This document shows, one piece after another, positions 1 to 64,000 of a stretch of DNA of 64,000 bases. The stretch's first letter is position 1. Every line of letters starts with the position of its first letter. Below the pieces are notes generated by a model. That model searched no databases and was not told the origin of the DNA. It saw nothing but the letters and a program-made list of their open reading frames with translations. The DNA lies in NCBI GenBank assembly GCA_963762115.1, contig CAVXJH010000003.1, forward strand, positions 32,001 to 96,000, given 5' to 3'. Source of the DNA: Candidatus Babeliales bacterium (GTDB taxonomy: Bacteria > Babelota > Babeliae > Babelales > JANWKD01). The translations under genes and the position numbers were made by a program.

Positions 1-34
1 CGGTGATACCCATCAATAACGATAGACATTTCAT
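1..34 (-). CDS. 5' end of a gene running off the window (MKCLSLLMGIT...)
   Basis: ATG at 34-32 on the minus strand with AAAGGA upstream; hydrophobic signal-like start; only 11 codons visible. Confidence 0.4.
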   Translation of the reverse strand, partial: MKCLSLLMGIT

Positions 35-329
35 ACCATTATTTCCTTTATTCTGTTATTTGCCTTGATATAGTCGGGTTAATTAGGTGTAAAGGATACA
101 GGATAATTGGAACTTTAGCTATTTTTATTTATGATAGAAATGTTAAAAATCTGAATTTATTTTTTATCAAGCAATCCATTAAGATAAGCTTCAAGTTGAT
201 TTTCATTTGAAAAATGAAGTGACTCCCCTGAATATTCTTTTATTAAATGAGTATATTATTTTTGAGTTAAGAGATGCCAAATTTCAAAAAGATATAGATA
301 TACAGAAATTGGCTTTTACTTTTTGGGCG

Positions 330-2391
330 TTAAAATTCAAGGTTTTTAAAACTTCGTATTTTAATTTTGGCCATCGAATTGCTCATAATTGGCAGTATTT
401 CTTGTTGTGCGGGGTTGTGGCGCGTTTCAATAACATTTGACATGGCTGTCTTAATGCAACTTGGTAGTGCAGCATAAAGTTTATAAGATTCAGTTGGTAA
501 TGGATTTCCTGATGGCAAAAATGAATGTATTGTTAACGGTGTTTCTCTGTTATAGCATTGTGCAATAAAAGCTGATTGATTGGCAGAAAGTTTTTTACTT
601 TTTTTAATCACTTTTTTAGAATTTGCAAAAGGACCTATAAGTAAAATTCTGCTTGCAACAGCTTTTGCGGTATAAAGCCCATTGTTGGCATGAGCGGTTT
701 CATAGGAAGTTTTTTTATTGACTAATGGTGGCCATGTAGGCCAATGATTAACATTATCAGAGGAAGTGCAATTAAAAATCTCTGTGGAAGTTTCTTGATT
801 ATGAAGAATAATATGAGGTTTTTGTTTTTTATTGGAAACGAGCATGCCCGACGAGTAGCCCATTTGTGGTAATATATAGATAAAAAAATTTCTTTTTTCT
901 AGGTCGAAAACATGCATTTCTTGATCAGAACTAGTGACTGGTGTGCCATCAAAAGAGAATTCAAAATTACCGGGGAATTCAGTTGGGAAAGGAATTTTGC
1001 ATGTAAGGGTATATCTTTGATGAGAATTAGTATCTTCTTGAAGATTCCAAAGTTCAATTGTTGCATTGGCATAGTCCCTCCAAGTTTTTTCATCGTGTGA
1101 AATTACAAGAAGATCTTTTGTATGGGGAGTGAAATTAAAATCAATAATAGCTTGTTCACTGGTAATACAATATTTTTTACCAGTTTTGGTATTCATAAGA
1201 GCAATTTCATGAGGGCTGTCAGTAAAATAGGCGAATGTTTTTCCATCAGGAGAAAAACCAAACCGTTTTTTCTTGCTTATAGAGTATCGATAATGAGTTG
1301 CCAATTTTCTTGAAAAATTCTTTAGATCGCTCAAAAAAATTTTCGTTTCTCCGTGATCATTCATAAAGGCTGCAAGCATAGTCCCATCATGATTCATTAT
1401 GGGTTTCCAAAAATGTCCATCAACTCTTTTTAATGGTGTATTTTGAGTTACTTTCCCTATATCAAGGGGATATTCTGTTGAAAAATAATGTATTACTTCA
1501 TCGCCCAGGGCAAATGTAGACTCATCATCGCTCATGCAAAAGAATGTTGAAATTGAATCTGAAAAACATGAGTCGGAATTATAACGTGTATCAATTTCTT
1601 TTACTAACTTGGTAGTTTTAGTGTTCCATAGTTTTAATTTACCTTCTCTATCAAGCGAAATAAGATAAGAATGTTGTGGAGAAAAAGTGATTTTTTCAAA
1701 ACGTTTTTTACTATTTCTTATTAATTTTGTGATTGGTGTAGTTAATTGAGTAATGGGTGAAGCTTTTTCATGAGAACGATTTAGAATGCTTGAGCTTATT
1801 AACGCATCTATTTCTTTAGGAAGTTGTGCATGAAGCGATGCCCATGATTGTTGTGTATATTCTTTTATATGTCGTTTTGCATACGCTGCTTACAGCAGCA
1901 TCTAATAATGATTTGCAAGCAAGATAGTTTGCTGCATCGAGAATTTCTATGAGTTCTTCTTGAGAGCAGGTGTTAAATTGCATAAAAAGATGATCTAAGT
2001 CTTGATATAAGGGGAGGGCTATAAGTTGAAGATATTTTTCTTCTTGTTCATTCTCTTCTTGATCATTTTTAAAAAATGCCTGAGATAAAATAGTGTAGCG
2101 GGTTATTATTGCATCATAACTTTTTAGTAGCGCGATAATTTTTTGTAAGGTCGGTGTTGAAATATTTTGTAAGCAAATTGGCTTATCGCTATTTTCTGTA
2201 AGTTTAATCATTGCATTGAGTTGTGAGCAATGGGCAATTATTTCTTGATCAACTAAAAAAACTGCCTTTTTATCGCCTGATTTCAGGCGAACTTTTTTTT
2301 TTTGTTCTTTGATGACATTTTCTTCCATTGCTTGAACAGATAAAGTATAAAAAACTAAAAGGCTAAAAAATAAAATACGATAGGTAATCAT
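330..2391 (-). pseudogene. Signal peptide + Skp1-like domain + WD40 propeller protein, split by a 1-nt frameshift near 1890 (pseudogene or sequencing error)
   Basis: ORF 1816..2391 has Skp1-like motifs (VRLKSGD...ELIEILDAANYLACKSLLDAAV). The frame of ORF 330..1535 is open from 1889 and encodes a WD40 repeat (ITFSPQHSYLISLDREGKLKLWNTKT). Confidence 0.8.
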
Positions 2392-2552
2392 GAATAGTTT
2401 TCTTTTGGTTATTACAATAATTACTATTTTTTAAAAATAAAACATAATAAACTTTCATAATAATAAGTACATTATTCATGCAATTTGTCAATAAAGTTTA
2501 GTTAGCATTGCTTAATACACAATAAATAGTATCTTTTGACGTTATTGTTTAA

Positions 2553-3356
2553 TTAAAAAAGTTTATAAAATAAACAATCAGGTAATAATTTAAAGAGCCA
2601 TGCAATTAACCGCCAACGATGTGTAATATATGCATGAGAAGATTTACTCTCTATTGCGGCATAAATTTGTTCGGCAGCTTTTTCAGGAGTAGAGCGCCAA
2701 AAACTAATTGATTCGCCCATTGCGGTATCAACAGCTCCAGGTTCAATAGTGGTAATAACAATATTTTTCTTATTACGAATTGCATATGCTCTTAATCCTT
2801 CAAGATAATTAGAAACAAAAGCTTTAGAAGCACTATAAATAGAGGCATCGGGAATTCCTCGCAAAGCAGCAATTGATGAAATGCCAACAAGATGCCCGTA
2901 TCCTTGTTGAAAAAAGTATTGCATAGATTCTTGGGCCAAAGCTGCAAAACCAAGCACATTGACCATTATAGTTTCTTTCTGTTCGTGCCAAGACCACATA
3001 TTCATTGTTCCAACACCGGCATTTAAAATAACAAGATCAACATTTCCCATTTTTTTTATTAATTTTCTTAAGACATTTTGTGAATGCTCCGGTTCTTTAA
3101 TATCCATATAATGAATGTATGATTTTCCCGATAATTCTTGTTGCAATGATTCCAGCAAGTGTTTTCTTCTGCCGGTTAAGCCAACAATATAACCTGATTG
3201 TGATAATTTTTTTGCCAATGCTCTACCAATTCCCGAAGTTGCACCGATAATAATAGCATTTTTTTGGACAAGGGATGTTTTTTTTGAAAAAGATATCAAA
3301 ATTAATAAAGAAAATAGACCAATAATAAAAAATAAAAATAGTTTTTTTTTATTCAT
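2553..3356 (-). CDS. Short-chain dehydrogenase/reductase (SDR) with N-terminal membrane anchor
   Basis: GATSGIG, NAG and YSASK motifs. Confidence 0.92.
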   Translation of the reverse strand: MNKKKLFLFFIIGLFSLLILISFSKKTSLVQKNAIIIGATSGIGRALAKKLSQSGYIVGLTGRRKHLLESLQQELSGKSYIHYMDIKEPEHSQNVLRKLIKKMGNVDLVILNAGVGTMNMWSWHEQKETIMVNVLGFAALAQESMQYFFQQGYGHLVGISSIAALRGIPDASIYSASKAFVSNYLEGLRAYAIRNKKNIVITTIEPGAVDTAMGESISFWRSTPEKAAEQIYAAIESKSSHAYITHRWRLIAWLFKLLPDCLFYKLF

Positions 3357-3639
3357 AATAAGCCTTTAGGTTGTAGTGTCCTTTGTATCATATTAGTATA
3401 ATTCTTAAATTGGGTTTCAGATTTGTACCGATCTTTTGGTTTTGCCTTACAAAAGGTAAAATACCTATCTTGACGTTACTGTTTAATTATGTGCTGAAAA
3501 ACAGAAATGACAACCATGTTTTTCATGTAGAATCGATTGATGCTATAAAATATGCTTGCTTGTGGTATTATTTTCTATAGCGATTACACTATAGGATAAT
3601 TTTATTAAAGCGCATATAAATAAATATAGAGGGAATTTT

Positions 3640-4158
3640 ATGATTTTAGGGAAAATAATATTAGGACCATTTTTTGTAATTTTATTGTGCACAGCCTCTA
3701 TGTATGCAATGGAATTGGATGATGTGAGTGTTGATAGCGATCCTATGTGGCAGCAGCAGATGCAAGATTGTGAAGAGAAAGGAAAAGAGATTACTAGAAT
3801 GCAAGAAGAACTTAGAAAAAACTATGTACAACAAAAAGAGAAAATGGCTAGAAAGCGTCAAAAAAAAATGGAAGAATTTGACAGAAGAATGCAAGAGGAA
3901 AATGAGAGGCATGATCAGTGGAAGAGAGAGATGGCTGAGGAAGAGTTATCTATTGTAAGAGTGTTAGATGACATAAGAAAAGAGTCGAATCAAAAAATTA
4001 GCTTTGTTATAAGTGAACTTATGAAAGCACATAATACATTCATGAAAGAGAAACAAATTCCCTTCAGTATACGAAAAAAGTTAGTAATTGAAAGCACAAT
4101 AGATGATATTTTAATAATGTTTAAAATGAACGAAGAAAGAATACGAAATCAAAAATAA
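3640..4158 (+). CDS. Putative secreted coiled-coil protein
   Basis: GAGGG SD; signal peptide ending MYA-ME; E/K/Q/R-rich helix. Confidence 0.75.
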   Translation: MILGKIILGPFFVILLCTASMYAMELDDVSVDSDPMWQQQMQDCEEKGKEITRMQEELRKNYVQQKEKMARKRQKKMEEFDRRMQEENERHDQWKREMAEEELSIVRVLDDIRKESNQKISFVISELMKAHNTFMKEKQIPFSIRKKLVIESTIDDILIMFKMNEERIRNQK

Positions 4159-4247
4159 GTTTTGTAACTTATTTTTTTTCTTGACGTGCTAAGTAAATTT
4201 TTTGTTCTCTAGGTATATAAATTTATACCGAAGGGAGAACACTAACT

Positions 4248-4808
4248 ATGAAAACGCATAGTGTTATTATCAGTATTTTTTGTTGCATTGCAGGATATTG
4301 GGTATATGAGCATTATGTGCCTTGTGTAGCAAGTTCACAGGAGATTATTATGAAATTAACGAGTCCAGCATTTGAGAACCAGTCAAAATTGCCTATTGAT
4401 TATACTTGTCATGGTAAAAATAGTAATCCTCCTTTGCTCATACAAGGTGTGCCTGCAGAAGCAAAAAGTCTTGTTTTGATAATGTCGGATCCGGATGCAC
4501 CACAACCACAACCATGGATTCATTGGGTGCTTTTTAATATTTCTCCAAAAACGACAGAAATTAATGAAGCAGCCCCGCATGCCATGTTAGAAAGTGCTAA
4601 GCGGGGTAAAAATTCTGCACAAACGTTGGAATATTATGGCGCTTGTCCGCCACAAGGTCATGGCATACATCACTATCATTTTATGTTGTATGCTTTAGAT
4701 GAATTGCTAGGTTTGCAAGAAGGTGTTTCGTATGAAGAAATTAAAGAAGCCATGCAAGGACACATAATAGCACAAGCAGATTTAGTTGGTCTTTACGAAA
4801 CGAAATAA
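4248..4808 (+). CDS. YbhB/YbcL family (PEBP, Raf kinase inhibitor-like) protein
   Basis: MKLTSPAF, DPDAP, WIHW, GACPP..HHYHF motifs. Confidence 0.92.
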   Translation: MKTHSVIISIFCCIAGYWVYEHYVPCVASSQEIIMKLTSPAFENQSKLPIDYTCHGKNSNPPLLIQGVPAEAKSLVLIMSDPDAPQPQPWIHWVLFNISPKTTEINEAAPHAMLESAKRGKNSAQTLEYYGACPPQGHGIHHYHFMLYALDELLGLQEGVSYEEIKEAMQGHIIAQADLVGLYETK

Positions 4809-4815
4809 TGATTTT

Positions 4816-7206
4816 ATGAATTATATAAAAAAGTTACAGGAAATTACGTTACAAGATGTTCCCTTGGTTGGTGGTAAAACAGCGTCATTGGGTGAGATGA
4901 TACGAACGTTATCATCGTCTGGGTTTCGTGTTCCTGATGGTTTTGCTATTACGGCAAAAGCGTATTGGCATTATCTTGATGCTAATCATTTACGTGAAAA
5001 AATTGATAACGTCATGCAAACATTGCCTGATAGTGCCGATGAGCAACAATTGCAAAAAGTTGGCAAAGAAATCAGAGCATTATTTATGCAAGGGACTATT
5101 CCTGAAGATCTCAAACAAGAAATTATAGTTGCTTATAAGCAATTATCAAAAGAATATAATGAGCGTTTATTAGCAGTTGCTGTTCGTTCATCAGCCACCG
5201 CAGAAGATTTGCCAGGGGCTTCGTTTGCAGGGCAGCAAGAGACCTTTTTGCATATTAAAGGTATTGATGCATTGTTGCAAGCATGTAAAGGATGCCTTGC
5301 ATCGCTTTTTACTGATCGTGCAATTGTGTATCGTATTTCAAAAAATTTTGACTATCGAAAAATTGCTCTTACTATTGCTGTGCAAAAAATGGTTAGATCT
5401 GATAAGGCTTGTTCGGGTGTTGGTTTTTCGTTGGATACTGAAACTGGATTTAAAGACGTTATTATTCTTAACGCATCATATGGGCTTGGTGAAGCTATTG
5501 TGCAAGGACAAGTTACCCCCGATGAGTATCATCTTTTTAAACCAACGTTGAAAGAAGGTTATGTAGCAATTATAGCAAAAAAAGTGGGTGGTAAAGAAAA
5601 AAAATTAGTGTATGGAAAAACACAAGAACATCCTACCATGTGGAAAAAAGTTGTTCGCAAAGAACAAAATCAGTTTTGTTTAACTGATGAAGAAATTCTT
5701 GAACTCGGAAAATCAATAATGCTTATTGAAGAACATTATTCTGAACTGCATCAGAAATGGACGCCGATGGATGTTGAATGGGCAAAAGATGGTAATGATG
5801 GATTATTATATATTTTACAAGCTCGGCCAGAAACAGTGCATGCGCTTGAAAATAAGTCTCGATTATTTGAGCAAACTATTTTGAAAACAAAAAATCCAAA
5901 AATTATTTTGCAGGGTCAAAGTATTGGTCAAAAAATTGCGCAAGGAAAAGTAAAAGTAATAGATTCCATACAGCAATTTGCTCAATTTGCTCAAGGCGAT
6001 GTTTTAGTCACCATAATGACTGATCCTGATTGGTTGCCATTGCTCAAAAAAGCGAGTGCTATTATCACGGATTCAGGAGGTCGCACTTGTCATGCAGCAA
6101 TTGTGAGTCGAGAATTAGGAATTCCAGCATTAATTGGCACTAAAAATGCAACAAAAATATTGCAAAATAATGCAGAAATCACGGTTGATTGTAGCCAAGG
6201 AAGCACTGGTTATGTCTATGAAGGTGCGGTTGCATTTGACGTTGAAAAAATTGATATAACGGCATTAGCTAAACCGCCTGTTGATGTTATGGTGAATCTT
6301 GGTGATCCTGCGCAGGCATTTTCTGTTTCACAATTGCCCTATCTTTCGGGGGTTGGATTAGCTCGTTTAGAGTTTATTATTGCTTCATCAATTCAGGTTC
6401 ATCCAATGGCATGTATTCATGATGAAATGATAGTAGATAAAAAAGTGCAAAAAAAAATTAGAAATTGTATGCAGGCATTTTCATCAGGTAAAGATTTTTT
6501 TGTTGATACATTAAGTTATGGGATTGCAATGATTGCAGCGGCGTTTTATCCAAAGCCGGTGTTAGTAAGATTTTCAGATTTTAAAACAAATGAATATAGG
6601 AACTTGTTGGGAGGTTCTTATTTTGAACCTGAAGAAAACAATCCTATGTTGGGATTGCGCGGTGCTTCACGTTATTATAGTTCTTTATATCAAGAAGCAT
6701 TCGCGCTTGAATGCGCTGCTTTAAAAAAGGTACGTGATGAAATAGGCTTAACGAATGTCATCGCGATGATTCCTTTTGTGCGAACAATGGTGGAAGCAGA
6801 AAATGTTATAAGCAGCATGAAGAAAAATGGGTTAAAGCAAAGCCTTGATGGTTTAAGAGTGTATATGATGCTTGAGATTCCTTCGAATGTGATGTTAATT
6901 GATCAGTTTTGTGCGTTGTTCGATGGTTTTTCAATTGGCTCCAATGATTTGACACAATTTACTTTGGCTGTTGATCGTGATTCATCAGTTTTGGCAGATC
7001 TTTTTGATGAACGTGATCAAGCAGTAAAAAAAATGATTTCTTTGGCAATTGCCGGTGCCCTTAAGCATAAAAAACCAATTGGTGTTTGTGGGCAAGCGCC
7101 ATCAGATTATCCTGAAATGGCAGAGTTTTTTATTGATGAAGGAGTCACTTCTTTATCATTGAATCCTGATGCTGTGCTACCATTTTTACTTTCATTGAAT
7201 TCATGA
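4816..7206 (+). CDS. ppsA: Phosphoenolpyruvate synthase
   Basis: VGGK, VRSSATAEDL..SFAGQ, GGRTCHAAI phospho-His motif, FSIGSNDLTQ; start moved to ATG 4816. Confidence 0.97.
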   Translation: MNYIKKLQEITLQDVPLVGGKTASLGEMIRTLSSSGFRVPDGFAITAKAYWHYLDANHLREKIDNVMQTLPDSADEQQLQKVGKEIRALFMQGTIPEDLKQEIIVAYKQLSKEYNERLLAVAVRSSATAEDLPGASFAGQQETFLHIKGIDALLQACKGCLASLFTDRAIVYRISKNFDYRKIALTIAVQKMVRSDKACSGVGFSLDTETGFKDVIILNASYGLGEAIVQGQVTPDEYHLFKPTLKEGYVAIIAKKVGGKEKKLVYGKTQEHPTMWKKVVRKEQNQFCLTDEEILELGKSIMLIEEHYSELHQKWTPMDVEWAKDGNDGLLYILQARPETVHALENKSRLFEQTILKTKNPKIILQGQSIGQKIAQGKVKVIDSIQQFAQFAQGDVLVTIMTDPDWLPLLKKASAIITDSGGRTCHAAIVSRELGIPALIGTKNATKILQNNAEITVDCSQGSTGYVYEGAVAFDVEKIDITALAKPPVDVMVNLGDPAQAFSVSQLPYLSGVGLARLEFIIASSIQVHPMACIHDEMIVDKKVQKKIRNCMQAFSSGKDFFVDTLSYGIAMIAAAFYPKPVLVRFSDFKTNEYRNLLGGSYFEPEENNPMLGLRGASRYYSSLYQEAFALECAALKKVRDEIGLTNVIAMIPFVRTMVEAENVISSMKKNGLKQSLDGLRVYMMLEIPSNVMLIDQFCALFDGFSIGSNDLTQFTLAVDRDSSVLADLFDERDQAVKKMISLAIAGALKHKKPIGVCGQAPSDYPEMAEFFIDEGVTSLSLNPDAVLPFLLSLNS

Positions 7207-7264
7207 TAAAATAAATAAGTAATAAAATTTTTGAATGTACATTAAACACCAATAAGGAGAAACA

Positions 7265-8503
7265 ATAAAAATAAATATTATTATTTTTGTACTTATTTTT
7301 GTTGGTGGGTTGCAATGCATGGAAGATCAAAAAGATTTTTCTTTTTTTTATGATCGTGTGGAAGATTTGGATGCTGTTGAAGCATATCCAAATTCTCCAT
7401 TTTTTGAAATGGATACAGAACAGTCAATGAATTTTCCAAGTATTCAACAAGATGAGCATAAAAATCATGTTGCACAAACACCTATAATTAATCAAAATGT
7501 ATTGTCTGAGATATCTGAACATCCCCTAAAAAAAAGAAAAGCATCTATTTTTGAATCAGAAGGAGTCCCAAGTGATTCAGTTGATGTAAATACTGTTCGT
7601 TTTACTAGAGAATCTAAAAGTCCAAAGAAAAAAATAAAAAAAACTACATTGGAGCATTTTAATGATCCAAGTATTCCCGATGATTTTAAATGTTTCGAAT
7701 GTAAAGTTGGTTATACCGCTAAAAGTGGAAAGAATTATCATTTAAAGCGAGCGCACACAATTTCTCCGAGTAATATGTGTATTGAATGTGGTTTTATAGT
7801 TAGTAAAAATCAAGAAAAAACGCATGGACGTTTTCATGATTCAATTATTTCGGATGAACTTAAATGTTTTGAATGCAAGGTTGGTTTTTTATATAAAAAT
7901 GAGATAAAACAACATTTCATGCAAAAAGTGCATAAAAATTCTAAAAGTTTTGTACCAGAAGAATTTAAAAGTTCCAATCGTCCAAAAAAAATTACCTTGG
8001 ATCGTTTTTATGATCCAAGTACCCCCGATAAATATAAATGTTTCGCATGTAAAGCTGGATTTAAAAATAAAGGTGCAATAAATTATCATTTGGTACAAGA
8101 GCACAAAACTTCTCTTAATAGTACTTGTAAAGACTGTGGTTATATAATCAGCAGAAATGAAGAAAAAGATCATGCGTTTTTTCATGATTCAACTATTTCA
8201 GATGAATTAAAATGTTTTGAATGTAAAGTTGGTTTTCTATATAAGAAAGAAATCAAAAAACATTTGGAACGATCAGTGCATCAAAGTTCTAATACCTGTT
8301 ATTGTGGTTATAAGATTATTTGGAATCGTGCAAAGATACATGAGCTTTTTCATGATTCAACTATTCCAGAGAATCTTAAATGTTTTACGTGTAAGGTTGG
8401 GTTTGAGAAACAAGCTAGAATTAACCACCATTTAATATATGTGCACAAAATTTCTCCCCATACTCCTGAAGCCATAAAATTTTTGGCACAAAAAGGTGCA
8501 TGA
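7265..8503 (+). CDS. Putative secreted multi-C2H2 zinc-finger protein (8 fingers) with NLS-like basic clusters
   Basis: Repeated C-x1/2-C...H-x3/5-H units; in-frame signal peptide from ATA 7265 behind AAGGAG; PLKKRK and SPKKKIKK. Confidence 0.85.
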   Translation: MKINIIIFVLIFVGGLQCMEDQKDFSFFYDRVEDLDAVEAYPNSPFFEMDTEQSMNFPSIQQDEHKNHVAQTPIINQNVLSEISEHPLKKRKASIFESEGVPSDSVDVNTVRFTRESKSPKKKIKKTTLEHFNDPSIPDDFKCFECKVGYTAKSGKNYHLKRAHTISPSNMCIECGFIVSKNQEKTHGRFHDSIISDELKCFECKVGFLYKNEIKQHFMQKVHKNSKSFVPEEFKSSNRPKKITLDRFYDPSTPDKYKCFACKAGFKNKGAINYHLVQEHKTSLNSTCKDCGYIISRNEEKDHAFFHDSTISDELKCFECKVGFLYKKEIKKHLERSVHQSSNTCYCGYKIIWNRAKIHELFHDSTIPENLKCFTCKVGFEKQARINHHLIYVHKISPHTPEAIKFLAQKGA

Positions 8504-8601
8504 AATATTTTAAACATTTTTAAGCGTTTGTATTTTTTTATTTTTATTTTATTCTTAAAGTTGTTTGGTAGATTTAAATGTTATAACAGAAAGAAATACG
8601 C

Positions 8602-9129
8602 ATGAAAAAAATAGTAAAGCAGTTATTTTTAAAAATAATTCTTATTTTTACTGCGTTTGGTATTAATCAACCAGTACGCGCACATAATAATGGTCCGAAT
8701 GGATTGGTTATTGCCGGGGGGATTGTTGTTGGTACAGGATTATTATATATAACGGGTCGTGCGAGTAGTGCATGTATTTATGCACTTGCAAAGCGACGAT
8801 ATGAACCTGAAATGGAATTGTTGCAACGCATGGTTTATAAGCCCAGTGTGTTAGAAGAAGAATTGGTGCCCTATATTCTTGATTGCCATGCGCAAGCAAA
8901 TGAATCGTTCTTTTTCAATCCTGGTATTTATAAAAATTATCCGTTACTTCACTATAAAAAAGACTTGGATGGGTATATCAACTATCTTTGGTATTTACAG
9001 CTTTTTAGACTAGGAACTGATATGCGACAAGAAATCAGTATTTTTATTGATAAGCTTAAAATGATTCGTCGTTATATTGTTACTGATTATAGTTTTGTAA
9101 AAGAACAACGTCAGTTTGACGAACGATAA
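8602..9129 (+). CDS. Hypothetical protein with signal peptide and one TM-like segment
   Basis: ORF track; hydrophobic N-terminus and GLVIAGGIVVGTGLLY. Confidence 0.75.
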   Translation: MKKIVKQLFLKIILIFTAFGINQPVRAHNNGPNGLVIAGGIVVGTGLLYITGRASSACIYALAKRRYEPEMELLQRMVYKPSVLEEELVPYILDCHAQANESFFFNPGIYKNYPLLHYKKDLDGYINYLWYLQLFRLGTDMRQEISIFIDKLKMIRRYIVTDYSFVKEQRQFDER

Positions 9130-9137
9130 TAGAAAAT

Positions 9138-9175
9138 AAAAAAAGCTGCAAAGATATATCTTTGCAGCTTTTTTT
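9138..9175. terminator. Bidirectional intrinsic terminator
   Basis: Perfect inverted repeat AAAAAAAGCTGCAAAGATA/TATCTTTGCAGCTTTTTTT between convergent genes. Confidence 0.85.
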
Positions 9176-9193
9176 GTGATCAAAATTGTTTTT

Positions 9194-9574
9194 TTATTTA
9201 TTTACTGTTTCAACCAATTGAAATTTATTGCCATCAGCATCGGTAAATGTCGCCATTTTTACTTGACCAGGAACTTCGATAATGGGTCCGTGAAAGGTGA
9301 CGCCTTTTGAGGTTAGTGTATCTTTTGCTGTTAGAATATTCTCAACAAGCATAGTTACAACAGCGTTAGAACCAGCTTTTCCGGTACCGCATGATTCATT
9401 TTCTTCACAAATGCCTAATAGCATGCCGCCATCTTTTCCGATTACTTCAAGCCATTTATATTCTTGTGTATATTCGTGCACGATAAGGCCAAGGACTTCA
9501 GTATAAAATTGTTTTGCTTTTTCTAAATCTGAAACGATAATCCAAGAAAGATCCATTCTTTTGACGATTGACAT
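9194..9574 (-). CDS. VOC/glyoxalase family protein
   Basis: VSDLEKAKQFYTEVLGL and FTDADGNKFQLVE motifs. Confidence 0.92.
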   Translation of the reverse strand: MSIVKRMDLSWIIVSDLEKAKQFYTEVLGLIVHEYTQEYKWLEVIGKDGGMLLGICEENESCGTGKAGSNAVVTMLVENILTAKDTLTSKGVTFHGPIIEVPGQVKMATFTDADGNKFQLVETVNK

Positions 9575-9668
9575 AAAATTCCCTTTGTTATAAAAAAATT
9601 TTTATAAAATTAAAAGTATTATTATTATAAACACAGGGTCAAAAATGTCAAAATGCGCTAAAATAGGC

Positions 9669-9929
9669 TTATTTTTCCCATTTTCTTTTGATGGTGAAGT
9701 TACTGATAGGGTCATGATAATGCTTACAATTTTCACAACAACATCGATCGGCCGACCAGGCATATCGTTCACAGTTGCACATGCAAACAACATGTCGATA
9801 ATTTTGATAATTTGGTCCTTCTTTCCTTGAACGATTTTGATTGTCCATGCAGCCGCTATTGGTGAGAGTGAGCATGGTGTTGAGAGAAAAAAAGAGGGCG
9901 ATAAGCCAAATGGATACAGAGGTTTTCAT
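9669..9929 (-). CDS. Small Cys-rich secreted protein
   Basis: AGGAG SD; signal peptide; CMCNC...CCCENCKHYH. Confidence 0.7.
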   Translation of the reverse strand: MKTSVSIWLIALFFSLNTMLTLTNSGCMDNQNRSRKEGPNYQNYRHVVCMCNCERYAWSADRCCCENCKHYHDPISNFTIKRKWEK

Positions 9930-9937
9930 AGAATCTC

Positions 9938-10129
9938 CTATTTGGTAATCGTGGTGATAAAATCAACGACAAGATCTGTGTGTTGATAGGCTTGATAAAA
10001 GTCATCGCCAAAAAAAGGTGGGGAATCTTTTGAAACGTTGCCAATGCATGTAGGACAAGATTTGAGTGGAAAAAAATAAATGGTAAACATGCTCCATGTA
10101 AAGAGTAAAAATAATAATTTGGTTTTCAT
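9938..10129 (-). CDS. Small secreted protein with CxxC motif
   Basis: GGAAGGGA SD; signal peptide followed by CPTC. Confidence 0.65.
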   Translation of the reverse strand: MKTKLLFLLFTWSMFTIYFFPLKSCPTCIGNVSKDSPPFFGDDFYQAYQHTDLVVDFITTITK

Positions 10130-10274
10130 GAGAAGTCCCTTCCGTCGTACACAATTAATTTCATGAGAATTTTTATTCTTGTCTGGTTATAGCATACTTG
10201 AATTAATTTTCAAATTGCAATAATTTAAATAGAGAATAAACGAAATTAATTTTTAGCCGGAGAGTGTTTGGACG

Positions 10275-11192
10275 TTAGAAACCTCGTTCAATGATTTTGG
10301 TTGGTGTATACATAAAAGTATCCATTAATTCTTTGTCTGCTAAGAATTTGGTAACATGCGGTGCATAGTGTGGATCTTGTAAAGCGCAGCCAATAATTGC
10401 TTTTATCCAACCAATAGGATTGCCGATATCATAACGAAGTCCTTGAACTTTATAGGCAAAAACCTTTTCGTTATTGTACATCATTTGGCTGATTGCATCG
10501 GTTAATTGTAGTTCGCCTTTTGCATCAGTTTCAATGGTATCAAGCGCGGCAAATACTTTATAAGAAAGGATATAGCGACCAACAAGGGCAAGGTTTGAAG
10601 GGGCATCTTTTTGATCTGGTTTTTCTAATAAATGTGATACTTGAAAAAGATTGGGAGTGATTTGTTTTTTGATCCCAATAATGCCATACGATGAAGTTTG
10701 GTCAAGCGGAACTTCTTGGACGGCGACAACACTGGCTTTTTCTTGTCGTGCAATTTTTATGAGTTGTGCCATTGCCGATTGTTTGCTGATAATAATTTCA
10801 TCGGGGAGTTGTACGCCAAAGTATTCTTTTCCTATGCAATGGCGGGCTAACCAAACGGCATGGCCAAGGCCAAGTGGTTCATTTTGTCGAATATAATTAA
10901 AGTTTGCTTCTCGGTTGATTTTTTTTATGCCATTGAGGGTTTCAAGAAGACCTCGTTCTTTAAGTAATAGTTCGAGTTCTAAATTAAAATCAAAATGATT
11001 TGCAATTGATTCTTTGTTTTTATTAACGATCATTAAATAATTATTAATGTTTGCTTCCAAAGCTTCTTCAATAATATATTGTATAGCAGGCTTATTGAGT
11101 AATGGAATCATTTCTTTAGGAACTGCTTTTGTGAAGGGGAGGAATCGTGTGCCCAAACCCGCAGCAGGAATAACTGTCTTGATGATATCCAC
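10275..11192 (-). CDS. galU: UTP--glucose-1-phosphate uridylyltransferase
   Basis: PAAGLGTRFLPFTKAVPKEM, PLGLGHAV, GELQLTDAI; GTG start behind AGGAG. Confidence 0.95.
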   Translation of the reverse strand: MDIIKTVIPAAGLGTRFLPFTKAVPKEMIPLLNKPAIQYIIEEALEANINNYLMIVNKNKESIANHFDFNLELELLLKERGLLETLNGIKKINREANFNYIRQNEPLGLGHAVWLARHCIGKEYFGVQLPDEIIISKQSAMAQLIKIARQEKASVVAVQEVPLDQTSSYGIIGIKKQITPNLFQVSHLLEKPDQKDAPSNLALVGRYILSYKVFAALDTIETDAKGELQLTDAISQMMYNNEKVFAYKVQGLRYDIGNPIGWIKAIIGCALQDPHYAPHVTKFLADKELMDTFMYTPTKIIERGF

Positions 11193-11224
11193 CGAAAACT
11201 CCTTTTTTCAAAAATTAATTTGTA

Positions 11225-12259
11225 TTAAAATTGCTTCAAAAATTCTAGTTTGCCTGATGAAAAAAGCCGAATATCATTGATATGATATTGTAGCATCGTT
11301 AAGCGATCGAGCCCAAAACCGAAAGCAAAACCTGAATATTTATTGGTGTCAATATTACTGCATCTTAGAACATCTGGATGTACAAGTCCAGCTCCTCCTA
11401 TTTCAATCCAACCAGTTCTTTTGCAGATTGAACAACCCTGTTTACAAAATGGGCATGAAACGTCTACTTCGATGCCTGGTTCAACAAAAGGAAAATAACT
11501 TGATCGTACACGAATTTCTAAATCTTCTTTTTCAAAAAACTTTCTAAAAAAAACTTTAATGGTGCCTAGTAAATGTGCTAATGATATGTTTTTATCAATT
11601 ACCAAAAGTTCAATTTGATTAAACATAAAATCATGAGTGGCATCTGTTGCTTCATGACGATATGCTCTTCCGGGCGCTATAACTGCTAAGGGAAGTTCGT
11701 TTTTTTCCATGGTATGAATTTGTACTGGTGAAGTGTGGGTACGCATCAATAATCCAGGGATATCAAGCCATAAAGTATCCCATTCATCACGAGCTGGATG
11801 ATCTTCAGGGATATTTAATGCTTCAAAATTATAGTATTCAGTTTCAACTTCAGGGCCATAGGCAATCGCATAACCCATTGAAATAAAAATGTCTTGAACT
11901 TTTTTATATATATATGAAAGAGGGTGTAGTGTTCCTTTGATTGCGTTGGTTTCATAGGCGGTTACATCGAAAAATTTTTGTTTGAGTATTTGTTGCTCAA
12001 CCATATATTTTTCAAGTTCTGCATTTTTGGCATCAAAAGTGTTTTGTACTTCTTGTTTTAGACTATTCATTGCAGGTCCGACGACTTTTTTTTCTTCCAA
12101 AGAAAGCTCTTTAAGGCGGGGCATTAATTGCGCAATGCTTCCTTGGCGGCCTAGAAAGGTAATTCTAAATTCCTCTAAAGCGTCGAGAGTGGTAATAGTT
12201 TTCAACGTTGAAAGGCATTGTTGTTTTAACTGATTTATTTCTTCTAATAATGGAGGCAT
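11225..12259 (-). CDS. pheS: Phenylalanine--tRNA ligase alpha subunit
   Basis: HPARD, LMRTHTSPVQ, YFPFVEP, GFAFGFGLDRL. Confidence 0.97.
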   Translation of the reverse strand: MPPLLEEINQLKQQCLSTLKTITTLDALEEFRITFLGRQGSIAQLMPRLKELSLEEKKVVGPAMNSLKQEVQNTFDAKNAELEKYMVEQQILKQKFFDVTAYETNAIKGTLHPLSYIYKKVQDIFISMGYAIAYGPEVETEYYNFEALNIPEDHPARDEWDTLWLDIPGLLMRTHTSPVQIHTMEKNELPLAVIAPGRAYRHEATDATHDFMFNQIELLVIDKNISLAHLLGTIKVFFRKFFEKEDLEIRVRSSYFPFVEPGIEVDVSCPFCKQGCSICKRTGWIEIGGAGLVHPDVLRCSNIDTNKYSGFAFGFGLDRLTMLQYHINDIRLFSSGKLEFLKQF

Positions 12260-12361
12260 GAAATGTACCTATTGTTTTAAGATGGTTACTTAATGCATTT
12301 ATCCTAACAAACAGAAGAAATATTGGCAAACTGGATTCACAACTTTTAGTCGATTATTATA

Positions 12362-12389
12362 TTGACAAAAATTGTTGGATCTGTACTCT
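12362..12389 (+). promoter_or_regulatory. Putative sigma70 promoter of tRNA-Phe
   Basis: TTGACA-N16-TACTCT about 30 nt upstream of the tRNA. Confidence 0.45.
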
Positions 12390-12420
12390 ACTTACATATA
12401 TTTCATTCGAATTATAGTAT

Positions 12421-12495
12421 GCCGAGGTAGCTCAGTGGTAGAGCATGTGCCTGAAGAGCACAGTGTCGGTGGTTCGATTCCACTCCTCGGCACCA
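12421..12495 (+). tRNA. tRNA-Phe(GAA)
   Basis: Acceptor GCCGAGG/CCTCGGC, anticodon loop CTGAAGA, T-loop GTTCGATTC, encoded CCA. Confidence 0.97.
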
Positions 12496-12530
12496 GCTTT
12501 CGCCAAGGCTTCAGCTGGCAGGCCATTTTC
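12496..12530. repeat. Left arm only of the tRNA-3'-associated structured element
   Basis: GCTTTCGCCAAGGCTTCAGCTGGCAGGCCATTTT, identical to the sequence after tRNA-Leu (from 36972). Confidence 0.9.
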
Positions 12531-12692
12531 CTTAAATTTCATCCCTATTCTCTCGTATTTTTCTCGATAAAACAAAAGCTTTAAAAACTATTGTTGTATT
12601 TGTATGTTTTTTTATTGTAAGGTATTTCTTACATCGCCCTCTAAGATATAAATGCAAAATAAAATAAAAAAAAACAAATATAAAGGAAAAAT

Positions 12693-13073
12693 ATGAAGAA
12701 AATAGTATTTTTTTTTATTATTGCAGCACCAATGATGAATAACGGTATGAAAATGAAAACGCCTCTTCGCAAGGCACATAGCGCGCCTTCTTTATTGCAA
12801 TATGGTCCATTGGTGAAACGTAAATTATCACATGAGCTTGATCCAGGGTCAGTAGCTTTGAGGATATTGTTATATGGAAGAAATTATATAAATGATCATG
12901 AATTAAATGTAGCGGCAAATCAGCTTCATTATTTGGCTGCAAAAGTGAATAATCGTCGTGATTTGCTTGAGGAAAGTAGTGCTTTTTGTTTTGTGGGTAG
13001 GATAGTGCAAGATAAAAAAAGAAAGTTGAATAAAAGAATAGCAATAGAAAAGAGTGAAAACTTGTCGACCTGA
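12693..13073 (+). CDS. Hypothetical protein with signal-like N-terminus
   Basis: AAAGGA SD; MKKIVFFFIIAA...NG-MK. Confidence 0.7.
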   Translation: MKKIVFFFIIAAPMMNNGMKMKTPLRKAHSAPSLLQYGPLVKRKLSHELDPGSVALRILLYGRNYINDHELNVAANQLHYLAAKVNNRRDLLEESSAFCFVGRIVQDKKRKLNKRIAIEKSENLST

Positions 13074-13138
13074 GATTGTAATGGTACGTTACTAAAGCAA
13101 ATGCTTGAAGCACTAAAAGATAAAAAAGGATTTTTGAA

Positions 13139-13792
13139 ATGAGGCAGCTTCCTTCCGATAAATATAATGTTGCATGGTTTAAATTAGCAGAATTCGTTGT
13201 GCGCGGCGAAAAAGAACGTGCGCTTGGTCTTTATCGATTGTTGGTGCATTCTTTTGATGATCGTGCTTTGGCATTTCAATTAGAAGGTGACCTGTTATTA
13301 TCTTTTAATGATGCGCCCGCGGCAAAGGAAAAATATTCTTGCGCGGCTGAAGCATATAAATTGGTTGGTCGCTTTATTGAAGCAGCGGCAGTTTATGAAC
13401 ATCTTCATACGTTATCACCAGATCAGGAAGAATTTTCTTATAATTTGTTAGCGCTTTATCAAGAACTTCATATTTCAATACGTTTTGCTATTACCCTTAA
13501 ACAATTATGTGAACTTTATTTAAAGAAAGATAAATTTGATCAGGTTATAGTGCTTCTTGAAAAGCATGAGCTGTTGCTTGAGATGAGTCAAAAAGCGGCT
13601 ATTTATAGTCTCATAACGCTTGATTTGGTCAAAAAACAGAAAAATTCTGAGCAAATAGATACTTTTTTATCGAAAGCAGTTGATTTTCTTATGCTTAGTG
13701 CAGATGCGCAACAGTTGCCAGCTTTTTTAATGAAGCTTGATGCTCTTGATGTTAATTATTATAAAAAAGCTTTGCAATTCATTAAAGAATAA
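13139..13792 (+). CDS. TPR-like helical repeat protein
   Basis: Helical pattern LEGDLLL..AAEAYKLVGRFIEAAAVYEHL. Confidence 0.75.
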   Translation: MRQLPSDKYNVAWFKLAEFVVRGEKERALGLYRLLVHSFDDRALAFQLEGDLLLSFNDAPAAKEKYSCAAEAYKLVGRFIEAAAVYEHLHTLSPDQEEFSYNLLALYQELHISIRFAITLKQLCELYLKKDKFDQVIVLLEKHELLLEMSQKAAIYSLITLDLVKKQKNSEQIDTFLSKAVDFLMLSADAQQLPAFLMKLDALDVNYYKKALQFIKE

Positions 13793-13796
13793 CAGA

Positions 13797-16700
13797 TCAT
13801 AACGTAAGTTTTATGCTAATATTTGCTTCTTGCATTGCTTGAATGAAAGCGGGAGAAACGTTAATTGTTTTTTGGGTAAAAAGTTGTAGTTGCTTATTGT
13901 TATCATGAAAAATAAAATGTAATCGCGTTGTTCCTTTTTCTAACTTTTGTTGTATGTTTTGCAAGAACGCTTGATCAAGAGTAGTTGGTAAATGCAATGT
14001 TACAATTTCCGGTGTTGGCCCTTTTTCAAATAATAGTTCAACGGGTACTAAGTGATTAGCTTTTATTTTGCATTTTTGTGTTGCATTGATATCAAGAGTG
14101 CCTTTGACAATAAAAACACTATGTGAGGTAAGAAATTGTTCAACAATAGTGAATAATTTAGGGAATACAATAATTTCTGCCGATGATTCACCATCTTCTA
14201 GTTGTACAAACGCCATTTTATCACCTTTTTTTGTGACAATAACCTTGCTACTTTTAAGTAGTCCGCAGCTGGTTATTATGGGTTCATTTTCTGGTGAAGC
14301 ATTCGTTGCCTTGGTAAGTGCTTGCGCAAAAGAACATAAATTAAGCAATGATAATGTTGTTTTATAGGTATCTAAAGGATGTGCGCTGATGAAGAACCCT
14401 AATACTTCTTTTTCTTTTTCTAATTTTGTTTTGTTATCCCATTCAATGCGTGGTGAAAAGTGGTAGCCTTGCTCAGCTTCTGTATCATTGTTTTCATGAG
14501 CAAAACCAAAAAGATCCATTTGTCCTGTTTGTAATGCTTTTTTCTTTGCAAGAGCATATTCTAATATTTTGGGTAATTCTTCGAACTTTTGTGCGCGATT
14601 GCCAGGCATATCATCAAATGCGCCCGCACAAATTAAATTTTCAATGACGCGTTTATTTGAGGTGCGCAAATCAATGCGTGTGCAAAAATCAAGCAAATCA
14701 ACAAAAGGCTTTTTAGCGCGTTCTTGGATAATATTTTCAAGAGAAATCATACCAATATTTTTTATACCCTTAAGGCCAAATCGTATTGAATGTTCATTTT
14801 CAACAGCAAAATCTATTTTTGATTGATGAATGGCGGGTGGTAAAATAGTAAGATTCATATCCTTTGCTTCTTGCAAATAGAATGACATACTCTCAGTGTT
14901 GGTGGCTTCTAGAGATATTAGGCATGCCATGAATTCTGCAGGAAAATTTGCTTTTAAATATGCCGTTTGATAAGCAATTAATGCATACGCAGCCGAGTGT
15001 GATTTATTAAATCCATAACCAGCAAAATAGGCCATGAGATCAAATAATTCTCCGGCTTTTTTTGCATCGAAATTTCGTGCGATTGATTTTTCTAAGAAAA
15101 TTGCTCGTTGCTCAGCCATTACTTCAGCTTTTTTCTTACCCATTGCGCGTCGTAAAATATCTGCTTCGCCCAGACTATAACCGCCAATAGTGGAAGCAAT
15201 TTTCATCACTTGTTCTTGATAGACAATGACGCCATATGTTTCTTGTAAGACAGGAACAAGTTCAGGGAAGCTATACATAATTTTTTGCCGGCCGTGTTTT
15301 CGTTCAATGAAATCATCGACCATGCCTGAGCCTAATGGGCCTGGACGATACAAGGCGTTGACGGCAATAATATCTTCAAATTTTTCCGGTTGTAGTTTGC
15401 GTAAAACGTCTTTTAATCCTTCAGATTCTAGCTGAAAGACGCCGGACGTTTTTCCTTGGCAAAGTAGGGTAAATGTTTTTGCATCATCAAGGGGGAGTTT
15501 GTCTAAATTTATGCTGACGCCATGATTTTCTTTGATAAGTTTGAGCGCACGATCAATGAGGGTGAGGTTTTTTAAGCCGAGTAAGTCGATTTTTAAAAAG
15601 CCGAGTGTTTCAAGTTCAGTCATGGCATATTGTGTGACCAATTCTGTACTTTTTGAGGGCACATAAACAGGTAAAACTTCATCAATAGGTTCTGGTGAAA
15701 TAACAATACCAGCAGCATGTTTTGAAGCGTGCCGCGTTAACCCTTCAAGCCTGAAAGCAATATCAAAAAGCTTTGCAACCTTTGGATTATTCTCAGCAAG
15801 TTCTTTTAATTTTGGTTCTTGTTCGAGCGCTTCTTTTAAGGTGATTTTTAATTGTTCAGGTATTAATGCAGACAATGCATTAGAGTCTTCAAAGGGCATG
15901 CCTAAAACACGCGCAACATCCTTGAGTACGCCTTTTGCCATCATGGTGCCGAAGGTGATGATTTGTCCTACTTTTTCATGGCCATATTTATCGCGAACAT
16001 AATTGATAACTGCTTCGCGGCCTTCAATACAAAAATCGATATCGATATCAGGCATGCTGATGCGTTCAGGATTTAAAAAACGTTCAAAGAGAAGATTATA
16101 TTTGAGAGGGTCTATGTTGGTAATTTGCAATGCCCAAGCAACTAATGAACCTGCTGCTGAACCGCGACCGGGTCCTACAGGAATACCATTTTTTTTGGAC
16201 CATTGAATAAAATCACCAACTATTAAAAAATAACCAACAAAGCCCATTTTTATAATAAGATCAATTTCTAGATTGAGACGTTCCCAATACTCTGAAGCCT
16301 TTTCAGATTCAATAATTTCATTTGCAATAAGGGCGTTCAGTCCTTTGTTACACAGCTCAGTAAAAAAAGTTTCGGCTGTGTGTTCTTGTGGTATTTCAAA
16401 TTTTGGAAAAAAGAGATTGCCAGTAGCAAAATCGAAGTTACACATATCGGCAATAACGCCACTATTCCAGATTGCTTCGGGATGTTCGGGGAATAATGCT
16501 AACATTTGTTCAGTTGTGCGTACGTGTACACGACAATCGCCAAAGGTAAAACGATCAGGATCGGTAATTTTGTGTTGCGTTTGAATTGAGAGCATGACTT
16601 CGTGTGCTTCGCGATCTTCAGCAGTTAAATAATGACAATCGCCAGCAGCAATCAACTGAACGTTTTTGCGCTCAGCCCAACTATATAACATTGTATTAAG

Positions 16701-17249
16701 TTTAATTTGGTCGGGTTGATCTTCTGGTTGAATTTCAAAATAAAAACGATCTGGACCAAAATGTTCCAAGAACCAATCAATGCGTTTTTCTGCTTCTTCA
16801 AGTTGATTATTCATGAGTAGTGTTGGAATGTGACCACCTAAACATGCTGAAGTGACAATGAGGCCTTCGCTGTGTTGAGCTAGAATGTTATAATCAATGC
16901 GTGGCTTAAAATAAAAGCCTTTTTGAAAAGAAAATGAAATGAGTTTGCAAAGATTTTTATAACCAATTTCATTTTGTACCAACAAAATGAGGTGATAATA
17001 TTTTTTATCAACGGTTTTAATGGTAACATCTTCGGTAAAATATGCTTCCATGCCTAAAATGGGTTTTATGCCAGCTTTTTTACATTTTTGGAAAAATTTT
17101 ACTGCACCAAAAATATTACCATGATCGGTCATGGCGAGTGCTTTGAAGTTGTGCGTTTTTGCAAAATTGACCAATTTATCAATTTGTATGGCGCCATCAA
17201 GCAATGAAAATTCGGTATGTAAATGTAAATGCGTAAAGTGTTGTGACAT
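13797..17249 (-). CDS. dnaE: DNA polymerase III alpha subunit
   Basis: HLHLHTEFSLLDGA PHP domain, GPGRGSAAGS, PDIDIDF, YGFNKSH, C-terminal OB fold. Confidence 0.98.
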   Translation of the reverse strand: MSQHFTHLHLHTEFSLLDGAIQIDKLVNFAKTHNFKALAMTDHGNIFGAVKFFQKCKKAGIKPILGMEAYFTEDVTIKTVDKKYYHLILLVQNEIGYKNLCKLISFSFQKGFYFKPRIDYNILAQHSEGLIVTSACLGGHIPTLLMNNQLEEAEKRIDWFLEHFGPDRFYFEIQPEDQPDQIKLNTMLYSWAERKNVQLIAAGDCHYLTAEDREAHEVMLSIQTQHKITDPDRFTFGDCRVHVRTTEQMLALFPEHPEAIWNSGVIADMCNFDFATGNLFFPKFEIPQEHTAETFFTELCNKGLNALIANEIIESEKASEYWERLNLEIDLIIKMGFVGYFLIVGDFIQWSKKNGIPVGPGRGSAAGSLVAWALQITNIDPLKYNLLFERFLNPERISMPDIDIDFCIEGREAVINYVRDKYGHEKVGQIITFGTMMAKGVLKDVARVLGMPFEDSNALSALIPEQLKITLKEALEQEPKLKELAENNPKVAKLFDIAFRLEGLTRHASKHAAGIVISPEPIDEVLPVYVPSKSTELVTQYAMTELETLGFLKIDLLGLKNLTLIDRALKLIKENHGVSINLDKLPLDDAKTFTLLCQGKTSGVFQLESEGLKDVLRKLQPEKFEDIIAVNALYRPGPLGSGMVDDFIERKHGRQKIMYSFPELVPVLQETYGVIVYQEQVMKIASTIGGYSLGEADILRRAMGKKKAEVMAEQRAIFLEKSIARNFDAKKAGELFDLMAYFAGYGFNKSHSAAYALIAYQTAYLKANFPAEFMACLISLEATNTESMSFYLQEAKDMNLTILPPAIHQSKIDFAVENEHSIRFGLKGIKNIGMISLENIIQERAKKPFVDLLDFCTRIDLRTSNKRVIENLICAGAFDDMPGNRAQKFEELPKILEYALAKKKALQTGQMDLFGFAHENNDTEAEQGYHFSPRIEWDNKTKLEKEKEVLGFFISAHPLDTYKTTLSLLNLCSFAQALTKATNASPENEPIITSCGLLKSSKVIVTKKGDKMAFVQLEDGESSAEIIVFPKLFTIVEQFLTSHSVFIVKGTLDINATQKCKIKANHLVPVELLFEKGPTPEIVTLHLPTTLDQAFLQNIQQKLEKGTTRLHFIFHDNNKQLQLFTQKTINVSPAFIQAMQEANISIKLTL

Positions 17250-17452
17250 AAAATTTATAGTGCCGTGTAAAAAAATGGAATAGTGAAAGCTTTTTTAGTG
17301 TACTATAAAACAAAAAAAAGCTGAACTAGGAATCCGGAATAATATGCATGAAGCATGAGTTTTTAAACAATAAAATTAATAATGTATTGCAAAATAACGC
17401 AACATCATGGACAATCGAAAAATATATAAAACAGTTTTAAAGGAAGAAAAGC

Positions 17453-18862
17453 ATGATTGCAGATACCGTTTTTAAACAATATGATTTGCGGGGCATTATT
17501 GGTTCTGATTTTCCCTTGGAAGATGTATATGATCTGGGTAAAGCAATAGCTTCATATTTGGTGCATCATGGTCATGGTGTAAAAACGGTTGCAATTGGTG
17601 CAGATGGCAGAATTCATTCCCCTTATATAAAAGAAAAATTATGTGCTGCGTTACAAGATTCAGGATTGAATGTTCTTTTTATTGGCGTTTGTCCAACGCC
17701 GGTTCTCTATTTTTCACTTTTTACTCAACCAGTGCAAGCGGGATTAATGATCACCGCTTCGCATAATGGCAAAGAATATAACGGTATAAAAATTTGTATG
17801 CATAAAGAATCGGTGTGGGGCGATGCAATTCAAGAGATCAAAAAATTATATCACCATCACGCATCGATCAATGACAAAGAGCTGGGTTCTTATGCGGAAC
17901 ATTTCTTAATACCTGACTATATTGTGTGGTTAAAAGAACATTTCAAGCATTTAATTGGGGAGAAGATTTCTGCCGTGATTGATTGTGGTAACGGAGCAGC
18001 CGGCACTGTTTTGCCATCATTAATTAAAGCAATGCAATGGCCAAATGTATATCTGCTTTTTCCAGAAGTTGATGGAAATTATCCCAATCATGAAGCAGAT
18101 CCTACCGTGCCTGAAAATATGAAAGAAGTGAAACATATTCTATTAACCACTAAGGTGCAGCTTGGTATTGGGCTTGACGGCGATTGTGATAGAATGGCTC
18201 CGATGACAAAGCAGGGAGAATTAGTGCAAGGTGATAAATTATTAGCACTTTTTGCGCAAGAAATAGTAAAAAGTCATCCGCATATGCCGGTTGTTTTTGA
18301 TATAAAATGTTCTTCAGGGTTATCGGAATTATTAACCTTGTGGGGTGCGCAATCTATTATGTCGCCTTCGGGTCATTCAATTATTAAAAATAAAATGAAG
18401 CAGCATGATGCGCTTTTGGCAGGTGAATTAAGTTGCCATTTTTTCTTTAAAGATCGTTATTTTGGGTATGATGATGGTATATATTCCATGATGCGTTTAT
18501 TTGAGTTGTTGGTTAATTCGGGTAAATCTTTGCATGATTTATTGGCTGTCTTTCCCAAAAAATATAGTACTTCAGAAATTCGCATTACTTGTTCTGATGA
18601 AAAAAAATTGCATATTGTTGAGGCCGTTAAAAAATCTTTTGAGGAAATGAAAGATATTGAGGTGATGACGATCGATGGAATTCGTGTTATTATGCAACAT
18701 GGGTGGGGAATGTTACGTCCTTCTAATACGCAGCCGGTACTCTGTTTGCGATTCGAAGCTGATTCTCAAGAAGCTCTGCATGACATAAAAAAAGTTTTTT
18801 TAACCCAATTACAGCCTTATTTTGCTACAACCATTTTAGAAGTCATACAAATAGCACCATGA
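17453..18862 (+). CDS. Phosphomannomutase/phosphoglucomutase
   Basis: ITASHN phosphoserine motif, DGDCDR, GELSCH, RPSNTQP. Confidence 0.95.
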   Translation: MIADTVFKQYDLRGIIGSDFPLEDVYDLGKAIASYLVHHGHGVKTVAIGADGRIHSPYIKEKLCAALQDSGLNVLFIGVCPTPVLYFSLFTQPVQAGLMITASHNGKEYNGIKICMHKESVWGDAIQEIKKLYHHHASINDKELGSYAEHFLIPDYIVWLKEHFKHLIGEKISAVIDCGNGAAGTVLPSLIKAMQWPNVYLLFPEVDGNYPNHEADPTVPENMKEVKHILLTTKVQLGIGLDGDCDRMAPMTKQGELVQGDKLLALFAQEIVKSHPHMPVVFDIKCSSGLSELLTLWGAQSIMSPSGHSIIKNKMKQHDALLAGELSCHFFFKDRYFGYDDGIYSMMRLFELLVNSGKSLHDLLAVFPKKYSTSEIRITCSDEKKLHIVEAVKKSFEEMKDIEVMTIDGIRVIMQHGWGMLRPSNTQPVLCLRFEADSQEALHDIKKVFLTQLQPYFATTILEVIQIAP

Positions 18863-19686
18863 AGAAGATAGGATTACATTTACGTCTTGCGACTAATTTT
18901 ATTGATTTAATTCATCAAGCGCTACGCTTAAATATGTCGTTTTTTCAGTGTTTTTTATTAGATCCAAAAAAAAATAATAAAGCTGATACTATGATGCTTG
19001 ATGAGCGAAAAGCATGTAAAAAGTTGTTGCAGCTTCACCAAGTAAAAGGGTATGTGCATGCATCATATGCCATTAATCTTGCAAGCGGTGTTAGTAATGC
19101 GGGTCTTCATTTTTTAAAAAAAGAGCTGCTTATGGCAAAACAATGTGGCTTTTCAGAAATTGTTTTGCATCCTGGCTCTGCAACAGGATGCGCTGATCGC
19201 TTACAAGGAATTGATAATCTTGTACGGCGTTTGAATATGCTTCTTAAAAATGAAAAATCCATAAAAATAATTCTTGAAAATGCTGCATTTGGTGCTAATT
19301 CGATTGGTGGAGACTTGCAAGATTTCAAACTTGTTCGTTCAAAACTTGACCAACCTGAAAAGGTTGGTTTTTGCATTGATACGGCACATGCCTATGCGTA
19401 TGGTTATGACATTGCCGATGAACAGGAACAGGAATTGTTTATTGATCTTATTGGGCAAACGATAGGTTTTGATGCTCTTTCATTAATTCATTTAAATGAT
19501 ACCAAGGAATTATTGAGTAGTAAGCGAGATCGTCATGATATAATTGGTAATGGCGTGATAGGGGCACATTATTTGAAGCGTTTTATGCATCATGAAAAAT
19601 TGGCATCAATTCCTGTGCTGCTTGAATTACCTTCTTTGCCTGAAGATGAACAAAAAGCTATACTTCATACCGTTAATTCTTGGTAA
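18859..19686 (+). CDS. nfo: Endonuclease IV (AP endonuclease 2)
   Basis: VHASYAINLAS, LHPGS, ILEN, CIDTAH, HLND, DRH. Confidence 0.93.
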   Translation: MKKIGLHLRLATNFIDLIHQALRLNMSFFQCFLLDPKKNNKADTMMLDERKACKKLLQLHQVKGYVHASYAINLASGVSNAGLHFLKKELLMAKQCGFSEIVLHPGSATGCADRLQGIDNLVRRLNMLLKNEKSIKIILENAAFGANSIGGDLQDFKLVRSKLDQPEKVGFCIDTAHAYAYGYDIADEQEQELFIDLIGQTIGFDALSLIHLNDTKELLSSKRDRHDIIGNGVIGAHYLKRFMHHEKLASIPVLLELPSLPEDEQKAILHTVNSW

Positions 19687-19707
19687 CAAAAGAACTATAA
19701 AATAAGG

Positions 19708-20712
19708 ATGCGTATGCGTATTGCAATAAATGGTTTTGGGCGAATTGGCAAAAATTTTTTAAGAACAATTTTGCAAGATAAACAAGCATTAAAAAAAATT
19801 GAAGTAGCTGCCATTAACATTGGCCCGGCTGATAAAAAGCTTGTGGCCCATCAACTCAAATATGACACACTCATGGGCACTTATTCGGGAAAGGTTGCTC
19901 TAGAGGGCGATTATTTGATGGTAGATTCATTAAAAATTCTTATTTTAGCTGAGGCTAACGCCGAACTATTGCCTTGGAAAAAACTTGGTATTGATTGGGT
20001 GGTTGATTGCTCAGGGCATTATACAAAGCGCGAAAAAGCTGCACAGCACTTGAAATCCGGTGCACAAAAAGTACTTATCTCAGCGCCAGCTCACGGTGAT
20101 GATGTGACTATTATTCCTGGGGTAAATGGTGGTTCTTATGATGCTGCAAAACATGCAATTGTTTCTTTGGGTAGTTGTACCACCAATGCTTTCTTGCCAA
20201 TGCTCAAGGTGTTAGATGATGCAGTTGGTCTCAAAAAAATATTTATGACAACAACGCATGCTTATACAAATACTCAAGTATTACTTGATGTTGATATTGG
20301 CGATGCTCGTCGTTCACGTGCTGCTGCACTTAATATTGTGCCTTCTACAACCGGTGCAACGTCAACCGTTGGCAAGGTGTTACCTCATTTGGCTGACATT
20401 GTACAAGGCATGTCAGTTCGTGTTCCGGTGGCAAAAGTTTCGTTACTTGATATAACTTTTGAAGCAAAAAAAGAAGTTTCTGTTGATTTGCTTAATAAAG
20501 CTTTTGAGCAAACTGCATCGACAACAATGCGCGGCATTTTGACAACAACTAAAGAAGAATTAGTTTCTTCTGATTTTGGCGGTAATCCGCATTCAGTTAT
20601 TGTTGATGAAACATTAACGCAAGCAATGGGCACCATGGGAAAAGTTTTTGGGTGGTATGATAATGAATGGGGTTATAGTGAACGCATGAAGGATTTTTTG
20701 TTGATGTTATAA
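19708..20712 (+). CDS. gap: Type I glyceraldehyde-3-phosphate dehydrogenase
   Basis: INGFGRIG, GSCTTN, WYDNEWGYS. Confidence 0.95.
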   Translation: MRMRIAINGFGRIGKNFLRTILQDKQALKKIEVAAINIGPADKKLVAHQLKYDTLMGTYSGKVALEGDYLMVDSLKILILAEANAELLPWKKLGIDWVVDCSGHYTKREKAAQHLKSGAQKVLISAPAHGDDVTIIPGVNGGSYDAAKHAIVSLGSCTTNAFLPMLKVLDDAVGLKKIFMTTTHAYTNTQVLLDVDIGDARRSRAAALNIVPSTTGATSTVGKVLPHLADIVQGMSVRVPVAKVSLLDITFEAKKEVSVDLLNKAFEQTASTTMRGILTTTKEELVSSDFGGNPHSVIVDETLTQAMGTMGKVFGWYDNEWGYSERMKDFLLML

Positions 20713-20865
20713 AGTAATCGTCGCTTTTTTAGAGAAGCAGTTTATTTTTTTAATGCCATGTACAACAAAATCACACAATCTACTTCACAACTGTCCTTTT
20801 TTGCTTTAATCTATAAACGTGATTTTTTTGAATGTCCTTTCTGATTATAGACACTAAAAAATCGT

Positions 20866-20942
20866 GGGCCCATAGCTCAGTCGGTTAGAGCAGTCGGCTC
20901 ATAACCGAAAGGTCCCTGGTTCGAGTCCAGGTGGGCCCACCA
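20866..20942 (+). tRNA. tRNA with CAT anticodon, probably tRNA-Ile2 (lysidine)
   Basis: Acceptor GGGCCCA/TGGGCCC, loop CTCATAA, CCA end; body resembles Ile2 rather than Met tRNAs. Confidence 0.88.
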
Positions 20943-20973
20943 GCTTTCATTTTTAGCAACAGAAAGGCTTGTA

Positions 20974-21678
20974 GTGAGCGAATTTCCCTTCCAAAAATTT
21001 ATTAAGCTTGTTGCATTTGATCAAGGCCTTAGGGCGCTTGAACAACAACTTGCAACAATTGTTTCAGAAATGCATGTTCATGAGGCTGAGGTTGAAAAAC
21101 TTTCAGGCGAGCTAGAAGTTGCAAAAAGGCATAAAGATGCCATGCAGCGAGAAGTTGATCGTCAGGAACATGAAATGGCTGCTTTGCAAAAAAAACAACA
21201 AGAAAAAGAACGTCTGCTCGATAAAACAGTTAATGCACGCGAAAGTCAGTCAATTTATCACGAAATTGCTTTAATTAAGCAAGAGCAATTTGATTTTGAA
21301 GAAAACTTGTTACAAGCATGGCATAAATTGGAAGGCAGTTTGCGTGATTATGCAGCGTTAAAACAAGATTTGGAAAATCGCCTTGCTGCTTTGCAAGAAA
21401 AAATAGCACACAACAAACAACAACAAGAAGTTATTAATCAGGCACTTGTTGAACAGCAAGAAAAACGCCTAGAACAAGAGCAAGGCATTCCTTTAGAATG
21501 GCTCGAAAGATATGCATTAATGCGTCGCACTGTTGCCAATCCTGTGGTGCCGGCTGTTGGAAATAGTTGTGGTGGTTGCTTTTATCAAATAATTGCGCAA
21601 GATTTGGTTAGATTGCGTCATAATGCTTTGTTGCAATGTAAAAATTGTTATCGTTTTCTTTATATGGAAACTATATGA
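20974..21678 (+). CDS. Coiled-coil protein with C-terminal C4 zinc ribbon (DUF164/CT398-like)
   Basis: Long coiled coil, then CGGC...CKNCYRFLY. Confidence 0.88.
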   Translation: MSEFPFQKFIKLVAFDQGLRALEQQLATIVSEMHVHEAEVEKLSGELEVAKRHKDAMQREVDRQEHEMAALQKKQQEKERLLDKTVNARESQSIYHEIALIKQEQFDFEENLLQAWHKLEGSLRDYAALKQDLENRLAALQEKIAHNKQQQEVINQALVEQQEKRLEQEQGIPLEWLERYALMRRTVANPVVPAVGNSCGGCFYQIIAQDLVRLRHNALLQCKNCYRFLYMETI

Positions 21679-22193
21679 AACAAATGAGCTTTTTACATGA
21701 TATTTCTCAAACGCCAGTTGTTCCAGAACCATTATTAGTGGTTACTTGGAAATTGTTTATTGATGGTGCATCGCGCAAAAACCCTGGTAATGCAGGAGCC
21801 GGTGTTTACCTTATGAAAAACGATGAAATAGTCTTTAGAAAAGGATTTTTTCTTGGCTGTAAAACCAATAATCAAGCTGAATATTTAGCGTTGTTGTTGG
21901 GCATATTTTATGCTAAAAAACATGTTCAATCCAAAGATTTACTCACCATATTTTCTGATTCAGAATTATTGGTAAAGCATATGAAGGGTGAGTATAAAAT
22001 ACGAAATGCAGAATTAAAACTGTTGTTTGATTTTGCCTTCGTTTTACTCGATGGATTACATTATTCTTTTTGTCATGTATTACGTGAATATAATGTTCAT
22101 GCAGATGCTTTAGCAAATGAAGGTATTGATAAAAAAATTAAAATTCCTCAGGAGTTTTTTACCTTATTACATGCTCATGGCATTCAAATTTAA
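21675..22193 (+). CDS. rnhA: Ribonuclease HI
   Basis: FIDGASRKNPG, TNNQAEY, SDSELLV, REYNVHADALAN. Confidence 0.92.
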   Translation: MKQMSFLHDISQTPVVPEPLLVVTWKLFIDGASRKNPGNAGAGVYLMKNDEIVFRKGFFLGCKTNNQAEYLALLLGIFYAKKHVQSKDLLTIFSDSELLVKHMKGEYKIRNAELKLLFDFAFVLLDGLHYSFCHVLREYNVHADALANEGIDKKIKIPQEFFTLLHAHGIQI

Positions 22194-23475
22194 GCGGTTC
22201 TTTTCTTTACCATTAATTCTTTTTTTATGCATTTCACTTAATGTCACTAAATTGCATTCAATTTCAAAAGGTTCTTCTCGATGGTACAATGGGGTTCAAT
22301 TTCTTAAGAATTTGTTTAAAAGACCGACGTTGCACCAAAAATCAACAAAAATTATACCTCTACACAAAATACAACACTATGAACTTGCTGGCACGAAAAA
22401 AACTGTTTCATATTCTATACGCGTTCTTCTTAACGAGAAAAAAAATAATGATGCGTGGGTGCTAGGTTGTGCAAAAGGATTTGTTTTAACCAATGTGCAA
22501 TCTAATTGCAAAAAGCGTTATGCCGAATCATCGTTAAAAATAAGCTTTAAAAATGGCAATCTTATGGTTAATGGCATGAGAATATCCGAAAAACAGATTA
22601 AAATTGATGCTGGCACTGATCATCTCACCTATGAAAATCATGACTACCAAGGATCATTGCTGCTCGTTGTGGAGCAAGGCCATTGTTATGTGATTAACCA
22701 AATTAATTTAGAAGATTATATTTATTCGGTGTTGCGATCTGAGAGTTGGCCGGGTTGGCCATTAGAAGTAAATAAAGCATTTGCTATTGCTTCACGAAGT
22801 TATGCGATGGTAAAATATCTGGAGGGTGTGAAAGGTAAAAAGCCCTATCACATAAAAAATACCAATGCTCATCAAACTTATAATGGATTTCATACAAACA
22901 AGCTTTTGAAGCAAGCGGTTGAAGAAACAACAGGCTTAATTTTAACGCACAATAAAAAACCGATTATTGCCATGTTCGATTGTTGTTGTGGCGATGTTAT
23001 TCCCGCTCATTTAAATACGATTGATTTTAAAAAAGCTCCTTATTTGGCGCGTAAAGTTCCTTGTACTTTTTGCAAATCGAGTAAAATATATCAATGGAAA
23101 TTAGAATTTGATGTTGATGAATTTCAAAAACTTTTACATGTTTCTGGTTATATGGTTAAACAAATAAGAGACATATATGTTGCCAAAAAAGATAAAGCGG
23201 GAGCGGTTGAAGAAATAATTATAAAAGATCACGATAAGAAGCATATTCTCACGGGCAAACAATTTTATGCGATGGTGAGTAAAGTTAAGAGCTTTTGCTA
23301 TTCTGTGTCGAAAAAAGGAAAAAAAATTCACATTGCAGGAAAAGGGTATGGGCATCATTTGGGTATTTGCCAATGGGGTGCGCGTAATATGATTAATCAC
23401 GGTTGGAATTATCAATCCATTTTAGGTTTTTATTATCCTGGAACAACATTTATGAAGTTAACACCACACGCTTAA
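22177..23475 (+). CDS. SpoIID/LytB domain protein (lytic transglycosylase-like)
   Basis: VINQINLEDYIYSVLRSE, AIASRSYA, GKGYGHHLGICQWGA...FYYPG; start uncertain (22171/22177). Confidence 0.9.
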   Translation: MAFKFKRFFSLPLILFLCISLNVTKLHSISKGSSRWYNGVQFLKNLFKRPTLHQKSTKIIPLHKIQHYELAGTKKTVSYSIRVLLNEKKNNDAWVLGCAKGFVLTNVQSNCKKRYAESSLKISFKNGNLMVNGMRISEKQIKIDAGTDHLTYENHDYQGSLLLVVEQGHCYVINQINLEDYIYSVLRSESWPGWPLEVNKAFAIASRSYAMVKYLEGVKGKKPYHIKNTNAHQTYNGFHTNKLLKQAVEETTGLILTHNKKPIIAMFDCCCGDVIPAHLNTIDFKKAPYLARKVPCTFCKSSKIYQWKLEFDVDEFQKLLHVSGYMVKQIRDIYVAKKDKAGAVEEIIIKDHDKKHILTGKQFYAMVSKVKSFCYSVSKKGKKIHIAGKGYGHHLGICQWGARNMINHGWNYQSILGFYYPGTTFMKLTPHA

Positions 23476-23493
23476 TAATAAAGGAATAGCGGC

Positions 23494-23958
23494 ATGCCAA
23501 ATTATAAAGGACATTTACTAGGCGGTTTTATTGTATTTATGGTAACGATGCTCTTAGTATATAGTCGTTATCATGTTTCATTGTTTACTGGTCTTGAATG
23601 GGGTTTATGCACTTTATTAGGCGCTCTTTTTCCTGATATTGATACAAAAAGCAAGGGTCAAAAGCTTTTTTATCGATTGCTTTTTATTGTTTTGATTTTT
23701 CTGATTTTTCAACAAAAGTTCCAAGTGGCAGTTTTCATCTGTTTAGCGGGTTTTATACCCCTTTTGGTTAATCATCGTGGCTTATGTCACAACATCCTCT
23801 TCATTCTTTCAATTCCCCTCCTGTTTTCATGGTATTTCTTCTTGTTTTTACCTCATTATAGCCTTCTAATCTTGGGCGATTTGCTCTTTTTTACCCTGGG
23901 TGCCATTTCTCATCTTTGGCTAGATAAAGGCCTTGTTCGCATGTTAAAAGCCTGGTAA
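23494..23958 (+). CDS. Membrane metal-dependent hydrolase (YdjM-like)
   Basis: GH..., GALFPDID, HRGLCH, SHLWLD. Confidence 0.88.
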   Translation: MPNYKGHLLGGFIVFMVTMLLVYSRYHVSLFTGLEWGLCTLLGALFPDIDTKSKGQKLFYRLLFIVLIFLIFQQKFQVAVFICLAGFIPLLVNHRGLCHNILFILSIPLLFSWYFFLFLPHYSLLILGDLLFFTLGAISHLWLDKGLVRMLKAW

Positions 23959-23960
23959 AA
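23878..23960 (+). repeat. Direct repeat copy 1 (3' end of the hydrolase gene)
   Basis: 83 nt, 6 mismatches versus 25311..25393. Confidence 0.93.
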
Positions 23961-24080
23961 GTCCTAAATTCACCCCCTTTTGCCCTTATTTTAATAAAGT
24001 ATATAATTAAATATTATTATATAATAAGGATAATATTAATTAATATTACAAATAAACAATTAATTCAATATGGGGGCGTT

Positions 24081-25310
24081 ATGAATTTTTCTATCAAAAA
24101 AACCTTTTGTATTTCTGCTTTACTCTTTTTTGGTGCCTTTTACTCTACCTCTTACTCAGCAAAACCTGAAAGCAAAACCAAAACGTCTGATCCTGTTTTT
24201 TTGCCAACATTAAGTAATCTTAATACCACAACATTCACTATGTTGTCTGAAAAAGATGATCTTTTGCCCGTCAAGGCAATTTCTGAAGTAGTAACTTCGA
24301 TTCATTTTAACTATGAAAAAATGGAACAAATCAATCAAATTGCTCTAAAGAATAAAAATAAATCATTGCGCGCCTATTATACAATTACTAAAGGAATTGA
24401 TTGCCCACAAAAATCAAAGCCTACTTTTATTACCCTTCTTTCAAGAGGATACGCAGATGCGGTTGCTCCTCTGTCGCTTTTACCCCCAAAAAGCTATTTC
24501 AAGCATATGGTTGATTTTATATGTCCTGATTTTAAAGATGCAGGCTCATTACCAAGAAAAGGTGGTGGCGTTTTGAGTACTTATACGGCTTATAGGGATA
24601 ATCTTATTCAAACACCATGCGTTAATTTTGATTATCCTGATACCGATGAGCTTGCAAATTTTGCTCAGCAATTAGATCTCAATTGTTTAAATACAGTTTT
24701 TGAAAATATACCACAGGGCTATACCACTATTGGCTTGGGAACAAGTCGAGGCGCTGTAACATTGCTCAAACGGGAATTAATGAATGAAGGAAAAAACCGT
24801 CCCTGTGCATTAGTTCTTGAATCTCCAATTCTTTCGATTACTGATGTTGCTTCTCAAATTGCGAAAAAATTTGTGTGGAATTTACCCCTCATGCCATCAC
24901 TTGCATATTATACCTTTTGTTTGATTAATCCTGGATTTGATCCCAAAGAAGACAACCTAGAAAATATGCTTGCAACAAAGAAAATTTCCCCCGATTTACC
25001 GATACTATTCGTTCATTTAAAAAATGATCCTACTCTATCTGATAAAGCAATGTTTACTATGGTAAAAGCTCTTGCTTGTTATAATCCTAATATTCATCTT
25101 TTAGTTCTTAACGATACAACAAAGACTGCTCATCACGGCGAGCTACATCACATTGAAGCATTCCAGCACGTTGCTAACACCTTTTATCGTTCTTACAATC
25201 TGCCACACAATGCATTATTAGCTGATAAGGGTGAAAAGTTTTTTGAGATTGCAAAAGAAAACGTATATAAAGCTGCTTCACCAAAAAATTGGCGCCTTGT
25301 TTCGTGTTAA
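24081..25310 (+). CDS. Secreted alpha/beta-hydrolase-fold protein
   Basis: Signal peptide; GTSRGA nucleophile elbow, ALVLESP, Asp (KNDP) and His (AHHG) candidates. Confidence 0.75.
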   Translation: MNFSIKKTFCISALLFFGAFYSTSYSAKPESKTKTSDPVFLPTLSNLNTTTFTMLSEKDDLLPVKAISEVVTSIHFNYEKMEQINQIALKNKNKSLRAYYTITKGIDCPQKSKPTFITLLSRGYADAVAPLSLLPPKSYFKHMVDFICPDFKDAGSLPRKGGGVLSTYTAYRDNLIQTPCVNFDYPDTDELANFAQQLDLNCLNTVFENIPQGYTTIGLGTSRGAVTLLKRELMNEGKNRPCALVLESPILSITDVASQIAKKFVWNLPLMPSLAYYTFCLINPGFDPKEDNLENMLATKKISPDLPILFVHLKNDPTLSDKAMFTMVKALACYNPNIHLLVLNDTTKTAHHGELHHIEAFQHVANTFYRSYNLPHNALLADKGEKFFEIAKENVYKAASPKNWRLVSC

Positions 25311-25393
25311 GATTGGCTCTTTTTTACCCTAGGTGCCATTTCTCATCTTTGATTAGATAAAGGCCTTGTTCGTATGTTAAAAGCTTGGTAAAA
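25311..25393 (+). repeat. Direct repeat copy 2 (degenerate duplicate of the hydrolase 3' end)
   Basis: Begins right after the TAA of 24081..25310; Trp TGG has become TGA. Confidence 0.93.
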
Positions 25394-25438
25394 CACCTTA
25401 AATCTGTTATTAATTCAATCATTTATTTCAAATAGAAA

Positions 25439-25466
25439 TTGACTTTATTATTTTTTTCTATAAAAT
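25439..25466 (+). promoter_or_regulatory. Putative sigma70 promoter
   Basis: TTGACT-N16-TAAAAT, conserved in front of the paralog at 27850. Confidence 0.6.
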
Positions 25467-25509
25467 TAGTTATATGGCTAACAATTTTATAGAATTTAAA
25501 GGAGTTTTT

Positions 25510-27825
25510 ATGGTGAATAAAAAGACAATATTTTTAGGTGTTTTTGCCGTTTTTGCAATGTTTTTACCTTTGAAGGGTATGGAAGAACGCGGCTCAAAAA
25601 GAAGCTTTGAGCAGGCAAATTCTCAAAAAGAAGAAAAATCTGAAAAGTATAAAAAAGTTAGAACAGAAGCTAATGAGCATGAAGAGTATGTTATTTTGAA
25701 AACATTTGATGGACAAGAAATTCAACTGTTAGCAAAATATGCTCGTTGCTCACAAACACTTTGTTATTATATGGATGCTCCTGAATTTAATTGTTTAGAG
25801 CCAATTTCTTTGTCATATAATTCGGCATTTACTAAAGAAAATTTAGAGTATATAAAAAAGTTATTACTATGTATTTATAACGATAATCAAGATCTTGAGA
25901 TTGATACTGAGTTATTTGTATCAATACTAAAAAGATTGCGTGCGTCTACAGAAGAAGCACAACAATTACATGATATTAATGCTTTTTTAGATTTGGATAA
26001 ACAGTTAACTCGCTTAGTTGCAAAACAAGATAAACCGCCTAAGGGACTTTTTTATTTTTTTGCTGAAGATGGGCAAAAAATAGCAATTGCTAAAGATATT
26101 TTAAAACAATATTCCTATTTTTTTAGGTTGATTAATGCTGGTATGCGAGAATCATGCTCGAAGCAACTTTATACGAATCTTCCTTATCTTGATTTGAAGC
26201 TTTTGATTACTTTATTAAATTATTTTCATTCATATAAACAAGAGATTGCATCATTATTACAAAACGTTGAGGTGAGTGAGGACAAAAAAAGAGAATTACC
26301 AGTTTGCTTGGTGAATGCTATTTGTGCAAAAGTAGAAGAATTATTTGTTGATGATAAGAATGCAATATTGGAAATTATTCAACAAGCCCACCAATGGGAA
26401 CTACATGATGTAGTTAAAGGTTTGATGAAATTTCTTTTAAAAAGGGCATTTGATGAAGACATAGGCGATTTTATGGTAAAACTTTCCCATGAGTATTGCG
26501 ATGATTTTTTTTCCTCTGAAGTAATTAATAAAAAAAATGTTGTAAATGTAGCAAGCATATTTATAAAAAAACTACATGAGCAATTATTAAAAACAGCTTC
26601 GCAAGATGAAAAAGAAACGGGTTGTGAAGTATCGGAAAGTTTTTTAAGAGACACTGCCTTTAAGGGATTAACTTTATTTGTAGATTATTTTAAAAAAGAA
26701 CCTCTAGAAATTGATGCTCTTATACATTTACTTCGCAGTGAATTAGATTTCTTTATTGATAATTATGAAAAAATTATGAGTACCTTAGAAATGTATAATA
26801 AAGATATGGTTGCACCGTTGAATGGTTTCATGAAATCTATTTTAGCTTATTCAATGCGAGGGATACATCAAGCTTTTTACACCAGTGATGGAAGACAATC
26901 GATTGTGGGATTTTTATCGGGAAATCGTTGTATTGTTGCAAATAGTCGCATGGATAATCTTTATGTTTTTAATTATCTAACACGGCAAATAGTTTTAGAA
27001 GATGTTTGCCCAAAAAATGTGCTTGGCTCTGCAACTAATGGAAAAAATGTATGTGTTCAACACAATGATGATACACTTAAAATAATAAAATTTGATGAAA
27101 ACGAATTAAAAATTTCTGATTTTGCAATGCCCGATGTACGAATAATAACAGTGTTAGATGATTATATTGTTGTACAGGATAAACCTCATAATAAGCTTTA
27201 TATTCTGGATGATGGTGGCAAAGAAAAATATTCTTTTGATTTTGATGGAAATAATAGAATTGCAGACTGTCTTTTGCTTAATGAAAATACTTTAATTTTG
27301 TTATTTGATTGTTATATTGCGCAAGTGGATTTTGAGCAAGGTAAAATTTCTATTATTTATAAAAATTTAGAAAATTGTCCGATTGTCCGCGCTGTACGCT
27401 TGAGTGAAGAAAAGTTCATTGTTGGTTATGGTAATGGAAAATTATCAATTTTTAATACTAAGGGTTTTATTGAAGATATTAAATCAAATGATGTCATCGT
27501 GGGTGCTTATAATAATAGTATGATATTATATGTCTTTTTAAATATTTTTATGAATATTGACGGTAATTTTCTTATACAAGCTGTATCGAAGGATGGTCTT
27601 AATGAAGAAGTTAGCTGTTGGGAAACAAGTTCAAGGAAGCATATAGATCAATATTCTTTTCCTAAAAAAGCTCTCTTAAAGGGGGTTCAGGGTGGCTATC
27701 TTGTATTTTTGAGAATGAGCCTTGGAGAATCTGAATGGATTATTCAATTTTCACCTTTAATTGCAACAACCCAAGAGATTGTTGAGCATTTACGAAGATG
27801 TAGTTTTAAGTTTTTATATCAATAA
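25510..27825 (+). CDS. Secreted tandem Skp1/BTB-like + beta-propeller (WD40-like) protein, paralog 1
   Basis: AGGAG SD; signal ..LKG-ME; YVILKTFDGQEI..SQTL; second BTB-like YFFRLINAGMRES..; C-terminal beta repeats (FIVGYGNGKLSIFN). Confidence 0.8.
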   Translation: MVNKKTIFLGVFAVFAMFLPLKGMEERGSKRSFEQANSQKEEKSEKYKKVRTEANEHEEYVILKTFDGQEIQLLAKYARCSQTLCYYMDAPEFNCLEPISLSYNSAFTKENLEYIKKLLLCIYNDNQDLEIDTELFVSILKRLRASTEEAQQLHDINAFLDLDKQLTRLVAKQDKPPKGLFYFFAEDGQKIAIAKDILKQYSYFFRLINAGMRESCSKQLYTNLPYLDLKLLITLLNYFHSYKQEIASLLQNVEVSEDKKRELPVCLVNAICAKVEELFVDDKNAILEIIQQAHQWELHDVVKGLMKFLLKRAFDEDIGDFMVKLSHEYCDDFFSSEVINKKNVVNVASIFIKKLHEQLLKTASQDEKETGCEVSESFLRDTAFKGLTLFVDYFKKEPLEIDALIHLLRSELDFFIDNYEKIMSTLEMYNKDMVAPLNGFMKSILAYSMRGIHQAFYTSDGRQSIVGFLSGNRCIVANSRMDNLYVFNYLTRQIVLEDVCPKNVLGSATNGKNVCVQHNDDTLKIIKFDENELKISDFAMPDVRIITVLDDYIVVQDKPHNKLYILDDGGKEKYSFDFDGNNRIADCLLLNENTLILLFDCYIAQVDFEQGKISIIYKNLENCPIVRAVRLSEEKFIVGYGNGKLSIFNTKGFIEDIKSNDVIVGAYNNSMILYVFLNIFMNIDGNFLIQAVSKDGLNEEVSCWETSSRKHIDQYSFPKKALLKGVQGGYLVFLRMSLGESEWIIQFSPLIATTQEIVEHLRRCSFKFLYQ

Positions 27826-27849
27826 AATATTGTTTATTTCAAATAGAAA

Positions 27850-27877
27850 TTGACTTTTTTGTTTTTTTCTATAGAAT
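27850..27877 (+). promoter_or_regulatory. Putative sigma70 promoter
   Basis: TTGACT-N16-TAGAAT. Confidence 0.6.
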
Positions 27878-27922
27878 TAGTAATATAGTTATTATTTTAC
27901 GTATTTAAAGGAGTTTTTTATA

Positions 27923-30256
27923 ATGAATAAAAAGACAATATTTTTAAGTGTTTTTGCTGTTTTTGCAGCATTATCACCCTTAAAAGCGATGGAAGAAGAT
28001 AAGCAGGGTTCAAAGAGAAGCTTTGAACAGGTAAATTCTCAAAAAGAGGAAAAGCCTAAAAAGCATAAAAAAGCTAGAACTGAAACTGGTAAGCAAGAAG
28101 AATATGTTATTTTTGCAACATCTGATGAGAAGCAGGTGAGCGTGTTAAAGAGTGTTGCTCAACTTTCACAAACACTGTGTGGTTATTTTGATGATGCTGA
28201 ATTTGATAATTCACAAGCAGTTCCTTTGTCGAGTGATGAAGCATTTACTAAGAAAAATTTAAAATGCATAAAAAAATTATTGATGTGCATTCATAACGAT
28301 AGCAAAGGTCTTGAGGTTGATGCTGAGTTACTTGGATCAATACTAAAAAGATTACGTGCGTCTACCCAAGAAGCGGAACAATTAAGTAAGATTATGAGCT
28401 TTTTAGATTTAAATAAGCAGTTAAATAATGTAATGGTAAATCAACAGAGAGTGCCTGAAAATCAGTTTTGTTTTTTTTCTCACGATAGACAGGGAATGTT
28501 GGTTAAGCAAGAAATACTATTAAGTTACCCTTATTTTCAGAGACTAGTGCAAGCTAACATGCAAGAATCGATTTCTCATAAAATAGTAACAGAATTATCA
28601 TCGGCTGATTTGCAGCTTTTGATTGCTTTATTAGAATATTCTTATCCATATCAACAACAGATGGTAGCATTTCAAGGAAAATTGAGTGATGAGATGCAAA
28701 ACAGCTTGTCAGCTGCTTTTGTAAAGGCTATTCGTGAAAAAACAGAAGAATTGTTTAAAAACGAAGAGAATTCAATAATGGATCTCATTGCGCAAGCTGA
28801 TCAATGGGACCTTCGTCCTTTAGTTAAGGGTTTGATGGCCTTTGTTGTAAATAATGCATCAGAGCAAGATGTGAGTAGTTTTATTGATGAGCTTCCTACT
28901 AGTTATAGAAAAGAGCTTTTCTCTCAAGAAGTAGTAGTTGATCAAAATAATGCGGTAATGTTATGTAGTTCATTCATCAACAGATTGAAAGCAGCATTAT
29001 TAACTGTTTCTCAAAGCGAAAAAGAATGTGAAAAAACAGAAGATTCGTTAAAAGATTTTGCTGTTGATCAACTGACTTTCTTGGTAGATTATTTTAAAAA
29101 GAATCCTCAACAAGTTGATGCTCTTGCTAAGGTGCTTTGTGATCAATTGAATTATTTTATTGATAATTATGAAGCGATTATTAATACCTTAGAAAATTTT
29201 AATAAAGATTTGATTATTCCTTTTAATGCCTTCTTGAAGGTAATGAGTGCACCGATTTTAAAAGATCTTTGGCATGCGAAGGATAACGAAGCAGAATTCC
29301 GCATTATAGGTTATTTATCGGGAAATCATTGTGTTATACATCAAAATGTTTATTCGTCAAAAGAGCCGTCTAAAAATTATATTTTAAATTATTTGACGGG
29401 AGATAAAAGAAGTTTTGATAATTTGTCTGATATGGATATCCTATCAGTAGATCAAAATGTATGTGCCCAAGGTAATAATGATAAACTTACAATCTTGCAA
29501 TGGGATGGAAAACAATTTGGTAGTCCTTTAGATATAACGCGTAGTGATGGATCAGGATTAGTAAAGGTATCAAATAATTGTATTATTATGCGCAATAGAA
29601 TTAATAATACGTTATACGTTTTAGATGATAAGGGCAAAGAAAAAGGCCGTTTTAATTTTGATGGAAATAATAATCACATCGAAAGCTGTTTTTTGCTTAA
29701 TAACAATACATTAATTGTATCATTTGTAGATTTAAATGGTTATAAGCTTGCTCAAATGAGTTTTGATTCATCTGAAATTACCGTGCTTGATGAACAACCA
29801 GCAGGGTCTAAATTTACTTTTATGACACGTTTGAATGAAGAAGAATTTGTTGTTGGCTATTGTAATGGAAAAATATCGATATTTAATAATAAAACAGGTG
29901 TGAGAACTATTCAAGAAGATGATAGTGTTACTGTCGTTGGTATGTATGATCAAATTATTAAAAAACAAATTAGCGTGTCAGCAATTTTTGCTAGTACAAA
30001 TGGTGAGTTTTTTATAACGGTCCGACAACTAGATAATTATTCTGAATATATACTTTGGGAAACAAAATCGGGTGAAAAAATTTCAACCGATAGGTTTAAC
30101 AACAAGATTTATTTAGTAGCTGTTCAAAACGGACATTATATTTTTCTACCATATAATAGCCGTGAATTATTTCATCAGTTTAATCCTTTAATTGCTACCA
30201 CGCAAGAAATTATCGACTATATGCGTAGTAATAATTTTAGGTTTTTAAATCAATAA
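27923..30256 (+). CDS. Secreted tandem Skp1/BTB-like + beta-propeller protein, paralog 2
   Basis: Collinear with 25510..27825 (GSKRSFEQ, SILKRLRAST, PLIATTQEI...FLNQ). Confidence 0.8.
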   Translation: MNKKTIFLSVFAVFAALSPLKAMEEDKQGSKRSFEQVNSQKEEKPKKHKKARTETGKQEEYVIFATSDEKQVSVLKSVAQLSQTLCGYFDDAEFDNSQAVPLSSDEAFTKKNLKCIKKLLMCIHNDSKGLEVDAELLGSILKRLRASTQEAEQLSKIMSFLDLNKQLNNVMVNQQRVPENQFCFFSHDRQGMLVKQEILLSYPYFQRLVQANMQESISHKIVTELSSADLQLLIALLEYSYPYQQQMVAFQGKLSDEMQNSLSAAFVKAIREKTEELFKNEENSIMDLIAQADQWDLRPLVKGLMAFVVNNASEQDVSSFIDELPTSYRKELFSQEVVVDQNNAVMLCSSFINRLKAALLTVSQSEKECEKTEDSLKDFAVDQLTFLVDYFKKNPQQVDALAKVLCDQLNYFIDNYEAIINTLENFNKDLIIPFNAFLKVMSAPILKDLWHAKDNEAEFRIIGYLSGNHCVIHQNVYSSKEPSKNYILNYLTGDKRSFDNLSDMDILSVDQNVCAQGNNDKLTILQWDGKQFGSPLDITRSDGSGLVKVSNNCIIMRNRINNTLYVLDDKGKEKGRFNFDGNNNHIESCFLLNNNTLIVSFVDLNGYKLAQMSFDSSEITVLDEQPAGSKFTFMTRLNEEEFVVGYCNGKISIFNNKTGVRTIQEDDSVTVVGMYDQIIKKQISVSAIFASTNGEFFITVRQLDNYSEYILWETKSGEKISTDRFNNKIYLVAVQNGHYIFLPYNSRELFHQFNPLIATTQEIIDYMRSNNFRFLNQ

Positions 30257-30263
30257 CATTTTT

Positions 30264-30297
30264 TGGAGAGAAAAAGATTGTTTTCTTTTTCTCTCCA
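30264..30297. terminator. Intrinsic terminator between convergent genes
   Basis: TGGAGAGAAAAAGA/TCTTTTTCTCTCCA stem followed by a T tract. Confidence 0.8.
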
Positions 30298-30313
30298 TTT
30301 TTTATAAACATGA

Positions 30314-31159
30314 TTAGATATTTTCTGTGGTAGTATGTAGGTCAAATAATCGATAGGCAACTTGAGACGTAGTAGTTGCAATTTCATCGAATGGTGTATT
30401 TCTTACATCAGCTAAATACTGTGCAATGGTAAGAATTTGTGCAGGATTATTTTGCTTGCCTCGAATGTTTTGAGGAGGCAAAAATGGTGCATCGGTTTCA
30501 AGAATAATTTTTTCTAAAGGAACTGTTTTTGCAACGGTACGTACTATTTCATTTTTGGGATATGTTATTGTTCCACCAATGCCCAAAACCATACCAAGCG
30601 CGATAGCTTCATCTGCAAAAGATTGGTTCTCTGAAAAACAATGTATGACACCACGTAATTTTTCTTTTCTGAACTCATCAAGGCAATAGAGTGTTTCATC
30701 AGCAGCATCACGACTATGAACGCTTAATGCTAATCCAAATTCAAGAGCTAATTCGATTTGAGCTTTAAAAGCATCTTTTTGTCGTTGCAAATTATAGCCA
30801 GGATAATGACGATCAATACCGCATTCGCCAATACCAACAATTTTATAATCTTTAAGATTGTTGCTTTTCTTATTATTAAACCATAAAGAGCGCATTTCTT
30901 TTAAATCATTGTGCCATGTTGGTGTGCAATCATTAGGATGAATACCAATTGTTGCAAAACAATTTGAGTAATTTTTTGCTAATTCAACACAATTTTTACT
31001 TTCAATTATACTAGTGCCGACGTTGATAATAAGATGAACGTCGTTATTGTGTGCTTGCTCAATTATGGCTGATGCTAATGCAATTTGAGACGATGTTAGA
31101 AGGACATCAAATTCTTTTTTTACCATCATGTTTATATGACAATGTGTATCAATCAGCAT
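30314..31159 (-). CDS. tatD: TatD family nuclease
   Basis: MLIDTHCH, GIHP, IGECGID, VHSR, LETDAPFLPP; ATG 31159 behind AGGAG. Confidence 0.95.
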   Translation of the reverse strand: MLIDTHCHINMMVKKEFDVLLTSSQIALASAIIEQAHNNDVHLIINVGTSIIESKNCVELAKNYSNCFATIGIHPNDCTPTWHNDLKEMRSLWFNNKKSNNLKDYKIVGIGECGIDRHYPGYNLQRQKDAFKAQIELALEFGLALSVHSRDAADETLYCLDEFRKEKLRGVIHCFSENQSFADEAIALGMVLGIGGTITYPKNEIVRTVAKTVPLEKIILETDAPFLPPQNIRGKQNNPAQILTIAQYLADVRNTPFDEIATTTSQVAYRLFDLHTTTENI

Positions 31160-31281
31160 AGAGCTCCTTATAAACAAATTTATACATACTCTTCAATGAT
31201 AATACTTTTTATCTTCTAATGATATTTTTAAGTTTGATTATGATTCAGGTAAGCAATAAAAAGGCCAAAAAATGGTTAAAG

Positions 31282-31309
31282 TTGACAAACTTTTAAATCA
31301 AATTAGTCT
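31282..31309 (+). promoter_or_regulatory. Putative sigma70 promoter of the HU gene
   Basis: TTGACA-N16-TAGTCT. Confidence 0.5.
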
Positions 31310-31392
31310 AAACACGAATATCACAGAATAAAAAAGTGAAGTTTTAATGAAGAAGCAGTGTTTTAACCAATATTAAACAGTAGGAGCAACCT

Positions 31393-31671
31393 ATGAATAA
31401 GAGTGAGTTGATAAATTCGCTCAGTGAAGAAACAACTTTTGCAAAAAAAGATGTTTCAAGAGTGTTGGATAGTTTTGCAAGAATTGTTCAACGCACATTG
31501 AAAAAAGGCGATAAATTACAATTAGCGGGATTTGGTACCTTTTGGGTGTCAAGAAGACCTGCTCGTAAAGGTATAAATCCAGCAACCAAGGAACGTATTA
31601 ATCTTCCTGCGATTAACGTACCTAGGTTTAAACCTGGAAAAAATCTTAAAGAGGTTGTTAGATCAGTTTAG
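31393..31671 (+). CDS. hup: HU family DNA-binding protein
   Basis: MNKSELI, GFGTF, ARKGINPAT, PRFKPGKNLK. Confidence 0.96.
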   Translation: MNKSELINSLSEETTFAKKDVSRVLDSFARIVQRTLKKGDKLQLAGFGTFWVSRRPARKGINPATKERINLPAINVPRFKPGKNLKEVVRSV

Positions 31672-31709
31672 TGGTATTTTTGACTACGAAACAAAGCTAT
31701 TGCCTGTAC

Positions 31710-31740
31710 AAGGACCGTTTATCGGTCCTTATTTCTTTTC
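31710..31740 (+). terminator. Intrinsic terminator after HU
   Basis: AAGGACCG-TTTAT-CGGTCCTT followed by a T-rich tail. Confidence 0.7.
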
Positions 31741-31848
31741 AAAGCAGTTTTTTTTAGGTATTCTTTTCTTTAATGAACTATTTCTATTTTAGTAAGTTCA
31801 TGAGAAAATAGTTTTTTCTTATAAATCTAAGTAATTTTTGAAAAAATA

Positions 31849-31957
31849 AATGTCATTGCGAGCGTAGCGTGGCAACCCAGATAATAAAGTTAATTCATCA
31901 TATGGAATTTATTAAATTTCTGGATCCCCACGTCACTGCGTTCCTCGGGAAGACATT
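31849..31957. repeat. RPE-like palindromic repeat (non-autonomous element)
   Basis: TGTCATTGCGAG..CGTGGCAACCCAG - AT-rich spacer - CTGG..CCACG..CTCG..GACA; same arms at 50461..50582. Confidence 0.85.
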
Positions 31958-31976
31958 CAGGAAGGCTACTGTACAA

Positions 31977-33209
31977 ATGATAGATTTGAATTTTTTACGT
32001 GAAAATCCTAATGTCTTTAAAGAACTAATACATAAAAAAGAACCTGCTTTTGATGTTGATTCATTAATTAAATTTGATCAAGAATTGCGTTCGCTTACCC
32101 TGGAAATTGAAACATTACGTCATAAAAAAAATGAACTTGCTCAACAAGGAAAATCGGGTATTACTGAGGCTCTTAGATCTGAGGCAATTGCTCTTTCTGC
32201 TACGTTAAAAAATCGTGAAGAGCAGCTTGAAATTAAACAAAAAAATTTCCAGACGCTTTATTTAAGTTGTCCCAATATACCTTTGCCAGAATTACCCGAA
32301 GGTGGTAAAGAGGCAAATCAAGTTGTTAAAGAATTTGGTGAAAAGCCAACATTTACTTTTCCTATTAAAAATCATTTGGAATTGGGTACTGCATTAGGGT
32401 GGTTTGATTTTCAGACTGCGGCAACGATGACCGGTACCAATTTTGTTTTTTATAAAGATGAAGCAGTAAAATTAATATATGCTCTTAAGATGTTTATGCT
32501 TAAACATAATGCGGCGCACGGTTATTCCTACATTTTACCGCCCTATTTAGTGAATGAAAAAAGTTTGGAGATTGCGAGTAATTTTCCAAAGTTTAAAGAC
32601 GATGTGTATGCAACCAATGATAATTTATATTTAATTCCGACAGCAGAAGTTAATTTAGCAAATATGTATCGTGATAGAATTTTTTCGCTTGAAGAATTAC
32701 CCATTCGCATGACAGCGGCAACAAGTTGTTTCAGAAGAGAAGCAGGTGGTTATGGTGCTAATGAACGTGGCTTGCTGCGCATTCATCAATTTGAAAAAGT
32801 TGAGTTATTTACCTATTGTTTACCGGATGAATCTGAGAGTGAATTAAATCGTATGGTAAGTTGCGCAGAAGGAATTTTGCGTGCATTGGGTCTTCATTAT
32901 CGTGTAACATTATTAGCTGCACAAGATTGTTCATTTCCCTCGGCAAAGACCTATGATATTGAAGTGTGGCTTCCAGGACAAAATCGTTATATGGAAGTTT
33001 CTTCATGCAGTATGTGTACAACGTTCCAAGCCCGTCGTGGTGGAATGCGTTATCGCTCATCTGCTGCAAGCAAAACCAACTATGTGCACACGTTGAATGG
33101 TTCTTCACTTGCGCAACCTCGTCTCATTGCCGCGCTTATGGAAACATATCAACAGCTTGATGGATCGATTGAATTACCAAAAATATTGAAAGAATATGGT
33201 CTCTATTAA
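31977..33209 (+). CDS. serS: Serine--tRNA ligase
   Basis: MIDL start, LIPTAEV, CFRREAG, HQFEKVE, HTLNGS. Confidence 0.97.
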   Translation: MIDLNFLRENPNVFKELIHKKEPAFDVDSLIKFDQELRSLTLEIETLRHKKNELAQQGKSGITEALRSEAIALSATLKNREEQLEIKQKNFQTLYLSCPNIPLPELPEGGKEANQVVKEFGEKPTFTFPIKNHLELGTALGWFDFQTAATMTGTNFVFYKDEAVKLIYALKMFMLKHNAAHGYSYILPPYLVNEKSLEIASNFPKFKDDVYATNDNLYLIPTAEVNLANMYRDRIFSLEELPIRMTAATSCFRREAGGYGANERGLLRIHQFEKVELFTYCLPDESESELNRMVSCAEGILRALGLHYRVTLLAAQDCSFPSAKTYDIEVWLPGQNRYMEVSSCSMCTTFQARRGGMRYRSSAASKTNYVHTLNGSSLAQPRLIAALMETYQQLDGSIELPKILKEYGLY

Positions 33210-33225
33210 TGCTAAGACTGGTACT

Positions 33226-34092
33226 ATGATTTCAAAAGAAATTCAAAAAAAGATAAAACTGTTGCAATTGCATACAAAACGCATTATGAATAGTTTTTTT
33301 GTAGGTGATTACCGTTCAAAGCAAAAAGGCTATGGTATGGATTTCGATCAAATTCGTGATTATCACGTTGGTGATGATGTTAGATTTATTGATTGGAAAA
33401 GTAGTGCTCGCATGAACAAAATGTTAGTTAAACAATATATTCATGAGCATTCAAAAACAATTATGTTGATGGTTGATGTTTCTGCATCAAGTTTGTTTGG
33501 TTCAACAGAACAAATAAAACGTGAAACTATTGCACAAGTCGCCACAATTCTTTCTTTGGCCGCACAACATGATAAAGCACGAATCGGATTAATTCTGTTT
33601 TCAGAAGAAATTGAATATTATTTGCCCCCAAAAACTGGTACTCAGCATACTCAAGTGGTAATAGATACTTTATGGAATTTTAAGCCTTTAAAAAAAGGAA
33701 CTGATATTAATAAGGCATGCGCATTTTTGAGTAAAATTATTCGATCTGATGCTTTAGTATGTATACTATCAGATTTTATTGGTACTTATGATCAAGTTGC
33801 ATTGACCTGCGTTGCAAAAAAATTTGATACGGTCATTATTCGTTGTTGCGATAGATATGAGAAAAAATTGCCCACAATTGGCTTTTTAAATCTAATTGAT
33901 AGCGAGACGGGACAAAAAATAATTGTTGATGTTCGTTCAAAAAGTAGTAATGGCTATGAGAAACTTTTTCAAGATCGAATAACGCAGCAAAATAATGACT
34001 TTAAAAAAAATGGTATTGATTATATTGATATTGATAATAACGATCAATATGTAGATTCACTTATTTTGTTTTTTGTACGTCGTTTACACTAG
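33226..34092 (+). CDS. DUF58 (vWA-like, MoxR-associated) protein
   Basis: GMDFDQIRDYHVGDDVRFIDWKSSAR, VDVSASS, ILSDF. Confidence 0.92.
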   Translation: MISKEIQKKIKLLQLHTKRIMNSFFVGDYRSKQKGYGMDFDQIRDYHVGDDVRFIDWKSSARMNKMLVKQYIHEHSKTIMLMVDVSASSLFGSTEQIKRETIAQVATILSLAAQHDKARIGLILFSEEIEYYLPPKTGTQHTQVVIDTLWNFKPLKKGTDINKACAFLSKIIRSDALVCILSDFIGTYDQVALTCVAKKFDTVIIRCCDRYEKKLPTIGFLNLIDSETGQKIIVDVRSKSSNGYEKLFQDRITQQNNDFKKNGIDYIDIDNNDQYVDSLILFFVRRLH

Positions 34093-34105
34093 TAAGGTCG
34101 TTAGT

Positions 34106-34606
34106 ATGGATTCTATTGAAATATATGATATTTACGATATGTGGTACACACCATCTTGGTGGGAGAAAAAAGCCACGTTGCTTGTTATTGCTCTTATTTT
34201 TTGTGGATTGTGTTTGTTGTTTTTATATTATTTCTTAAAAAAAAGAAATGCACAAAAAAAAGAAACTGCTGCACAAAAGGCATTGCAGCGGATTGCGTTT
34301 TTGGAAAAGCAAAAAAATACTCTTTCGCATCAAGTTTTGTATGCGATGCTCACTACCCTTATAAAAGAATTTCTTTGTCATCACTATGGCAAACAGTTTG
34401 CCACTCAAACTGATAATGAGCTTCTTACTTCTCTTTCTTATAAGGGCGAAGAATTGCCAGAAGGCGTTATGCAAGACATAATTTTCATCTTTAAGGGAGT
34501 AGAAATGATTAAATTTGCAAATCAGCAGGCCCTTATAACAAAACGTGATGAAGATTTAATGCGTAGCAAGCATATCATTGAAAAAATAAATTTTAAAATT
34601 CTTTAA
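34106..34606 (+). CDS. Single-pass membrane protein (DUF4381-like, typical neighbour of DUF58)
   Basis: DIYD..P.WW then TM helix; ALQRI..TDNELL..IKFA. Confidence 0.7.
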   Translation: MDSIEIYDIYDMWYTPSWWEKKATLLVIALIFCGLCLLFLYYFLKKRNAQKKETAAQKALQRIAFLEKQKNTLSHQVLYAMLTTLIKEFLCHHYGKQFATQTDNELLTSLSYKGEELPEGVMQDIIFIFKGVEMIKFANQQALITKRDEDLMRSKHIIEKINFKIL

Positions 34607-34863
34607 ATGTCGATTCAGTCGATTTAAAGAAGTGTTTTACATGCCCGGGGCTCTTGACAGCCCTGTTACACTAAATACACAGTTTATTTTTCTTAATGCA
34701 AAATAAATAAAAAGTATTTTCAGAACTATGTTTTTTGATAGAAAGCGCTTAAGGGGGAGACGGGGGGAAAAAATAAAGACTATCAAAGGTTGTTTTAATG
34801 GAAAAGAGCAAAAATATACAATTTCTTATATGATTATTTTTTTAAAGATTTAAGGGAACAATA

Positions 34864-35322
34864 ATGTCAAAACATGTAGGTGTAAAACTTCCGGATGATT
34901 TAATTGCGGTTTTAAAAAAAGCCCCTGTAGGTATTTTGGCAACCTTTTCTGAAAAGGGATTGCCACATACAACGCCGATTCATTGCGTATACCCAAAAGG
35001 ATTGGAAAGTATTTTAATTTCAATACACAAAGAGCATACAGGATACCATAATATGGTATGGCAAAAAAAAGTTATGCTTTGTTTCTTGGAAGAAAATAAT
35101 GTTGCTTATAGTGTTTTGGGCCGTGCCGGTGTTGTAAGAGCGCCTTCGCTTGTTCACCCATTGATGAATGTTGTGCGCATTGATATTATCGACATTAAAA
35201 GTGATAGATCAATTTTAACTCGTGTAGATAAAGGTGTGCAGTGGAGCTATGCATCAAGCGAAGCGGAAGAGCTCTCAAAAAATCTCTTAAGTGAATTAAA
35301 GGAATTGGCAAGGACTCTTTAG
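34864..35322 (+). CDS. Pyridoxamine 5'-phosphate oxidase-like FMN-binding protein
   Basis: ILATFSEKGLPHTTPI split-barrel motif. Confidence 0.78.
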   Translation: MSKHVGVKLPDDLIAVLKKAPVGILATFSEKGLPHTTPIHCVYPKGLESILISIHKEHTGYHNMVWQKKVMLCFLEENNVAYSVLGRAGVVRAPSLVHPLMNVVRIDIIDIKSDRSILTRVDKGVQWSYASSEAEELSKNLLSELKELARTL

Positions 35323-35341
35323 CCTTTTTTAAAAAATAAGG

Positions 35342-36814
35342 ATGTATCAAATGAATCAATTTATGAAATTTAGTGTACTAGTCCCTCTGTTTTTTGCTTC
35401 TAGCGTAGGTGCGCAAGACGCAACAGTAAAAATTAACGCAGAAGTCCCAGCAGTAGGTCAACCTACTCCTGGGCCGGTTACAAAACCAGTTGAAGAAGAG
35501 AAAAAAGTTGATCAGGCAACGGTTACGAAGGTCCAAGAAGACAACAAAGCCGAAGCGAAAAAAAAGGTTGATCAAGGTAATGATGCTGCGCAAAAGGTAG
35601 ATCAAACAAAAGAAGAAGCTAAGAAATCCGAAGAAGCTAAAAAGTCTGAAGAAGCTAAAAAATTAGAAGAAGAAAAAAAGAAATCTGAGGAAGAGAAAAA
35701 ATCTGTAGAACAGAAAAAAATTGCTCAAGAAAAAGCAGAATCTGATAAACAAGCTTTGGCAAAACAAGATACAGAAAAAAAAGTTATTTCAGAGCAGCAA
35801 GAAAAAAAAGTTATTGTTGCAAAACAAAAGATACAAGGTGAAGGCATTGATACTTTAGAATTAGAAGGTGGCAATTGGCTTTTAAAACGACAAGCCCTTG
35901 AAAAGACGGTAGATATTATTGAACAAATAAATGGTTATTTTACTAAAGTTTTAGAAGCAAGAATCGATTTTTTGGTTAAGCGTAATAAAATAGATCGTGA
36001 TTTTGACGCTTTTATTAATAAAATTGGTTTTGAGATGGGTGATTTATCAAGATTGCTCAATAATTTGACCGAAGAACTTGAAACTGAACGAAAAGCTATC
36101 GGAGATTTAACAGAGGAAGAACGATCGGCTTTAACAGAGTTAGATGCAAAAATAAAAGAAATTAAGCAATTGCAAGAAGAGACAATAAAAGCAACAGATC
36201 TAGCAAATTCTCTTGATGATGTCATTATGCAAGTTGAACAAGAAGTTACTATTGCCAATACCTATCAGGCAAATGCTTGGAAAAACTTTCAAGCCATCAA
36301 AAAAGTGCTTAATGATGAAAAAGCTGAAGAATTATATCTTGAAACCCAAGGCCTGCTAAAAAACATACAAGCTGTTGACGCTTATTTAAAAGAAAAATTG
36401 CAAGATTATTTCAATGGTATTATTCGTAATATAAAGCAGGAAATGTCTAAAATTGAAAGTTCAATGCAAGCGTTAGCAGATAAAGGTGTTAATTTTAAAG
36501 AAGAAGTTGAACGGTTCTTAGATGCTGATAAAAAAAGAGTTGAAAAAAACACGGTGAAAAATGTTGAAGAAGATAAAAGTGTTGAAGCATTGAAAAAAAC
36601 AAAAAAAGCATTAGAAAAAAAAGCGACCCAAAAAGCAGGATGGCTTGATTGGTTTATTGGTCTTTGGGATTATCCAATGAGTTTTTTCAGTAGTATTTGG
36701 CAATACAGCATGAGTTTTTTTGGTGAAAAAACTGATACTCTTGTTGCTAAACGAGCAAGCGTGAAGAAAATTGAAGATAAAACTTCAACGCCAAAACCAG
36801 TTGCAGTGAACTAA
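35342..36814 (+). CDS. Secreted long coiled-coil protein with charged tandem repeats
   Basis: Signal peptide; EEAKKS repeats; coiled coil; aromatic C-terminal segment. Confidence 0.8.
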   Translation: MYQMNQFMKFSVLVPLFFASSVGAQDATVKINAEVPAVGQPTPGPVTKPVEEEKKVDQATVTKVQEDNKAEAKKKVDQGNDAAQKVDQTKEEAKKSEEAKKSEEAKKLEEEKKKSEEEKKSVEQKKIAQEKAESDKQALAKQDTEKKVISEQQEKKVIVAKQKIQGEGIDTLELEGGNWLLKRQALEKTVDIIEQINGYFTKVLEARIDFLVKRNKIDRDFDAFINKIGFEMGDLSRLLNNLTEELETERKAIGDLTEEERSALTELDAKIKEIKQLQEETIKATDLANSLDDVIMQVEQEVTIANTYQANAWKNFQAIKKVLNDEKAEELYLETQGLLKNIQAVDAYLKEKLQDYFNGIIRNIKQEMSKIESSMQALADKGVNFKEEVERFLDADKKRVEKNTVKNVEEDKSVEALKKTKKALEKKATQKAGWLDWFIGLWDYPMSFFSSIWQYSMSFFGEKTDTLVAKRASVKKIEDKTSTPKPVAVN

Positions 36815-36884
36815 AGTTTGATAATCTCTTTCAAATGCAGTACATTAAGAGCATTAAAATTTTTTGCAATAGAGATAGAAAGCA

Positions 36885-36971
36885 GCGGAAGTGGTGAAAT
36901 TGGCAGACACGCAGCTTTGAGGGGGCTGTGGGAGAAATCCTGTAGGGGTTCGAGTCCCCTCTTCCGCACCA
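36885..36971 (+). tRNA. tRNA-Leu(GAG)
   Basis: Acceptor GCGGAAG/CTTCCGC, loop TTGAGGG, long variable arm, CCA. Confidence 0.96.
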
Positions 36972-37094
36972 GCTTTCGCCAAGGCTTCAGCTGGCAGGCC
37001 ATTTTTTTTAAATGACTTATGATAAGAAAATGTCTGCGAAAGCTGTCCGCCGTAGCTTGCCAAGCTGGTAAGCGTGGATAAGCGAAGGCTGGAC
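36972..37094. repeat. Complete tRNA-3'-associated structured element (copy after Leu)
   Basis: Two GC-rich arms separated by an AT spacer; homologous to 38867..38990. Confidence 0.92.
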
Positions 37095-37183
37095 TATTTT
37101 GCCAACGCTTCGTATTGTAGGTCTGAATTGAAAATTGAAATAAGAGTAGAATTGATTCAAGCATTGTTAGAAGGAAATATCGT

Positions 37184-38764
37184 ATGAATTCATCTTTGCG
37201 TACGTTTTTGCGTTCAAGTTTTATTATGTGGGTTGCATTATTTGTTGCAGGTTTTTTCTATTTGTTTACCTTTGAAGGATTTGTTCCTCATTTACGTAAA
37301 GATCGCATTAAATTTGGTATAGATCTTGTGGGTGGAACTTATATTACTTTGGGTGTTCAAGTTGATAAAGCTCTTGAGATCGATTTGAATGACAAAATTA
37401 TTTTATTAAACAAAAGTCTTTTAAAAGAAAATTTGGCTATACCTTTGTCACATTCAATTACCGGTAACAATGCTTCGTTAACGTTTGAAAGTTATGAACA
37501 AGCAAAAGCTGCAGAAGAAATTTTAAAAAGAGAACAAGAAATAGTTTCATCAGTTGATGGCACAAAGCTTTCAATGCACTTTAGAGATTCTTATGCAAAT
37601 AAGCTTCGTGATGCAGCTGTTGCAGGAAATATCGAAGTGTTAAGAACACGTTTGGATGGTTTGGGTGTTGGTGAAATTCCTATTGCCGCACAAGGTGAAA
37701 AAAGTATCATTATTGAATTGCCAAATGTTGATGATCCTCAAAAAGCGAAAGCAATGATAGGAAAACCAGCGTTATTAGAAATTAAATTGATTGAGCGTAT
37801 TGGCAGCAGTCCTGAAGAAGTTTTAGATGCTTACGACGGAGAATTACCTGATGGTATGATTATTATTCCTGGTAAATCGCGTAGCTTAGAGGGTGCAAAG
37901 AGATATTATCTAGTGCCAGCATTTACTGATTTAACAGGTCGTTTACTCAAAAATTCCTACGCAGGTTTTGGTGGAACGATGAATTCAGAGCCTGTTGTTC
38001 ATTTTGAATTTAATCCAGAGGGTGGTCAAAAGTTTAATGAACTAACGCGTAAAAACTATAATCGTCAACTTGCGGTGATTATTGATGGTGTTGTTATTTC
38101 TGATCCTCGTGTCAATGAGCCAATTGGTGCACAAGGTATTATTCATGGTAACTTTACTTTAGAAACCGCTTCTGAACTTGCTTCAATGTTGAAATCGGGA
38201 GCTTTTGTGGCGCCGGTTACTTTTGAAGAAGAACGTCAGATTGGTCCATCTTTAGGACAAGAATCAATTCGTCAAGGGTTACTTGCTTGTTTGGTTGGAT
38301 TGCTTTTATTATTTGTCTTTAGCGTGATCATGTATAAGCTTGCCGGTGTTTTTGCTGTCATGGCATTGGTGTTTAACTTGTTGCTCATTTTGATTGTTCT
38401 TGGCGCTTTGCAAGCAACATTAACCTTACCGGGTATTGCTGGTATGGTGTTAACGATTGGTATGGCAATTGATGCTTCGATCTTAATATTTGAAAAAATG
38501 CGCGAAGAATTAGCTACAGGAATGCCACTTGGGAAATCTATAAATTCTAGTTTTTCTGATGCAATGGAAGTAATTTTAGATTCCAACATTACAACATTTA
38601 TTGTTGGTATTGTGTTATATAAATTTGGTGCAGGTCCAATTCAAGGTTTTGCGTTGACATTGATGGTTGGTATTGTTGCAACATTAATTAGTGGATTGTT
38701 TTTTTTACGTTCCATTTTTTCCTTTTATGTGTATACTTTAGGTATGCAAAAGTTAAAAATTTAG
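37184..38764 (+). CDS. secD: Protein translocase subunit SecD
   Basis: FGIDLVGG, LRTRLDGLGVGE, IGPSLG, LTLPGIAG..GMAIDASILIFEK. Confidence 0.96.
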   Translation: MNSSLRTFLRSSFIMWVALFVAGFFYLFTFEGFVPHLRKDRIKFGIDLVGGTYITLGVQVDKALEIDLNDKIILLNKSLLKENLAIPLSHSITGNNASLTFESYEQAKAAEEILKREQEIVSSVDGTKLSMHFRDSYANKLRDAAVAGNIEVLRTRLDGLGVGEIPIAAQGEKSIIIELPNVDDPQKAKAMIGKPALLEIKLIERIGSSPEEVLDAYDGELPDGMIIIPGKSRSLEGAKRYYLVPAFTDLTGRLLKNSYAGFGGTMNSEPVVHFEFNPEGGQKFNELTRKNYNRQLAVIIDGVVISDPRVNEPIGAQGIIHGNFTLETASELASMLKSGAFVAPVTFEEERQIGPSLGQESIRQGLLACLVGLLLLFVFSVIMYKLAGVFAVMALVFNLLLILIVLGALQATLTLPGIAGMVLTIGMAIDASILIFEKMREELATGMPLGKSINSSFSDAMEVILDSNITTFIVGIVLYKFGAGPIQGFALTLMVGIVATLISGLFFLRSIFSFYVYTLGMQKLKI

Positions 38765-38789
38765 GTAAACTTTCTTTAATAGAGATAAA

Positions 38790-38866
38790 GGCGACGTAGC
38801 TCAGCTGGTTAGAGCGGCGGAATCATAATCCGTAGGTCCGGGGTTCGAGTCCCTGCGTCGCCACCA
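38790..38866 (+). tRNA. tRNA-Met(CAT), elongator type
   Basis: Acceptor GGCGACG/CGTCGCC (paired first position), anticodon CAT, CCA. Confidence 0.9.
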
Positions 38867-38990
38867 ACCTACGCCAAGGCTTCGGCTGGCAGGCCAATTC
38901 TTTAAATGAATTTGTTATAACTAGAAAATTGACGTAGGTTGTCCGCCGTAGTTTGCCAAGCCGGAAGGCATGGATAAACGAAGGCTGGAC
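38867..38990. repeat. Complete tRNA-3'-associated structured element (copy after Met)
   Basis: Homologous to 36972..37094 with compensatory substitutions. Confidence 0.92.
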
Positions 38991-39032
38991 CGGCTAGCGC
39001 CATATTTCGCAATCTTTAATAGAAAAAGAAGC

Positions 39033-39596
39033 ATGAAGATTCACGATTTCAATATTCCAACATATCTTACCTTATTCCGTTTAGTGGTTTCTCCTTTATG
39101 TTTACCATTTCTGTTGATGTATGTTTTACCGTACAATAATATATACACAACGTATTGCGTTGCTTTATTTTTTGTTTTCTTAAGTTTTACTGATTTTCTT
39201 GATGGTTATTTAGCACGTAAATATCATCAAGAAACAGTTCTTGGGCGTGCTCTTGATCCTATTGCGGATAAATTTCTTCTTTTTTCAGCGTTAATTACTT
39301 TAGTTGCTACTCATAAAATTTATTTTTATTGGGCGATTATTTTTATTGGACGTGAATTTTTTATTATGGGATTACGCATTGTAGCATTAGAGAATGCTCT
39401 TAATGTGCATGTTTCTTGGTTGGGTAAATTAAAAACAATTGCGCAGATTATATATATAACGATGGTCATTCTTGATTCATCATATAGTTCACTTGCCTTA
39501 AGTGCAGCATTATTTCTATCACTTATTTCTGCTTATTTTTATTATGAATCTTTTATGAAACAATTTGCGCAGAAAAAATTTCATTCTGTTAGTTGA
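39033..39596 (+). CDS. pgsA: CDP-diacylglycerol--glycerol-3-phosphate 3-phosphatidyltransferase
   Basis: NIPTYLTLFR, TDFLDGYLARK..LGRALDPIADK, GKLKT. Confidence 0.94.
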   Translation: MKIHDFNIPTYLTLFRLVVSPLCLPFLLMYVLPYNNIYTTYCVALFFVFLSFTDFLDGYLARKYHQETVLGRALDPIADKFLLFSALITLVATHKIYFYWAIIFIGREFFIMGLRIVALENALNVHVSWLGKLKTIAQIIYITMVILDSSYSSLALSAALFLSLISAYFYYESFMKQFAQKKFHSVS

Positions 39597-39611
39597 AATT
39601 TTTTCTGCGCA
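39566..39611. terminator. Long hairpin terminator overlapping the pgsA stop
   Basis: Perfect 18-bp stem TGCGCAGAAAAAATTTCA/TGAAATTTTTTCTGCGCA followed by a T tract. Confidence 0.8.
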
Positions 39612-39617
39612 TTTTTT

Positions 39618-40103
39618 TTATTTTGTTTTTAATTCTTGTTCTTTTATGCCAAAACAATCATGTAATTTTTTCCAGATCGTTGTATATTCATTTTTCATTA
39701 TGCGACTTGCAAATAAATCGCATTGATGCTTAAATCCAAAGCTGCCAGCAGTTATACCTGCTAAGCTCGTTGCCACAAGAATAGGATCAGTTGTTGCTGC
39801 CAATAATGCAGTTGAAGCTGGGAGCATCCACCAAGCTGTTTTTCTAAAAGAGCTATTTTCAGTGGTTTTTATTATAGCATCATTTTGTTTTATTTTTGTT
39901 TGTACAGGTTCTAAGGCTTGTTTTTTTTCATTTTTAGTGAATAATTTACATAATGAGACGTGGCTGTACCGTTTTGTTAGATCAAAAAATGTGGCATAAT
40001 TTTGTGATTCAAGAAGTGGCATGAGTCGTTGTTTGAAGCTTTTCATACCAAAAGCTTGGTGCGTGCCGGCTAAAAGTAATAAGAGTATACATAGTTTTTT
40101 CAT
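39618..40103 (-). CDS. Secreted/membrane hypothetical protein, paralog A
   Basis: Signal ..AFG-MK; LPASTALL.TTDP hydrophobic hairpin; ends KEQELKTK. Confidence 0.8.
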   Translation of the reverse strand: MKKLCILLLLLAGTHQAFGMKSFKQRLMPLLESQNYATFFDLTKRYSHVSLCKLFTKNEKKQALEPVQTKIKQNDAIIKTTENSSFRKTAWWMLPASTALLAATTDPILVATSLAGITAGSFGFKHQCDLFASRIMKNEYTTIWKKLHDCFGIKEQELKTK

Positions 40104-40116
40104 GGTTTTTTCTCAA

Positions 40117-40635
40117 TTATTTTGTTTTTAATTCTTGTTCTTTTTTCTCTTCTTTGCTGCAGAATATTTCGTTAAACTTTTCAGCGTGTTTAACTAATGA
40201 TTTGTACTTCATTTTATTTATCCAATAATCACAATGCTTTTTTAAGCCAAGACTACCAAGTGTTAATCCTGTTACTCCTAGACCCAAAAGCACTGGATCT
40301 TGCGTTGTTGTTAAAAGTGCGGTTGAAGCAGGCAGTATTAAACCAAAATTTTCTCTGAGTGGGTTTAACATGTCTTTAGTTATTTCTTCATTTGTTGTAT
40401 ATATTTCTGATTCTAGTTGTTGACCGAATATAGTTATTTCTTTGGAATTAAATAAATTTTTTCCTATGTCTTTGCATGATTCTGCTAAAGTAAGTGCTTC
40501 ACCATAGTTTTTTCTTGTAAAAAACTTAGTGAACATTGCTTTGGCAGGATTTATAGGAAAGCGTAAGGCACGCTTCATGCCAAAAGTTTGTTGTGAACCA
40601 ACTAAAAGTAATAAGAGTATAAAAATTTTCTTCAT
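40117..40635 (-). CDS. Secreted/membrane hypothetical protein, paralog B
   Basis: GGAGG SD before ATG 40635; signal ..TFG-MK; same motifs as paralog A. Confidence 0.8.
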   Translation of the reverse strand: MKKIFILLLLLVGSQQTFGMKRALRFPINPAKAMFTKFFTRKNYGEALTLAESCKDIGKNLFNSKEITIFGQQLESEIYTTNEEITKDMLNPLRENFGLILPASTALLTTTQDPVLLGLGVTGLTLGSLGLKKHCDYWINKMKYKSLVKHAEKFNEIFCSKEEKKEQELKTK

Positions 40636-40842
40636 AAGTATTGTTCCTCCATCTTTTGATACTTTGAATAGTAATAAATAAGTTGTTATGCAATACATGC
40701 ATACTAGTAATTATAATAAATAAATAACATAAGTCAAATTTTATAAAAATTTACAAATAGAAAAGATGTGTTTTGCTTTGTGCAGAGATTAATAGGCTTT
40801 TTTTATTGATTAATTAGCTACATCAAAGGGGAAAGTGTGACG

Positions 40843-41412
40843 TTATATTTGCCGTCTTTGTAAATTTCTTATGAAATCTCTTCGTGTAGGGTTTTCTGCC
40901 TTGGTGGTTCCTAGGTAAAAAGCTGCAGAATAGAGATCATTATTGGTCCACCAACTGCCCAAAATGCAATTTTTTCTCTGTTTTGTACTGAGATAGACTG
41001 AGATTTCAGTCACATTTTGTAGGGTTAAGCCATGTTTTTTGCAAAGCTCTTGTAAGATTATTGCTAGTTTTTGTTGATCGTAGGGGTGTGATCTGCCTCC
41101 AAAATAGCCACTTCTGCTATTTTCAAGTTGCAGATAGGTAGTTGTGCCGTCCTCTGTAACGATCTTGATGTGATCAAGGTGTTTCCTTCTTTTTAATTCT
41201 TCTGCTTTAGCTCGTTTTTTGGATTTTTTACTTCTTTCAAGGCGTGCAATCCGTTTATTTTTTTGTTCAATAATTCTTTTTTTTAAGGAGGCTAGGAACA
41301 ATGCCTCTTGGGCTGGAGCGGCATTTTTAAGGCTTTTGAGGGCATGAGTAGGGATAAAAATCGTGATTGTTATAATGAGTAGAAATAGAGTGTTTTTTAG
41401 TACAATGTTCAT
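40843..41412 (-). CDS. Basic secreted hypothetical protein
   Basis: Signal peptide ending THA; K/R-rich stretch. Confidence 0.72.
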   Translation of the reverse strand: MNIVLKNTLFLLIITITIFIPTHALKSLKNAAPAQEALFLASLKKRIIEQKNKRIARLERSKKSKKRAKAEELKRRKHLDHIKIVTEDGTTTYLQLENSRSGYFGGRSHPYDQQKLAIILQELCKKHGLTLQNVTEISVYLSTKQRKNCILGSWWTNNDLYSAAFYLGTTKAENPTRRDFIRNLQRRQI

Positions 41413-41588
41413 AAGTATCCGTTTTTTTAAGGTTGTTTTTTTTAAAATAGCAAAATGAGAGAAAATAATAAAATATGAAGGGTATTCAAGTTTTATAGTC
41501 TATTTTGGTGTTAATTGTAAGAAGGCTAAATTTATATATACTAATATAAGTAAACTATATTAAAAATACTGTATTTATGGGGTTTTTT

Positions 41589-42050
41589 ATGATAAATAAA
41601 AATTTTTTATGGGTGTTTTTTTGTGTGGCTTCTTTAGGTTCTATTAATTTAGTCAAAGCTGAATCAACATATTCCAGACAGGAACGTGAATATCAGTTGT
41701 TACTATTAAAGCCCGAATTTGCGCATTTTAAAAAACAGTTGCTTATTGATAAAGAATGGGCAGAAAGACATAATATTAATATTGATGATCATCTAAAAAA
41801 GATGTTTAAGGATGCAGCTGAGAATGCTAATTGGGTAAAAGCGAGAATTGTTCACGAAGTTTTTAATAAGACGCAGGAAAAATATTATAGCTTAGGTGAT
41901 ATGATTAATGTTGTTTATGGAGATAAAGAAGAGAAACATGAAAATGAGCAAGAAAAAAGTAAGAAAAGCGATGATGGGATTATTAAATATGTTAATGGTT
42001 ATGCAATGTTGGAAAAAGATGGTAATCAATATTTTGTAGTTAATAATTAA
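41589..42050 (+). CDS. Secreted hypothetical protein
   Basis: Signal peptide ending VKA. Confidence 0.7.
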   Translation: MINKNFLWVFFCVASLGSINLVKAESTYSRQEREYQLLLLKPEFAHFKKQLLIDKEWAERHNINIDDHLKKMFKDAAENANWVKARIVHEVFNKTQEKYYSLGDMINVVYGDKEEKHENEQEKSKKSDDGIIKYVNGYAMLEKDGNQYFVVNN

Positions 42051-42058
42051 GGTTTGTT

Positions 42059-42808
42059 ATGAATAAAAAGTTTAGTGTTTTATTTTTAAGTTTAATTATT
42101 GCGAATTATCATGTTAGTTTTGGTAAAAAGACAATTGGACCCAGAACTGTTAATACAGGAACTTTACTTGAAAATATTGATAGAAGATTACAAAATGCAG
42201 CTGCGCATGGAAAATTAAAAAAAGTAGAATCATTGATAAATCGTGGTGCTAATGTTAATGCGCAAGATGGTGATGGCCTCACTCCTTTACATTTAGCAGC
42301 AATGTATAGCCATGAAAGTGTTGTTGAAACATTGTTAAAAAACAAAGCTCGTGTTGATATAAATAATGATAATGGCGCAACTCCTTTGATAATGGCGGTA
42401 GCATCAAAAAATATCAATATTATCCGTTTATTGCTTAATGGTAATGAAAGTCTGGTGACAAAAGATTACAATGGCAAAACGGTTTTTTATGTGGATCAAT
42501 GTTCTAAATTCAATAAAAATGCTTTAATGCTAGCCGTTGCTATAGAAGATGAAGAGGCGGTGGAGTTATTATTGGAAAAGGGAGCATTGCCATTCAATAA
42601 TTGTGGGTGTTTTGCATATCTTTCTCAAGATACTAGTAATTTAAGGATTATGGAAAGATTAATAAGAAGGGAAAGAGCATTGAAGGAATCCAACAAAATG
42701 TTTACTAGAACTGGTAGAACATTTGTGTCGGAAGCTTTTATGGGCGAAATACGCAAAAGCCTTAATAAAGAAAAGGTAGATTTAGCTGATGAATCTGCTT
42801 CAAAATAG
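42059..42808 (+). CDS. Secreted ankyrin repeat protein
   Basis: GANVNAQDGDGLTPLHLAA, GATPLIMAV, NALMLAV. Confidence 0.93.
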   Translation: MNKKFSVLFLSLIIANYHVSFGKKTIGPRTVNTGTLLENIDRRLQNAAAHGKLKKVESLINRGANVNAQDGDGLTPLHLAAMYSHESVVETLLKNKARVDINNDNGATPLIMAVASKNINIIRLLLNGNESLVTKDYNGKTVFYVDQCSKFNKNALMLAVAIEDEEAVELLLEKGALPFNNCGCFAYLSQDTSNLRIMERLIRRERALKESNKMFTRTGRTFVSEAFMGEIRKSLNKEKVDLADESASK

Positions 42809-42824
42809 TTAATTGAATACTAAA

Positions 42825-42873
42825 ATAATAGGAATAAGCGAAAAAAGATTGTTTTTTTGTTTGTTCCTATTAT
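42825..42873 (+). terminator. Possible terminator hairpin after the ankyrin gene
   Basis: ATAATAGGAA.../...TTCCTATTAT long stem with G-U pairs. Confidence 0.55.
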
Positions 42874-42921
42874 CATTTTAAAGTAGATGTTAATAAAATC
42901 ATAAAAATAGCAGTTGTCTCT

Positions 42922-43500
42922 ATGATAGTACTTTTTTTGCCTAGTATCGCCTATTTAATTGGCGCAATTCCAATGGGATTCATAATCGCCCGTTGTGCAG
43001 GTTTTGCTGATATAACGCAGCTTGGTTCTGGTAATATTGGTGCAACCAATGTTGCCCGCATTGCAGGGAAAAAATACTTTCTTTTGGTTTTTTTAGCTGA
43101 CGCGGCAAAGGCATTTTTATATCTTTATTTTTTGCAATGTTGCGAAGTTGCTCTTTCTATGCAATATCTGTGCGCATTATTTCTCATTTTAGGCAATAGT
43201 TTTTCTCTTTTTTTGGGTGGAAAAGGTGGCAAAGGTGTTGCAACTTCGGTTGGCATTATGGCGGCTTTCAATATATACGTGCTTTGTGCAATGCTTTTTT
43301 TGTGGCTTTGCGGTGTTATGAAAACACGTAATATTGGTATATCATCAGTTATAACGCTTTTTTTGTTGCCAATTTTTGTTTTTGTTTTAGTTCAACAAAT
43401 CACTGATTTTTTTCTGCTTACTCTATTTATTTCTTGGTGGGGGATCTGGCGACATGCAGAAAATATTAAACAATTTCTTAAAAGTTTTGAAGCGGCATAA
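42922..43500 (+). CDS. plsY: Glycerol-3-phosphate acyltransferase
   Basis: YLIGAIP, GSGNIGATNVAR, GGKGVAT, RHAENI. Confidence 0.95.
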   Translation: MIVLFLPSIAYLIGAIPMGFIIARCAGFADITQLGSGNIGATNVARIAGKKYFLLVFLADAAKAFLYLYFLQCCEVALSMQYLCALFLILGNSFSLFLGGKGGKGVATSVGIMAAFNIYVLCAMLFLWLCGVMKTRNIGISSVITLFLLPIFVFVLVQQITDFFLLTLFISWWGIWRHAENIKQFLKSFEAA

Positions 43501-43609
43501 TATTTTTTTTGTTGTAATTGTTGTAGGGTGCATTTTTTTGCACTGTTCAATGAGCCGTGATATGGTGAATACAAACATCTATGCATCTAAAAATATACAT
43601 GAGGTATCA

Positions 43610-45364
43610 ATGAATTTTAAAAGTGTGGCAGAAGTTTTTGATGCCATTAATCAAGTAAGTTCTCGTTTACAAATTACTGAGTTGCTCGCCAATTTATTCA
43701 AAAAAGCTACGCCAACTGAGGCGCGAATATTAAGTAATATCTCGTTGGGTATGTTGCGTCCGCCGTATGAAGGCACGCAATTTAATATTGCTCAAAAAAG
43801 TATGATAAAAATTATTGCATCATTAACTCATCACACCGTTGCTACTATTGAGCATGAATCAAAAAAATTGGGTGATTTGGGATTGGTTGTTTCAGCGTTA
43901 TATAAAGATCAATCTGAACAATCAATGACGGTGTTACAAGTATTCAAAAAACTTGAAGAACTTGAAGCAATTAGTGGCACTGGTTCGCAAGAAGAACGCC
44001 TTCAGTTGATTGTTGCGTTGCTCAATGATCTTGATCCTTTATCTGCTCAATATGTTGTTTCAATTATTTTAGGCACTTTGCGACTTGGTTTTTCTGATAT
44101 GACCATTATTGATGCTTTATCATGGATGGAAGTTGGTGATAAGAGTATTCGATCTGAACTTGAGACGGCGTATAATATTTGTGCTGATATTGGTTTGATT
44201 GCGCAAACGCTCAAAGAAGGGGGCTTAAAAGCAATTAAACATATGAAAACAACGGTGGGCATACCAATTCGGCTTGCGGCTGCAGAACGATTGCCAAATG
44301 CGGAGGCAGTTTTTGAAAAAATTGGTAAATGCATTGCGCAGCCAAAACTTGATGGCTTCCGATTGCAAGTGCATCTTGATAAAACACATCCAAGAAAACC
44401 TATCATTAAATTCTTTTCTCGTAATCTTATTGATATGTCAGCTATGTTCCCTGATTTGGTGAGTGCTTTTGAAGAGCTCGATGTGGAAACATTAATTGTA
44501 GAAGGTGAAGCAATTGCTTATGAACCGGAAACAGGAAGTTTTGTGCCATTCCAAGAAACAGTAAAACGAAAAAGAAAACATAATATTGAAAAAGCTGCAG
44601 AGGATTTGCCCTTGCAGTTATTTTTGTTTGATATTCTCTATTTAAATGGTCATGAATTGATTAATGAGCCGCATGCAACGCGGCGTGATAAACTAGCTCA
44701 TCTTTTAAAGAAAAATGTGGATCCTGCACTTAAACTTATTCCAGAAGTTGAAATTAAATCAGCAAAAAGTCTTGAGCATTATTTTTATGAAAATGTTTCA
44801 GCAGGCCTTGAAGGTGTTATGATAAAAAAGGATGATGCTGTGTATCAGGCTGGTAAAAGAAATTTTAATTGGATTAAGTTAAAACGGATTACGCAAAGTC
44901 ATTTGGAAGATACGATTGACACGGTAATTTTGGGGTATTATCCAGGTGCAGGCAAACGTGTTCATTTTGGTATTGGCGCATTTTTAGTTGGTGTTTATAA
45001 CAAATCAACTGATTCCTATCAAACAGTTGCCAAAGTTGGTACTGGGTTAAAAGATGATGAGTGGAAAGAGTTACGCATGAAATGTGATACATTACGCGTT
45101 GCCAAAAAACCTATTAACGTTGATTGTGCCAAAGAATTGTATCCTGATGTGTGGGTGAATCCGGAACTTGTTTGTGTTGTTCGAGCAGATGAGATTACCT
45201 TATCACCATTACATACCGCCGGCAAAACTGATGAGAAGCTTGGATTTGCTTTAAGGTTTCCCCGTTTTATGGGTTATCGGCCTGATAAAGATGCTGAGCA
45301 AACAACATCGCCAAAGGAATTGGCACAGCTCTATAAAGATCAATATGAAAAAACTCAAAAATAG
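43610..45364 (+). CDS. ATP-dependent DNA ligase with N-terminal DNA-binding domain
   Basis: GAGGT SD; motif I PKLDGFR, EGE, FDILY, EGVMIK, WIKLK, LRFPRF. Confidence 0.95.
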   Translation: MNFKSVAEVFDAINQVSSRLQITELLANLFKKATPTEARILSNISLGMLRPPYEGTQFNIAQKSMIKIIASLTHHTVATIEHESKKLGDLGLVVSALYKDQSEQSMTVLQVFKKLEELEAISGTGSQEERLQLIVALLNDLDPLSAQYVVSIILGTLRLGFSDMTIIDALSWMEVGDKSIRSELETAYNICADIGLIAQTLKEGGLKAIKHMKTTVGIPIRLAAAERLPNAEAVFEKIGKCIAQPKLDGFRLQVHLDKTHPRKPIIKFFSRNLIDMSAMFPDLVSAFEELDVETLIVEGEAIAYEPETGSFVPFQETVKRKRKHNIEKAAEDLPLQLFLFDILYLNGHELINEPHATRRDKLAHLLKKNVDPALKLIPEVEIKSAKSLEHYFYENVSAGLEGVMIKKDDAVYQAGKRNFNWIKLKRITQSHLEDTIDTVILGYYPGAGKRVHFGIGAFLVGVYNKSTDSYQTVAKVGTGLKDDEWKELRMKCDTLRVAKKPINVDCAKELYPDVWVNPELVCVVRADEITLSPLHTAGKTDEKLGFALRFPRFMGYRPDKDAEQTTSPKELAQLYKDQYEKTQK

Positions 45365-45449
45365 AAACAATGGTAAAATCTTGTTTTATTAGTTCTTTAT
45401 AGCCTACAGTAAATCAAAAAGTAATTATTTTGATTGTAAGGAGAGTGCG

Positions 45450-48400
45450 GTGAAGATTGTAGTAGTAATAAGTAGTCTATTCTTTTTAATCTTTTCTTTA
45501 CAATCACAATCAAATGAGTGTGATACAACTCAATTTGTTGATTGTGCGGGTGAACAATGTGTTCTTGCTGATCTTACTCAATCATATCAAACGGCACTTA
45601 GTTTACTTTCTTGTCTGGAAAAAGAAATACAACAGCTGCCGCAACAAAATCAAATTAGTTTAAAAAAAGAGTCAAATGATGCAAAAATAGCTATTGAGAC
45701 ATTGTATAAAGAAAATACAACAGCAATTGGTCTTTATACAAGTCGTCCTGAACCATTTAGAGGACGAGCCATTAATGCACAAATACGATCTGGCAAGCAG
45801 GCTATTGAATCCAAGGTTAATAAATTACAAACTATCGTTAGTAGTACGCAAAATGCGTTAGGATATACTAAAAAAGCTGAAGAAGATAAACAAAAACGGA
45901 TTAAAGCTGCAAAAGAAGCTGCTGCCTATCACGCTTCTATGATGAAGCTGTTTCAAGATTTAAAACCACTTATGGCGACGTTTAATACTATTTCAGCAGA
46001 AAATTATGCTATTATTTCAGATCTTTATAAAGCAAAAAACTTTGAAGCAAGTTTTGTACCTCGTATTGTAAAAGTCACGCAAGAGTGGCAAAAACTTACA
46101 CAACAATTTTCTGAAATATATCAAAAAAACAAGCAACCAATTGCTATTGATGATACAACAAATTATGTAGTATTGAGTATTCGCGCATTGATATATTTTT
46201 ATTCTAATCTTTTAGAAATGCAACTTACTAACATTAATCGTTTGAAAAGAAATGATGCGTATCCGTTCTATAGTTCATTAGTAACACAATTATTGGGAAC
46301 GGGAAAAAGTGCTGATGTTCAGGGGTTGGGGTATGATGCCACTATAAAAAATCTTATTGCAACCTATTTTAAAGACGATCAAGCATATCTGAATAAAGTG
46401 TATTTACAAACAAAAGTAAATTTAACCTATAATCGCTATAAATCATTATTAAATGGCTTGATTGCCCGTGGGGTTGATCCAGAAAAACAGTTGGTTTATG
46501 CTGAGCAATTTTATGCATTAATTATGAGCGATAATAAAGCTTTACCTGCAAATCAACAAGCGGTTGATGCTCGAGCTGCAAGCAGTACTCTTGCATTGTT
46601 ATATGTATTAAGTGCGCAAGCGCAGATGAAAAAAATGCGTCTTGATAAAGATACGCAACCAATGCGTGAAATGGCAATCGCGTATTATAAAAAAGCCGCT
46701 GGTTATTATAAAATCGCTGGTGATGGGAATAATGAACAAAATTGTATTGGTTTATATACTAATTTAACACAAGCGACAGCACTGTTAAAGCAAGCAGAAT
46801 CGGCAAAAAAAAGTAATGATTTAAAGAATGCAATCGATCTTTATACGCAAGCACAAGCGGCATTTCAAAATGCAGGAGATACTGTTGATGCCAGCACAAC
46901 TTCGCTTGTGTTGCTTGATGTTGAAGCGCAATATTATCTTGATCAAGCAAAATCGGTTAGTGATGCTCTGGAAAAAAAAGCGGTAGTATTTACTGATGTG
47001 GTGGTTTCGAGTGGTTCTCCAACCATTGTTCCAGAAAAGAATGCTGCATTTACGACTTTTATTGCTACGTTGAATGAATCTTATAAAAATATTTTTCAAT
47101 ATTATTTAAATATTGTAACAGGGTATCAAACTCGCGCAGACCAAGATTCTTTAACAGCCCCTTCACAGGAAGTGGTAACGCGTGTGCATGTGCTTAATCT
47201 TGCTGCATCAGCAGTACAAAAAATTATCGAAGCAAATACGTTGTTAGTGAACGGGGATGCTGCTCTCAATGCAGGCTCTATCGCTGCTGCTCAAGAATCT
47301 TATAAATCAGCTGTTGTTTTATATCAATTGGCTGATGAATTATATGTAAAAAATCCACAACTTGTTGGCTATATACCGTTGTATCCAGCAACACTTTCTC
47401 TTGATAAAACCACTTCATGGAGTTATGCGCTTATTGCTCAGCGTCATATTACTAAAATGTTTGTTGAGTTAGCAGCTAAAACCACCGATTTAGTGTTAGC
47501 ATTTCATTATTATACGAATGCACAATTGAGAAATCATTATTTAAGCCAAGAAATGCAGCAATTTTTGGATGAAGCGATAAAAAAAATTATGGCACAACCT
47601 GGCATTATGCAAGAGATTTATGCAGCAGCTCAAAAAGCAGAAAAGGAAGCTTTAGCATTATCATCAGATGCTTGGAAAGCCACCATTGGTGTTGGTTATA
47701 GTTCATCGGCTGATAGTGCTTGGGAGCAAGTGCTTCGATTTTATAGCGCATTATATAAAAATGGTGATACGCAGATTAGAGCTGATTATGTAAAAGCAAT
47801 TGATGAATATGCACTGGCATTTGGCACTCATGTCCCTGAATCTTATTATCCAGCATTGGGAACAGCTTTAATTCGTTATCACTCATATGTTCTCTCTATG
47901 GTTGAAAATGATGAAAAGCAAGCTGAACTGGTGTTAAAAAGTATTGATGAGTTAATAGTGCCTTTTTTCCAAACGGTTGAATCATTGGTTGCTGCTGTTG
48001 ACAACAACAGTTTGCTTACTTCTTCATCGGGAAATCAAGAAGAAGTTTTACGTTGGCAACAACGGTTTGATCAAGCATTAGTCCAACAGGAAGATGTATT
48101 AGATGAATTAGCGCAAAACATTGCTCTTGATCAACGAAAAGTCTTGTTATTGTTAGAAAAAACTGTTGACGCACAAGAGGCAATAACTGATACATTCTTG
48201 CCGGCAAAAAAATCAGTTATTTTGGCTAATCCGCCTCTTAAATTAGCTGACGTCACTAAACAATTGGGAGATTATTATTTTCAAAAAAAAGACTATATTT
48301 TGGCGTACCCATGCTATGCAGATGCACAAAATCAATATAAAAATGGTAATAGATATGATAAAGTAACCACTTTGCAACAGCAATTTGATAGTGCAAAAAC

Positions 48401-50399
48401 ACTGTATTATGGTTCATTGTATCGTGATAGTGTTTTGCCACAAGGTTCAATTAAATTTGATTCTTTTAGCGCACCAGCTTCTTATGATTTGAAGATGTAT
48501 AAACAACCGGTGCCAAAAATTGTTGCTGATCAATTTCCTTCTGATGCAACAATAAAAGGGTATTCCAAGGAACAAGTTTCCCAATTTACAATTTCTGTGA
48601 TGATCGATATCTATCTTTATTGGTGGATTAAAGATGCTTTTGGTGAATCAATGTATGCGCAATTGATTGAAGTTATGAAGTCATCATTAGGAAAAGAAAA
48701 AAATGCTATTATTGCCGCGGTAGCAGCTGTTCTTGATGATGAAGATGATCAAGCAAATTGCGTTAATATTATCATGAATGCAAAACAATTTCGTAAAGAG
48801 TTGACTGATCGGGTTGCGCAGAAAAAGACATCATTTTCATTGGAACAAGTGCATGCAAAGGACGGTACTCTTGAATATATCTTATATGAGCTGTACATTC
48901 CAATGCCACAATTTCCTATGGCGCAAATAGATACAACAACTATGTTTTATTTAGAATACCCTTCTGCAAGTTTATTTTACTTGTGGTCTTCTTTGCTTTT
49001 TGCCCCGGGTAAGGATCGTGTTGTAGTGAATAGAGCTTCTTTCACGCCTGGTAATCGTCCTGATCTTTATCAAGAAATACTCGATAAAACTCTTGAGCTT
49101 TATTTTTCAAAGGCGTATGAATATCAGATAAAAATTAATGAACTCAAGGCGAGTGATGCGTATAAAAAACTAATAAAAATGAATAAAAATGATATGTCGG
49201 TAAAAATTGCTGATTATCTAGATTTGCTGAATGGTATAAAAGATAATTATCAGCAAATGATTCTCAATTGTGATAATGCTCTTAATCAAAATTTTATTGA
49301 TAGAACGAGTGCTAAAGGAAAAAGCATAAATACATTAGTTGGCGAATTATGTAAAAAATTGGGCGATGAATTAAGTGTATTTTTAATTGGTGATCCTCGA
49401 TCCGCGGATTATCATGTAACGGTGTTGGATTCTATTTCGGCAGCTTATATCAATGCCATTATCAATTATGGTTATGATCAGAATCTTTATAAAAAATATG
49501 CGGAGTATTGTAAAAATGGTGGCGATATTTTGGTGCAACAGGGTATGTTTTTTGTATCTTCACGATTGTATGTAAAAGCAGAAAAGGCATATCGCAATAT
49601 TACCCCACAAACACCTGAGTTAAGTGCACTTGCTGATGCAGTCGCATTATTGCGATTACAAAATGTTTGTAAGGCCGCAACAATAAATGTTGGACAGTAC
49701 CTTGATGCACGAGTAAATGGTGTGACGATAAAAAATGATGATGGAACAACAACCCAGAAATCGCTTGATCAGATTATTGCTGATTATAATGCGGCCTTGC
49801 AGCAATCAGGTGGCGCAGAAGGTGTAACAGGGCTTGATGCACAATCGACAAAAGCGCTGAATGATTTAAAAGGTAATTTCCTTGATGCGCTCATTTTTTA
49901 TTCAGGTTCTGTCCTCGGTTCAAAAGAACAGTATGTCTTGGGGTTTAGCTTGTTAGCGCAAGGTAATGCCGATAAAATAGATGATTCTGTTATAAAAGAA
50001 TCTGGGAATATGGTGAACGAGTATATGCAAAAAAATGGTATTATTTTTAAAAATGAAATTTCAGTTGATGCGGTAACAACAATCACCTTAGCATTGCAGC
50101 GTTCAAATTTTCCCGATGGTAAAACTATAGCTGAGGTCATTCAACATGGCTTTGATGGCTTTGTGAAAAAGGCTACGTCAACTACGCAAAAAGCAACGGC
50201 CTATCAAGCGTTATCAACCTGGTGTTCATTGCTTTATACGAGTTTTGGCTCATTATATATTAATGACTTTTTGGGTGGCATGCCAACCAAACCTGAAGAC
50301 CTCGTTGCTGCAGTTAGTAATTTAAAAGTTAACGTTGAGACCGAAACAAACGCTATGAATAGTGCAACATGGCAATATATTGATACTGACAATACATAA
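45450..50399 (+). CDS. Very large secreted all-helical (TPR/SNAP-like) hypothetical protein
   Basis: AGGAG SD + GTG; signal peptide; Ala/Tyr-rich helical repeats (YYKKAAGYYKIAG, LYTQAQAAFQNAG). Confidence 0.85.
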   Translation: MKIVVVISSLFFLIFSLQSQSNECDTTQFVDCAGEQCVLADLTQSYQTALSLLSCLEKEIQQLPQQNQISLKKESNDAKIAIETLYKENTTAIGLYTSRPEPFRGRAINAQIRSGKQAIESKVNKLQTIVSSTQNALGYTKKAEEDKQKRIKAAKEAAAYHASMMKLFQDLKPLMATFNTISAENYAIISDLYKAKNFEASFVPRIVKVTQEWQKLTQQFSEIYQKNKQPIAIDDTTNYVVLSIRALIYFYSNLLEMQLTNINRLKRNDAYPFYSSLVTQLLGTGKSADVQGLGYDATIKNLIATYFKDDQAYLNKVYLQTKVNLTYNRYKSLLNGLIARGVDPEKQLVYAEQFYALIMSDNKALPANQQAVDARAASSTLALLYVLSAQAQMKKMRLDKDTQPMREMAIAYYKKAAGYYKIAGDGNNEQNCIGLYTNLTQATALLKQAESAKKSNDLKNAIDLYTQAQAAFQNAGDTVDASTTSLVLLDVEAQYYLDQAKSVSDALEKKAVVFTDVVVSSGSPTIVPEKNAAFTTFIATLNESYKNIFQYYLNIVTGYQTRADQDSLTAPSQEVVTRVHVLNLAASAVQKIIEANTLLVNGDAALNAGSIAAAQESYKSAVVLYQLADELYVKNPQLVGYIPLYPATLSLDKTTSWSYALIAQRHITKMFVELAAKTTDLVLAFHYYTNAQLRNHYLSQEMQQFLDEAIKKIMAQPGIMQEIYAAAQKAEKEALALSSDAWKATIGVGYSSSADSAWEQVLRFYSALYKNGDTQIRADYVKAIDEYALAFGTHVPESYYPALGTALIRYHSYVLSMVENDEKQAELVLKSIDELIVPFFQTVESLVAAVDNNSLLTSSSGNQEEVLRWQQRFDQALVQQEDVLDELAQNIALDQRKVLLLLEKTVDAQEAITDTFLPAKKSVILANPPLKLADVTKQLGDYYFQKKDYILAYPCYADAQNQYKNGNRYDKVTTLQQQFDSAKTLYYGSLYRDSVLPQGSIKFDSFSAPASYDLKMYKQPVPKIVADQFPSDATIKGYSKEQVSQFTISVMIDIYLYWWIKDAFGESMYAQLIEVMKSSLGKEKNAIIAAVAAVLDDEDDQANCVNIIMNAKQFRKELTDRVAQKKTSFSLEQVHAKDGTLEYILYELYIPMPQFPMAQIDTTTMFYLEYPSASLFYLWSSLLFAPGKDRVVVNRASFTPGNRPDLYQEILDKTLELYFSKAYEYQIKINELKASDAYKKLIKMNKNDMSVKIADYLDLLNGIKDNYQQMILNCDNALNQNFIDRTSAKGKSINTLVGELCKKLGDELSVFLIGDPRSADYHVTVLDSISAAYINAIINYGYDQNLYKKYAEYCKNGGDILVQQGMFFVSSRLYVKAEKAYRNITPQTPELSALADAVALLRLQNVCKAATINVGQYLDARVNGVTIKNDDGTTTQKSLDQIIADYNAALQQSGGAEGVTGLDAQSTKALNDLKGNFLDALIFYSGSVLGSKEQYVLGFSLLAQGNADKIDDSVIKESGNMVNEYMQKNGIIFKNEISVDAVTTITLALQRSNFPDGKTIAEVIQHGFDGFVKKATSTTQKATAYQALSTWCSLLYTSFGSLYINDFLGGMPTKPEDLVAAVSNLKVNVETETNAMNSATWQYIDTDNT

Positions 50400-50460
50400 T
50401 GCGAATTAATCTTATTAATCAGTCAAGTTAATACTTTGTTGATGATAAAATAATCAAAGA

Positions 50461-50582
50461 TGTCATTGCGAACCCTGCTTTCAATAAGCAGGGTGTGGCA
50501 ACCCAGAATTTTGGTAAATTTTTTTTTAATGAACTAATTTTATTATCTGGGTCACCACGTCACTATGTGACTCGTGATGACA
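50461..50582. repeat. RPE-like palindromic repeat, full copy
   Basis: TGTCATTGCGA..GTGGCAACCCAG / CTGGGTCACCACG..CTCGTGATGACA. Confidence 0.85.
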
Positions 50583-50702
50583 ACGGTGATTATTTCGTTT
50601 ATTTTGAATATCGAGTTTGCGTTAATGATAAATTAAACGGCGCCCTTCATGTATGAACAATTTGTAGTTCAAATAAAGGGAAAATAAATAGAATTTTATA
50701 CG

Positions 50703-50740
50703 CTGGGTTCCCACGGCACAACGTGCCTCGGAATGACATT
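50703..50740. repeat. RPE-like repeat, isolated right arm
   Basis: CTGGGTTCCCACGGCACAACGTGCCTCGGAATGACATT. Confidence 0.75.
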
Positions 50741-50810
50741 GCAGGGCTTTGTCAGTTATAGTTGATTACCATGTTTTCTAAATTTTTTATCGAAGTCACA
50801 TTAAATAATC

Positions 50811-50838
50811 AGGAATGTCATTGCATAATGACATTCTT
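50811..50838. repeat. Collapsed RPE-like repeat (termini only) forming a hairpin
   Basis: AGGAATGTCATT-GCAT-AATGACATTCTT preceded by the same AAATAATC as the 50461 copy. Confidence 0.6.
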
Positions 50839-50893
50839 GTAAAACTTAGTTTTGATAAAAATTATTTATTGTGCACATTAACATTCGTATGCG

Positions 50894-51550
50894 TTATGGC
50901 TCTTGAGGTTTTGTGGTTATAAAAAGATCTGGCGTGCAATGATCGTGATAAAATTTAACTTCATCAACGGGGTCTGTTGCATCAATAATTGATTTGCCAA
51001 TAATGATACCATCAGGCTTGATTTCCATGATTTTATCAATGATGGTGCGAGCAATTTTACCCGATACGAAAATGGGGAGTGTCGTATTACCACGAACAAT
51101 GTCCCATTTATCAAGGAACATAAGTGACGCTTCTTCATCATGAGGTTTATGAAATAAAAGTGCATCAGCACCGAAGCTTTTTGCTTCAAGGGCTGATTGG
51201 CCAAGTGAATTGGCATCAAGTAAATCGAGCATAATTTTACAATTAAGCTCATGTGCCGTGGTGCAGGCAGCGTGAATAACTTGGCTGCTGGTACCCGCCA
51301 TGACCGTTATCCAATCAGCACCGGCATTTGCCAGCAAGGTGACCGTTTCTTGAGCGCGGTCTAAAATCTTTGCATCGACTAAAATGGTTTTATCAGGAAA
51401 GGTTGTTCGAAACCGTTCGACTGATGCAACCCCATATTTATATAATAAAAGTGATCCCACTTCTAAAATACTTACATAGGGGGCAACCTGAGTTGCAATG
51501 GCAATAGCCTTATCTAAATCAGTTAGATCAAATGAAATTTGTAATTTCAT
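50894..51550 (-). CDS. 3-hexulose-6-phosphate synthase / OMP decarboxylase (HUMPS) family protein
   Basis: MKLQISFD, LEVGS.L..YG, VDAKILD, GADWITV. Confidence 0.88.
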   Translation of the reverse strand: MKLQISFDLTDLDKAIAIATQVAPYVSILEVGSLLLYKYGVASVERFRTTFPDKTILVDAKILDRAQETVTLLANAGADWITVMAGTSSQVIHAACTTAHELNCKIMLDLLDANSLGQSALEAKSFGADALLFHKPHDEEASLMFLDKWDIVRGNTTLPIFVSGKIARTIIDKIMEIKPDGIIIGKSIIDATDPVDEVKFYHDHCTPDLFITTKPQEP

Positions 51551-51627
51551 AGCATTCCCTTAATGAAAATGTTGAACACATACGTTCTTAGTATAACAAT
51601 ATTTGTAAAATTGGCACACATGGGTCA

Positions 51628-52362
51628 TTATTGCGTGCTTATCTGTGAAGCATAATTGGTATCGGATGCTTTTTTACGTACTACATTGATTGGACCAAAA
51701 AATTGGCGGACCTTAAGCGCTGACAATGCTGGCTCTAGAGTATTAATATTTTTTCTTGCAAATAACGTTGGCAAAATCCATTGTTGACTGGTATCAGTGA
51801 GCGTTATGCCCAAGGGTACCACGATATTTTTCGGTTTTGTTAAAATTACAATGGTATTGAGGGGAATAATATTGTCTGTTGGTAAAGCTGTTTCTTGATA
51901 TTCCCAATACACAAGTTTTGTTTGCGCATCCTCTTTGCGTTCTAATGAATACATTTGTGCCGGTGTATTTTTTGATAGTTCCCAATGATGGACGGTATTG
52001 CCTATCATCATGACTGGTTCAATTTGTTCGGTAATAAGAATGTTTAAGACTGGTTTTTGCGTTAATCTTGGTAGGGTGATTTGCCCCAGCATATTGGAAA
52101 CAACAAGATAACCGCTGTAGGTGACCAATATTCCTGTTTGATAATCAGGAGTTTGTCCTTTTACAATTTTATAGGATATTTTACCGGGGGTTGAAATCGT
52201 TTGTTGTAACTTTTCCACGGATTCTTTAGTTTTTTGCTCTGAAATATCATCAATTAAATACGGTTGAATAAAAAAGGTAATAATATGATCAATCGTAGTA
52301 ACGCCGTGACTATTAAAGGTAAATGCAATGGCGCAAACCAGAAAAAGGCATTTTTTTTGCAT
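51628..52362 (-). CDS. Secreted hypothetical protein
   Basis: ORF track; signal peptide from ATG 52362. Confidence 0.75.
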   Translation of the reverse strand: MQKKCLFLVCAIAFTFNSHGVTTIDHIITFFIQPYLIDDISEQKTKESVEKLQQTISTPGKISYKIVKGQTPDYQTGILVTYSGYLVVSNMLGQITLPRLTQKPVLNILITEQIEPVMMIGNTVHHWELSKNTPAQMYSLERKEDAQTKLVYWEYQETALPTDNIIPLNTIVILTKPKNIVVPLGITLTDTSQQWILPTLFARKNINTLEPALSALKVRQFFGPINVVRKKASDTNYASQISTQ

Positions 52363-52460
52363 GTTTGTTTCCAATTTTATACACTAACTATACCTAGTAA
52401 TAACCATACCAAATAATAATGGTAAAAATCTATTATTTAATAAAGAACTTAAGGATATCA

Positions 52461-53087
52461 TTGGCTGATCAACTCATCACACAATTAAACACCCTGGCAC
52501 AAGAATTCCATCTTTCACCGCGACAAATTGAACAATTTGCTCAGTATGCCACCCTATTGAAGAAGGCGAGTAAAGAATTCAATATTACCACCATTACGGA
52601 TGATGCTGCTATGGTGAATTATCATTTTAAAGATTCTTTAATGGTAACGAACTATCTTGATTTTAGCACCATTAATTACTGTGCTGATGTTGGAACGGGT
52701 GGTGGCTTTCCTGGGTTGCCACTTAAGATTCGGTATCCCGATCTTCCTATGATTCTTATTGAAGTTACTGAAAAGAAGATTCGTTTTTTAGAGATGGTTA
52801 TTCAAGAATTAGGTTTAACCAATATTGAAGTGTGTAATTTAGATTGGCGCACTTTTTTACGCAAAACATCGTATCCAATTGATCTTTTCTTGGCTCGCGC
52901 TTCATTGCAGCCGATTGATTTAATAAAGATTTTCAAACCTTCTTCGCTGTATAAAAATGCAACGATTGTTTATTGGGCAGCTGAGCATTGGCAACCTGGG
53001 GCAGTTGAAAATTTTTATATTTCTCAAGAGAGAGGGTATAGCGTTGGCGATAAAGAAAGAAAATTAGTTTTTTTCAAGAATCATTGA
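52461..53087 (+). CDS. rsmG: 16S rRNA m7G527 methyltransferase
   Basis: FNITTI..HFKDSL, ADVGTGGGFPGLPL, LARA; TTG start behind AAGGA. Confidence 0.93.
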   Translation: MADQLITQLNTLAQEFHLSPRQIEQFAQYATLLKKASKEFNITTITDDAAMVNYHFKDSLMVTNYLDFSTINYCADVGTGGGFPGLPLKIRYPDLPMILIEVTEKKIRFLEMVIQELGLTNIEVCNLDWRTFLRKTSYPIDLFLARASLQPIDLIKIFKPSSLYKNATIVYWAAEHWQPGAVENFYISQERGYSVGDKERKLVFFKNH

Positions 53088-53161
53088 TTTTTCTGCATTG
53101 TAACTAAAAAAAAAATTTATATACTTGTAATCACGCTTTGTTTTTACTGGTAGAGGATTTT

Positions 53162-55564
53162 ATGAGACGTACTATTTTTTTTGTAGTTGTTTTTTTGTGT
53201 GCATTATTTTCGCAAGCCGTTGCAATGGAAATATCTGATAATTCAGCAGTAACTTTTCCAAGAATTGTTCCTCGATTAACTGATATCGCTGCCAAAGCAT
53301 ATGTACAGAAAAGAATGGTCGATGAATACAAATCTTTTGGTATTGATGAAATGACGACTGACAATCTTACTGATGATATTGGTCAAAAAATTAATAGCAT
53401 GCAAAATACAATGCGGGTTGGTAATATTATTGAGGTCCCTGTTGAAGTTAATGATATTTTAGCACGTCATACTTTTAATGCCTTTTTTGAACGTGAAGAT
53501 ATTGAAGATGAAAAAAAAAGAAGAAGAAAGAAGCGATGGAAGTATAATTTAAAAGTAGAAAATAATGAAGAAAGAGGTGTTAAAAAAATATTTTTTGAAG
53601 ATGGAATGCTTTGTTTGGTAAAAAAAGGACATGAGCTATTACTGAAATCAAATGATTCTGAAAAAACAATCGTATGTGATAATTATGCCATATCAAAAGA
53701 TGGTAAACAAGCAATAGTCATTTTTAATTCACCGATTGTTAATGGCTATTATGCTAAAAAACCAACAGTTCGCCTTATTAACACGGTAAAAGAATGTGAA
53801 ATGGATTCTGAACTTGAATTACCTGGTATTCATCCTGGTTTGAAAATATCAGTTCAAGCATTTGATTCTAATTATATTCAATACAGTTTTGGCAATGATT
53901 CCAATGATGCTTGTAAGTTATTTTATGCTTTTGACAAATCATTACTATGTATGGCAACAAAAGTTAAGAATTCTCAGTGGAAGCGTTTATTAATGCCAAA
54001 AGATTGCTTACATTGTTATGATTTTAAAGTTTTGTCTGATGGAAAAGCGGTATGTGCGCTTGTTGATTCTTATGATTCTTCTGAAAAAAAAATTCAATTA
54101 CAGCGTTACATTCCTTCTTTAGAAGGAAGTGAGATAATACGAGAGATCGTATGTCCCGAGTTGTTGTTCGTTCCCGATGGAACAGAAAGGATTACTCTTA
54201 ACGATGTCACCGATGATGCAATACTATATTCAGTTCATATTCCTAGCGGTAATGGATCATTAAGAGAAAAAAAAGTTTTTCAGTTGTCTGATAAAAAAAT
54301 ATTTGTTCAAAATAATACTCATCCAATACCTTTGGATAATTCAATGACTTCTTGTATGGATTTTAAAATACATTCTATGATTCCATCATGTATTGTTGCT
54401 GTACGTTCGCAAGATGATTATCCTTTAGCAAAAATATTTTCTTTGCATGATACTCTATGGAATGAGGTTAAAGAATTTAAATTTCCTTTTACCAATCAGA
54501 ATGATAGGGTAGAGCTTTATCGTTATAATGATAATTGGATTCATTATGGAATTCCTTATGAGCAGCAATTTCCTAGTTCTCCAAAATATTTAAAAGTTCT
54601 TTTAACTCCTGATGAATTATTATGTATTAAGACTAAAGCAGTAGTGAGGACAGATAATTTTGTGGTTCCTTTGCCAACAACTGAAATAATAGAATGTGAT
54701 GATTTTATAGTGTCAGAAGATGAAAATTCGATTGCTATGATACAATATCCTGTTAATTATGACCCTGACGATAAAACTTATGTTGAAGTGATAAAAAAAT
54801 GTATTGAAGAAATAGACGGTCAAAAGAAAGTTACTTGGAGGAAAGTATCACAACTATCATTTCCTTTGCTCTCAGCAATTAAATTACAAAGTCTCAATAG
54901 CACTCATTTATTGTGTAGCATTCGCGAAAGACCTTTAGCCGATGATGATGGGGGATGCTTAGGAGGGAAAAAACTTTCTCGAAATTTTGGCAATAGATTT
55001 AGGGTTTTTAGTCTAGATTCTCATACTTTGGTATATGATAAATATCATTCTTATGGTGAACAGCCTCTTTTGCCTACATTTGGCAATAATGCGAGGCTAA
55101 CCAATGTGACATTAGAAGAAATTTTAGGAAATGTAGCCTATACCAATATTAAAAAGAATATTGCAGAACAAAATCAGAAATTTTCATCGATGAGAGAAGA
55201 ACAAATTCGAAAACAATTAGTAACTTGCTCATCATTATTAAAAAGTCATGAAACAAAACATAAGGTAATGCAAACACAAGAAAGATTGCAAAAAATCTAT
55301 AGACGGGCAAGTTTTTTTACAAAAATAAGAATGTGGGCTCGGCGATGGCGAAATTTTCTTAAACCAGTTATCTATTTAGGCAATTGGAGCACATGGTCAA
55401 ATGCATTATTAGGATTACATTCATTTAATAGTAAGAAAATGACGTGTTTAAAAGTTGGGCTTGGCTTTGCGATATCTTTTCCTGTTTCATCTTGTTTGAA
55501 TGATTTTCTGATGTGTGGTTCTTGGCAAAAAGATGATCAAAAATGGTGGAATAAACAAAAATAA
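53162..55564 (+). CDS. Large secreted hypothetical protein with BC-box-like N-terminus, NLS-like stretch and beta-rich repeats
   Basis: Signal ..AVA-ME; VPRLTDIAAKAYV; KKRRRKKRWK; three C-x-[DN]-[FY]-x-[IV]-S-x-D-like units. Confidence 0.78.
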   Translation: MRRTIFFVVVFLCALFSQAVAMEISDNSAVTFPRIVPRLTDIAAKAYVQKRMVDEYKSFGIDEMTTDNLTDDIGQKINSMQNTMRVGNIIEVPVEVNDILARHTFNAFFEREDIEDEKKRRRKKRWKYNLKVENNEERGVKKIFFEDGMLCLVKKGHELLLKSNDSEKTIVCDNYAISKDGKQAIVIFNSPIVNGYYAKKPTVRLINTVKECEMDSELELPGIHPGLKISVQAFDSNYIQYSFGNDSNDACKLFYAFDKSLLCMATKVKNSQWKRLLMPKDCLHCYDFKVLSDGKAVCALVDSYDSSEKKIQLQRYIPSLEGSEIIREIVCPELLFVPDGTERITLNDVTDDAILYSVHIPSGNGSLREKKVFQLSDKKIFVQNNTHPIPLDNSMTSCMDFKIHSMIPSCIVAVRSQDDYPLAKIFSLHDTLWNEVKEFKFPFTNQNDRVELYRYNDNWIHYGIPYEQQFPSSPKYLKVLLTPDELLCIKTKAVVRTDNFVVPLPTTEIIECDDFIVSEDENSIAMIQYPVNYDPDDKTYVEVIKKCIEEIDGQKKVTWRKVSQLSFPLLSAIKLQSLNSTHLLCSIRERPLADDDGGCLGGKKLSRNFGNRFRVFSLDSHTLVYDKYHSYGEQPLLPTFGNNARLTNVTLEEILGNVAYTNIKKNIAEQNQKFSSMREEQIRKQLVTCSSLLKSHETKHKVMQTQERLQKIYRRASFFTKIRMWARRWRNFLKPVIYLGNWSTWSNALLGLHSFNSKKMTCLKVGLGFAISFPVSSCLNDFLMCGSWQKDDQKWWNKQK

Positions 55565-55635
55565 TTTTCATCTTCTTAGAGAAGGTATAGCGTTGATGAT
55601 AAAGACTTCTGTATTAGTTTTTTTCAAAAATTAAT
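55563..55635 (+). repeat. Degenerate duplicate of the rsmG 3' end
   Basis: Exact blocks GGTATAGCGTTG, GATAAAGA and ATTAGTTTTTTTCAA in the same order and spacing as 53035..53077. Confidence 0.85.
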
Positions 55636-55649
55636 ACAGAAGTCTTTAT
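55599..55649. terminator. Long hairpin, probable terminator
   Basis: 24-bp stem with one G-U: ATAAAGACTTCTGTATTAGTTTTT / AAAAATTAATACAGAAGTCTTTAT. Confidence 0.7.
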
Positions 55650-55720
55650 TGTTGTAACAAAGAGGGCTTTTAGATATAATATAAAAAATATGAAATATTT
55701 TTATAAGCAAGGGAAAATAG

Positions 55721-56086
55721 ATGAAATTCTTTAAAAGTCTAGTATTTTTAGGTGGTATTTGGTTTGGAGTTTATGCTGAAGATAAAACTCAGAATTTACC
55801 TATATCCAGTGAAGAAATTAAATTAGCGCGAAAAATTCTTATTTTTGGCCAAGAAAAATCATGTAAAAATAATATTCGCCATTACAATGAAAATAAAGTT
55901 GATAAAAAGCATACTTTTTTAACAAAAGATAGAGCTTTCATTGGAACAGTAGCTATTGGAGCTTTAGGATTAAGTTTATTGTGGGGCGGTGTAGCATTGT
56001 TGCCAAATGAATCTTTAGCTCTTGTATGTTCTTTGTTGCACATAGATGAAGTTGGAATCCCACTCAATAAAGCTCATGCATCATAA
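55721..56086 (+). CDS. Hypothetical protein with signal peptide and TM segment
   Basis: AAGGGA SD; signal ending VYA; hydrophobic C-terminal part. Confidence 0.7.
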   Translation: MKFFKSLVFLGGIWFGVYAEDKTQNLPISSEEIKLARKILIFGQEKSCKNNIRHYNENKVDKKHTFLTKDRAFIGTVAIGALGLSLLWGGVALLPNESLALVCSLLHIDEVGIPLNKAHAS

Positions 56087-56129
56087 GCAAGTCTTTAAAT
56101 TAAGCTATAAACAAGTTTGAAAAATATAA

Positions 56130-57011
56130 TTACTGTTGTGGACGCACTAAACTTCTTTTGTGTGGTTTGAAGTTATTACTATAATCCATTATTCGGTTTA
56201 GCGTTCGTGCGGTAATGACTCTATCGAATTTTTCTGTTTTATTTATTGCATCAAGTTCTTTTTGATGATTTGTTTTAATATGCTTAATTAAAGAGTGTTT
56301 TTGTTTAAAAGTCTTTTTTCCAGTATCACAACAAGAAAAAATGCAATGAAAATCTTTTGCGCCGGATTCAAAGGTGGTTATCGTTGGGTATAGTTGCATT
56401 AAGAATTCTCGTGCTGTTAAAATATCCTCTATCTTTCTTGTTTTTGAACTTTTAGATTTTTTTGTAATTTTGGGCTTTTGAGTGCCTACTGTTTTTTTTC
56501 TATATGCTGCTAGCGATGTTTCTTTTTTAATGGGAGCGATTGAGATTGTAGTTGGTGTCGATGCTGAATCTTTGCCAAAGAAATCAGATATTGGCATTGT
56601 CCCAGTAGCACTATCTTTAATAATATTGGCTAATACTTCAGGTTCATTATCTATTTCAAAAACATTTGCAATTGCAGTAATGGCACCTTCAGATTTTAGT
56701 AATTCTTGAACTTTTTTAACATGAGCTAGGTATTCTGGGCTTGATGGAACATCGTAGCTATAGTTATATTGTGATATAAAATCAATTACTTGTTTATCAA
56801 ACCCTTCAAGATGTAAAACAATATCTTGTATTTGCCATGGAGATTTATTATAAAGTTCGACATCAGTCATGGTTCGCGCTATATAATTGAGAAGTTTAGC
56901 TGACTCACTTTTTGTTTGCTCTTGATATTCTTTTTCTTGCTGATTTTCCATGCCTAAAATGGGTAGTAATACTAGCGTTGACAGGAGTAAAGTTTGAATG
57001 TTTTTATTCAT
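56130..57011 (-). CDS. Secreted protein with one C2H2-like zinc finger
   Basis: AAGGAG SD; signal ..ILG-ME; FHCIFSCC..KTFKQKHSLIKHIKTNH. Confidence 0.8.
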   Translation of the reverse strand: MNKNIQTLLLSTLVLLPILGMENQQEKEYQEQTKSESAKLLNYIARTMTDVELYNKSPWQIQDIVLHLEGFDKQVIDFISQYNYSYDVPSSPEYLAHVKKVQELLKSEGAITAIANVFEIDNEPEVLANIIKDSATGTMPISDFFGKDSASTPTTISIAPIKKETSLAAYRKKTVGTQKPKITKKSKSSKTRKIEDILTAREFLMQLYPTITTFESGAKDFHCIFSCCDTGKKTFKQKHSLIKHIKTNHQKELDAINKTEKFDRVITARTLNRIMDYSNNFKPHKRSLVRPQQ

Positions 57012-57252
57012 AAGGGCTCCTTTAAGGTTTAATTTATAGTTTTAAGGTGAAAATGTTTGATAAAAATAGGTTTATAGTACCATTCTATCAAATCTACATA
57101 ATAATTCAAGTAGAAACTAAATATTGGCCAAAATAAGGGCAATTTTGCCTTAAAAAGCCAAGAAATTTCTCATCTCCTTGACTTCTAGAATTCTTGCTCA
57201 GTAAAGTTATAACTGTTCTATTCTTTCATCGTTTATTTAAAAAGGAGACTTC

Positions 57253-57909
57253 GTGAAAAGATTATTCATGGAATTTTTGGGTACCTTCTTTCTTGTTTTT
57301 GCGATTGCAATGAGTTTTAATAGTATTGCTATTGGTGCAATGTTAATGGTGTGGGTATATATTGGTGCCTTTGTTTCAGGGGCACATTATAATCCTTTAG
57401 TCTCACTTGCTATGGCATTACGCGGTAAGTTAGCATGGGATAAATTGCCTTGGTATTGGTTGGCACAAGTTCTTGGTGGTTTTGTTGCTTTCGCAATGGC
57501 GTATTTCTTGCACAGGCATGTTGCTTTACCAACACCAGGAGTTGATATCAGCCTGTTGCAAGCATTTATTATGGAAGTATTACTTTCATTTGTATTTGCC
57601 CTTATTATTCTTGTTGTTGGTACTGCAGAAAAATATAAAGGTAATGATATTTTTGGTTTTGCAATAGGATTTTCAATTCCTGCATTAGCTGCTGTTGGAG
57701 GACCAGTTTCTGGAGGTTTGTTTAATCCTGCTATTGCGCTTGGTTCAGCATTATTTGCAATTATAATGGGTGTGTCAATTATCTGGTCGCATATTGCAAT
57801 GTATGTTGGCGGGGCATTATTGGGTGCAGTTTTAGCTGCTTATGCTTTTCATTATTTTATCGCTGAAAAGCATGAAGAAATAATCATTTTTAACTTTGTG
57901 CAAAAATAA
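57253..57909 (+). CDS. Aquaporin (MIP family)
   Basis: EFLGTF, SGAHYNPLVS, SGGLFNPAIA; GTG start behind AGGAG. Confidence 0.94.
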   Translation: MKRLFMEFLGTFFLVFAIAMSFNSIAIGAMLMVWVYIGAFVSGAHYNPLVSLAMALRGKLAWDKLPWYWLAQVLGGFVAFAMAYFLHRHVALPTPGVDISLLQAFIMEVLLSFVFALIILVVGTAEKYKGNDIFGFAIGFSIPALAAVGGPVSGGLFNPAIALGSALFAIIMGVSIIWSHIAMYVGGALLGAVLAAYAFHYFIAEKHEEIIIFNFVQK

Positions 57910-57916
57910 TCTTGAT

Positions 57917-58005
57917 TTGATTATTCTTCATTAAAATTTTGTGGAATGTTATAAGGCTTCCAAAGTTATGTTGTATAACAAGAGTCTTTGGTAGCCTTTT
58001 TTATT
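57917..58005. repeat. Repeat copy A (degenerate 3' end of gene 61774..63060), terminator-like
   Basis: About 8 mismatches versus 61770..61858; AAGGCT-T-CCAAAG/CTTTGG-T-AGCCTT stem + T tract. Confidence 0.92.
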
Positions 58006-58161
58006 TAATTTTTGCATAAGCTTTTAATTTTTAGCGAATTTAAGTATAAGCTCTACGTTAAAAGAACAGGTTAATGGGTAGTTTCTTGCTTTGAAGGTAT
58101 AGTTTAAGTATAATAAAAATAGAATTATAAGTATTTTTATTATTTATTGTGGGGGTTATAT

Positions 58162-58923
58162 ATGAAATTGCGATCCAATCTTGTTTTAATGATGGTTATT
58201 ATTGCAACTTTTTTAGTTGTTTTTCCATCATGTAGAGATGCTGAAAAGAGTGTTTCTGCCCAACAAGCCGGAACAATTATCATTTTGCATGGCATTTCTT
58301 CTGCTGGAAAAACATCTACGGCAAAACAAATACAGGGATTAATGAATGATCCTTATGCCTATGTAGGTATAGACTCTTTAAATACTATGTTACCTGAATG
58401 GCTTGTTAACTTTAATCCTGCCACTGCTACAATAACTTCAAAGGTAAAACAAGATGGGTTAAGTTTTGAACCTACTACCGTTAATGGAGAGCAGATTCTT
58501 ATTGTTAAAGTAGGGGTGTTTGCCAAAAGGTATTTTATGCTAATACCTGAGATAATAGCTACTTTTGCTGGAAATGGTTTTAATTGTATTACTGATATTG
58601 GTTTTGCTGCAGCAGACCAAAAATCTAATGAAGATTCGCTTAAAAAATACGTAAAAGATTTGCATGGTTATAAAGTTTATTTTATTAATTTAACGGTTTC
58701 ACCAGAAGTTGCAGCTCAGCGTGAACAGGCTCGAGGTGGTTTTAAAGGCTTAGCGGCAGGCCAGCAGTATTCAATGCTTAAAAGTTTAACTCCCCAAAGT
58801 TTTGATTTAGAAATTGATACGAGCGAGCTTTCGCCTGAACAAATTGCGCAAGAAATTGTTGAATTTATGAAATCGCATAAAGAGCCTCAAGCATTCAATA
58901 ATTTATATAATCATTATTTTTAA
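58162..58923 (+). CDS. Chloramphenicol phosphotransferase-like P-loop kinase, possible lipoprotein
   Basis: IIILHGISSAGKTSTAK, REQARG..GLA..Q, FDLEIDTSELSPEQIA; lipobox-like FPSC. Confidence 0.85.
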   Translation: MKLRSNLVLMMVIIATFLVVFPSCRDAEKSVSAQQAGTIIILHGISSAGKTSTAKQIQGLMNDPYAYVGIDSLNTMLPEWLVNFNPATATITSKVKQDGLSFEPTTVNGEQILIVKVGVFAKRYFMLIPEIIATFAGNGFNCITDIGFAAADQKSNEDSLKKYVKDLHGYKVYFINLTVSPEVAAQREQARGGFKGLAAGQQYSMLKSLTPQSFDLEIDTSELSPEQIAQEIVEFMKSHKEPQAFNNLYNHYF

Positions 58924-58990
58924 AAATAATAGTTATATTCTTAATTTTCAGATTTTTTGTTTTGTATGGGTAATTTTTGTAAGAAGATAT

Positions 58991-59079
58991 TTATTCTTCA
59001 CTAAAATTTTGTGGAATGTTATAAGGCTTCCAAAGTTCTGTTGTATTACAATAGTCTTTGGGGGCCTTTTTTTATTGAT
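58991..59079. repeat. Repeat copy B (degenerate 3' end of gene 61774..63060), terminator-like
   Basis: About 7 differences versus the copy at 61774..61861. Confidence 0.92.
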
Positions 59080-59206
59080 ATAGGTAATCAGAGTTGGTAA
59101 TAATTTCAAATTGACTTTTATTTAAAATAGTATAATATGATTATATCAAGGGCAAATAACCCTCATAGAAATATTGATCAAGCCACTCCATTTTAGGGAA
59201 AAAATA

Positions 59207-61768
59207 ATGAAAAACTTCAAAAAAATAACCTTATTTTCACTCTTAAGCATCTTATTTATACCTCTTTTGGGTATGGAAAAAGGAAACCAACCCATTCTTA
59301 CCTGGGTTAAATCAAAAAATAACGATGAGTCTATTTCTTTTACAGACAACGAAAAAATGCTCAGTAATACACTGGAATATATGACTCATGGAGAAGAACC
59401 TTCGTCGCAAGATAACCCATTTCAGCTTGAGGTATCGTATAATACTCTTAATATTTGTAAGACAATCTTTAGTGGTCTTCAAACGGTGTCAGATATACCT
59501 GAAGAAGAAAAAGTATTAAATATAGCAAATTTTTTTTCACAACCACATCTCAATTACGATAAAGATGAATTCAACTTTCTTGATATACCTCTTGTGGAAA
59601 AAGCTTTTAAGCTATTATCGCAACAACAAGGCATACCAACCTCAAATAAAAAAAGGAAACGAGAAGAAGAGCAAAAAAACGCCCAGGCAAAAGAATTATT
59701 TAAAAAACAAAAAGAAGGTTTTGAGGAAGAAGAATTTGTAACTATTAAAACGGCTGATGATCAACAAGTGATAATGCCAACACGTTGGTTACGACTGTTG
59801 CCAACATTGAATAATGTTGCCGGTGATATAGAGGATAGTGAAAATATTATTTATGCTCCTATTTTTGCACAAGGTCTTACTATTCTTAAGGATATGTTTT
59901 TTGCGGTCGAAGAAGCTAAAGAAAAAATTGTTTTTAATCTTGATGAACAATGCATTGAACGTCTTGCTTGTTTAGAAAAAGAAAAAAAAGAAGAGTTAGA
60001 CAAATTAGATTTTTTATTAACAAAACAATGCGATGAATTATATGAATTATATAGTAAAAATAGTAACATAGGTCAGTTAATATCCTCATCAAAATTACAC
60101 GTTACTCCTTTGCCACAATCTGCATTTTCTCCACAAAAATTACAACTTACTCCCTTGCCACAATCTGCATTTTCTCGAGGATTAGAAGATTCTATAAAAA
60201 AATTAAAAAATGACGCACAAGAAAAAAAAGAGTTACTTATAAAGTCATTTGCAGTAAAAGAAAAATCAATCAAAGAGCAGTGTATCGGTCTAAAAAATTT
60301 CAATATTAAAAATTTCAATATTATTAAGACAGTCAAGCAACATTTTGTCAGTAAAGAGTTGTCTTTTGAAGAAATTATGAACTTAGCAATGTTAGGTGAT
60401 TTTACAGGATGTTCGGTATTATTAAAAGCTGCCATTAGTTTAGGGCGTGATCATATTTTGGCAAATCCTCGCAATGGTGATTATAAGTTTGAAGAATTAT
60501 CACATGAGATTGCAACGATATTTAATGAAAAACTACAAAAAACTATTACAAAAAGCATAGCTTCAAATATAAAATTTTTAAATGGTATTGGTGAATGTTC
60601 TTTTTCAAATGATGGGAGAATTGTTGTTCAAAATACTACTGGTTTAAATATTGTTGATTTAAAACGAAAAACAACAAGAGAGATATTTGATTACAAGCAA
60701 GGTGATATGCGAATAATAGGAGGAAAGGAACATGCACTTATAACAGCAACAGGGCATCAATCAGGTTTTATATCAATGGTAAAATTATATCAGTTTAATA
60801 CTGATGGTTCAGGAATAACAATGCAGGTAAGTTTTAATGATGACCCACTACGCTTTTATCTTTGTAATTATTCATTTGATACTGAATTAATAACGTGCCT
60901 TGGAGAAACAGTATCGCCAAGTAATAATGCAAAATTATTGTGGCATTCTTCAGATCAAGCAGTAGTTTTTATAGAAGAAAAAAGCCGCAGACATCATATA
61001 ACTTCACTATTCTTTGGCAAGAAAGAAATAGCAATACGACATGGCGCACGGGTATTACCTTATTGTTTTACTGGCGATCACCGTAAACTTATAACATGTG
61101 GCATTAATTTATGTGACCAATCACGATCTGATCAAGATAGAGAGTCGAGCATGAATTATAGTTTATGTAGAATATGGGATACAAAGACTGGGGATGAAAT
61201 TGCGACTTTAGATTATGCAATTGATAATGTACATTCCATAGCATGTTCCTCTGATGGAGAGATTTTTGCAATATTAGATGAAGATTTATTTATTTATGTT
61301 TATAACATGAAAACAAAAGAGATGATATCATGTTTTAATGCATATGGCGCAGTAGAGCAGCCAGATGATATAGATTCCTTTGATATTACACCTAATAATC
61401 AATATATCATTATTGGAGGCCGGAAGTTCAGACCTCCGTATACTTCAGGAATAAAATCAATATGGGACATAAAAAAAGGTGACAACGTTTTTAAGAATAA
61501 TAACGTTTACTCTATTCTTTGCCAGCCAGATGGTTCAATAATTATACGAAGAAGTCAAGAACATAAAATTGTTACTGACCATATTTTATATGATATACAG
61601 GCAACTCAGGTAGCATTGCGCAATTGTTCATTAGACGCATCATTGTTGATGGCAAAAATAATAAACAGTAAGGATTATTATGTATTAAGTCCTGAAGAAA
61701 AAGAGTGTTATCAAGTACTTCCAGAAGTATTAAAAAATATCGTAAACCTACATATCGCAAAAGAATAA
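59207..61768 (+). CDS. Secreted tandem Skp1/BTB-like + WD40 protein
   Basis: Signal ..LLG-ME; VTIKTADDQQV..LPTL; LAMLGDFTGC..LL; CRIWDTKTGDEIATL, IACSSDG, SIWDIKKG. Confidence 0.82.
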   Translation: MKNFKKITLFSLLSILFIPLLGMEKGNQPILTWVKSKNNDESISFTDNEKMLSNTLEYMTHGEEPSSQDNPFQLEVSYNTLNICKTIFSGLQTVSDIPEEEKVLNIANFFSQPHLNYDKDEFNFLDIPLVEKAFKLLSQQQGIPTSNKKRKREEEQKNAQAKELFKKQKEGFEEEEFVTIKTADDQQVIMPTRWLRLLPTLNNVAGDIEDSENIIYAPIFAQGLTILKDMFFAVEEAKEKIVFNLDEQCIERLACLEKEKKEELDKLDFLLTKQCDELYELYSKNSNIGQLISSSKLHVTPLPQSAFSPQKLQLTPLPQSAFSRGLEDSIKKLKNDAQEKKELLIKSFAVKEKSIKEQCIGLKNFNIKNFNIIKTVKQHFVSKELSFEEIMNLAMLGDFTGCSVLLKAAISLGRDHILANPRNGDYKFEELSHEIATIFNEKLQKTITKSIASNIKFLNGIGECSFSNDGRIVVQNTTGLNIVDLKRKTTREIFDYKQGDMRIIGGKEHALITATGHQSGFISMVKLYQFNTDGSGITMQVSFNDDPLRFYLCNYSFDTELITCLGETVSPSNNAKLLWHSSDQAVVFIEEKSRRHHITSLFFGKKEIAIRHGARVLPYCFTGDHRKLITCGINLCDQSRSDQDRESSMNYSLCRIWDTKTGDEIATLDYAIDNVHSIACSSDGEIFAILDEDLFIYVYNMKTKEMISCFNAYGAVEQPDDIDSFDITPNNQYIIIGGRKFRPPYTSGIKSIWDIKKGDNVFKNNNVYSILCQPDGSIIIRRSQEHKIVTDHILYDIQATQVALRNCSLDASLLMAKIINSKDYYVLSPEEKECYQVLPEVLKNIVNLHIAKE
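60091..60176 (+). repeat. In-frame tandem duplication with 45-nt period (KL.[VL]TPLPQSAFS x2)
   Basis: 60091..60131 and 60136..60176 nearly identical. Confidence 0.9.
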
Positions 61769-61769
61769 A

Positions 61770-61862
61770 TTGATTATTTTTCATTAAACATTTGTGGAAT
61801 GTTATAAGGCTTCCAAGGTTCTGTTGTATTACAATAGTCTTTGGTGGCCTTTTTTATTGATT
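61770..61862. repeat. Repeat copy C (intact coding 3' end of gene 61774..63060)
   Basis: Encodes KKATKDYCNTTEPWKPYNIPQMFNEK-stop on the minus strand. Confidence 0.92.
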
Positions 61863-63060
61863 TTATATGCGTAAATTCTTGTGGATAATATTCTTTAAAG
61901 AGCTTGAATACTTTAAAACAAAAATGTAATGCATGATGTCGAATTTGCATAAATTTTTTGAGATGTTCGGTATATGTTGATGGTAAACCGGTATTCATTG
62001 CAAGTAAGTTGTTAAGGGTGTTTTTTTCAGGATTATTTTTATAATATTCTCCCACTGCTGAAAAAATCATTTCGTTTATTATTTCTTGCTCTTGGTCTTT
62101 TTGATTTTCAGGCATCATTGATCCATAAAAGTGGTCTAATACCATTGCTCCATATTCTAAACAAAGGTATTCAAAATTTGAATTAAGGTAATGCATTATG
62201 GTAAAAAGATAGTTATTGAGAGTAATTTTATTTTTTTCTTGATAGCTTTTATCTTCAAGTTCTATAAATCCTTTATCATTGGGTATAAAGTGTAACTTTT
62301 TTAAAATTTTTAATTGTTGGATGCCTTGATTGAATATGTGTTGGGAAATAAAGTAATAGTTAAAAGTCTCATCATCTAATGCAGAAAATTTATTGTTATT
62401 TTTGTGCCATTGGCATGCTTCAGTTGTATATTCCATAATTTTTTTAGAGTGAAATGCCATGTCAATGAGGATTGGATATTTAATGACCATAGTTTCTATT
62501 GTTCTTTCCACTATTTTTTTGCGTGGTTGGCATCCATGTTTTAATAAAAATAAACAGGTATTTTCATAATGATGTGACAAGGCTGTTCCAAAAATATCCG
62601 CATCTGCTGACATTTCATTATCTATGCAACAACGAAATATTTTTAAAATCTCTTTATCTTGTTGGTTTGTGCATAACCTTAATAGTGTAGTAATTTTTTT
62701 TTGTTTTTTTTCTTGATCATTAGAATTTTGACGGGCAAGTGTAAGGCCTAGTGAGGGATACAATGATTGTGTTGATGAAGATTGTTGTAATAAGGTTGAA
62801 AAATATTCCGCATTTTTCCTTTTTGTTGCATGTGTTAAAAGAGGTTCAACCAGTTCATCAGGAATTTTTTTTGTTATAACAGCATGATTGAGTTGTGTGC
62901 CGGCCTGAGATGCTTCTTGTGTGAAAAAACTCGCACGACAATGTTTTTTTAAACTTAATGGCCTAGATAAGACTATTCTTTGAGTTGTATTTTCCATGCA
63001 CATGCAAGAAATTGTTCTTAAGAGTGTAATGAATAGTAATGTGTGTGTAGTGAGTTTCAT
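61774..63060 (-). CDS. Secreted hypothetical protein with SOCS/BC-box-like N-terminus and a degenerate ankyrin-like repeat
   Basis: AGGA SD; signal ..CMC-ME; PLSLKKHCRASF..IPDELVEPL; ALSHHYENTCLFLLKHG. Confidence 0.78.
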   Translation of the reverse strand: MKLTTHTLLFITLLRTISCMCMENTTQRIVLSRPLSLKKHCRASFFTQEASQAGTQLNHAVITKKIPDELVEPLLTHATKRKNAEYFSTLLQQSSSTQSLYPSLGLTLARQNSNDQEKKQKKITTLLRLCTNQQDKEILKIFRCCIDNEMSADADIFGTALSHHYENTCLFLLKHGCQPRKKIVERTIETMVIKYPILIDMAFHSKKIMEYTTEACQWHKNNNKFSALDDETFNYYFISQHIFNQGIQQLKILKKLHFIPNDKGFIELEDKSYQEKNKITLNNYLFTIMHYLNSNFEYLCLEYGAMVLDHFYGSMMPENQKDQEQEIINEMIFSAVGEYYKNNPEKNTLNNLLAMNTGLPSTYTEHLKKFMQIRHHALHFCFKVFKLFKEYYPQEFTHIKSIKKATKDYCNTTEPWKPYNIPQMFNEK

Positions 63061-63288
63061 AATGTATCCTGATTTGTTTAACTAGACTGTGCTGTGCATA
63101 GTTGATTGTATAAATGTAATGATAGCATGCTTGTTCAAAAAATAAATTTTTTCAATTAAGTGTGTTGATCGTTATTGTTAAAAGATTTACAATTGATTTG
63201 TTAAAGTAACCATTCATTTACTTTTATCAAAAAGCCGTTAGCATGAGAGCAATTTATTATCACCATTTAATGACGCAGGAGCTCTTTA

Positions 63289-64000
63289 ATTCAGCACAAA
63301 TCTTTTCTAACGTTAAGTATATTCTTAGGTTTTTTTGTTTTTGATGTATCTCTTCAAGCAATGAATCGTGAAGGTCAGCAATATCCTGTGACTTTTCCCA
63401 GACCAAATAATAATGGATCTGATAGAAGTCCTACGGCTCAATCATCTGAAAATGATATGCCTGTTAATAAAGAACAATTTTCAAGATTTGTACAAGCTGC
63501 GGTGATTGAAACATTAACTAAGTTGCATGGTGGTACGCCAATAGAAGAAAAATCATCAACTGAAGAAAAATCTCCGGGGGAAGGATTTTTTAGACCAATT
63601 TTTGATGGCGAGGACTCATCAAATTATGAAAAACTAGATTCAAATTTTGTAAGATCGCTTGTTGACCATGCTCCTGAAAAATTAAAATTCATTATTAAAT
63701 TGTATGCAAATCCTAGATCTTATGGACTTGTATCACAAAATAGTTGTTTCAAAAATAAATTTTTATTATATGGCCCTCCTGGTGTGGGTAAAAGTTCTTT
63801 AGCAAAAGCTTTTGCTGATTATTGTGATATTCCTCGTCAATTTATTGTGGCAGCATCATTACTTAATCAATATCAGCACTCAGGACAACAAAATCTTCGG
63901 CAGCTTTTTGATCCTCTTCTTGCAAAAAGAAGTAAAGATCCTAATGTTATTATTTTTGATGAATTTACTTCTGTGATAAATACAGATGAAAAAACTGGAA
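63289..64000 (+). CDS. Secreted AAA+ ATPase, runs off the window end (absent from the ORF track)
   Basis: Open frame to 64000 with Walker A LLYGPPGVGKS and Walker B VIIFDE; signal peptide ..LQA-MN from ATT 63289 (first ATG 63361). Confidence 0.88.
   Translation, partial: MQHKSFLTLSIFLGFFVFDVSLQAMNREGQQYPVTFPRPNNNGSDRSPTAQSSENDMPVNKEQFSRFVQAAVIETLTKLHGGTPIEEKSSTEEKSPGEGFFRPIFDGEDSSNYEKLDSNFVRSLVDHAPEKLKFIIKLYANPRSYGLVSQNSCFKNKFLLYGPPGVGKSSLAKAFADYCDIPRQFIVAASLLNQYQHSGQQNLRQLFDPLLAKRSKDPNVIIFDEFTSVINTDEKTG

Follow-up and report, generated by a model that had tools for sequence, protein, structure and literature searches.

Gene-less hairpin elements at tRNA CCA ends in a Candidatus Babeliales genome and their probable spread by a small GIY-YIG nuclease

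The two structures that flank the secD gene in the analysed window (a stretch of 64,000 nucleotides, G000:C3:32001-96000, where G000 is the genome holding the window) are copies, without a gene, of a hairpin element whose start coincides exactly with tRNA CCA ends. Such copies occupy tRNA and tmRNA CCA ends and have probably been spread in trans by a GIY-YIG nuclease of 80 residues encoded behind some of them. The element is likely selfish DNA copied from tRNA end to tRNA end with the help of the nuclease of a few other copies, and the best reading of the data is an integrase-free, nuclease-assisted docking at tRNA CCA ends, in which we infer the cutting and copying steps from sequence comparison.

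The element and its occurrence at tRNA and tmRNA ends

The secD gene (37184..38764, plus strand) is flanked by tRNA-Leu(GAG) (36885..36971, plus strand) and tRNA-Met(CAT) (38790..38866, plus strand), both called with ARAGORN in the window. After each CCA, both copies contain, in the same order, a left arm with the pattern CCA-NNN-TWC-GC-loop-GC-TWC-NNN-TGG, a linker with a second CCA, an AT-rich spacer, an inverted CA-NNN-TWC-GC copy and a right arm. The docking point of copy 1 is the encoded CCA of tRNA-Leu (36969-36971), which also forms the first strand of this copy. Its left arm (36969..36994), of the GCT subtype and read on the minus strand, comprises a 6-bp stem, a GAA/GAA internal loop, a further stem and a C-TT-G apical loop; it is followed by the linker CAGG and the second CCA, a direct repeat of the tRNA CCA (36995..37001, plus strand), the spacer (37002..37035), the distal inverted copy (37036..37045, plus strand) and the right arm (37046..37094), which is the left-arm unit placed on the plus strand with a GTA/GAA internal loop. 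Copy 2 docks at the CCA of tRNA-Met (38864-38866) and consists of an ACC-subtype left arm with a GAA/GTA internal loop on the minus strand (38864..38889), the linker, second CCA and AT-rich spacer (38890..38931), the distal inverted copy (38932..38941, plus strand) and the right arm (38942..38990, plus strand), after which comes a CDP-alcohol phosphatidyltransferase (pgsA-type) gene. A third window copy (12493..12525, minus strand), located at the CCA of tRNA-Phe(GAA) (12421-12495), has only a left arm, identical to that of copy 1, and the linker-CCA. No open reading frame was found inside the window copies; the left edge of the element copies is exact at the CCA and the right edge is ragged.

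The distal inverted copy supplies the 3' strand of a long-range stem, which pairs 36970-36979 with 37036-37045 in copy 1 and 38865-38874 with 38932-38941 in copy 2. The earlier note on this DNA, made from the letters alone, had described a two-armed element starting at the CCA of both tRNAs, and this description is borne out; the three pair changes that it saw between the long-range stems of the two copies are all compensated, and the two further compensatory changes that it placed in the right arms (37046-37094 against 38942-38990) are present. It was also correct that the left arm on the minus strand repeats the design of the right arm on the plus strand, the GWA/GWA internal loop being common to both. 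Its view that the CCA pairs both in the long-range stem and in a local left hairpin stands in that both stems exist, but the left hairpin of copy 2 contains one A-C mismatch on the plus strand (G-T on the minus strand).

Covariation, measured as pair counts, holds in larger sets. In an alignment of 25 copies (the two window copies and 23 of the 30 regex-parsed ones, seven being omitted as bad parses or near-duplicates), the long-range helix is 96.8% paired, with four of its ten pairs changed on both sides, and the two mutually exclusive helices are each about 97% paired, against 16–44% for slid controls. Among 95 unique metagenome copies, 17 variants of the three bases after the CCA occur. These bases match the local partner in 87 copies (shuffle mean 13.7, maximum 26); a distal copy was found in 61, and they match it in 50 of these (shuffle mean 8.6, maximum 21). 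Both values lie far above the shuffles. Since the copies share ancestry, none of these counts represents independent events, and kinship inflates them. RNA folding of the plus strand gave z-scores of −4.6 for copy 1 and −3.6 for copy 2, with none of 200 shuffles as good; the computed minimum free energy structure of copy 1 is a different fold, in which the CCA pairs with the 3' strand of the right arm, so the long-range stem is supported by covariation and not by energy. An additional hairpin of NNN-TGG with the second CCA was rejected, since its apparent plus-strand bias was reproduced by shuffles and it covaries in the metagenome set only, not in the Babeliales or Alphaproteobacteria sets. 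A candidate IHF site in the spacer was also set aside as weak: exact matches to the consensus numbered 3 of 36 (comparison mean 0.24, maximum 2) and those with one mismatch 10 (comparison mean 4.7, maximum 11).

Searches of the whole genome revealed a genome-wide family, not special to secD or pgsA: an nhmmer model built from the two copies gave 20 matches at E<1e-5, and a strict regular expression found 49 units, against 4–11 in five shuffled genomes. Inspection by eye indicated a hairpin starting from the CCA at 18 of the 41 ARAGORN tRNA calls of the genome, and a tmRNA missed by ARAGORN likewise carries the element at its end. Fourteen of the 49 units lie antisense with their start at a tRNA CCA, 13 of them with one common offset, the other being one base off because of the tRNA end given by ARAGORN; all 11 units located further downstream of tRNAs are on the sense strand. 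In most units the 5' leader is CTG or ATG. The left-arm pattern is present in 99 of 151 genomes of the phylum, with a single match for the reversed control, and the adjacency to tRNAs extends to the phylum as well; among 30 loci chosen by the hairpin alone, 23 lie at a tRNA or tmRNA end called by ARAGORN, one more at a tmRNA recognised by eye, and three others follow short CCA-ending stretches resembling displaced tRNA ends. A metagenome scan that required a T-arm yielded 105 loci, with a GC content of 29–66% among the matches listed.

Linkage to GIY-YIG nuclease genes

The genome holds six GIY-YIG matches and five Y1 transposases. Three of the six GIY-YIG genes (about 80 aa) directly follow an element, at tRNA-Arg(TCT), at C5:156 kb, where the gene spans 155831-156073, and at C5:148.6 kb, the last of them broken by a stop. 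Both GIY-YIG and HUH/RAYT genes had been suggested as possible neighbours of the element; the former is confirmed by these three loci, and the latter was rejected as a partner, since the five Y1 genes, which are near-identical, are bounded by IS200-type ends of their own and have no unit in their vicinity. The full form of the cassette comprises the tRNA-CCA, left arm, linker-CCA, spacer, inverted junction copy, right arm and often then the nuclease gene, on the same strand. Arms were found upstream of the nuclease gene in 25 of 30 loci (regex), and the downstream DNA is unrelated or contains same-strand remains of older cassettes.

The same arm design accompanies nuclease homologues elsewhere. 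Of 47 homologue loci, 44 have a tRNA or tmRNA within the preceding 500 nt; this set mostly represents one Bradyrhizobium tRNA-Ala(GGC) locus, where the cassette appears stably inherited, and also includes Tyr, Val and a tmRNA (in an Anaerohalosphaeraceae genome). Within Babeliales, 24 of 30 nuclease loci have a tRNA or tmRNA upstream, and the remaining six show hairpin remains by eye; the site orthologous to copy 2 in the relative G029 (L024) carries both hairpin and nuclease. In metagenomes, a nuclease gene is located downstream in 28 of the 76 loci with enough sequence. The 151 genomes of the phylum comprise 82 with hairpin and nuclease, 17 with hairpin only, 9 with nuclease only and 43 with neither (Fisher p 3e-15, a value overstated by the kinship of the genomes). 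There is also a trend for the distal stem to be kept together with the nuclease (p=0.07).

The cassette nucleases are 78–87 aa long, without a separate DNA-binding domain, and their nearest solved relatives are UPF0213 and SLX1. The catalytic Y, Y, G, R, H and E positions are invariant in all 23 aligned nucleases. Of 7,995 candidates scored, 7,569 clusters fall into the corresponding clade of stand-alone GIY-YIG proteins at E<=1e-20, and a comparison with NCBIfam gave no family over the cut-off.

Two other small GIY-YIG genes of the genome lie between inverted NTS-like repeats, which belong to a family of about 56 copies in the genome, distinct from the tRNA-end element. The 49 cassette nucleases and 17 NTS-like-flanked genes split 100/100 in a tree, the two groups having been collected with separate queries and the SsnA-like label resting on the flanking repeats; as a control, a tRNA or arm was found upstream of none of the 17 SsnA-like genes. 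Two nuclease-hairpin pairs therefore coexist, each with its own repeat.

Turnover between related genomes

Comparison of close relatives shows that subtypes have been replaced, gained and stacked at different tRNA ends. In 30 secD loci, the tRNAs are conserved and the element is patchy, being present at 8 of 28 orthologous tRNA-Leu sites and 5 of 28 tRNA-Met sites by a strict call (a few more by eye). Two sequencing-run contigs, one for each allele, with depths of 9.5 (X1) and 3.8 (X4), represent near-identical relatives of the window. The X1 contig, with 11 differences over about 360 nt at the start of secD and one over the tRNA, has another hairpin subtype at the tRNA-Leu site from CCA+2 and rejoins the window sequence at 37085; the X4 contig, which differs in four places over 174 nt, diverges at 36980 and carries a third form from there. 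These alleles swap internal parts and keep other parts.

A congener, G001, was compared with G000 at 34 tRNAs (30 of 36 loci fetched and five others; calls by eye). The element is present in both genomes at 14 tRNAs, in G001 only at four, in G000 only at two and in neither at 14, and the subtype is the same at just one of the 14 shared sites, Lys-TTT. At the two G000-only sites, G001 has other DNA, which at Arg-TCT is an island. One long-loop subtype, absent from G000, stands at 11 tRNA ends of G001, always from the CCA; three of these ends are empty in G000, and one of the 11 copies precedes an intact nuclease frame. Alternatively, the G001-only sites could be losses in G000. At the Phe and Thr-CGT genes of G001, the long-loop subtype stands before a complete older-type unit, with the CCA repeated, and stacked units with a repeated CCA occur at the loci L199, L275 and L289; the register of stacked units is weakly above neighbouring offsets (7 against 1–4 of 145). 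Within G000, the spacers of copy 1 and the tmRNA copy (G000:C6:170569) are identical at 31 of 33 aligned positions, and all other pairs of spacers share 48–81%.

Displacement by larger elements can be followed at the tRNA-Glu of G000, where two serine-integrase islands each displaced one cassette; the older displaced cassette still adjoins tRNA-Glu in G003, and the younger one truncates the integrase of the first island after codon 52. The knock-out of integrases was rejected as a general trait of the cassettes, being seen at one of 30 Babeliales nuclease loci, in this genome; 11 family loci contained two further integrase matches, which were not counted as abutting the cassette. Mapping of the cut site from secondary and truncated copies was also abandoned, since their breakpoints scatter.

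Mode of spread and comparison with known systems

Under the preferred model of nuclease-assisted spread, each arm would fold in single-stranded DNA, the left one on the non-transcribed strand and the right one on the transcribed strand. The nuclease probably recognises the GWA/GWA hairpin and nicks near its foot, which in the left arm is the tRNA CCA junction, and the inverted junction copy would give both strands one GC-GWA-NNN-TG signal. To our knowledge, GIY-YIG enzymes form no covalent intermediate, so the nuclease could not join strands itself; host recombination would copy the element from another tRNA locus or from incoming DNA through the homology of the CCA and the hairpin. For the first capture of an empty tRNA end, pairing of the TGG/TG of the element with the CCA of the gene would be a natural candidate. 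SsnA, a single-domain GIY-YIG enzyme, is described in the main text of PMC11893778 as cutting single-stranded DNA beside its own hairpin. A bolder version of the model, namely a minimal mobile DNA in which an 80-aa nuclease and hairpins find any tRNA or tmRNA end by TGG/TG-CCA pairing, insert without integrase or transposase and sweep the tRNA set within a genus, is conceivable and on the whole doubtful. Among the observations that count against nuclease-assisted spread are the 17 genomes with hairpins and no detected nuclease, wobble pairs without a strand bias and the lack of a vehicle, viral contigs having given no matches to the element pattern and two nuclease loci, and plasmids none.

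A TT two-base loop is a DNA-type hairpin loop. Among left arms, 97 of 160 show loops of DNA type (C-GNA-G, Y-TT-R) when the non-transcribed strand is read; among right arms, 25 of 44 show them on the transcribed strand, and one of the 44 has GNRA. GNA triloops closed by a C-G pair have very high stability in DNA (PMC3201870). A single unit placed on both strands in opposite orientation, with loops of DNA type, fits single-stranded DNA better than an RNA switch. The earlier note had left the choice between a REP/REPIN-like single-stranded DNA element, targeting tRNA 3' ends in trans, and a co-transcribed RNA switch for tRNA maturation or read-through into secD and pgsA; the tRNA adjacency, nuclease linkage, opposite-strand symmetry and rapid turnover support the former, and the latter is unsupported as a main role. 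It is improbable that the element controls tRNA 3' processing, termination or the expression of downstream genes as RNA, even though the CCA is paired in the computed precursor folds, the long-range helix covaries, weak terminator-like stems with a T-run were called at 36983-37000 and 38878-38895, and C-TNC-G loops in 31 of 160 left arms are readable on the transcribed strand as RNA cUNCGg tetraloops. Most orthologous tRNAs beside secD lack the element, as do over half of the tRNAs in the genome, and subtypes swap between near-identical relatives; with 66 of 160, AA is the commonest left loop in the transcript, G-U pairs are infrequent, and the strand test of G-T against A-C wobbles revealed no bias in local or distal stems. 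The Rfam comparison gave no family matching the element, and the terminator scan was at chance level (four found, shuffle mean 2.0, sd 1.7), as was the promoter scan. A side effect of the element on transcripts is possible.

Two further explanations leave the element as DNA. A domesticated guard of tRNA attachment sites, in which hairpin and nuclease restrict incoming single-stranded DNA or integrative elements and the spread is a by-product, seems unlikely, if less so than the RNA role: in G000 and G001, cassettes and serine-integrase islands are in competition over shared tRNA ends, each of the two intact cassettes of G000 lies directly against an integrase gene reduced to its first 32–52 codons, the cassette has long been retained at the Bradyrhizobium tRNA-Ala, and SsnA/NTS lowers transformation, restricting transforming DNA, according to the main text of PMC11893778. 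However, the integrase remnant lies downstream at no nuclease locus of the Babeliales sample other than this genome's own, the islands did integrate at cassette-bearing tRNAs, displacing the cassettes, and 7 of the 150 nuclease matches listed have in-frame stops. Passive spread, with RecA-type gene conversion homogenising the hairpins, template switching at inverted repeats producing the covariation and the nuclease being a passenger or having another target, would agree with the exchange of internal parts between the X1 and X4 alleles, with the ragged right edge and with stems that are nearly all Watson-Crick, but it has little probability in our estimation, as it leaves unexplained why otherwise empty tRNA ends are occupied in a single exact register, why the nuclease linkage is clade-specific and why the unpaired GWA loops are conserved.

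The evidence offered by this locus comprises a genus-level sweep, alleles at one site, stacking, displacement and a side-by-side control with an SsnA-like system. If nuclease-assisted spread is correct, a large uncharacterised clade of stand-alone GIY-YIG proteins would gain a predicted substrate and role, parallel to the Ssn enzymes; an integrase-free route would be added to tRNA ends, the most used integration sites of bacteria; and there would be an explanation for hairpins that follow tRNA genes and may be taken in error for RNA motifs or terminators. A site-specific single-stranded DNA nuclease of about 80 aa would also be a potential tool. Should the reading as novel mobile DNA hold, it would represent a DNA-guided system targeting tRNA ends in several bacterial phyla.

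A literature search with limited coverage of subscription papers turned up no account of this element, and it matches neither Rfam, the SRM pattern nor the REP tag. Integrative islands with tyrosine or serine integrases exploit the 3' ends of tRNA and tmRNA genes, where they form tandem arrays without destroying the tRNA. The element resembles them in all three respects; unlike them, it has no integrase and no defined right end, measures 0.03–0.5 kb and repeats only the CCA, whereas islands repeat a tRNA 3' segment, and the integrases seen here belong to separate islands. Free-standing GIY-YIG homing endonucleases rely on nuclease-triggered copying by host repair, with birth and death of the gene. 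The element probably shares these features, but the cassette nuclease has no separate DNA-binding domain to compare with theirs, and the element would move between non-allelic tRNA loci and has gene-less copies. In contrast to cis-regulatory RNAs of Rfam, it is not conserved at an orthologous gene position (strict call).

In summary, the element works like Ssn/NTS and REP/RAYT and is built like a REPIN, and it departs from them in the tested pattern, layout, tag and enzyme features. The Ssn family pairs SsnA with NTS/SRM hairpin repeats, and a domesticated mobile origin is raised by the authors (Chenal et al. 2025, PMC11893778, main text). Both systems physically join a small single-domain GIY-YIG gene to an oriented hairpin repeat of its own, present in many copies, and both occur across phyla, as the same main text describes for Ssn. 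In contrast, the element hairpin has GWA/GWA internal loops, the cassette nuclease appears to fall into a different group from the NTS-like-flanked genes, the arms lie upstream of the nuclease, whereas Ssn genes are reported there with inverted hairpins on both sides, and docking occurs at the tRNA/tmRNA CCA, the main text of PMC11893778 mentioning neither tRNA nor tmRNA. The published degenerate SRM pattern has no match in the genome, by which SRM identity was rejected; the pattern also misses the NTS-like family of the genome. As described by Di Nocera et al. 2013 (PMC3733652), REP, REPIN and BIME repeats with RAYT transposases consist of extragenic palindromes that lie in inverted pairs on either side of a variable spacer; many copies are gene-less, few are linked to the enzyme, and some REPs end in a CCA tail. 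The present element likewise consists of multi-copy extragenic hairpins in inverted pairs, in which the unit next to the tRNA end is antisense and those further on are sense, but it has no terminal GTAG or CGTC tag, its GTA/GAA form internal loops, and it differs in a strict position at tRNA ends and in a GIY-YIG partner in place of an HUH/RAYT gene beside the repeats.

tRNA and tmRNA ends with and without the element

In both the source Babeliales genome (G000) and its congener G001, tRNAs with another tRNA or a core gene close behind them (Leu(TAG), Trp, Thr(GGT), Thr(TGT), Gly(TCC), Val(GAC), Ile and Cys) are free of the CCA-associated hairpin element, which hints at selection against insertion at such tightly trailed ends; the secD-linked and pgsA-linked tRNAs are exceptions to this emptiness. 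Directly behind the CCA of tRNA-Met(CAT) at window positions 20866-20942 stands GCTTTC (20940-20948, CCA included), a hexamer identical to the opening six bases of copy 1's left arm and possibly an element remnant.

In G000 an opposite-strand transposase-like gene (C6:169300-170490), which by eye appears IS110-like, interrupts the right arm of the copy at the tmRNA; this tmRNA was missed by ARAGORN. At L233, a nuclease locus of genome G046 (C1, upstream of 40094), CCA, element and nuclease come directly after the 5' third of a sequence resembling a tRNA, a fusion that points either to a junction formed at an internal ACC microhomology or to a deletion. Near a contig end of G000 (C5:171339-177582), four called tRNAs have 3' ends that are atypical; this stretch may be foreign DNA in the assembly.

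Integrases, transposases and MITE-like modules

Serine-integrase islands are found in G000 at tRNA-Glu and tRNA-Gln (C5:148600-164260; C5:10466-10876; C3:125844-127379), and N-terminal integrase remnants adjoin, on the opposite strand, both intact cassettes (element plus GIY-YIG nuclease gene). The genome also carries five near-identical copies of an IS200-type Y1 transposase (C3:498763, C6:283117, C6:404294, C7:24556, C5:13616). A MITE-like module whose ends are 14-bp inverted repeats recurs at C3:502000-502300 and C3:527640-528045, away from any tRNA, and contains one to four GWA/GWA units, the arm type of the element.

NTS-like repeats and SsnA-like genes

The second repeat family of G000, with the pattern TGTCATT.CGA ... 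GTGG.AACCCAG, is NTS-like and comprises approximately 56 copies, frequently arranged as inverted pairs; window copies lie at 31851-31882 and 50461-50515 (plus strand) and 50690-50738 (minus strand). Hybrids, where the repeat loop holds a GWA/GWA unit, are located at C3:175841, C3:325214 and C6:386474. Pairs of these repeats enclose two GIY-YIG genes (C3:532988, C3:558445) resembling SsnA, the nuclease of the Ssn family.
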